Shown one piece after another: positions 1 through 25,999 of a DNA stretch of 25,999 bases. The position numbers and the translations under genes are program-made. Position 1 is the first letter of the stretch, and each line of letters starts with the position of its first letter. The notes under the pieces are model-generated. The model searched no databases, was not told where the DNA came from, and saw only the letters and a program-made list of their open reading frames with translations. The stretch spans positions 1 to 25,999 of the forward strand of contig JBFLWO010000001.1 in assembly GCA_040757755.1 (NCBI GenBank), given 5' to 3'. The stretch comes from Actinomycetota bacterium. Lineage in GTDB: Bacteria > Actinomycetota > Thermoleophilia > Miltoncostaeales > Miltoncostaeaceae.

Positions 1-845
1 TCCGGGTGGATCTCCGCCTCATGCTCGTCGGCGCCGCGCAGGAAGCGCACCGGGAGCGGCGCCCCGTCGGGGCCGGCGTCGAGCTCGCGGACGAGGTCGT
101 CCACGCTCGTGAGGTCGGTGGCGCCGGCGCGTACGAGGAGGTCGCCGGCGCGAAGTCCGGCACGCTGCGCCGGGCCGCCGTCCTCGACGTCGCGGATCAG
201 GAGCCCGTCGCGGTCGGGAAGGCCGACGGCACGCCGCATGCGGCGCGCGGCGTGCGGGGGGGCGAGCGCCACGCCGATCCGCCGCGGCCGGACGCGGCCC
301 TCGAGGACGCCCTCCACCGCGGGCCGGACGACGGACGCGGTGAGCGCCAGGATGAACCCGGGATCGCCGCGCAGGGCGTTCACGCCGAGCACCGCGCCGT
401 CCTCGTCGAGGAGGGGGCCCCCGCCCGTGCCGCGCGGAAGAGGCGCCGTGTGCTCCACGACCTCCAGCCGGCGGCCGCTTCGGCCGCGGATCATGAGGGG
501 GTCCGCCGAGACCCGGCCTTCCGTGGCGCGCAGGCCCGTGCCGCCGGGATCGCCCAGGGCGACGACGCGCTGCCCGATCGCCGGCGGCGCGTCCGCCCAC
601 CGGATCGGGGCGGCGTCCCCGGTGGGGACGTCGAGGACCGCGATGCCGACGCTGCGGTCGACGCCCGCCAGGATCCCGTTGCGAGTCCCGCCGGCGAGGC
701 GGACCTCGACGTCGTCGCCCATGAGGGAGCGGGCGAGCACGGCGACGCGATCCGGGGCGACCACCAGGCCGCAGCCGCGGCGCGCGCCCCGGCCGAGGCT
801 CACCGTCGAGCCACGCAGAGCGGAGATAAGGCTTGCAACTTGCAA
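1..845 (-). CDS. HtrA/DegP-like trypsin-fold + PDZ protein, catalytic triad apparently lost (3' end runs off the window)
   Basis: Not in the ORF track because there is no stop in the window. Manual translation from TTG 845: MQVASLISALRGSTVSLGRGARRGCGLVVAPDRVAVLARSL...VDRSVGIAVLDV...IGQRVVALGDPGG...HTAPLPRGTGGGPLLDEDGAVLGVN...GLLIRDVEDGGPAQRAGLRAGDLLV. This is the S1C protease layout followed by a PDZ domain. Start codon uncertain. Confidence 0.8.
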   Translation of the reverse strand, partial: MQVASLISALRGSTVSLGRGARRGCGLVVAPDRVAVLARSLMGDDVEVRLAGGTRNGILAGVDRSVGIAVLDVPTGDAAPIRWADAPPAIGQRVVALGDPGGTGLRATEGRVSADPLMIRGRSGRRLEVVEHTAPLPRGTGGGPLLDEDGAVLGVNALRGDPGFILALTASVVRPAVEGVLEGRVRPRRIGVALAPPHAARRMRRAVGLPDRDGLLIRDVEDGGPAQRAGLRAGDLLVRAGATDLTSVDDLVRELDAGPDGAPLPVRFLRGADEHEAEIHP

Positions 846-854
846 CGTGCAAGC
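831..854. promoter_or_regulatory. Inverted repeat / TTGCAA repeats between divergent genes, candidate HxlR operator
   Basis: GCTTGCA(831-837)-N10-TGCAAGC(848-854), with TTGCAAC repeated twice. It overlaps the protease-like gene start and lies about 35 nt upstream of the HxlR start. Confidence 0.45.
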
Positions 855-887
855 AAAGGTACTCCGGTCGTGTGCGATGCTCAACCC

Positions 888-1304
888 GTGACGGACGATG
901 CGCATGGCGTCGCGGAGGCGTGCCGGGTGCTGGGCGACCGGTGGTCCCTTCCGGTGGTGGCCGCCCTGCTCGGGGGGCCGCTCCGCTACGGCGAGCTTCA
1001 GGAGCGTCTGCCGGGCATCGCGCCGAACATCCTGAGCGCGCGCCTGCGGCGGCTCGAGGACGAGGGGCTTCTGGTCTCGTCCCAGTACTCGGCCCGGCCG
1101 AGGCGGTTCGAGTACCGCCTCACCCCGGACGGCGCGGCCCTCGCCGACGCCGTCCGCGTGCTCGCCTCGTGGGCCGGCGCGCGCTCCGGCGCGGGCGGCC
1201 TGCCCGTGCACGCCCCGTGCGGCACGCCGCTGGAGGTCCGGTGGTGGTGCCCGACGTGCGAGGCGGCCGCCGGGCCGTCCGACGACGAGCCGATCCTCGT
1301 CTGA
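888..1304 (+). CDS. HxlR-family winged-helix transcriptional regulator with C-terminal HxxC...CxxC motif
   Basis: C-terminal 138 aa of ORF 6..1304 from GTG 888: VLGDRWSLPVVAALLGGPLRYGELQERLPGIAPNILSARLRRLEDEGLL...RFEYRLTPDG, plus the tail HAPCG...WWCPTC. Confidence 0.9.
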   Translation: MTDDAHGVAEACRVLGDRWSLPVVAALLGGPLRYGELQERLPGIAPNILSARLRRLEDEGLLVSSQYSARPRRFEYRLTPDGAALADAVRVLASWAGARSGAGGLPVHAPCGTPLEVRWWCPTCEAAAGPSDDEPILV

Positions 1305-1417
1305 GCCGCCGCCGGGTGAGGCTGATCACCGGTGCGAGCTCCTCATCCCACCGGGCGCCGGCATGCCTCTCGCCATGCTCCGTGCCTGCCGGCCCGGCCG
1401 GACGGGGTTTGCACGCG

Positions 1418-2107
1418 TTAGCGCGGCGCGGCGGACTCCCCGCGGTCGGGGGCCTGGCGGGGGTTGCCCCAGGCCTCGTCGTGCACGAGGGTGCGCCACG
1501 GACGGCGGATGCTCGCGAGGGCCGGCGGCAGGCCGACCGGGAACTCCTCCGGGTAGCCGAGCGGCGAGACGACCGGCACCTCGACCTCGGGGGGCAGGTC
1601 GAGGAGGGCCCGCAGCTCGTCCTCGAGGTAGAGGTGGAAGATCGTGGGCACGGTGCCGAGGCCCATGGCGCGGGCGGCGACGAAGAGGTTCTCCATTGCG
1701 AAGCCGATCGACACCATGTCGGAGTCGCGCTCCCCGGCGGCCTGGTCCGCGGGCATCGCGTGGCGCGGCACGCGCAGGCCCAGGATCCAGACGGGCACGG
1801 ACGGGTAGGTGCCGAGGGCCTGCTGCGCGTAGCCGTGCGCCCACTCGGCGTGCTGCTCCGGCGTCGCGCCCTCCGCGGGGCGGCGCACCGTGCGGAAGTA
1901 CTCGGCGCCGCCGCGGATCACGATGTCCGCCAGCGCGCGGCGCCTCTCGGGGTCCCGCACCACGAGCAGGCTCCACGCCTGCGCCATCCCGCCGGTGGGG
2001 GCGAGGAGCGCGAGCCGCAGCAGCCGGTCGAGGTCCCGGTCGGCGACCGGGCGGTCGGTGTAGCGGCGCACGCTCCTGCGGTGCCGGATCGCCTCGAACG
2101 CATCCAT
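1418..2107 (-). CDS. Nitroreductase family protein (FMN-dependent), paralogue 1
   Basis: MDAFEAIRHRRSVRRYTDRPV...LAPTGGMAQAW...AMENLFVAARAMGLGTVP. RBS GAGGAGG upstream of ATG 2107. Confidence 0.92.
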   Translation of the reverse strand: MDAFEAIRHRRSVRRYTDRPVADRDLDRLLRLALLAPTGGMAQAWSLLVVRDPERRRALADIVIRGGAEYFRTVRRPAEGATPEQHAEWAHGYAQQALGTYPSVPVWILGLRVPRHAMPADQAAGERDSDMVSIGFAMENLFVAARAMGLGTVPTIFHLYLEDELRALLDLPPEVEVPVVSPLGYPEEFPVGLPPALASIRRPWRTLVHDEAWGNPRQAPDRGESAAPR

Positions 2108-2145
2108 GTCAGGACCTCCTCGCGTGTCGGCGGCAGGATGCGGCG

Positions 2146-2151
2146 AGTCTA
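2146..2151 (-). promoter_or_regulatory. Candidate -10 element (TAGACT) for nitroreductase 1
   Basis: TAnnnT hexamer about 38 nt upstream of the ATG. No clear -35 element. Confidence 0.35.
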
Positions 2152-2184
2152 CGCGCGGCGCGCAACCCGTCCGGCGCGCCCTCC

Positions 2185-2211
2185 CATGATTCAATGGGCG
2201 TTGAAGCGATG
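2185..2211. promoter_or_regulatory. Palindrome TTCAA-N6-TTGAA in the divergent nitroreductase/osmC intergenic region, candidate ArsR operator
   Basis: CATGA-TTCAA(2190-2194)-TGGGCG-TTGAA(2201-2205)-GCGATG. It is an AT-rich dyad in a very GC-rich background. Confidence 0.45.
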
Positions 2212-2278
2212 GCGTCCTAGCCTGCCGCCACGGCCCGCCGGGCCGGGACCGGCAGAGCGTGCGTCACGAGGAGCGGCC

Positions 2279-2791
2279 ATGTCCGACGAGACCGTCCACC
2301 TGATCGACGTCCACCTGACCCGCGAACGCCCCCCGATCCGCCGGGCGACGCTGGCGGCGACCGGGGACGAGGTCACGTTCGGCGTCCCCGGCTGGCAGGG
2401 CGAGCACTACGGCTTCCCCCTCGGAAGCATCGAGGAGCACCCCGGCACGCTCGACTACCTCGTCGCGTCCGTCGCGGGGTGCCTGATCGGGACGTTCGGG
2501 GGCGCCCTGCGGGCACGGGGCATCTCCTCGGAGGGCGACCGCCTGACCGCCGACGCGCAGGGGGAGGTCGTGGTCGATCCCGACGGCGTGCTGCGCCTGC
2601 GACGCATCCGCGTCGTGTACCACCTGCGCGTCGACGAGGCGGACCGCGAGAAGGCGGAACGGGCCCACGCCCACCACGCGCGGTATTGCCCGAACGCGCG
2701 GTCCGTGTCCGCCGCGATCGACATCGCGACCGAGCTCGACGTCGTCTCGCCGAGGGACCCGGCGCCCGCGGCGGCGCGCCGGGCGGACTGA
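2279..2791 (+). CDS. OsmC/Ohr family protein
   Basis: Own RBS (GAGGAG) and ATG 2279. Shows GTLDYLVASVAGCLIGTF and HARYCPNARSV, the two conserved Cys of the family. Confidence 0.88.
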   Translation: MSDETVHLIDVHLTRERPPIRRATLAATGDEVTFGVPGWQGEHYGFPLGSIEEHPGTLDYLVASVAGCLIGTFGGALRARGISSEGDRLTADAQGEVVVDPDGVLRLRRIRVVYHLRVDEADREKAERAHAHHARYCPNARSVSAAIDIATELDVVSPRDPAPAAARRAD

Positions 2792-2798
2792 CCGGGCC

Positions 2799-3569
2799 GT
2801 GACGACCCCCCGGCGGGCCGAGGCCCGCAGCGACGCCGAGGCGGCCGCCGGGACGGGCGAACGTGACGTCGCGGCGATCGGCGCCCTGATCGGGGACCGC
2901 ACCCGCGCCGCGTTCCTCCTCGCTCTCCTCGGGGGAACCCCGCTTCCCGCGTCGGTGCTCGCGGAGCGGGCCGGCGTGTCGCGGCCGCTCGCCAGCGCGC
3001 ACCTGAGGAAGCTGACCGAGGGGGGCCTCGTGCGCGTGGAGCCCCGGGGCCGCCAGCGGCTGTACCGCCTGGCGGGGGAGCCGGTCGCGACGGCGCTCGA
3101 GGCGCTCGCGGTGCTGTCCCCGCCGGAGGAGATCCGCTCGCTGCGCGCCTCCGTGGAGGCGGCGGACCTGCGCTACGCGCGGTTGTGCTTCGACCACCTG
3201 GCGGGCGTCCTGGGCGTCGCCCTGGCGGATCGCCTGGTCGCGGAGGGTCTCCTGGAGGGCGAGGCCGGCGGGTACGGGGTCACGGACGCGGGGCGGGTCG
3301 CGTTCTCCCGCCTGGGGGTCGCGCCGTCGCGTCTGGCCCGGGACGACCGGGAGCGTCCCCTCACCCGGGCGTGCCGGGACTGGAGCGAGGGGCGGTTCCA
3401 CCTCGCCGGGAGCCTCGGGGCCGCGCTGACCGCGCGCATGCTCGGGGAGGGGTGGCTTCGGGTGCGGGAGGGGACGCGCATCGTGCGGGTCACCCCGGCC
3501 GGGCGGACGGCGCTGCACCGCGCCTTCGGCCTGGAGCCGGACGCGCTCCGCGCGGGGTCACCGGGGTGA
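2799..3569 (+). CDS. ArsR/SmtB-type wHTH regulator with C-terminal CxDH / CxDW domain (YdfF-like)
   Basis: IGDRTRAAFLLALLGG...ASVLAERAGVSRPLASAHLRKLTEGGLV...GRQRLYRLA. C-terminal RYARLCFDHLAG and RACRDWSE motifs. Confidence 0.85.
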   Translation: MTTPRRAEARSDAEAAAGTGERDVAAIGALIGDRTRAAFLLALLGGTPLPASVLAERAGVSRPLASAHLRKLTEGGLVRVEPRGRQRLYRLAGEPVATALEALAVLSPPEEIRSLRASVEAADLRYARLCFDHLAGVLGVALADRLVAEGLLEGEAGGYGVTDAGRVAFSRLGVAPSRLARDDRERPLTRACRDWSEGRFHLAGSLGAALTARMLGEGWLRVREGTRIVRVTPAGRTALHRAFGLEPDALRAGSPG

Positions 3570-3626
3570 GCGCCGGCGCGAGCGGCCGGCGGTGTCGATG
3601 GTCGATCAGCGAGCAAGGAGTGGCGA

Positions 3627-4286
3627 ATGGACGTGGTTGACGCGATCCGCAAGCGCCGGGCGGTGCGCACCTACACCGACCGGCCGGTGCCCGACGACGT
3701 CCTCGACGGGCTGCTGCGCCTGGCGTTCGCGGCCCCCACGGGGAGCGGCGCGCAGGCGTGGAGCATCCTGGTCGTCCGCGACCCGGAGCGCCGCCGCGAG
3801 GTCGCTGACCTCGTGATCGCGGGGGGCGCCCGCTACTTCTCGATCATGCGGCCGCGGCGGGACGGGACCACGGCCGAGGAGCACGCCGCGTGGGGGCGCG
3901 AGTACGCGGAGTCGATCCTGAGCACGTATCGCGTCGCCCCGGTGTGGATCGTCGGGCTCGTCGTCCCGCGGGGCAACTACCCGGAGGCGATGCGCGACGG
4001 CGGCCACGCCGACGACGTGATCTCCCTGGCGTTCGCGATGGAGAACCTGTTCGTCGCCGCGCGGGCCGCCGGGATCGGCACCGTGCCGACGACGGCGTTC
4101 CAGCGGTTCGAGAAGGACCGGCTGCGCGAGATCCTGGGGGTCCCGCCGGAGGTGGACCCGGCGATCGTGACGCCCCTCGGGTACCCGGAGGCGTTCCCGG
4201 AGGGCCGCCCGCCCGCGCTGAAGCGGACCTTCCGCCCGTGGCGGTCCCTCGTCCACGACGAGCAGTGGGGAGCCACCCGGGCCTGA
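3627..4286 (+). CDS. Nitroreductase family protein, paralogue 2
   Basis: MDVVDAIRKRRAVRTYTDRPV...AAPTGSGAQAW...FAMENLFVAARAAGIGTVP. RBS AAGGAG. Collinear with paralogue 1. Confidence 0.92.
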   Translation: MDVVDAIRKRRAVRTYTDRPVPDDVLDGLLRLAFAAPTGSGAQAWSILVVRDPERRREVADLVIAGGARYFSIMRPRRDGTTAEEHAAWGREYAESILSTYRVAPVWIVGLVVPRGNYPEAMRDGGHADDVISLAFAMENLFVAARAAGIGTVPTTAFQRFEKDRLREILGVPPEVDPAIVTPLGYPEAFPEGRPPALKRTFRPWRSLVHDEQWGATRA

Positions 4287-4296
4287 CGCCGCTCCT

Positions 4297-4329
4297 GTGC
4301 GGGGCGGGGCACGCGCGCCCGTCCCGCAC
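4297..4329. terminator. GC-rich hairpin between convergent nitroreductase 2 and topB
   Basis: About 12-bp stem GTGCGGGGCGGG / CCCGTCCCGCAC with one G-U pair. No U-tract. Confidence 0.5.
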
Positions 4330-4340
4330 CCGGCGGAGCG

Positions 4341-6893
4341 CTACGGGGTTGGCGTCCCCGCGGGCTCGGCGGCTCGGGCGCCGCCGTTGGCGGTGGCGGC
4401 GCGGGCGGCCTCGAGCCGCTCCGCCGCCTCCTCACGGGTGACGTCGTGGCCCTTCTCGCGCTTCCAGATGACGAAGCCGCAGCCGGGGTTCTTGCGGCTC
4501 TTCCAGCTGGTGCACCCGTACGCGCGGGAGTTCTCGACGATCTTGCCGCCGCAGCCGGGGGTGGGGCACTCGCCGATCGGCTCCTTGCTGGGGGCGGGAG
4601 CGGCGTTGGTGGTGCCGGCCGCGACCATCGCGCGGGCCGTGTCGACGTCGACCTCGCCCTGCTGGCCGCGGGCCTTCTTCCAGATGACGTACCCGCAGCC
4701 GGTCTCGGTGCGGCTCTTCCAGCTGGTGCAGCCGTAGCTGCGGGGACGCTCGATGATCTCGCCGCCGCAGCCGGGGGTGGGGCAGGGGCCGATGACGGTG
4801 CGCTCCGGCGCGAGGTCCTTCGCGGACCGGCCGGCGGCGATGTGCTCGAGGGCCTCCTCGCGGGAGATCGTCCTGCTGCCGACCCGCTTCCAGATCGTGT
4901 AGCCGCAGCCCGGCTCGTCCTTGCTCTTGAACGTGTCGCAGGCGTAGCTCTTCGGGTACTCGACGACGCTTCCGCCGCAGCCGGGGGTGGGGCAGGGGGC
5001 GAGGACGCGCCGCTCCACCTTGAGGTCGGCGCGTTCCTTGTCGGCGAACCATTCGACGACCTGGCGGGTGAAGGCCTCGACGTCCTTGCGGAACGCGTCG
5101 TGGCTGTCCTCGCCGCGCTCGATGCGGTTGAGGCGCTGCTCCCACCGGCCGGTGAGCTCCGGGCTGGTGAGGAGGTGGTCGCCGAGCATGGAGACGAGCC
5201 CGACGCCCTTCTCGGTGGCCCGCAGCGCCTTGCCTTCCCGCTCGACGTAGCCGACGTCGATGAGCCGCTCGATGGTGGCGGCGCGGGTGGCGGGGGTGCC
5301 GAGCCCGGCGTCCTTCATGGCTTCCGCCGCCTCGTCGTCGTCGACGAGCTTGCCGGCGGTCTCCATGGCGCGCAGCAGCGTGCTCTCGGTGTAGCGGGCG
5401 GGCGGCTTGGTGCGCTTCGCGAGCGCCTCGGCGGTCTCGCAGGTGGATGCGTCGCCGCGGGCGAGGGCGGGGAGGGACTGCTCCCGCTCCCCGTCGCCGT
5501 CGGCCTGCTTGTCGCCGTTGTCGGGCGGGGTGGGCTCCACGGCCTCGCCGTACACGGCGCGCCAGCCGGCCTCGAGCATGACCTTGCCGCGGCTGCGGAA
5601 CAGGTGGTCCTCGCAGCGGGTCTCGACGACGGTGCGCTCGAACCGCGCCGGCGGGTGGAAGACGGCGAGGAAGCGGCGGGCGACGAGGTCGTAGATGCGC
5701 CGCTCGTCGGGGGAGAGGGCGTCGAGGCGGTGCTCGTCGTCGGTGGGGATGATGGCGTGGTGGTCGGTGACGCGGGCGTCGTTCACGACCCGGCCGAGGG
5801 GAAGGCGGTCGAGGCCCAGGACGTAGCGGGCCCCGTCCGCGTAGGCGGGGTCGGCGGCGCCGACGCGCGACGCAACGGGCTTGATCTGCCCGGCGAGGTC
5901 GCCGGACAGGTACCGGGAGTTGGTGCGCGGGTAGGTGATGACCTTGTGGCGCTCGTAGCAGGCCTGGGCGGCGGAGAGGGTCCGCTGGGCGGAGAAGCCG
6001 AAGCGCTGGTTCGCCTCGCGCTGCAGGGTGGTGAGGTCGTAGAGGAGGGGCGCCTGCTCGACCTGCGGCTTCGTCTCGACGGAGTCGACGACGGCGGGGC
6101 GGCCGGTGACGGCGTCCCGGATCGCCTCGGCGTCGGCGGCGGCGGTGAGGCGCGTGGTGGCGCCGCGGTGCCACAGCCCGGTGTAGGCGGTGCCGGTGTC
6201 GGTGACGAACCGGGCCTCGACCTCCCAGTAGTCCTCCGCCACGAAGCGGTCGATCTGCAGCTCGCGGCCGACGATGAGGGCGAGGGTGGGGGTCTGGACG
6301 CGCCCCAGGGACAGGACCTTGCGGATGGACCCGGCCCTGGTGGTGGCGGCGCGGGTGGCGTTCATGCCGACGAGCCAGTCGGCTTCGCTGCGGGCGCGGG
6401 CCGCCTCCTCGAGGGGGCGGAGCTGCTCGTCGGGGCGCAGGCCGGCGAACGCGTCGCGGATCGCCTGCTTGGTCATGGAGGAGAACCAGGCGCGCTCGAC
6501 GGGCTTCTCGCGCGCCTTCTTCGGGGCGGTCTGGAGGATGAGCTTGAAGATGAGCTCGCCCTCCCGCCCGGCGTCGCAGGCGTTGACGATGCGCTCGACG
6601 TCGCTGCGCCCCATGAGCGTGTGGAGCGCCTTCAGGGTCTTCGAGGACCGGGCGTCGCGCGCCTCGTACTTGAAGGTGCGCGGCACGATGGGGAGGTCCT
6701 CGTACTTCCACTTCTTGTAGCGCTCGTCGTACGCCTCGGGGTCGACCTGCTCGACGAGGTGGCCGACGGCGTAGGCGACGACCCAGTGCTCACCCTCGTA
6801 GTGGTCGCCGGCCTTCTTGAGCTTCTCGGGGAGGGCGTTCGCGACGTCGCGGGCGACGGAGGGCTTCTCGCAGATGATGAGGGTCCGGCTCAC
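4341..6893 (-). CDS. topB: DNA topoisomerase III (type IA) with three C-terminal Cys4 repeats
   Basis: Toprim LIICEKPSVA...NACDAGREGELIF, SLGRVQTPTL, LYDLTTLQREAN, active-site ITYPRT, DHHAIIPT, GLGTPATRA. Start GTG 6893. Confidence 0.93.
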   Translation of the reverse strand: MSRTLIICEKPSVARDVANALPEKLKKAGDHYEGEHWVVAYAVGHLVEQVDPEAYDERYKKWKYEDLPIVPRTFKYEARDARSSKTLKALHTLMGRSDVERIVNACDAGREGELIFKLILQTAPKKAREKPVERAWFSSMTKQAIRDAFAGLRPDEQLRPLEEAARARSEADWLVGMNATRAATTRAGSIRKVLSLGRVQTPTLALIVGRELQIDRFVAEDYWEVEARFVTDTGTAYTGLWHRGATTRLTAAADAEAIRDAVTGRPAVVDSVETKPQVEQAPLLYDLTTLQREANQRFGFSAQRTLSAAQACYERHKVITYPRTNSRYLSGDLAGQIKPVASRVGAADPAYADGARYVLGLDRLPLGRVVNDARVTDHHAIIPTDDEHRLDALSPDERRIYDLVARRFLAVFHPPARFERTVVETRCEDHLFRSRGKVMLEAGWRAVYGEAVEPTPPDNGDKQADGDGEREQSLPALARGDASTCETAEALAKRTKPPARYTESTLLRAMETAGKLVDDDEAAEAMKDAGLGTPATRAATIERLIDVGYVEREGKALRATEKGVGLVSMLGDHLLTSPELTGRWEQRLNRIERGEDSHDAFRKDVEAFTRQVVEWFADKERADLKVERRVLAPCPTPGCGGSVVEYPKSYACDTFKSKDEPGCGYTIWKRVGSRTISREEALEHIAAGRSAKDLAPERTVIGPCPTPGCGGEIIERPRSYGCTSWKSRTETGCGYVIWKKARGQQGEVDVDTARAMVAAGTTNAAPAPSKEPIGECPTPGCGGKIVENSRAYGCTSWKSRKNPGCGFVIWKREKGHDVTREEAAERLEAARAATANGGARAAEPAGTPTP
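4461..4994 (-). repeat. Three 108-nt (36-aa) intragenic repeats CPTPGCGG-x11-C-x10-GCG(Y/F)xIWK
   Basis: Copies at 4887-4994, 4677-4784 and 4461-4568. The nucleotide core GCAGCCGGGGGTGGGGCA is identical in all three. Confidence 0.9.
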
Positions 6894-6901
6894 GGCGCGC
6901 C

Positions 6902-6910
6902 AGGTTAGCA
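6902..6910 (-). promoter_or_regulatory. Extended -10 (TGcTAACCT) 8 nt upstream of the topB GTG; likely leaderless
   Basis: Minus strand reads TGCTAACCT-GGCGCGCC-GTG. No SD sequence. Confidence 0.55.
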
Positions 6911-7190
6911 CCGGCCCCCGCCGGCCCCGCCCCGGGCGCCGGGGAGGCCCGTCAGGAGGAACAGGAGCTGGGCCCCCGTTCGCGCGCCCGCGCGCGCGAC
7001 CCCGGAACCGTCGTCGGCAAGCCGATGCGGCGGGTTTGGGGGGTTTCCGGGTTTCCGAGCCCGCGCGTCGCGATTCAGCGATGCGCGGGCGGCATCACGT
7101 CGCGAGAGTGACTCCAGCGAGGAAGAGTGCAGCCGATTCCCGCCCCGAAAGTACCGCCCCGCGAGCCGCTAGGAACGGGCGCGCCGATTC

Positions 7191-7236
7191 TTTCGGGGCG
7201 AGGTCCCTTTCGGGGCGAGGCCCCTTTCGGGGCGAG
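7191..7236. repeat. 17-bp tandem repeat (about 2.7 copies) forming GAAA-tetraloop hairpins just after the pfk stop
   Basis: TTTCGGGGCGAGGTCCC / TTTCGGGGCGAGGCCCC / TTTCGGGGCGAG. An inverted 10-bp copy, CGCCCCGAAA, lies at 7141-7150. Confidence 0.85.
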
Positions 7237-7238
7237 CG

Positions 7239-8267
7239 CTAGCCGAAGAAGGGTTCGGCGATGGCGTAGCGGTCGCCGGGGACGCGTTTGAGGTCGGCGA
7301 CGGCCTGCTCGATGGAGACGTTGGCGATGGTGTCGCCGTGGAGGGCGACCATGCGGCCGTACTTGCGCAGCTCGACGAGCTCGGCGGCGCGGGTGCCGAA
7401 GCGGGTGGCGAGGATGCGGTCGTAGGCGTTGGGGGTGCCGCCGCGCTGGACGTGGCCGAGGACGGTGACGCGCGTGTCGTAGCCGGTGCGTTCCCTGACC
7501 TGGCGGGCGAGCTCGTGGCCGACGCCGAGCTCGGACAGTCGCTTGTGGCCGAACTCGTCGACCTCGGCGTCGCCGTCGCCGTCGGCGAGCTCGAAGCCTT
7601 CGCTGACGACGATGATGGAGAAGTCCTTGCCGCGTTCGTGGCGGGCCCGGATGCGGGCGCAGACGTCGTCGACGGACATGGGCTTCTCGGGGATGAGGAT
7701 GGCGTCGGCGCCGCCGGCGATGCCGGCGTGGGTGGCGATCCAGCCGACGTGGCGTCCCATGACCTCGACGATCATCACGCGGTTGTGGGACTCGGCGGTG
7801 GTGTGGAGCCGGTCGATGGCGTCGGTGGCGATCTGGACGGCGGTGGAGAACCCGAAGGTGTAGTCGGTGCCGCTGAGGTCGTTGTCGATCGTCTTGGGGA
7901 CGCCGACGACGCCCGTGCCGTAGTCCCGGTGGAGGCGGAGGGCGACGCCGAGGGTGTCTTCGCCGCCGATGGCGACGAGGGCGTCGACGCCGAGGGCGCG
8001 GAGGTTCTCGGCGCACTGCTCGGGGCCGCCGTCCCGCGTGTACGGGTTGGTGCGGGAGGTGCCGAGGATCGTGCCGCCGCGGTGCAGGATGCCGCTGACG
8101 GCGCGCAGGTCGAGGTCGAAGACGTCCTGATCGAGCAGGCCGCGCCAGCCGCCGCGGATGCCGATGTGGCGGTGGCCGTAGCGCACGTTGCCGACCCGCA
8201 CGACCGCGCGGATCACGGCGTTGAGCCCGGGGCAGTCCCCGCCGCCGGTGAGGATCCCGACGTTCAC
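7239..8267 (-). CDS. pfkA: 6-phosphofructokinase, group III (PPi-type signature residues)
   Basis: GILTGGGDCPGLNAVIR, GGTILGTSR, IGGEDT, PKTIDND, EVMGRH, LGHVQRGG. Confidence 0.95.
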   Translation of the reverse strand: MNVGILTGGGDCPGLNAVIRAVVRVGNVRYGHRHIGIRGGWRGLLDQDVFDLDLRAVSGILHRGGTILGTSRTNPYTRDGGPEQCAENLRALGVDALVAIGGEDTLGVALRLHRDYGTGVVGVPKTIDNDLSGTDYTFGFSTAVQIATDAIDRLHTTAESHNRVMIVEVMGRHVGWIATHAGIAGGADAILIPEKPMSVDDVCARIRARHERGKDFSIIVVSEGFELADGDGDAEVDEFGHKRLSELGVGHELARQVRERTGYDTRVTVLGHVQRGGTPNAYDRILATRFGTRAAELVELRKYGRMVALHGDTIANVSIEQAVADLKRVPGDRYAIAEPFFG

Positions 8268-8274
8268 GCCGCCC

Positions 8275-8280
8275 ACGCTA
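8275..8280 (-). promoter_or_regulatory. -10 (TAGCGT) 7 nt upstream of the pfk GTG; likely leaderless
   Basis: Minus strand reads TAGCGT-GGGCGGC-GTG AAC. Confidence 0.5.
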
Positions 8281-8507
8281 CCGAAAGTGGCGCGCCGGCA
8301 GCCCGGGGGATCCGGCGGGGTCGGCGGGTCCCGCCTTTCGCCGGCGGGCCGATGCGTGGCGGCCCGGCGCAGTGGTGGCGCTGCCGGGCACCATTCTCCC
8401 GATGGACGGCTGGCGTCCCGCTCGTGGAATTGCGCCGCCGCCGCGCCGCGGCCGCCCCGGGCGTGACGCCTGACGGGTCCGCCTGGAGCGGTTGACCTGT
8501 TGCCGCC

Positions 8508-8960
8508 TCAACCGCGTTGGGTGACCCGCGCGAGCGGGGCGTTCTCAGGGATCCGGTGAAGCGCGCTGGGCGAGAAACGTCGCTGGTGTACAGACCCTGA
8601 CTTGCCCGGATGTTCGAGGAGGGCGTGGTCACCGGTCACCAGGACGGCGTCGTTCGCTCCTGCAAGGGCCAGGAGGTAGTCGTCGTCGGGGTCCGGCCCG
8701 AGCGGCGCGAACCGAACCGGGTCATCCACGACGATTCCGCCACGCCAGAGCTCGGCGACGAGGGATTCGGCCGACTGGGCGCTGAACCAGCGCCGGAAGC
8801 GCGACCGTGCGACCACCTCGCTGATCTCCCGGAGCCACTGTGCGGTGAGGATGAGGTCGGTGTCGTCGGCGAGGGCGGCGTCGACTGCCTGCCGTGATGT
8901 CCCGCACGGCGCGATCAGCGCCGAAACGATCACATTGGGGTCGAGGACGACCCTGCGCAC
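8508..8960 (-). pseudogene. PIN-domain toxin (VapC-like), apparently frameshifted near the C-terminus
   Basis: VRRVVLDPNVIVSALI...LREISE...DPDDDYLLALA...LVTGDHALL. The family-like tail VRVCTPATFL* continues in another frame (8601 to stop at 8545-8547). Confidence 0.7.
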
Positions 8961-9207
8961 GCCGCTCGGCCCGCATCTGCCGAACCTCTTCCACGGCGAT
9001 CGCCATCGCGGTTTCCTCATCGAGGGGTTCGGTGTTGGCCTCGGCGACGAGGCGGAGCGCCTCCCGGGCCGCGGCACGCGCGCGCGACCGGATGCCCTCG
9101 CCGATGAGGTCGCGCGCGAGGTCCTCGACCGGGCGACCCGTGCGCGCCGACAGCTCCTCGATGGTGGAGTACAGCTCGTCGTCGAAAGTGAGCGTGACCG
9201 GGCGCAT
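8722..9207 (-). CDS. Ribbon-helix-helix antitoxin-like protein; ORF reads through 239 nt into the toxin gene
   Basis: MRPVTLTFDDELYSTIEELSARTGRPVEDLARDLIGEGIR has a beta-helix-helix pattern and lies directly upstream of the PIN gene. Sequence after about residue 82 looks non-coding. Confidence 0.7.
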   Translation of the reverse strand: MRPVTLTFDDELYSTIEELSARTGRPVEDLARDLIGEGIRSRARAAAREALRLVAEANTEPLDEETAMAIAVEEVRQMRAERRAQGRPRPQCDRFGADRAVRDITAGSRRRPRRRHRPHPHRTVAPGDQRGGRTVALPALVQRPVGRIPRRRALAWRNRRG

Positions 9208-9216
9208 CGTGACGTG

Positions 9217-9246
9217 AGTGTAGGTCGAGGCGCTGCGGGTGTCCAA
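9217..9246 (-). promoter_or_regulatory. Sigma70-type promoter of the TA operon
   Basis: TTGGAC (9246-9241), 18-nt spacer, TACACT (9222-9217), then 9 nt to ATG 9207. GTGA/TCAC repeats lie at the predicted start site. Confidence 0.55.
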
Positions 9247-9416
9247 GCGGCGGCAGGCCTTGGACGGCGCGGCTGCGCGCGGCGGCCAGGAGGTGGTCGT
9301 CGAACAGGGGCCGGCCCCCCGGGGGCGCAGGCTGAGGCGTGCCACCCGACCGGCTCCCGTGGGCGGCGCTTCGGCCACGACGCCGCGGGTCGGCCGGTCC
9401 CGCGCGCCGGGAACGA

Positions 9417-9452
9417 CGAAGCCCCGAGGACCGACCGGTCCCCGGGGCTTCG
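9417..9452 (-). terminator. Hairpin terminator after the tRNA operon
   Basis: Perfect 10-bp arms CGAAGCCCCG / CGGGGCTTCG plus inner GGACC/GGTCC, starting 5 nt after tRNA-Glu. Confidence 0.75.
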
Positions 9453-9457
9453 AGCCA

Positions 9458-9530
9458 TAGCGCATACGGGATTCGAACCCGTGTTACCGCCGTGAGAGGG
9501 CGGCGTCCTAGGCCCCTAGACGAATGCGCC
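9458..9530 (-). tRNA. tRNA-Glu (anticodon CTC)
   Basis: GGCGCAT..ATGCGCT acceptor stem, CCGCC-CT CTC AC-GGCGG anticodon arm, TTCGAAT T-loop. CCA is not encoded. Confidence 0.97.
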
Positions 9531-9572
9531 GTGGTGGGTGATTCAGTTGTGCCTGCCCGCGGGAGCGGGCAG

Positions 9573-9643
9573 CTGGGGGAGGAGGATTCGAACCCCCGCT
9601 ACCGGGGCCAGAACCCGGCGTCCTACCGCTAGACGATCCCCCA
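9573..9643 (-). tRNA. tRNA-Gln (anticodon CTG)
   Basis: TGGGGGA..TCCCCCA acceptor stem with U1-A72, CCGGG-TT CTG GC-CCCGG anticodon arm, TTCGAAT T-loop. CCA is not encoded. Confidence 0.97.
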
Positions 9644-9665
9644 AAGGGTCCAGCAGGGCGCGGGC

Positions 9666-9674
9666 AATCTAGCA
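9666..9674 (-). promoter_or_regulatory. Extended -10 (TGcTAGATT) of the tRNA operon with GC-rich discriminator
   Basis: TGCTAGATT followed by GCCCGC, 22 nt upstream of tRNA-Gln. Confidence 0.6.
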
Positions 9675-9729
9675 CAGCCCCCCGGCCGCGCCGCCCGCCC
9701 CGCGCCCGGCGCCGCGCGTGCGGCGGGGG

Positions 9730-11553
9730 TCACGCGACGGCGGCGGGGGCCTCCCAGTCGCCGTACAGCGCGGCGTACCGCCCGCCCGCGGCGATCAGCT
9801 CCGCGTGGGTGCCCTGCTCCACGATGCGTCCACCGTCCACCACCACGATGCGATCGGCGCGGCGGACCGTGGACAGGCGGTGGGCGATCACGATCGCGGT
9901 GCGGCCGGCGAGGAGGGTCTGCAGCGCCTCCTCGATCCGCCGTTCCGTCCGCAGGTCCACGGAGGACGTCGCCTCGTCGAGGATCAGGAGCCGCGGGTCG
10001 GCGACGAGGGCCCGGGCGAACGACAGAAGCTGCCGCTGGCCCGCCGACAGCCGCGCCCCGCGCTCCTGGATCTCCGTGTCGAAGCCGTCGGGGAGGGACT
10101 CCACCACCTCCAGGGCCCCCACCGCGGCGCAGGCGCGGCGCAGGTCCTCGTCGGTCGCGTCCGGGGCGCCGAACCGCAGGTTGTCGGCGATGGTGCCGCT
10201 GAACAGGTGCCCCTCCTGCGGCACGATCCCGAGCTGCGCCCGAAGCGACGCCACCGTCACGCCGCGCAGGTCGTGCCCGTCGAGGAGGACCCGCCCCTCG
10301 TCCGGGTCGTAGAACCTGGCCACCAGCTTCGCCAGCGTCGACTTCCCCGCGCCGGTCGGCCCCACCACGGCCACCGTCTCGCCCGCCGCGACCGACAGGT
10401 CGATGCCGTGCAGCACCCGCTCGCGCGTGTAGCCGAACGACACGCCGCTCAGCTCCAGCCGGCCGCGCACCGGGGGGAGGGGCACCGCGCCGGGCCGGTC
10501 CCCGATCTCCGGCTCCGTCCCCAGCACCCCGAGGATCTTCTCGAGCGCCGCCATCGCCGCCTGGAACGTGTTGTAGAGCTGCGACAGCGCCTGGATCGGG
10601 TCGAAGAACGTCGCGAGGTAGCCGAGGAACGCGACCATCACCCCGACCGTCAGGTCCCCGTCCAGGACGCGGCTGCCGCCGAACCACAGGATCAGGGCGG
10701 TGCCGGCGGCGGACAGGAGCTCGACCCCCGGGAAGTACACGCCGGACAGCCAGATCGTCTGCATGTTCGCGGCGCGGTACTCGGCGTTCACGCGGCGGAA
10801 CTCCTCGGCGGACGGGTCCTGCCGGCCGAACCCCTGCACCACCCGGATCCCGGCGATCGACTCCTGCAGGGCGGCCAGGACGTCCGCGACGCGCTCGCGG
10901 GTGCGGCGGTACGCCCGCGTCGACAGGGCCCGGAACACCGCGGTGGACGCCACGAGCAGGGGGAGGATCGCGAACGCCATCAGCGCGAGCTGCCAGTCGT
11001 AGACCCCGAACAGGATCGCGATCACGCCGAGGAACGTCAGGCCGTTCACCACGAGGGAGCTCACCCCCTCCGTCACGAGCTGGTCGAGCGCCTCGATGTC
11101 GCTCGTGAGGCGGCTCACCGTCCAACCCGTCGGGGTGCGCTCGTGGTAGCCGAGCGACAGGAGCTGCACGTGCTGGAACACCCGGGTGCGCAGGTCGAGG
11201 AGCACCCGCTCCCCGACCCAGCTCGACAGGTAGCTCTGCGCGGACCCGGCGAGCCAGCCGAGGAGCCCGGCCCCCACGAGCAGGCCGACCGCCAGGTACA
11301 GCATCGTCCGGTCCCCGGCGCGGATGCCGTCGTCGATGCCGACCTGGGCGAGCGCGGGGGCCGCGAGGCCCGCGGCGGTCGCGACCAGCATCATCGCGAC
11401 GGCCAGGACCGCGCGACCCGCGTACGGACGGAAGTAGGGGAGGAGCATCCGCAGCTTCCGCCGCGGCAGGCGCACCGGCCCCGCCTCGTCGCGGTCCACC
11501 GGCGTCCCGATCACGGTGCTCGCGGGGCCCATCCCGGGGGGACGCCCGATCAC
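9730..11553 (-). CDS. ABC exporter half-transporter B (TMD+NBD)
   Basis: Transmembrane N-terminal half, Walker A GPTGAGKST, signature LSAGQ, Walker B LLILDEAT, IAHR. GTGA overlap with the upstream partner. Confidence 0.93.
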   Translation of the reverse strand: MIGRPPGMGPASTVIGTPVDRDEAGPVRLPRRKLRMLLPYFRPYAGRAVLAVAMMLVATAAGLAAPALAQVGIDDGIRAGDRTMLYLAVGLLVGAGLLGWLAGSAQSYLSSWVGERVLLDLRTRVFQHVQLLSLGYHERTPTGWTVSRLTSDIEALDQLVTEGVSSLVVNGLTFLGVIAILFGVYDWQLALMAFAILPLLVASTAVFRALSTRAYRRTRERVADVLAALQESIAGIRVVQGFGRQDPSAEEFRRVNAEYRAANMQTIWLSGVYFPGVELLSAAGTALILWFGGSRVLDGDLTVGVMVAFLGYLATFFDPIQALSQLYNTFQAAMAALEKILGVLGTEPEIGDRPGAVPLPPVRGRLELSGVSFGYTRERVLHGIDLSVAAGETVAVVGPTGAGKSTLAKLVARFYDPDEGRVLLDGHDLRGVTVASLRAQLGIVPQEGHLFSGTIADNLRFGAPDATDEDLRRACAAVGALEVVESLPDGFDTEIQERGARLSAGQRQLLSFARALVADPRLLILDEATSSVDLRTERRIEEALQTLLAGRTAIVIAHRLSTVRRADRIVVVDGGRIVEQGTHAELIAAGGRYAALYGDWEAPAAVA

Positions 11554-13301
11554 TGCCCCGCCTCCGTGAGGAGGAGGTCGTCGCGCGCGACGCCCGCATC
11601 GTGGATCTCGCTGTACAGGTCGTTCGCCGCGTACAGCTCCGCGTGCGTGCCGCGGGCCGCCACCCGCCCGTGCTCCAGCACCACCACCTCGTCGGCGAGG
11701 GCGATCGTCGACGCGCGGTGCGCGATGACGAACGTGGTGCGCCCCGCCATCGCGGCGCGCAGCGCCTCCTGGATCTCACGCTCCGTGGACGCGTCGACGG
11801 AGGCGGTGGCCTCGTCCAGCACCAGGACCCGCGGGTCGGTGATGATCGCCCGGGCGATCGCGATGCGCTGGCGCTGCCCGCCGGACAGGGTGAATCCGCG
11901 CTCCCCCACGACCGTGTCGAACCCCTGCGGGAGGGCGTCGACGAACGCCTCCGCCCGGGCGGCGCGGGCGGCGGCCCGCACCTCCGCGTCGGTCGCGCCC
12001 GGCGCGCCGTAGGCGATGTTCTCCCGGATCGTGGCGGAGAACAGGAACGGCTCCTGGCTCACCACCCCCACCGCGCGGCGCAGCTCGTCGAGCCGCAGGT
12101 CCCGCACGTCGACGCCGTCGAGCAGGACGCGCCCCTCCCACGGGTCGTAGTAGCGCGGCACGAGCGCCGTGAGCGTCGACTTGCCGGAGCCGGTCGCGCC
12201 GATCACCGCGGCCGTGCGGCCCGCGGGCACCGCCAGGTCGAGGCCGTCGAGGACGGGGCGCCCCTCCTCGTAGCCGAACCGCACCCCCTCCAGGCGCACC
12301 GCGCCGCCGCCGGGGGCGAGCGGCCGGGCGTCCGGCGCCTCCGCCACGTCGGGCCGCTCGTCGAGCACCTCGAAGATGCGCCGGCCGCTCGCCGTCGCCC
12401 GCTGCGCGCCGCCGATGAGCTGCCCCAGGGAGCGGAACGGCCACACCAGCATCGACAGGTACAGGTAGAACTGGACGAACTCCCCGAGGGTCAGCTCCCC
12501 GTCGACCGTGAGGGTGCCGCCGACGGCGAGGACCACCGCCAGGCCGAGCACCGGCAGGAACCCCATGAGGGGCTGGTAGAAGGACTGGAGGCGGTTGGCG
12601 TCCATGCTGCGGTCGAAGGCGCGGCGGGCGGTGGCGCCGAACCGGGCGGACTGCTCCGGCTCGCGCCCGAACGCCTTGATCACGCGGATGCCCGCGGTGC
12701 TCTCCTCGGCGAGCTGGGTGACGTCCCCGACCTTCTGCTGCACGTCGACGAGGACCGGGTGGGAGCGCCGGCTGAACCGGGCGGCCAGGGCCACGAGCGC
12801 GGGGCCCATGAGCAGCGCCAGCAGGGCGAGCGGAGCGTGGATCGTCAGCAGGATCCCGGTCACGATCACCAGCGTGAACGCGTGCATCACGAGGAAGACG
12901 AGGCCGTAGCCGAGGAAGAACCGCACCGTCTGCAGGTCGCTCGTCGCCCGCGACATGAGCTGCCCCACCGAGGTGCGGTCGAAGTACGCGAACGACAGCC
13001 GCTGCAGGTGCCGGAACATCCGGTCGCGCAGGTCGAACTCCACCCCCAGGCTGACGCTGCCGGAGGTGACGCGGCGGGCCATGCCGAGCAGGAAGCGCAC
13101 CGCCCCGACGCCGGCGACCGCGAGGACCAGGGGCACGAGGAGGGACCGATCGCCCCCCTCGAGGACGTCGTCGATCACGCGCCGTGTCAGGTATGGCAAG
13201 GTGATGGAGCACGCCATCAGGCCGAGGGCCGCGGCGAGCGTCGCGGCGACCCGCCACCGGTAGGGGCGGAGGAAGCCCAGGAGCCGGAGAAGCGTACGCA
13301 C
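11550..13301 (-). CDS. ABC exporter half-transporter A (TMD+NBD)
   Basis: From GTG 13301: VRTLLRLLGFLRPYRWR..., Walker A GATGSGKST, LSGGQ, VLDEAT, IAHR. Confidence 0.93.
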   Translation of the reverse strand: MRTLLRLLGFLRPYRWRVAATLAAALGLMACSITLPYLTRRVIDDVLEGGDRSLLVPLVLAVAGVGAVRFLLGMARRVTSGSVSLGVEFDLRDRMFRHLQRLSFAYFDRTSVGQLMSRATSDLQTVRFFLGYGLVFLVMHAFTLVIVTGILLTIHAPLALLALLMGPALVALAARFSRRSHPVLVDVQQKVGDVTQLAEESTAGIRVIKAFGREPEQSARFGATARRAFDRSMDANRLQSFYQPLMGFLPVLGLAVVLAVGGTLTVDGELTLGEFVQFYLYLSMLVWPFRSLGQLIGGAQRATASGRRIFEVLDERPDVAEAPDARPLAPGGGAVRLEGVRFGYEEGRPVLDGLDLAVPAGRTAAVIGATGSGKSTLTALVPRYYDPWEGRVLLDGVDVRDLRLDELRRAVGVVSQEPFLFSATIRENIAYGAPGATDAEVRAAARAARAEAFVDALPQGFDTVVGERGFTLSGGQRQRIAIARAIITDPRVLVLDEATASVDASTEREIQEALRAAMAGRTTFVIAHRASTIALADEVVVLEHGRVAARGTHAELYAANDLYSEIHDAGVARDDLLLTEAGQ

Positions 13302-13310
13302 GAGGAGAGG

Positions 13311-13317
13311 TAGTTTA
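13311..13317. promoter_or_regulatory. Overlapping divergent -10 hexamers (TAGTTT on +, TAAACT on -)
   Basis: The only AT-rich stretch in the 19-nt gap between the divergent ABC and formiminotransferase ORFs. Confidence 0.45.
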
Positions 13318-13320
13318 CTG

Positions 13321-14337
13321 GTGAACGATGGGCGGGACCACCTCGGCGGGAACGGCGCGTCCGCCGTGGCCGACCACGACCTGCCGCAGCCGCCGGCGCC
13401 GCCGGTGGCCCTCGCGGTGCCGAACGTCAGCGAGGGGCGCGACGCGCACACCATCGCCGCGCTCGCCGACGCGTGCCGCGGCCGCGGAGTGCACGTCCTC
13501 GACGTCCACTCCGACCCCGACCACCACCGCTCCGTCCTGTCGGTCGCGGGGGAGCCCCTCGCCCTGATGGACGCCATGGTGCGCCTGGCGTGGGAGTGCC
13601 TCGACCACATCGACCTGCGCCGCCACCGCGGCGTGCACCCGCGCATCGGCGCCCTCGACGTCGTCCCCTTCGTCGCGCTCACCCCCGACGACGCGTCCCT
13701 CGCCGACGAGATGGCCCGCGGCCTCGGCGCCCGCCTGGGCGAGGAGCTCGCCCTGCCGGTGTTCCTGTACGGGTCCGTCGCGTCCGACCCCGCGCACGGC
13801 CGCCCGCACGACTTCCGCCGCGGCGGGATGGAGGGCCTGGCGCGGGCGATCGAGGAGGGACGCCTCGTCCCCGACTTCGGCCCGCACCGCCTGCACGCCA
13901 GCGCCGGTGCCGTGATGGTCGGCGCCCGCGCCCCGCTCGTCGCCTGGAACGTGTGGCTGCCGAACGGCACCCACGAGCAGGCCCGCGCCATCGCCGCCCG
14001 CGTCCGCGAGGCCGGCGGCGGGCTTCCGGGCGTGCGCGCGCTCGGCCTCTACCTGCCCGCGGCGGAGGCCGCGCAGGTGTCCATGAACCTCGAGGACATC
14101 GACCGAACCCCGCCCGCCGCCGCCGTCGCCGCGGTGCGCGCCGAGGCCGACCGCCTCGGCGCCCACGCCGGCGACAGCGAGCTCGTCGGGCTCATCCCCT
14201 CCCGGGCCCTGCGCCGCGGACCGAGCCCCGGGGCCCTCGGCCTGCGCGGGTTCCGCCCCGGGCAGGTGCTCGAGGCGCAGATGCCGGCGCTCCGCAGGGA
14301 CGTCCTCGGGCGCCGCACCGCCGGCGGAGCGCGCTGA
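13321..14337 (+). CDS. ftcD: Glutamate formimidoyltransferase (FTCD formiminotransferase domain only)
   Basis: VPNVSEGR, LDVHSDPDHHRSV, IDLRRHRGVHPRIGALDVVPFV, GARAPLVAWNV, QVSMNL, SELVGLIP. No cyclodeaminase domain. The start may be 13366 or later. Confidence 0.88.
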   Translation: MNDGRDHLGGNGASAVADHDLPQPPAPPVALAVPNVSEGRDAHTIAALADACRGRGVHVLDVHSDPDHHRSVLSVAGEPLALMDAMVRLAWECLDHIDLRRHRGVHPRIGALDVVPFVALTPDDASLADEMARGLGARLGEELALPVFLYGSVASDPAHGRPHDFRRGGMEGLARAIEEGRLVPDFGPHRLHASAGAVMVGARAPLVAWNVWLPNGTHEQARAIAARVREAGGGLPGVRALGLYLPAAEAAQVSMNLEDIDRTPPAAAVAAVRAEADRLGAHAGDSELVGLIPSRALRRGPSPGALGLRGFRPGQVLEAQMPALRRDVLGRRTAGGAR

Positions 14338-14684
14338 TGGCCCGCCGCAAGCCCCGCCGCCGGCCGAACGCCGGCCCCCCGCCCGTGCGCAACGCCCGCG
14401 CCGACGCCAGGCGCCAGGCCGAGCAGCCGGCGCGCACCGGCCGGGCCGCCGCGCCCGCCGACATGCCGCAGCCCCTGTCGCTTCGCGGCGTGCTCATCCG
14501 CGCCCTCGTGGCCGCGGCGATCTTCTTCGTCTACATCCTGATCGTGAGCGACATCGACCCGGCGGGCGCCCTGCCGGTCACCGCCATCGCGTTCGCGCTC
14601 ATGATCCCCGTCGGGTTCCTGATGGACCGGGCCGTCTACCGCATCCGCCTGCGTCGCTGGCGCAGCCGGCGGGGACGGGCGTGA
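14337..14684 (+). CDS. Small two-TM membrane protein with basic N- and C-termini
   Basis: ATG overlaps the ftcD stop (TGATG) and the stop overlaps the hisS start (GTGA). Hydrophobic segments VLIRALVAAAIFFVYILIV and ALPVTAIAFALMIPVGFLM. Confidence 0.8.
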   Translation: MARRKPRRRPNAGPPPVRNARADARRQAEQPARTGRAAAPADMPQPLSLRGVLIRALVAAAIFFVYILIVSDIDPAGALPVTAIAFALMIPVGFLMDRAVYRIRLRRWRSRRGRA

Positions 14685-15940
14685 CGCCCGCGGCCCCCCG
14701 GGGCACCCGCGACGTCCTGCCGGCGGAGGGGCGCCTGCGCCAGCGGGTCGTCGACGTCGCCCGGGAGCGGTTCGCCGCCTACGGCTTCCAGCCGATCACG
14801 ACGCCGACGTTCGAGGAGACGGAGGTGTTCGTCCGCGGCGTGGGCACCAGCACGGACATCGTCCGCAAGGAGATGTACACGTTCACGGACGGCGGCGGCC
14901 GCAGCCTGACCCTGCGCCCCGAGGGCACCGCGCCGGTCGCCCGCGCGTTCGTGGAGCACGGCATGCACAAGCTGCCGCTGCCCGTGAAGCTCTGGTACCT
15001 CGCCCCGATGTTCCGGTACGAGGCGCCCCAGGCGGGCCGCTACCGGGAGCACTGGCAGATCGGGGCGGAGGTCCTGGGCAGCGAGGACCCCCTCGTCGAC
15101 GTCGAGGCGATCGCACTCCTGTCCGACATCTACCGGCGCCTCGGCGTGCCCGGGATCCGCCTGAGGATCGGCAGCATGGACGACCCGGCGGCCCGCGGCG
15201 CGTACCGCGACCTCCTCCTCGCCTACCTGGCCCCGTACGCCGGCGACCTGCCGGAGGACGCGCGGGAGCGGATGGCGGAGAACCCGATGCGGCTGTTCGA
15301 CGCGAAGGACGCCCGCGTGCAGGCGATCATGGCCGGCGCGCCGAAGCTGCTCGACCACCTGTCCCCCCCGGCGCAGGAGCACCGCGAGCGCGTGCTCGCC
15401 GCCCTCGACGCCCTCGGCATCCCCTACGAGGAGGACCCCACGCTGGTGCGCGGCCTCGACTACTACACCCGGACCGTCTTCGAGTTCACCTGCGACCGCC
15501 TCGGCGCCCAGAGCGGCATCGGCGGCGGCGGCCGCTACGACCGGCTGGTGGAGGACCTCGGGGGCCCGCCGACGCCCGGCGTCGGCTTCGGCGCCGGCAT
15601 CGAGCGCATCTGCCTCGCCCTCGAGGCGGACGGCCCGGCCGTCGACGGCGGGGTCGTCGACGTGTACCTCGCGGTGCCCGACGCGGCGCTGCGCGCCGCC
15701 CTCGTCCCGCTCCTCGCCGCGCTGCGCGACCGCGGCCTGCGGGTGGAGAGCGACCTGCGCGGCCGCGGCCTGAAGGCGATGCTGCGCCACGCCGACCACC
15801 TGGGGGCGGCGCACGTCGTGATCGTCGGCCCGCGCGAGATGGAGGCGGGGGAGGCGACGGTGCGCGACATGGCGTCCGGCGCCCAGGAGTCGGTGCCGCT
15901 CGACCGGCTCGCCGACCACCTCACGGGGGTGACGGCGTGA
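14681..15940 (+). CDS. hisS: Histidine--tRNA ligase
   Basis: PRGTRDVLP, RKEMYTFTD, LRPEGTAPVAR, FRYEAPQAGRYREHWQ, LVRGLDYYT, GGGRYD, GFGAGIER. Confidence 0.98.
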   Translation: MTPAAPRGTRDVLPAEGRLRQRVVDVARERFAAYGFQPITTPTFEETEVFVRGVGTSTDIVRKEMYTFTDGGGRSLTLRPEGTAPVARAFVEHGMHKLPLPVKLWYLAPMFRYEAPQAGRYREHWQIGAEVLGSEDPLVDVEAIALLSDIYRRLGVPGIRLRIGSMDDPAARGAYRDLLLAYLAPYAGDLPEDARERMAENPMRLFDAKDARVQAIMAGAPKLLDHLSPPAQEHRERVLAALDALGIPYEEDPTLVRGLDYYTRTVFEFTCDRLGAQSGIGGGGRYDRLVEDLGGPPTPGVGFGAGIERICLALEADGPAVDGGVVDVYLAVPDAALRAALVPLLAALRDRGLRVESDLRGRGLKAMLRHADHLGAAHVVIVGPREMEAGEATVRDMASGAQESVPLDRLADHLTGVTA

Positions 15941-17733
15941 TCGGCGCCGCCCGCTACCGCACGCACTCCTGCCTGGACGCCGCCGACGCGCAGGGGCGCA
16001 CCGTCCGCGTCGCCGGCTGGGTGCACCGCCGCCGCGACCACGGCGGCCTCGTGTTCGTCGACCTGCGCGACCGCAGCGGCGTGCTGCAACTCGTCTTCGA
16101 CCCGGACACCGCCGGGGAGGCGCACCGCGCCGCCCGCCACCTGAGCCCCGAGGACGTGGTCAGCGTCGAGGGGGCGCTCGTCGCCCGCTCCGCCGAGACC
16201 GTCAACCCGAACATCCCGACCGGCGCGGTGGAGCTGCGCGTCGCGTCGCTCGAGCTCCTCTCCGAGGCCGAGCCCCTGCCGTTCTCCGTGGAGGACGAGA
16301 CGCAGGAGGCGTCGGAGGAGCTGCGGATGACGTACCGCTACCTCGAGATGCGGCGCCCCAAGCGCCTGCGCGCCATCGAACTGCGCAGCCGCGTCACGCG
16401 GGCGGTGCGCCACGTCCTCGACGAGGAGGGCTTCCTCGAGGTCGAGACCCCGATGCTGATCCGCTCCACGCCGGAGGGCGCGCGGGACTTCATCGTGCCG
16501 AGCCGGCTGCAGCAGGGCCACTGGTACGCGCTGCCGCAGAGCCCCCAGCTCTTCAAGCAGATCCTCATGGTCGGCGGGGTGGAGCGCTACTACCAGATCG
16601 CCCGCTGCTTCCGGGACGAGGACCTGCGGGCCGACCGCCAGCCGGAGTTCACCCAGGTGGACATCGAGGCGTCGTTCGTCGAGCCGGAGGACCTGTACCG
16701 GCTCACGGAGGCGGTGATCGTCGCCGCCGCCGGGGAGGCGTTCGTCGACCTGCCCGCGCCGTTCCCGCGGATGACGTTCGCCGACGCCACCCGCCGGTTC
16801 GGCACGGACCGCCCGGACCTGCGCTACGGCATGGAGATCCTCGACTGGACGCCGCAGGCGGCGGGAAGCGAGTTCAAGGTGTTCGCGTCCGTCGCCGCGG
16901 AGGGCGGCGTGGTGCGCGGCATCGTGGTTCCCGGTGCCGGCGAGGGCTTCTCCCGCAAGAACGGGGACGACCTCATGGAGGAGGCCCGCGGCCTGGGCGC
17001 GAAGGGGCTCGTGTGGGCCGTCGCGGAGCCCGACGGCACGCTGCGCTCCCCCGTCGCGAAGTTCCTCGGCGGGCTCGTCGAGGCGTGGGGCGTCGCCCCC
17101 GGCGACCTCGTCCTGATGGTCGCCGACGCGGAGTCCGTGGCGCAGCCGGTGCTCGGCACCCTGCGCGTGCGGATGGCGGAGCGGCACGGCCTGGTGCCGG
17201 ACGGCGCGTGGGCGCCCGTGTGGATCACCGACTTCCCGCTGGTGGAGTGGAACCCGGACGAGTCGCGCTGGGACCCCAGCCACCACCCGTTCACGGCGCC
17301 CCGCCCGGAGGACGTGCACCTCCTGTCGCGCGACCCGGGGAAGGTGGTGGCGCTCGCCTACGACGTCGTGCTGAACGGCAACGAGGTCGGCGGCGGCAGC
17401 ATCCGTATCCACGACCGCGACGTGCAGCAGGCCGTGTTCGACATGATCGGGATCGGGCACATGGAGGCGGAGGCGAAGTTCGGCTTCCTGCTGCGGGCCC
17501 TGCGGATGGGGGCGCCGCCGCACGGCGGGATCGCCCTGGGCCTCGACCGCCTCGTGATGCTCCTCGCCGGCGAGCGGTCCATCCGGGACGTGATCCCCTT
17601 CCCCAAGACCGCGACGGGCGGGGACCCCCTCACGGGGGCGCCGTCCGAGGTGGACGCGGCGCAGCTCAAGGAGCTCGGCCTGCGGATCGCGGCCCCCGCG
17701 CCGCCCGCCGCCCGGGCGCAGCCCGCGTCGTAA
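15937..17733 (+). CDS. aspS: Aspartate--tRNA ligase, probably non-discriminating (Asp/Asn)
   Basis: GWVHRRRDHGGLVFVDLRD, STPEGARDF, LPQSPQLFKQ, CFRDEDLRADRQPEFTQ, GAPPHGGIALGLDR. Confidence 0.98.
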   Translation: MIGAARYRTHSCLDAADAQGRTVRVAGWVHRRRDHGGLVFVDLRDRSGVLQLVFDPDTAGEAHRAARHLSPEDVVSVEGALVARSAETVNPNIPTGAVELRVASLELLSEAEPLPFSVEDETQEASEELRMTYRYLEMRRPKRLRAIELRSRVTRAVRHVLDEEGFLEVETPMLIRSTPEGARDFIVPSRLQQGHWYALPQSPQLFKQILMVGGVERYYQIARCFRDEDLRADRQPEFTQVDIEASFVEPEDLYRLTEAVIVAAAGEAFVDLPAPFPRMTFADATRRFGTDRPDLRYGMEILDWTPQAAGSEFKVFASVAAEGGVVRGIVVPGAGEGFSRKNGDDLMEEARGLGAKGLVWAVAEPDGTLRSPVAKFLGGLVEAWGVAPGDLVLMVADAESVAQPVLGTLRVRMAERHGLVPDGAWAPVWITDFPLVEWNPDESRWDPSHHPFTAPRPEDVHLLSRDPGKVVALAYDVVLNGNEVGGGSIRIHDRDVQQAVFDMIGIGHMEAEAKFGFLLRALRMGAPPHGGIALGLDRLVMLLAGERSIRDVIPFPKTATGGDPLTGAPSEVDAAQLKELGLRIAAPAPPAARAQPAS

Positions 17734-17775
17734 GGGGCCCGTAAGGGACTGTTCAGCGCCGCGACGCCTCCCCGC

Positions 17776-17804
17776 GTGCCGCCGGACCTAGGGTCGGGCG
17801 GCAC
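17776..17804. terminator. Hairpin after aspS
   Basis: GTGCCGCC / GGCGGCAC arms with inner GACC/GGTC. No U-tract. Confidence 0.4.
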
Positions 17805-17828
17805 CAGCACTCGAGACGGGAGGTGTCC

Positions 17829-18569
17829 ATGAGACCGCGTCGCACGATCCTCGCGGGAGCCGCCGCCGCCGGCGCCGCGGCGCTCGCCCTGGTGGCGGGC
17901 GCCGCCGCGTCGGGCGGGGAGCACCCCCGCACCTACCGGGTCACGATCGAGAACCTGACCGGCGGCCAGCCGCTCACCCCGCCGATCCTCGCCGTCCACG
18001 CCGGCCGCCACCTGATGTTCGAGGTGGGGGAGCCGGCGTCGCGCGAGATCCGGGAGATCGCCGAGAACGGCGACCTGGGCCCGATGGCCGCGTTCCTCGG
18101 CGCGTCGCCGCGCGTGGCGGGAACGGCGCAGGGGACCGCGCCGCTCGTGCCGGCCGCGAACCCCGGGAACACGCCGTTCACCTCGTCCGTCGCCCTGGAC
18201 GTCACCGCGGGCCCCGGCGCGCGGCGCCTGTCGTGGGCGTCGATGCTCGTCTGCACCAACGACGGGTTCACCGGCGTGGACGGTCTGCGGCTGCCGCGCG
18301 CGGTGGGGCAGTCCGTGGTCGTCACCACCAACGGCTACGATGCGGGAACCGAGGCGAACACGGAGGACTTCGGTGACATCGTGCCGCCGTGCCAGGGCCT
18401 GATCGGGCAGGCGGGCAGCGAGCCGGGCACCGGCGTGAGCGACCCGGACCTCGAGACGAACGGGGTGATCCGCCACCACCGCGGCATCCGGGGGCGCGAG
18501 GACCTGACGCCCGCCCTGCACGGCTGGACGGACCCCGTCGCCCGGGTCACCGTCACGCGCACCGGGTGA
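17829..18569 (+). CDS. Secreted spondin-N (F-spondin-like) domain protein
   Basis: RBS GGGAGG. Signal peptide MRPRRTILAGAAAAGAAALALVAGAAA, then YRVTIENLT...PLTPPILAVH...IAENGD...SMLVCTNDGF...YDAGTEANTE. Confidence 0.8.
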   Translation: MRPRRTILAGAAAAGAAALALVAGAAASGGEHPRTYRVTIENLTGGQPLTPPILAVHAGRHLMFEVGEPASREIREIAENGDLGPMAAFLGASPRVAGTAQGTAPLVPAANPGNTPFTSSVALDVTAGPGARRLSWASMLVCTNDGFTGVDGLRLPRAVGQSVVVTTNGYDAGTEANTEDFGDIVPPCQGLIGQAGSEPGTGVSDPDLETNGVIRHHRGIRGREDLTPALHGWTDPVARVTVTRTG

Positions 18570-18614
18570 CCACCCGCGGGCCGGGCGCCCACGGGACCCG
18601 GGTGTCCGGCCCGC

Positions 18615-18899
18615 CTACTCCGGGAGGGGGACGGGGACGGTCCGCTCCATCACCATCATGGGGCCGAGCGTGGAGTCAAGCTCGAGCACCTCGTGGGTGA
18701 GGGACTGCCACGCGGCCGTCACGATCACCCCGCCGACACGTCCGGACAGCGATGCGAGCGTCGACTGCAGGAGGGCGTCCTGGCCGGGGGTGAGCCCCTC
18801 GATGTCGGGCGCGAGGGTGACGGCGGGGAGGGGCGGCGGCACGAGCATGCCCCAAGGATCAGCGGCCGGCGCGCCCGTGGGAACGGGGAATGGAGACAT
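18615..18899 (-). CDS. Small hypothetical protein (77-94 aa)
   Basis: Codons after the second Met (ATG 18848) are strongly G/C-ending and the ORF fills an otherwise empty gap. No SD sequence and no recognised family. Confidence 0.5.
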   Translation of the reverse strand: MSPFPVPTGAPAADPWGMLVPPPLPAVTLAPDIEGLTPGQDALLQSTLASLSGRVGGVIVTAAWQSLTHEVLELDSTLGPMMVMERTVPVPLPE

Positions 18900-18947
18900 T
18901 GCCCATGCCGGGAGCCGGGACGGACGTGCTCAAGGGCCGCCACCGCG

Positions 18948-18976
18948 TTGCCGACACAGTAGGCACCGAGTAGTCT
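18948..18976 (+). promoter_or_regulatory. Sigma70-type promoter of the 6S-like RNA
   Basis: TTGCCG (18948-18953), 17-nt spacer, TAGTCT (18971-18976). The predicted start at about 18982-18983 coincides with the 5' end of the long stem. Confidence 0.75.
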
Positions 18977-18980
18977 CGCA

Positions 18981-19132
18981 GGTGCCCTGCCTTGTTCGCG
19001 CTTCGGCTCACACGTGAGCCAACACATGTGATCAGGGGAGCGGTGTCAGGATCCCGGTTCGCCCCGATCCGCCCGCACCCCACCTGCGTGAGCAGGCCCA
19101 CGATCACAGCCGACACGGCAAGGCGGGGCACC
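18981..19132 (+). ncRNA. ssrS: 6S RNA-like long hairpin RNA
   Basis: 14-bp closing stem GGTGCCCTGCCTTG(18981-18994) / CAAGGCGGGGCACC(19119-19132) with one U-G pair, an asymmetric central bubble, and inner stem TGTGATC(19028-19034) / GATCACA(19102-19108). GGGAGC and CCCACCTG..GAGC segments resemble Bacillota 6S as I recall it. Located downstream of hisS-aspS. Confidence 0.75.
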
Positions 19133-19157
19133 GCTTCCTCCCGGAGGTGGTCTCGCA

Positions 19158-19673
19158 ATGGTGCCCCGTCTCGCCGCCGCAGGCGCCTGTGCCCTGGCGC
19201 TCGGCGTCCTCGCCGGGTGTGGTGGGGATGGGTCCGGCTCCTCCGCGACCCCGGACGCCGGCGCGGCGGTCGCCGCGGCCGCGCCCGCGCCCCAGGTGTC
19301 CCGGCCGACCGCGCCGGGAGAGCCGGTGCGTCCCGGCCCCGGCACGCCCCGCCCGTTCGCCGCCGCCGTGCAGAAGGGCAAGGCGGTGGTCGTCGCGTTC
19401 CTGATGCCGGGCGTCGCCGACGACGAGGCGGTGCGCAAGGCGCTGCGCGTCGCCCGCGTCGCGAAGGGCGCGCGCGGCGTCGCGTTCTTCACCTACGACC
19501 TGCCTCAGGCGCGGCGGTTCGGCGACCTGCCCGAGCTCCTCGACGTCACCGGCACGCCGACCGTCGTGGTGATCGGCCGTGACCGGCGCGTCGCCAACGT
19601 CTTCCGCGGCCTGACGGACGCGGACATCGTGCGGCAGGCGGTCAGCGACGCGAAGGACGCGCCCCCGGCCTGA
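19158..19673 (+). CDS. Lipoprotein with a thioredoxin-like fold lacking CxxC
   Basis: RBS GGAGG and lipobox LAGC. Domain GKAVVVAFLMPGVADDEAVRKAL...VAFFTYD...LDVTGTPTVVVIGRDRRVANVFRG follows the Trx beta/alpha order with the cis-Pro motif. Confidence 0.7.
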   Translation: MVPRLAAAGACALALGVLAGCGGDGSGSSATPDAGAAVAAAAPAPQVSRPTAPGEPVRPGPGTPRPFAAAVQKGKAVVVAFLMPGVADDEAVRKALRVARVAKGARGVAFFTYDLPQARRFGDLPELLDVTGTPTVVVIGRDRRVANVFRGLTDADIVRQAVSDAKDAPPA

Positions 19674-19687
19674 CGTCGGAACCCCCG

Positions 19688-19696
19688 TGGTAGCCT
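19688..19696 (+). promoter_or_regulatory. Extended -10 (TGgTAGCCT) 6 nt upstream of ATG 19703; leaderless
   Basis: TGGTAGCCT-CGCCGG-ATG. No SD sequence. Confidence 0.6.
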
Positions 19697-19702
19697 CGCC
19701 GG

Positions 19703-21175
19703 ATGCCGCCGTATCCGCGCGAGGCGATGGCCCACCTGGCGAGCCCGGCCGGCGCCGGCCCGATGGACGCCCCCGACGCGACGGGGGAGTCGGGCGCCGC
19801 GTCCTGCGGCGACGTCGTCCGCATCCAGCTTCGCATCGCCGGGGGGAGGGTGCGGGAGGCGCGGTTCCTCGCGTTCGGCTGCGGCGCCGCCACCGCCGCG
19901 GCGAGCGCCGCCTGCGCGCGGCTCGACGGGGCCCCCCTCGACGACGCCCTGAGGCTCGACGCCGCCACCCTCGACCGTGACCTCGGCGGCCTCGGCGCCG
20001 CCCGCCGGCACGGGCCGGAGCTCGTGGAGGACGCCGTCGCCCGCGCCCTCGAGCAGTGGTACTCCGCGCGGCTCGGCGCGACCGGCCTGCCGCTCGCCCG
20101 CGGCCGGGTCGTCGTCGGCATGAGCGGCGGCGTGGACAGCGCCGTCGCCGCCATGCTGCTGCGCGACGCCGGCTACGACGTCGTCGGCGTCACCATGCGC
20201 CTGTGGCACGACCCCTCCGCCGTGGCCGCCGAGCGGTCCTGCTGCTCCCCCGAGACGGTGCGCCTCGCGCGGGCCAGCGCCCATGCCCTCGGCATCCCGC
20301 ACCTCACGATCGACGCCGTCGAGACGTTCCGCCGCGGCGTCGTCGACGCCTTCGCGCAGGGCTACCGCGCCGGCCTCACGCCGAACCCCTGCGTCACCTG
20401 CAACGGCGAGGTGCGCTTCCGCGTGCTGGCCCAGGCGGCCGCGCTGCTCGGCGCCCGCCGCCTGGCCACGGGCCACTACGCACGCGTCGCCCCCGCCGCC
20501 GGGGGCACGGCCGTCATCGCCCGGGCGGCGCACGCCGACAAGGACCAGAGCTACATGCTGGCGCGCCTCGGCGGGCGGCTCCTCGAGCGCTGCGCCTTCC
20601 CCCTCGGGGAGCTGCGCAAGGACGAGGTGCGCGCCATGGCGGCCGCCGCCGGCCTGCCCGCCGCCCAGGCCGTGGAGAGCCAGGAGGTGTGCTTCGTCGG
20701 CGAGAGCGGCTACGTGCCGTTCCTGGAGCGCACCTACGGGATGCGGCCCGCCCCCGGCCCCGTCGTCGACCCCGCCGGGCGCATCCTCGGGGAGCACGCC
20801 GGCTACTGGCGCTACACCGTGGGGCAGCGGCGCGGCCTGGGCATCGCGGCGAGCGACGGCCCCCTCTACGTGCTGCGCGCGGACCGCGACACGAACACCG
20901 TCGTCGTGGGGCCGCGGGAGGGCCTCGCCGTCCACCGGATCCTCCTCGACGACGCCGTCGTGCACGAGCCGCTCGACGAGGGGCCCGTGGAGGTGCGGGT
21001 GCGCTACCGGGGACGGCCGCTCAGGGGCATCGTGGCCCGCCGCGGCGGGCGGCTCGCCCTGACCCTGGAGGACCCCGCCGACGGGGTCGCCCCCGGGCAG
21101 ACCGCGGCCCTGTACCGTCAGGGGCGCCTCGTGGCCGGCGGGACCATCGCCGGGTCGACCGACGTGGAGGTGTGA
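19703..21175 (+). CDS. mnmA: IscU/NifU-like scaffold domain fused to tRNA U34 2-thiouridylase MnmA
   Basis: Residues 1-120: GAASCGDVVRIQLRI...FLAFGCGAATAAAS...RRHGPELVEDAV. From residue about 135: MSGGVDS, SCC, TPNPCVTCN, ATGHYAR, KDQSYML, SQEVCF, YTVGQRRGLG, APGQTAALY. One uninterrupted frame. Confidence 0.92.
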   Translation: MPPYPREAMAHLASPAGAGPMDAPDATGESGAASCGDVVRIQLRIAGGRVREARFLAFGCGAATAAASAACARLDGAPLDDALRLDAATLDRDLGGLGAARRHGPELVEDAVARALEQWYSARLGATGLPLARGRVVVGMSGGVDSAVAAMLLRDAGYDVVGVTMRLWHDPSAVAAERSCCSPETVRLARASAHALGIPHLTIDAVETFRRGVVDAFAQGYRAGLTPNPCVTCNGEVRFRVLAQAAALLGARRLATGHYARVAPAAGGTAVIARAAHADKDQSYMLARLGGRLLERCAFPLGELRKDEVRAMAAAAGLPAAQAVESQEVCFVGESGYVPFLERTYGMRPAPGPVVDPAGRILGEHAGYWRYTVGQRRGLGIAASDGPLYVLRADRDTNTVVVGPREGLAVHRILLDDAVVHEPLDEGPVEVRVRYRGRPLRGIVARRGGRLALTLEDPADGVAPGQTAALYRQGRLVAGGTIAGSTDVEV

Positions 21176-21178
21176 CGG

Positions 21179-21667
21179 GTGGACATCGACTGGGCCGACG
21201 TGCTGCGCGGCGCGCTGGCCTTCTTCCTCGTGATCGTGGGCCTCGGCATCGCATGGGCGTGCCTGCGGCTCGGCGGCCTGTTCGGCCGCGTCTCGAAGAC
21301 CGTCAACCGGGTGACCGACGAGGTCGTCCCGATCCTGTCCAAGGCGCAGACCACCATGGACGGCATCAACACGGAGATCGGACGCGTCGACGAGATCATG
21401 CAGACCGCCGTCGCCACCACGAAGGGCGCGGAGAAGGCCGTCGGCACCGTCTCGAAGGCCGTGTCCGCCCCCGTGAAGCGCCTCTCCGGACTCGCCGCCG
21501 GGATGCAGGAGGCCGTCGCCACCTTCAAGTCGCGGCGCGCCGCCGAGCGCGCGGCCCGCGAGGAGGCCCAGGCCGCGGAGGCCGTCGCCGCGGCGCGCGA
21601 CGCCGCCGACGCGGTCACCGCCCCGCAGGACGTCGTCGCCCCGGCCGCCGCCGGCGCGGACGGATGA
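21179..21667 (+). CDS. DUF948-like (YoxC/YtxG-type) membrane-anchored helical protein
   Basis: N-terminal TM segment then heptad-like helices (VSKTVNRVTDEVVPILSKAQTTMDGINTEIGRVDEI). Position upstream of alaS-ruvX. Confidence 0.75.
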   Translation: MDIDWADVLRGALAFFLVIVGLGIAWACLRLGGLFGRVSKTVNRVTDEVVPILSKAQTTMDGINTEIGRVDEIMQTAVATTKGAEKAVGTVSKAVSAPVKRLSGLAAGMQEAVATFKSRRAAERAAREEAQAAEAVAAARDAADAVTAPQDVVAPAAAGADG

Positions 21668-21891
21668 CGCGGCTCGTGCTGGGACTCGGCATCGCCGCGG
21701 CCGGGGCCGCGGCATGGCTCGTCGCGCGCGGCCACCGCGACCCGCGGCGCTGGCCGCAGGCGCTCGCCTCCGAGGGGGCGCTCCTGCGCCGCCAGCTGGG
21801 GGAGGCCGTCGCGGCCGGCAAGCGCGCCGCCGCGCGCCGCGAGCAGGAGATCGAGCGCGAGATGGCGGAGGCGACGCGCCCTGGGGCGTGA
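21664..21891 (+). CDS. Small membrane-anchored protein (YtxH/DUF6167-like partner of DUF948)
   Basis: ATGA overlap with the DUF948 stop. MTRLVLGLGIAAAGAAAWLV followed by a charged helix (KRAAARREQEIEREM). Confidence 0.7.
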   Translation: MTRLVLGLGIAAAGAAAWLVARGHRDPRRWPQALASEGALLRRQLGEAVAAGKRAAARREQEIEREMAEATRPGA

Positions 21892-21963
21892 CGATCCGGG
21901 CAGACGCCGGCCCGGCCGTCTCGTAGCATCCCGCCGCCGCGAACCCACGACCGGGGACCGTCC

Positions 21964-23124
21964 GTGACGCACCTTCGACGCCTTCAGGCGGCCGCCGCCG
22001 CCCTCGCCATCGCCGCCCTCGCCGCGTTCGCGGCGGCCTGCTCCAGCGGCGAGGCCGCGCACACGCCGGGTCCGGCGGTGGCGGTGCAGGACGACCACCT
22101 CGCCGTCCCCGACTCGGACATCGAGAGCCGCCTCGACATGATCGCGGCGACGGGGGCGAAGGTCACCCGCGTCGATCTCTTCTGGCGGGACGTCGCCCCC
22201 GCGCAGCCCGCCGACGCCGCGGACCCCGCCGACCCCGCGTACCGCTTCGACCGGGCCGACGCCATCATGCGCGGGCTGGCGCAGCGCGGCATCACCCCGA
22301 TCGTCGCCGTCTTCAACACCCCCGAGTGGGCGGCCGGCGGCCTCGACCCCGACGTCGTGACGGCGTACAACAGCCTGCCGCCGAAGGACCCCGGCGCGTA
22401 CGGGGACTTCATGGAGGCCGTCTCCACCCGCTACTCCGGCAGCTTCGAGGACGCCTCCGGCCGCCGCCTGCCGCGCGTGCGCCACTGGGAGATCTGGAAC
22501 GAGCCGAACCTCTCCCTCTACCTCACCCCGCAGATCGGGCCGGACGGCTCCTACGCCTCCGCCCGCACCTACGCGGAGCTGGTGCGCGCCGCGTACCCCG
22601 CGGTGAAGCGCGGCGGCGGCGCCGGCACCACGGTCATCGTCGGCGCCGGCGGGCCGCGCGGGCGCACCGGCAAGGCCGCCGTGGGCGCGTTCGACTGGCT
22701 CGCCGCGCTCCGCACCGCGAACGTCCCCCTCGACGCGTACTCCCAGCACATCTACCCGGCGGCGGCGCCGACCGTCGACACCGACGCGAAGCCCAGCTGG
22801 AGCAGCGTCGACGAGATCCTCCACGAGCTCGACACCTGGAAGACCGGTCTGCCCCTCTTCATCACCGAGGCGGGGTACACCACGAAGGACACGCCGTTCC
22901 GCAGCTCGCACGTCACCGAGGAGCAGCAGGCGGAGTACCTGGGCGACATCTTCCGCCTGCCGCAGCTGCAGGACCCGCGGGTGCGCGCCGTCGTGTGGTT
23001 CAACCTGCAGGACAACGCGAACTGGCCCGCCGGCCTGCTGCGCGAGGACGGCTCCGAGAAGCCGAGCTACGACGTGTTCCGCAAGGCGGCGGACAACCCG
23101 CAGCAGCGCTCCCTCACCGGCTGA
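21964..23124 (+). CDS. Clan GH-A glycoside hydrolase lipoprotein (GH39/GH5-like)
   Basis: Lipobox-like FAAAC, acid/base motif WEIWNEPN, nucleophile motif LFITEAG. Confidence 0.8.
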   Translation: MTHLRRLQAAAAALAIAALAAFAAACSSGEAAHTPGPAVAVQDDHLAVPDSDIESRLDMIAATGAKVTRVDLFWRDVAPAQPADAADPADPAYRFDRADAIMRGLAQRGITPIVAVFNTPEWAAGGLDPDVVTAYNSLPPKDPGAYGDFMEAVSTRYSGSFEDASGRRLPRVRHWEIWNEPNLSLYLTPQIGPDGSYASARTYAELVRAAYPAVKRGGGAGTTVIVGAGGPRGRTGKAAVGAFDWLAALRTANVPLDAYSQHIYPAAAPTVDTDAKPSWSSVDEILHELDTWKTGLPLFITEAGYTTKDTPFRSSHVTEEQQAEYLGDIFRLPQLQDPRVRAVVWFNLQDNANWPAGLLREDGSEKPSYDVFRKAADNPQQRSLTG

Positions 23125-23142
23125 TCGATCCGGGACGTGCGT

Positions 23143-23179
23143 CCCGCCGCCGCCCGCGCCGCGGCGGTGGGGCGGCGGG
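23143..23179. terminator. GC-rich hairpin between the GH gene and alaS
   Basis: CCCGCCGCC / GGCGGCGGG arms. Confidence 0.45.
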
Positions 23180-23186
23180 GCGGCGT

Positions 23187-23195
23187 TGGTACACT
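23187..23195 (+). promoter_or_regulatory. Extended -10 (TGgTACACT) 9 nt upstream of the alaS ATG
   Basis: TGGTACACT-CGCCCCCCG-ATG. No SD sequence. Confidence 0.6.
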
Positions 23196-23204
23196 CGCCC
23201 CCCG

Positions 23205-25772
23205 ATGACGACCCACGAGATTCGCCGCCGCTTCCTCGACTTCTTCGCGGCGCGGGACCACCTCGTGGTCCCGTCCGCCTCCCTGGTCCCGTTCGAGGAC
23301 GACCCCTCGGTCCTCCTCACCATCGCCGGGATGCAGCCGCTGAAGTCGTACTTCCTCGGCACCGCCCAGCCGCCCGCGCCGCGCATGGCGAGCTGCCAGA
23401 AGTGCTTCCGCACCCTCGACATCGACCAGGTGGGGCGCACCGCCCGGCACCTCACGTTCTTCGAGATGCTCGGCAACTTCTCCATCGGGGACTACTTCAA
23501 GGACGACGCGATCCGCTTCGGCTGGGAGCTGTCGACCGAGGTCTTCGGCCTCGACCCCGAGCAGATCTGGATCACCGTGTTCGAGGGGATGCCCGGCGTT
23601 CCCGCCGACGACGAGGCGATCGAGCGGTGGGTGGAGCTCGGCGTGCCGCGCGACCGGATCCAGGCGCTGGGGGAGAGCGAGAACTTCTGGAAGGCCGGCC
23701 CCACCGGGCCGTGCGGCCCGAACAGCGAGCTGTACATCGACCGGGGACCCTCCTTCGGCCCGGACGGCGGCCCCGCCACCGGCACCGACCGGTTCCTCGA
23801 GTACTGGAACCTCGTGTTCATGCAGTACGAGCGCCACCAGGACGGCACCCTCACGCCGCTCCCGGCGAAGAACATCGACACCGGCGCGGGCCTCGAGCGG
23901 ATGGCGGCCCTGCTGCAGGGCAAGTCCTCCGTGTTCGAGACCGACGCCTTCCGGCCCCTGATCGACTGGGCGGAGCGGGCGAGCGGCCGCGCCTACGGCA
24001 CCGCGCAGCGCGACGACCGCGCCCTGCGCGTCCTCGCCGACCACGGGCGCGCCATGACGTTCCTCGCCGCCGACGGCGTGCGGCCCGGCAACGAGGGGCG
24101 CGACTACATCCTGCGCCGCATCATCCGGCGCGCCGTCAGCGAGGCGTCCCACCTCGGCCTCGAGCCCGGTAGCGTCGTCGACCTGTCCGCCGAGGTCGTC
24201 GCGCTGTGGGGCGACGCGTACCCGGAGCTTCCCGCCTCCGCCGCCGACGTCGCCGACGTCCTCGGCACCGAGGCGGAGCAGTTCGCCCGCACCCTCGCGC
24301 AGGGGCAGCGCCTCCTCGCCGACGTGATCGAGCGCTCCGCCGCCGGGGGCACCGTGTCCGGCGATGACGCGTTCCGCCTGCACGACACGTACGGGTTCCC
24401 CCTCGACCTCACCGTGGAGGCGGCGTCCGAGCGCGGCCTCACCGTCGACACCGACGGCTTCGAGAGCCTGATGGGGGAGCAGCGCCGCCGCGCCCGGGCC
24501 GCGGCCCGCAAGGGCGGCGACGCCGCCGCGGAGCGCGCCCAGGCGATGGCCCACGGCACCCCGGCGCAGTTCGTGGGCTACGACGAGTGGGAGGTGCGCG
24601 CCCGCGTCACGGCCGTCGACGAGCTCGGCGGCGGCGAGGCCCTCCTCAAGCTCGACCGGTCCCCCTTCTACGCGCAGGGCGGCGGCCAGGTGTCCGACGC
24701 CGGCACGATCTCGGGGGACGGCCTGCAGGCGACGGTCACGGAGGTGTACCGCGTCGGCGACGACCAGGTGCTCCGCGTGCGGGTCGAGTCCGGCGCCCCG
24801 GCCGTCGGGCAGGAGGTCGACGCGCGCGTCGACGCCCGCGCCCGCCGCGCCACCCAGGCGAACCACACCGCCACCCACGTGCTGAACTGGGCGCTTCGCA
24901 GCGTGCTGGGCGACGGGGTGCGGCAGGCCGGCTCGTACGTGGGTCCCGACAAGCTGCGCTTCGACTTCACGTACCGCGGGCGCCCCGGCGGCGACGAGCT
25001 CGACCGGATCGAGCGCATGGTGAACCAGCGCGTCGCCGAGGACGCCCCCGTCCGCGCCGAGGTGATGGCGCGCGACGAGGCCACCGCCCGCGGCGCGATC
25101 GGCCTGTTCGAGGAGAAGTACGGCGAGCGGGTCCGGGTCCTGTCCACGGGGGACTACAGCATGGAGCTGTGCGGCGGCACGCACGTGTCCCGCACCGGGG
25201 AGATCGGGCCGTTCGTGATCGCCTCCGAGGGCAGCACCGGCGCGGCGACCCGCCGCATCGAGGCCCTCACCGGCATCGCCGCCCTCGACTGGTACCGCGC
25301 CCGCCAGGAGGAGCTGGAGGAGCGCCTCGAGGCACGGGAGCGCCGCGTCAAGGAGCTCGAGGCGGAGCTGAAGCGTGCGAAGGCGACCCGCGTCGACGCG
25401 TCCGACGTCGCCGCCGCGGCGGTCGAGGAGGGCGGCATCCACATCGTGGCGCAGGAGGTCGAGGCCGGGGGGCAGGAGGAGCTCCTCGCCGTGTCCGACC
25501 GGGTGCGCACCGCCCTGGGCCCCGGCACCGCCGTCGTCCTCGGCACCCGGTCCGACGGCAAGGTGCTCCTCGTCGCGACGGTCGACGACGAGGCCCTCGC
25601 CCGCGGCCTGTCCGCGCACGACGTGATCCGCGAGGTGGCGCCGCTCGTCGGCGGCGGCGGGGGAGGCCGGCCCGGCATGGCCCGCGCCGGCGGGAAGGAC
25701 CCGTCGGGCCTGCCGGCGGCGATGGCCGCGGCCATGGAGCACCTGCGCCGCCGGGCCGCCGGCGGCGAGTGA
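23205..25772 (+). CDS. alaS: Alanine--tRNA ligase
   Basis: From ATG 23205: MTTHEIRRRFLDFF, HLTFFEMLGNFS, GPCGPNSE, IDTGAGLER, LHDTYGFP, NHTATH, ELCGGTH, GGGGG. Confidence 0.98.
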   Translation: MTTHEIRRRFLDFFAARDHLVVPSASLVPFEDDPSVLLTIAGMQPLKSYFLGTAQPPAPRMASCQKCFRTLDIDQVGRTARHLTFFEMLGNFSIGDYFKDDAIRFGWELSTEVFGLDPEQIWITVFEGMPGVPADDEAIERWVELGVPRDRIQALGESENFWKAGPTGPCGPNSELYIDRGPSFGPDGGPATGTDRFLEYWNLVFMQYERHQDGTLTPLPAKNIDTGAGLERMAALLQGKSSVFETDAFRPLIDWAERASGRAYGTAQRDDRALRVLADHGRAMTFLAADGVRPGNEGRDYILRRIIRRAVSEASHLGLEPGSVVDLSAEVVALWGDAYPELPASAADVADVLGTEAEQFARTLAQGQRLLADVIERSAAGGTVSGDDAFRLHDTYGFPLDLTVEAASERGLTVDTDGFESLMGEQRRRARAAARKGGDAAAERAQAMAHGTPAQFVGYDEWEVRARVTAVDELGGGEALLKLDRSPFYAQGGGQVSDAGTISGDGLQATVTEVYRVGDDQVLRVRVESGAPAVGQEVDARVDARARRATQANHTATHVLNWALRSVLGDGVRQAGSYVGPDKLRFDFTYRGRPGGDELDRIERMVNQRVAEDAPVRAEVMARDEATARGAIGLFEEKYGERVRVLSTGDYSMELCGGTHVSRTGEIGPFVIASEGSTGAATRRIEALTGIAALDWYRARQEELEERLEARERRVKELEAELKRAKATRVDASDVAAAAVEEGGIHIVAQEVEAGGQEELLAVSDRVRTALGPGTAVVLGTRSDGKVLLVATVDDEALARGLSAHDVIREVAPLVGGGGGGRPGMARAGGKDPSGLPAAMAAAMEHLRRRAAGGE

Positions 25773-25999
25773 AGGTCCTCGCCCTGGATCACGGGGCGAG
25801 CCGGACCGGGGTGGCGGTGAGCGATCCCACCGGGACGCTGGCCCGTCCCCTGCCCGCGATCCGCCGGGTGGACTCCCCGGCGGGGCGCGCCGTCCTCGCC
25901 GACGTCGTCGCGCGGGAGGCGCCGGAGCGGATCGTCGTCGGGGACCCCCGGCACCTGTCCGGGGCGCGGGGCCGTCAGGCGAAGGAGGCCGCCGCGTTC
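25769..25999 (+). CDS. ruvX: RuvX/YqgF pre-16S rRNA nuclease (partial, runs off the window)
   Basis: GTGA overlap with the alaS stop. VKVLALDHGASRTGVAVSDPTGTLARP...IVVGDP. Confidence 0.92.
   Translation, partial: MKVLALDHGASRTGVAVSDPTGTLARPLPAIRRVDSPAGRAVLADVVAREAPERIVVGDPRHLSGARGRQAKEAAAF

Follow-up and report, generated by a model that had tools for sequence, protein, structure and literature searches.

Gene neighbourhood of the locus

The window, which is the whole 25,999-nt stretch of DNA that was analysed, comes from a member of the Actinomycetota, the phylum given by the protein atlas and also the one in which the original prediction had placed the host. A scan of genome contigs with the AspS of the window gave mainly Bacillota at about 50% identity, together with a single MAG of doubtful label at 68%. 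The genes surrounding the locus are arranged in the order hisS, aspS, a spondin-domain protein, a small divergent ORF, a 6S RNA gene, a 171-aa ORF and a NifU-MnmA fusion. The hisS (14681-15940) and aspS (15937-17733) genes were both identified with Pfam upstream of the 6S gene, and the spondin-domain protein (17823-18569, + strand; NF038123, E 1e-44) lies between aspS and 6S. The hisS-aspS neighbourhood had been cited in the original prediction for Bacillus subtilis 6S-1, and the window gene is indeed located downstream of this pair, about 1.25 kb past aspS with two ORFs in between. The distance from aspS to 6S is much shorter in most other genomes than in the window, which carries the spondin-domain insertion. 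The order aspS, 6S, (171-aa ORF) and nifU-mnmA is kept through the class.

The small ORF divergent from 6S (18615-18899, - strand) encodes 94 aa without any Pfam or NCBIfam match and has counterparts of 33-50% identity adjoining 6S in about ten genomes of the same family. The 171-aa ORF on the other side (19158-19673, + strand) shows a lipoprotein-like N-terminus (LAGC) and likewise has no match in Pfam or NCBIfam. Two tRNA genes are found further away in the window at 9458-9643 (- strand; Rfam tRNA, 58-60 bits).

Identification of the 6S RNA gene

6S RNA mimics an open promoter and in this way holds back RNA polymerase. The flagged stretch is, with high confidence, a canonical 6S RNA gene (ssrS / bsrA-type) and the counterpart of B. 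subtilis 6S-1 (bsrA). The gene extends over 18981-19133 (+ strand), would give an RNA of about 150-153 nt and is supported by a covariance model match, the fold z-score and covariation; its family membership, fold, promoter conservation, synteny and collapse-helix covariation are all in silico results. The Rfam 6S covariance model RF00013 matches 18981-19133 (+ strand) with 49.4 bits (E 3e-7) over model positions 1-187 of 187, which is above the gathering score of 46.4 bits. The window copy thus scores just 3 bits over the cut-off, whereas relatives reach 82 bits, and its low score is due to the short apical stem, where 9 nt stand in for 35 apical positions of the model. No other RF00013 match was obtained in the genome, a 2.74-Mb MAG of 582 contigs that is 91% complete and in which the gene is single-copy.

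The original prediction had proposed a hidden but canonical-type 6S RNA and had suggested a search with RF00013 and a survey of covariation among relatives as ways to check it. The full-length match above the cut-off and the strong covariation described below bear out the canonical type. The gene is not hidden, as the standard Rfam model finds the window copy above threshold and detects 6S in 57 of the 151 genomes sampled across the phylum. The predicted rod of about 152 nt is also found at its place as a rod of about 153 nt, with a minimum free energy (MFE) of -85.0 kcal/mol for 18981-19133, compared with -59.7 +/- 4.1 kcal/mol for dinucleotide shuffles (z = -6.2), none of the 200 shuffles being as good. 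Two overlapping ORFs cover the region (18859-19158 on the minus strand and 18992-19582 on the plus strand); the reading of the region as protein-coding was rejected because its conservation takes the form of base-pair covariation.

Conserved fold and covariation

RF00013 matches were obtained in 33 of 41 genomes of the window's family and class, 30 of them over the cut-off and all of them 153-159 nt in length, with scores of 46-82 bits among the same-class relatives. An alignment of 30 sequences of the class, window included, yields an RNAalifold consensus with the classic 6S layout, and the covariation that the original prediction had proposed to look for among relatives is present, with compensatory changes in 26 of 40 pairs. 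Across the 30 sequences standard pairs make up 90.7% of the cells, a share that falls to 35-44% once the 3' partners have been slid by 1-3 columns, and the covariation score of 0.432 compares with at most 0.146 for the slid partners. None of 500 shuffles matches any of the observed covariation measures. The rod fold, comprising a closing stem, a central bubble and an apical stem, is kept by compensatory changes.

The closing stem (helix 1) is formed by a 5' strand at 18981-18998 and a 3' strand at 19116-19132 (both + strand). It contains 13 consensus pairs, of which six have changed on both sides, and 98.7% of its cells are paired. The original prediction had given this stem 14 bp; while its rod stands, the stem in the window is about 17-18 bp long with one bulge. 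The inner helix joins UCGGCU (19003-19008, + strand) to AGCCGA (19108-19113) through six Watson-Crick pairs in the window, and in the equivalent CCGG(C)/(G)CCGG helix of the relatives (helix 2) four of four pairs have changed on both sides.

Further inwards, helix P2 (helix 3) consists of the 5' strand CGUGAGCC (19013-19020, + strand) paired with GGCCCACG (19095-19102), and within it UGAGCC (19015-19020) pairs with GGCCCA (19095-19100), with one A.C mismatch. Three of the four P2 pairs have changed on both sides, the CGUG/CACG flank of the window being the compensated form of the CUUG/CAAG of its relatives, and UGAGCC aligns to paired positions of the Rfam 6S consensus. The rod is closed by an apical (internal) stem-loop at 19035-19081 (+ strand), which is about 30 nt shorter than in a typical 6S RNA and in which (helices 4 and 5) 12 of 14 pairs have changed on both sides.

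Central bubble and collapse helix

The 5' strand of the central bubble, AACACAUGUGAUCA (19021-19034, + strand), contains the predicted start of a product RNA (pRNA) near C19023, a position assigned by analogy with 6S-1. The motif GAGCCAACAC is nearly invariant among the 30 sequences of the class and identical in the 6S RNA of Tepidibacillus. On the opposite strand the element CCCACCUG...CAGG is invariant or nearly so in the same 30 sequences and is common to Bacillota 6S RNAs. Judged by sequence, the RNA carries both the conserved 5' bubble sequence and the conserved 3' bubble element that are characteristic of 6S RNA.

The 3' strand of the bubble also harbours the hairpin CCUGC-GUGA-GCAGG (19083-19096, + strand; helix 6), in which 100% of the cells are paired; 25 sequences have C-G as its innermost pair and four have U-A. 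The same hairpin is present in Bacillota 6S RNAs, and a small pre-formed hairpin in the 3' bubble strand has been described for B. subtilis 6S-1 (PMC8876501).

A second, competing helix may be formed by UGUGAUC in the distal 5' bubble strand (19027-19033, + strand) and GAUCACA just 3' of P2 (19102-19108, + strand). This duplex amounts to -10.0 kcal/mol in the window and is part of its MFE structure. Among the 30 sequences cognate segments pair with a mean of -3.69 kcal/mol compared with -2.35 kcal/mol for non-cognate combinations, and the cognate mean was reached by one of 5000 permutations. At least four distinct complementary pairs occur (GUGAY/RUCAC, GAGCG(A)/(U)CGCUC, UGGCC/GGCC and GAAUC/GAUUC), and about half of the relatives show the pairing weakly or not at all. 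In B. subtilis 6S-1 and Aquifex 6S, invasion of P2 by the product RNA has been described to let the 3' strand of the P2 region pair with the distal 5' bubble strand, and the resulting 'central bubble collapse helix' supports release from polymerase (PMC8876501). The covarying second helix of the window matches this element, and the RNA thus appears to combine the pre-formed 3' bubble hairpin and the collapse helix that typify the 6S-1 subtype.

Promoter

A -35 element, TTGCCG (18948-18953, + strand), and a -10 element of the TANNNT type, TAGTCT (18971-18976, + strand), were read from the sequence with a 17-nt spacer between them. A simple sigma-70 consensus scan did not flag the window promoter because it requires a TATAAT-like -10. 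The promoter had been part of the original prediction and not only lies where it was placed but is conserved in relatives. A TANNNT -10 ends 3-7 nt before the first position of the 6S model in 30 of 30 genes, and a -35 of the form TTGNNN or nTGCCG, often TTGCCGA(C/A), is located 16-18 nt from the -10 in 25 of 30, with an extended -10 TG added in several other families. The implied start site would be at about 18982-18984. These observations support, at the in silico level, an independent gene with a putative promoter of its own, as is usual for 6S RNA.

The -10 was also claimed to lie in a DNA dyad. The dyad exists (GGCACC at 18962-67 and GGTGCC at 18981-86, with GAG/CTC flanking TAGT), but it is not conserved, since a complementary match of at least 6 nt between the first 10 nt of the RNA and the 35 nt upstream is found in only four of 30 genes and differs among these in position and sequence. 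The dyad is consistent with chance and is treated as such, and its interpretation as an operator was rejected on account of its lack of conservation. Separately, a TCAAG motif is located at 18930-18934 of the window, 12-13 nt upstream of the -35, with equivalents at loci L013, L018, L022, L027 and L028, and it recurs in many family relatives and in one other family. Candidate roles for TCAAG are those of an upstream promoter element and of a regulator site; alternatively, it may belong to the promoter of the divergent small ORF, as its -35 (TTGAGC on the minus strand).

The 3' end and the downstream gene

A simple scan of the window found no terminator-like site for 6S. The RBS (GGAGG) and ATG of the downstream 171-aa ORF (19143-19160, + strand) follow closely, the RBS starting 10 nt and the ATG lying 25 nt past the 3' end of 6S, and read-through with processing, as with E. 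coli ssrS, is therefore plausible. In many relatives the next ORF starts 10-35 nt past 6S, and about eight of the 30 have a U-tract directly after the closing stem.

The 171-aa ORF is retained immediately after 6S throughout the class, and one genome from a different class (G065) has it there too. The start region of the ORF in the window, GGTGCCCC (19160-19167), is perfectly complementary to GGGGCACC (19125-19132) in the 3' strand of the closing stem, so that GGTGCCCC and the closing stem could compete in a read-through transcript; no equivalent complementarity was apparent in those downstream sequences of relatives that were inspected. The hexamers GGCACC / GGTGCC occur four times in alternating orientation around the gene, at 18962-18967, 18981-18986, 19127-19132 and 19160-19165.

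Comparison with characterised 6S RNAs and proposed mechanism

The closest likeness is to B. subtilis 6S-1 and the 6S-1-type RNAs of the Bacillota. These occupy the same position downstream of hisS-aspS, though in the window two ORFs separate aspS from the RNA, which is therefore not directly adjacent, and a further ORF starts 25 nt downstream. They share with the window RNA the 5' bubble and P2 motif UGAGCCAAC (identical in Tepidibacillus), the motifs UGAGCCAACAC, CACCCACCUGC-GUGA-GCAGG and ACGGCA, the pre-formed CCUGC-NNNN-GCAGG in the 3' bubble strand, the capacity of the distal 5' bubble strand to form a collapse helix with the segment 3' of P2, and a promoter of their own. The window RNA differs in its length of about 153 nt as compared with about 190 nt, in an apical stem that is about 30-35 nt shorter, in its high GC content, in the absence of a U-rich terminator and in its ability to form an additional 6-bp hairpin from the P2 5' strand. 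Because the collapse helix, the 3' hairpin and the Bacillota sequence blocks are shared, the window RNA looks like a compact 6S-1.

E. coli 6S (SsrS) belongs to the same Rfam family and shares the rod shape, the central bubble and the UGAGCC element, as well as a possible co-transcription with a downstream gene. Its release mechanism is distinct, as it depends on an extended 9-bp hairpin that the 3' bubble strand forms only after product RNA synthesis (PMC8876501), whereas the small pre-formed 3' hairpin and the available collapse helix of the window RNA are of the Bacillus type. The synteny of E. coli 6S differs too, 6S being linked to ygfA in proteobacteria (Wehner et al. as cited in PMC9130861).

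By homology with the 6S RNAs studied so far, the following mechanism may be proposed. A housekeeping-type promoter of its own (TTGCCG, 17-nt spacer, TAGTCT) would drive transcription of an RNA of about 150 nt from about 18982-18984, and this RNA would fold into the closing stem, the inner helix, P2, a central bubble with its 3'-strand hairpin and a shortened apical stem. As in the characterised systems, the bubble would mimic an open promoter and the 6S RNA would occupy the active site of the primary-sigma (sigma-A) holoenzyme. When nucleotides are plentiful, as during outgrowth, the polymerase would by analogy use the 5' strands of the bubble and of P2 as the template for a short product RNA that is predicted to begin opposite C19023, to be copied leftwards and to read GUUGGCUCACGUG.... 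Product RNA synthesis would then disrupt P2, and the freed segment 19102-19108 would pair with 19027-19033 to form the collapse helix, leading to the release of the 6S RNA. We infer expression, holoenzyme binding, product RNA synthesis and the exact RNA ends; the template motif and the collapse-helix covariation speak for holoenzyme binding and product RNA templating.

The 5' hairpin and alternative readings of the locus

The original prediction had drawn attention to a perfect hairpin, GGCTCA-CACG-TGAGCC, on the 5' side of the bubble and had regarded it as a variant bubble of the lineage. The hairpin (GGCUCA-CACG-UGAGCC in the RNA, here H5) can be read at 19005-19020 (+ strand), but its 3' arm does not lie in the bubble, since UGAGCC is the 5' strand of P2 with support from covariation, and its GGCU (19005-19008) is part of the inner helix UCGGCU/AGCCGA in the canonical fold. 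H5 is thus an alternative pairing that competes with both the inner helix and P2. It is part of the window's MFE structure and dominates its ensemble with a probability of 0.87, and the fold that combines H5 with the collapse helix is calculated at -85.0 kcal/mol compared with -82.1 kcal/mol for a canonical-constrained open-bubble fold, so that the thermodynamic prediction for the window sequence favours the alternative over the canonical fold. Elsewhere the picture is different, as the H5 probability is at most 0.17 in 27 of 29 relatives, in which P2 is more probable, and is 0.60 and 0.52 in the other two. At least five contiguous H5 pairs are possible in nine of the 30 aligned sequences (the window and eight relatives), all of which belong to the window's family, and any of the four bases can stand at position 4 of the 5' arm within the family, with no compensating change. 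A class-wide 'variant bubble' was rejected on these grounds, H5 being dominant in the window and partly so in two of the 29 relatives.

It may nevertheless be asked whether H5 has a role in the window's own branch. The H5 5' arm GGCUCA (19005-19010) is identical in sequence to nt 4-9 of the predicted product RNA, and in 6S-1 the annealing of a 6-nt LNA that mimics the product RNA suffices to block polymerase binding (PMC8876501). A 6S homologue could hence be envisaged in which H5 is a functional built-in switch, the product-RNA mimic and the collapse helix together holding free 6S in a 'released', inactive fold until it is opened. The prevalence of the alternative fold in the window and the capacity of nine of the 30 sequences for a stem of at least 5 bp are in its favour. 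Against it stand the poor conservation of H5, with free variation at position 4 of its 5' arm, the preference of the ensemble for canonical P2 in 27 of 29 relatives, the covarying pairing of the 5' arm's GGC with the 3' GCC of the inner helix, which already accounts for that GGC, and an energy gap of 2.9 kcal/mol that is within the error of the nearest-neighbour model. Such a switch is decidedly improbable. The related proposal that the 6S RNA of this sub-lineage acquired an intramolecular mimic of its own product RNA, which with the collapse helix keeps the free RNA in the 'released' conformation, is improbable as well; if true, the 6S would inhibit itself and would open only in response to a trigger or to polymerase itself.

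Two further readings would deny the locus a 6S function altogether. In one of these the RNA would be a chance GC-rich rod or a core-polymerase binder of the Ms1 type. High-GC DNA folds readily, and across much of the class Actinomycetes the RNA described in association with RNA polymerase is Ms1 (PMC9130861). The statement in the original prediction that mycobacteria and streptomycetes use Ms1 agrees with the literature (PMC9130861, PMC11077062). Ms1 (MTS2823, scr3559) associates with core polymerase that lacks the primary sigma factor, and its neighbouring genes are different (PMC9130861, PMC11077062); Rfam detects it only near mycobacteria (PMC9130861). A chance rod is refuted by the covariation, the controls of which are clean, and is also hard to reconcile with the z-score of -6.2 and with a conserved promoter and synteny. 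Ms1-type RNAs are much longer, the S. coelicolor homologue scr3559 being about 230 nt (PMC9130861), and the window RNA, judged on its length of about 153 nt, its sequence-level match to the 6S model and its hisS-aspS neighbourhood, is not one of them; it bears the bubble motifs common to Bacillota 6S. Both chance and an Ms1 identity are exceedingly unlikely.

The other reading takes the RNA to act in cis on the downstream operon (the 171-aa lipoprotein-like ORF and nifU-mnmA), as its 5' leader or as a processing element, and not in trans as a 6S RNA. The position of the next ORF's RBS and start codon 10-25 nt past the 3' end of the RNA, the lack of a detected terminator and the linkage of the RNA to nifU-mnmA through the class are compatible with this. 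However, the 6S model is matched in full length, the same RNA follows aspS in Bacillota and in further families of the Actinomycetota, where the genes downstream are different, and the 171-aa ORF is absent in several relatives, some of which have a U-tract right after the closing stem. Moreover, E. coli ssrS is co-transcribed with its downstream gene without being its leader. A leader is thus very improbable, and the locus is best read as a 6S RNA gene.

Distribution and synteny in the Actinomycetota

6S RNA has been said not to be found in actinobacteria (PMC9130861; PMC11077062). In the phylum-wide survey 45 of the 57 matches among the 151 sampled Actinomycetota genomes exceed the RF00013 cut-off, and the families are sharply split, with some having 6S in none of 10 genomes and others in nine of nine. 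Applied to the whole phylum, the statement is thus incorrect. The organisms studied in those papers (Mycobacterium, Streptomyces, Corynebacterium and the listed orders) are ones that we take to belong without exception to the class Actinomycetes. Barrick et al. in 2005 and Wehner et al. in 2014 are said to have listed 6S in some actinobacteria outside the Actinomycetes.

Synteny was compared for 16 RF00013 loci from at least 11 other Actinomycetota families. The hisS-aspS pair lies directly upstream on the same strand at 13 of the 16, two more are rearranged and one is cut by a contig end. RF00013 also matches within about 100 nt of aspS in the Bacillota Sutcliffiella, Tepidibacillus and Staphylococcus aureus. 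The location downstream of hisS-aspS, a trait of the 6S-1 subtype, is thus shared by the window gene and recurs both in the Bacillota and in the phylum. This distribution agrees with a history in which a 6S-1-type gene was passed on vertically and was lost or replaced (Ms1, CoRP) only in some lineages of the phylum.

The RNA family, its fold, its synteny and its rearrangement elements have all been described already and a standard model finds the gene, which therefore represents known biology. The practical value is small and consists of a correct ssrS annotation in an uncultured actinomycetotal genome, and the modest addition made here is a clarified distribution of 6S and not a new mechanism.

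A few genomes depart from the general pattern. G028 and G038, two 100% complete genomes of one genus (family f5) in the window's class, have no RF00013 match while all other families of the class do, which could be due to a loss of 6S or to its strong divergence. At locus L118 (G055) the 6S match is reported on the strand opposite to hisS-aspS. At locus L121 (G065) aspS is inverted relative to hisS beside 6S, and the 171-aa ORF and nifU-mnmA follow as they do in the window's class.

Follow-up and report, generated by a model that had tools for sequence, protein, structure and literature searches.

An IscU-like domain fused to a C-type MnmA in Thermoleophilia is a candidate persulfide relay for tRNA thiolation

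The window, by which we mean the whole 25,999-nt stretch of Actinomycetota DNA analyzed here, comes from a fragmented metagenome-assembled genome (MAG) of 582 contigs. It carries a gene for a fusion protein in which an IscU-like domain is followed by a short linker and the body of the tRNA thiolase MnmA (Table 1). Translation of 19703-21175(+) gave a single frame uninterrupted by any stop, as the original prediction had described. In codon-position G+C, the gene resembles the real genes of the window (GC3 0.98). A spacer of 29 nt, without a clear Shine-Dalgarno sequence, separates the upstream stop from the fusion start, and the N-terminus of the protein is conserved among relatives. The absence of a plausible restart, also predicted, was confirmed: the only Met near the domain junction is M140, within the M-S-G-G-V-D-S motif. 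Since the valines directly ahead of M140 are encoded by GTC, there is no alternative start there, and a restart at M140 would delete strand 132-139 of the AF2 model. A scan for promoters and terminators around the gene found none. No other MnmA is encoded in the genome. No cysteine desulfurase gene lies in the window, in agreement with the original prediction; every Aminotran_5 match of the genome is on other contigs. The window and one relative in the class have a hisS-aspS...mnmA...alaS-ruvX-mltG neighborhood in common, an order that we take to resemble that of Gram-positive bacteria.

Table 1. Features of the fusion gene and its product. Fractions are counts in the conservation sample of 93 fused proteins, made up of 61 close (the window's family) and 32 distant sequences.
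Feature	Positions	Strand	Evidence
Whole gene, NifU_N(IscU-like)-MnmA fusion, 490 aa	19703..21175	+	Single ORF; Pfam and NCBIfam matches; AF2 model
IscU-like N-domain, aa 4-120	19712..20062	+	Pfam NifU_N; Foldseek IscU chains
C35-G36-D37, first scaffold Cys and Asp	19805..19813	+	C35 93/93; G36 91/93
C60, second scaffold Cys	19880..19882	+	61/61 close, 25/32 distant
C71, family-specific extra Cys near end of helix 61-74	19913..19915	+	60/61 close, 4/32 distant; helix from AF2
H103-G104, retained His and Gly in place of the third scaffold Cys	20009..20014	+	Each 60/61 close
Linker, aa 122-133	20066..20101	+	Block pLDDT 96-97; pairwise identity 0.56 in close family
MnmA PP-loop/HUP catalytic domain, aa 135-333	20105..20701	+	Pfam tRNA_Me_trans, E 2e-64
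PP-loop S141-G-G-V-D-S146	20123-20140	+	Invariant in 93 sequences
C180-C181, CC motif of C-type MnmA	20240..20245	+	Invariant 93/93
C230-x-x-C233, predicted [4Fe-4S] ligands	20390..20401	+	Invariant
C330, predicted third cluster ligand	20690..20692	+	Invariant
PRC-barrel and C-terminal beta-barrel, tRNA-binding part, aa 341-482	20723..21148	+	Pfam tRNA_Me_trans_M and _C

Pfam assigned the N-domain to NifU_N (PF01592; aa 4-120, E 5e-22, 78.8 bits against a cut-off of 22). Foldseek matched its fold to the IscU chains 4eb7_C, 7c8m, and 3lvl (TMt 0.81 to 0.90, rmsd 1.1 to 2.2 Å), while the SufU chain 5xt5_C was farther away (TMt 0.66, rmsd 4.2 Å). Together, these matches bear out the original reading of an IscU-motif N-domain in which the third Cys has been replaced, here by G104. 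The domain scored below the cut-offs of the equivalog models for IscU (TIGR01999; 59.2 versus 192.4 bits), NifU (TIGR03419; 71.6 versus 187.9 bits), and SufU (TIGR01994; 32.5 versus 92.5 bits). The genome's true SufU, encoded separately and adjoining SufS, scored 152.9 on the SufU model. Pfam NifU_N scores were 159 to 173 bits in unfused or NadA-fused domains, compared to 66 to 79 bits in fused MnmA; the NadA fusions, found in the same phylum, join a canonical NifU_N to another three-Cys [4Fe-4S] enzyme. In IscU, the chaperone-recognition motif L-P-P-V-K stands before H-C. This motif is absent from the N-domain, where the corresponding region reads G-G-L-G-A-A-R-R-H-G. Pairwise identity in the close family was 0.70 for the N-domain versus 0.73 for the MnmA part, and by this measure, selective constraint on the N-domain is as strong as on the enzyme part.

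Pfam matches over the MnmA half (tRNA_Me_trans, aa 135-333; _M, aa 341-403; _C, aa 426-482) make up a complete three-domain body, which Foldseek placed close to 2hma and 2det (TMt 0.89 to 0.90). The half also exceeded the cut-offs of the NCBIfam MnmA equivalog NF001138 (362.2 bits versus 284) and of TIGR00420 (293 versus 237). The original prediction had described a CxxC+C MnmA with C180-C181, C230xxC233, and C330, and the full CC-CxxC-C motif is indeed present and invariant. This motif defines C-type MnmA, whose dependence on a [4Fe-4S] cluster has been demonstrated (PMC7025502). In Thermus thermophilus MnmA, the cluster is bound by Cys105 and Cys108, the homologues of C230 and C233, and C330 is homologous to Cys200; in vitro, IscS or SufS gives sulfur directly to this C-type enzyme (PMC7025502). 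The MnmA half of the fusion is presumably a complete tRNA U34 2-thiouridine synthase of the C-type, with a predicted dependence on a [4Fe-4S] cluster. The AF2 model of the whole fusion protein (pLDDT 94.8, pTM 0.92) placed the two domains confidently, and other fused clusters were predicted in a like two-domain arrangement (TM 0.85 to 0.93 over 462 to 478 residues). Given the pLDDT of its block, the linker is modelled as ordered; it is the least conserved segment of the protein. Foldseek found no PDB entry covering both the IscU-like and MnmA parts.

All residues named in the original prediction (C35-G36-D37, F58-G59-C60-G61, C71, R101-R102-H103-G104, C180-C181, C230/C233, and C330) were placed correctly; Cys297 is one more Cys in the fusion protein. 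That prediction had allowed that the N-domain Cys might prove unconserved, and had marked H103-G104 and C71 for the same check. The first scaffold Cys, C35, turned out to be the sole N-domain residue invariant in all 93 fused proteins, and H103-G104 and C71 are each fixed in the window's family. D37 was kept in 61/61 close and 21/32 distant sequences, and C60 was lost in 7 of the 32 distant members. Five fused sequences retained C35 without D37, C60, H103, or C104. The third scaffold Cys is gone in most fused lineages; in the relatives' unfused NifU, the 103-104 site reads H-C. The window's family lacks the three Cys of a scaffold, the third being G104 in 60/61, and has kept both the Asp after the first Cys (D37, 61/61) and the His before the third site (H103, 60/61). 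C71 is unlikely to be a replacement third ligand, lying 11 residues beyond C60 on helix 61-74 and being specific to the window's family. In ISCU, the mononuclear metal ligands are Cys35, Asp37, Cys61, and His103, and Cys104 is the persulfide receptor (PMC8924461). The residues fixed in the window's family (C35, D37, C60, and H103) correspond to this mononuclear Fe/Zn ligand set. Set against the Cys-Asp-Cys-Cys zinc site of SufU, the fusion has C35, D37, and C60 at the first three ligand positions and H103 at the fourth.

A domain-architecture search, proposed with the original prediction, recovered PF01592 and MnmA domains in 120 of the 120 nearest database relatives. The fusion occurs in most families of Thermoleophilia (Actinomycetota) and in at least two further lineages. 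Whole-genome searches gave full-length, one-frame matches in families f1, f4 to f8, and f10 to f12 of the class, and outside the class, f23 and f62 of the same phylum also carry the fusion. With hundreds of independent assemblies carrying it, complete genomes among them, the fusion is genuine and conserved and is no assembly artifact. Separate coding of the two parts in relatives, which had been named as a sign of a lost stop or artifact, was found in some relatives, but more than 100 are fused. Family f3 has only a remnant of the domain of about 75 aa, so MnmA can work without the full N-domain. The idea that low-GC fusions abound in Bacillota was rejected, as the long tblastn matches there proved to be neighboring nifU and mnmA ORFs and not fusions. 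In the literature searched, which had most subscription journals outside its reach, the fusion was not found described. The original prediction had likewise known of no characterized fusion; the architecture itself, however, is already common in public databases, where it is labelled simply MnmA, and is not confined to this genome.

In the sister family, f2, iscS-nifU-mnmA are separate genes, and NifU has the canonical H-C. The same order of separate genes is found in Roseburia, Clostridium, Desulfosporosinus, and others (Bacillota and other phyla), and iscS lies directly upstream of the fused gene in f23. The MnmA-domain tree requires at least three changes of fusion state, and the unfused f2 gene is the sister of P0134, a fused member that retains the H-C motif. 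Judged from these sequence comparisons, the fusion is derived from the widespread nifS-nifU-mnmA operon, an adjacency to which the original prediction had pointed, and its scaffold site was altered after fusion and is no longer that of an ordinary three-Cys cluster scaffold.

SufS was the only cysteine desulfurase found in the searched genomes of the fusion-bearing families f5, f7, f8, f11, and f12 and of genus g4 in f1, and a U-type acceptor on MnmA would therefore be useful there. A SufU of its own is still encoded in SufS-only genomes, and SufS there does not depend on the fused domain for an acceptor. In f4 and f6, the fusion coexists with a stand-alone, canonical iscS-nifU pair. An IscS-like gene on contig C399 was considered as the family's partner and then discarded, because other f1 genomes lack an orthologue of it and it resembles f4 genes most; C399 is possibly a misbinned contig.

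By sequence and analogy, the reading that we prefer, and consider an evenly balanced proposition, is that C35 is a cis-acting persulfide relay feeding the [4Fe-4S] site of MnmA. The IscU-derived domain, now permanently attached to the MnmA N-terminus, would dock a cysteine desulfurase, either SufS or a NifS-like enzyme where one exists. In SufU, the sulfur acceptor is the first Cys (Cys41), which is freed from Zn by ligand swapping (PMC8918507). C35 would be its equivalent, taking up sulfane sulfur and handing it in cis to the open iron of the MnmA cluster (C230, C233, and C330), and the cluster-bound sulfur would then be used for attack on adenylated U34. Metal binding, the C35 persulfide, the identity of the desulfurase, and the onward passage of sulfur to the MnmA site are all steps that we infer. 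Retention of C35 where D37, C60, H103, and C104 have been lost fits a single catalytic or carrier Cys and not a metal or cluster site. The original prediction had offered an in-cis cluster loader or a persulfide relay; the invariance of C35 alone, including in the five sequences without the other ligands, weakens the former and fits the latter better. Counting against a relay are the remnant in f3, the persulfide receptor of ISCU being the third Cys, which is missing in the fusion, and the SufU kept separately in SufS-only genomes. Since the domain is IscU-like and not SufU-like by sequence and fold, the analogy to SufU is a functional one. Strict conservation of D37, C60, and H103 in the window's family shows that the metal site matters too, as would be expected no less of a scaffold or a structural element.

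It is possible, if unlikely, that the domain has no chemistry of its own and is a docking or structural element, a Zn-stabilized IscU fold that recruits the desulfurase or stabilizes MnmA or tRNA binding, with the desulfurase loop delivering sulfur straight to the MnmA site. IscU is the natural binding partner of IscS, which adjoins the fused gene in f23, and loss of the receptor Cys has left the four Zn/Fe ligands in place; the rigid, confident interdomain model and the ability of f3 to dispense with most of the domain are also consistent with such a role. However, a purely structural metal site should conserve its four ligands together, whereas C35 alone is universal, and many fusion-bearing genomes are without an IscS-type enzyme to dock.

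We judge it rather improbable that the domain is an in-cis Fe-S scaffold or repair unit, holding a cluster on C35, C60, and D37/H103 with which it would load or repair the labile [4Fe-4S] cluster of MnmA. In principle, a [2Fe-2S] cluster could sit on a Cys2-His-Asp ligand set, and these four residues are the ones fixed in the window's family. Most fused lineages lack the third Cys, however, and the losses among distant members extend to C60 and, in the five sequences with C35 only, to every other ligand. The drop in NifU_N score, the G-G-L-G-A-A-R-R-H in place of the L-P-P-V-K region, and the canonical iscS-nifU pair that f4 and f6 encode beside the fusion argue in the same direction. A scaffold did stand at the origin of the domain, as P0134 with its H-C motif and its unfused f2 sister still indicate, and the canonical domain fused to NadA offers a parallel in the same phylum. 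In-situ cluster assembly has been described in a review for the NifS-NadA pair of Bacillus subtilis (PMC13066941).

Accidental read-through fusions are easy to make, since nifU and mnmA share a frame with a single stop between them in some Bacillota (L079 and L090), and the window comes from a fragmented MAG; even so, a lost stop, a misassembly, or a nonfunctional, decaying appendage is a very remote prospect and essentially refuted by the number of independent assemblies, an N-domain conserved as much as MnmA, ligand residues fixed in 60 to 61 of 61 sequences, and the confident fold prediction.

Known systems share parts of this arrangement. Like the C-type MnmA of T. thermophilus, the fusion has the PP-loop, the CC motif, the CxxC+C ligands, and the three-domain body, and presumably makes s2U34 with desulfurase sulfur in a [4Fe-4S]-dependent reaction; unlike it, the fusion has its N-terminus extended by a conserved IscU-like domain (~120 aa). 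That domain has the fold of IscU/NifU proteins (ISCU, Archaeoglobus fulgidus, and Escherichia coli IscU), aligns its C35, D37, C60, and H103 with the ISCU metal ligands, and descends from the nifU gene of the operon. It differs from them in the Gly for the third Cys (persulfide receptor and cluster ligand), in the altered L-P-P-V-K region, and in being covalently tied to one client enzyme. Like SufU, it would be a U-type fold without scaffold function, having a predicted four-ligand metal site with the first Cys as would-be acceptor, and in several lineages it occurs where SufS is the sole desulfurase; unlike in SufU, the fourth ligand is His and not Cys, and sequence and fold are nearer to IscU. 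The logic of a private desulfurase-to-MnmA sulfur channel is that of B. subtilis YrvO-MnmA and E. coli IscS-TusABCDE-MnmA (PMC13066941). In contrast to these routes, a U-type domain fused to the enzyme would be the go-between, and neither a Tus-type relay nor a neighboring dedicated desulfurase is present.

The sulfur route to MnmA and the catalytic role of its Fe-S cluster are still argued (PMC11784392, PMC8053098, PMC7025502). Repeated fusion of a U-type domain to C-type MnmA is strong genomic evidence that both work together, also where nifS-nifU-mnmA are separate genes, as in Bacillota and others. In the fused proteins, the transfer of sulfur or a cluster to a PP-loop thiolase can conveniently be studied within one polypeptide, and the natural series of ligand states (H-C, x-C, H-G/A, and C35 only) provides ready-made mutants for assigning IscU residues to their jobs. 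More speculatively, and with doubts that outweigh our confidence, we suggest that an IscU-derived domain, fused to its client, became a metal-dependent, single-cysteine sulfurtransferase by convergence with SufU, letting SufS, the sole desulfurase of several such lineages, feed wobble thiolation directly. If so, MnmA would have a third sulfur route in addition to the Tus relay and YrvO, and the domain would be a natural separation-of-function variant of IscU with the metal site kept and the receptor Cys removed. Independent nifU-mnmA fusions would then also be "Rosetta-stone" evidence that free NifU/IscU serves MnmA in nifS-nifU-mnmA bacteria. For SUF-only Actinomycetota, the fusion may show how tRNA thiolation is supplied.

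The original prediction had read one 490-aa frame joining an IscU-like scaffold to the tRNA thiolase MnmA. We recovered exactly this open frame, with codon-position G+C like that of real genes of the contig (75% G+C), and the named residues were all correct: C35-G-D37, F-G-C60-G, C71, and R-R-H103-G104 in the IscU-like part, and C180-C181, C230xxC233, and C330 in the MnmA part. The sole Met close to the junction is M140, within M-S-G-G-V-D-S. The fusion is the only MnmA copy in the window's genome; it passed the NCBIfam MnmA equivalog (362 bits versus a cutoff of 284) and fell far below the cutoffs of the IscU, NifU, and SufU equivalogs. An AF2 model from a 93-row alignment had a pLDDT of 94.8, a pTM of 0.92, and an ordered linker. 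Foldseek matched the halves separately, to MnmA chains 2hma and 2det (TMt ~0.9) and to IscU chains (TMt 0.81 to 0.90; rmsd 1.1 to 2.2 Å), whereas the SufU fold aligned at an rmsd of only 4.2 Å. No PDB entry matched by Foldseek spanned both parts.

Features of the window and of related loci (L numbers, extracted loci; G numbers, genomes; f numbers, families)
Feature	Location	Strand	Remarks
NifU_N-MnmA fusion gene	window 19703-21175	+	one open frame, 490 codons
NifU_N	aa 4-120		Pfam, E 5e-22
MnmA HUP/PP-loop domain	aa 135-333		Pfam
MnmA PRC barrel	aa 341-403		Pfam
MnmA C-terminal barrel	aa 426-482		Pfam
171-aa predicted lipoprotein	window 19158-19673	+	L-A-G-C lipobox; 51% identity to L013 counterpart
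DUF948 protein gene	window 21179-21667	+	starts 4 nt past fusion's stop
GH5/GH39-like glycosidase gene	window 21964-23124	+	weak Pfam matches; between DUF948/70-aa genes and alaS
alaS + ruvX-like part	window 23205-25999	+	homology start ~23205
IscS/NifS-like desulfurase	L002:1204-2373	-	G000 (window's genome), contig C399, 2.7 kb; 431 bits to NifS
NifU_N-NadA fusion	L019:4738-6105	+	G408, f39, same phylum; 159 bits, K-M-H-C-S motif
IscS-like gene near NifU_N-NadA	L019:12-1136
Unfused MnmA near NifU_N-NadA	L019:1780-2961
Canonical NifU_N-Pyr_redox_2 (thioredoxin-reductase-like) flavoprotein	L018:1410-2744	+	G260, f42; 162 bits
IscS-like gene	L018:230-1399		NifU_N-Pyr_redox_2 gene immediately 3'
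~310-aa f34 protein	L021:5539-6480	-	canonical NifU_N, 173 bits, after 180-aa N-terminal region
~310-aa f34 protein	L020:3623-4555	+	as L021
f3 MnmA with IscU-like remnant	L031:4000-5262	+	G003; remnant ~75 aa
nifU + mnmA, same frame	L079:2998-4590		Bacillota MAG; one stop codon between
nifU + mnmA, same frame	L090:2977-4521		Roseburia faecis; one stop codon between

The gene order is FTCD-like, hisS, aspS, a Spondin_N-like secreted protein, the 171-aa lipoprotein, the fusion, DUF948, a 70-aa ORF, the GH5/39-like gene, alaS, and ruvX. It is identical in a Thermoleophilia relative (L013) apart from the glycosidase, which has no counterpart at that position there, and both fusion flanks are syntenic in relatives. 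The lipoprotein matched no Pfam family, and the DUF948 gene is probably cotranscribed with the fusion. The alaS frame is open already from 22326, far 5' of the homology start, and extends to 25772; in a different frame, the ruvX-like part runs on to the end of the window. In L013, the two parts were called as a single 987-aa gene.

Across 93 fused proteins, tallied at positions 35/37/60/103/104, the window's pattern, C-D-C-H-G, was found in 60, C-D-C-H-A in 12, C-D-C-x-C (His gone, Cys retained) in 7, and the canonical C-D-C-H-C in 1; six others had single patterns. C60 was gone in seven, with C35 the sole survivor in five of these. C35 itself was kept in 93/93 and G36 in 91/93. Within the close family (n = 61), C35, G36, D37, G59, C60, C71, R101, H103, G104, and D110 were each present in 60 to 61 sequences. 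The two halves are conserved to a similar degree in this family, with a pairwise identity of 0.70 for the N domain versus 0.73 for the MnmA part. Judged from these sequences, the N domain is under purifying selection and is not decaying. NifU_N Pfam scores of the domain in this family (66 to 79 bits) were less than half those of unfused or NadA-fused domains (159 to 173 bits).

The original prediction had proposed an in-cis loader/repair unit or a persulfide relay. We favor the relay onto the MnmA cluster, the best-supported mechanism, at about an even chance. The IscU-like domain would bind a cysteine desulfurase, sulfane sulfur would move onto C35, and C35 would pass it on to the MnmA cluster at its open iron. 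In vitro, the C-type MnmA of T. thermophilus accepts sulfur from IscS or SufS (PMC7025502). In mammalian ISCU, Cys35, Asp37, Cys61, and His103 bind Fe(II) or Zn(II) and Cys104 is the free persulfide receptor, according to a review (PMC8924461, citing Gervason 2019); compared with ISCU, the window's domain retains exactly these four ligands of the metal but not the receptor Cys. The SufU Zn ligands are Cys41, Asp43, Cys66, and Cys128, the first Cys being freed through a ligand swap with SufS His342 and then acting as sulfur acceptor (PMC8918507). The first Cys is retained universally, also in sequences that can no longer form a metal site, and this fits a carrier cysteine better than it fits a structural or cluster site.

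We consider a role in cis as cluster scaffold or repair unit unlikely for the fused domain, although the NadA fusion and a young canonical fusion make such a role credible for the ancestral state. We also doubt that it is a Zn domain serving for docking or structure alone, without taking part in the chemistry. An artefact is very improbable. All of the best 120 database matches (66 to 79% identity; 457 to 510 aa) carry PF01592 plus MnmA domains, and the fusion carriers of f23 include several complete genomes of 3 to 4.4 Mb.

The domain-architecture search originally suggested found the fusion in most families of the class and beyond it. When 200 genomes of this class were searched in all six frames, single-frame full-length matches appeared in f1 (the window's family) and f4 (many each) and in f5, f6, f7, f8, f10, f11, and f12; in other classes of the phylum, the fusion is present in f23 and f62. 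Genomes flagged as unpublished underlie none of the statements made here. An exhaustive search of 50%-identity representatives added ~20 fused clusters at 35 to 50% identity, the nearest ESM Atlas matches included at least three NifU_N+MnmA clusters, all Actinomycetota, and one AFDB fold cluster covers both domains (TM 0.89/0.91). The architecture is already in databases, filed plainly as MnmA; two of the best 120 matches are named 'MnmA [Thermoleophilia bacterium]'. No paper describing it was found in the literature searched, which lay mostly outside subscription journals. The fusion is a variation on known proteins, MnmA and IscU, rather than a novel type of system.

Other NifU_N fusions were also seen. 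NadA (quinolinate synthase) is another three-Cys [4Fe-4S] enzyme, and the NifU_N fused to it in f39 is canonical. The f34 NifU_N genes overlap or abut an IscS-like gene, and their 180-aa N-terminal region had no Pfam match. The AFDB match A0A2V6TR05, named 'Multifunctional fusion protein' and 568 aa long, aligns with the model over the MnmA part alone (query 132 to 490); therefore, MnmA has seemingly been joined to different partners elsewhere.

As claimed, the window holds no cysteine desulfurase. Its genome encodes SufS-SufU on contig C69, a diverged NifS-like gene on C292 that is common to other f1 genomes, and the IscS-like gene on C399, which is 54% identical to an f4 gene and has no orthologue in other f1 genomes; in this MAG of 582 contigs, C399 may have been binned in error. 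SufS is the sole convincing cysteine desulfurase in f5, f7, and f8 genomes (97 to 100% complete), and no IscS-type match was found in f11, f12, and most of g4, a genus of f1. SufS-only genomes have exactly two U-type sequences, SufU beside SufS and the fused domain, and in f4 and f6 the fusion is accompanied by a canonical iscS-nifU pair encoded separately. Because a separate SufU or iscS-nifU coexists with it, the fused domain appears to be a dedicated paralogue rather than the general scaffold of the cell. Going by gene content, it must ultimately rely on SufS in several lineages.

In the sister family f2, iscS-nifU-mnmA are three separate genes, with a canonical NifU (K-M-H-C-S motif; 172 bits in Pfam). 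This order is widespread, often with an Rrf2 regulator ahead, in Bacillota (Roseburia faecis, Anaerostipes, Desulfosporosinus, and Clostridium cibarium, in line with the adjacency originally cited for Clostridia) and beyond (Ignavibacteria, Terriglobia, Trichloromonas, and low-GC Actinomycetota MAGs). Relatives encoding the parts apart had been raised as an objection to the fusion; such relatives do exist in f2, Bacillota, and other groups, but the parts are fused across many families of the class. As sequenced, the L079 and L090 nifU-mnmA pairs are one substitution short of fusion. An IscS-like gene lies immediately 5' of the fused gene in f23, and f10 retains a truncated one upstream.

In a maximum-likelihood tree built from 62 MnmA-domain rows, three fused clades were well supported: Thermoleophilia (SH-aLRT 98), f23 (SH-aLRT 100), and f62 with low-GC metagenomic proteins (SH-aLRT 99), the last nested among unfused genes. 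P0134, which is fused and carries the canonical H-C motif, was sister to the unfused f2 gene (support 100). The starred branches require at least three changes of state; therefore, the fusion probably arose more than once. The N-terminal remnant of the f3 MnmA aligns to the C-terminal helices of the IscU-like domain, and Pfam found no NifU_N there; since this protein nests within the fused clade, the loss is secondary. The fusion is Rosetta-stone evidence tying U-type proteins to MnmA, and the fused proteins are a natural dissection of IscU residues.
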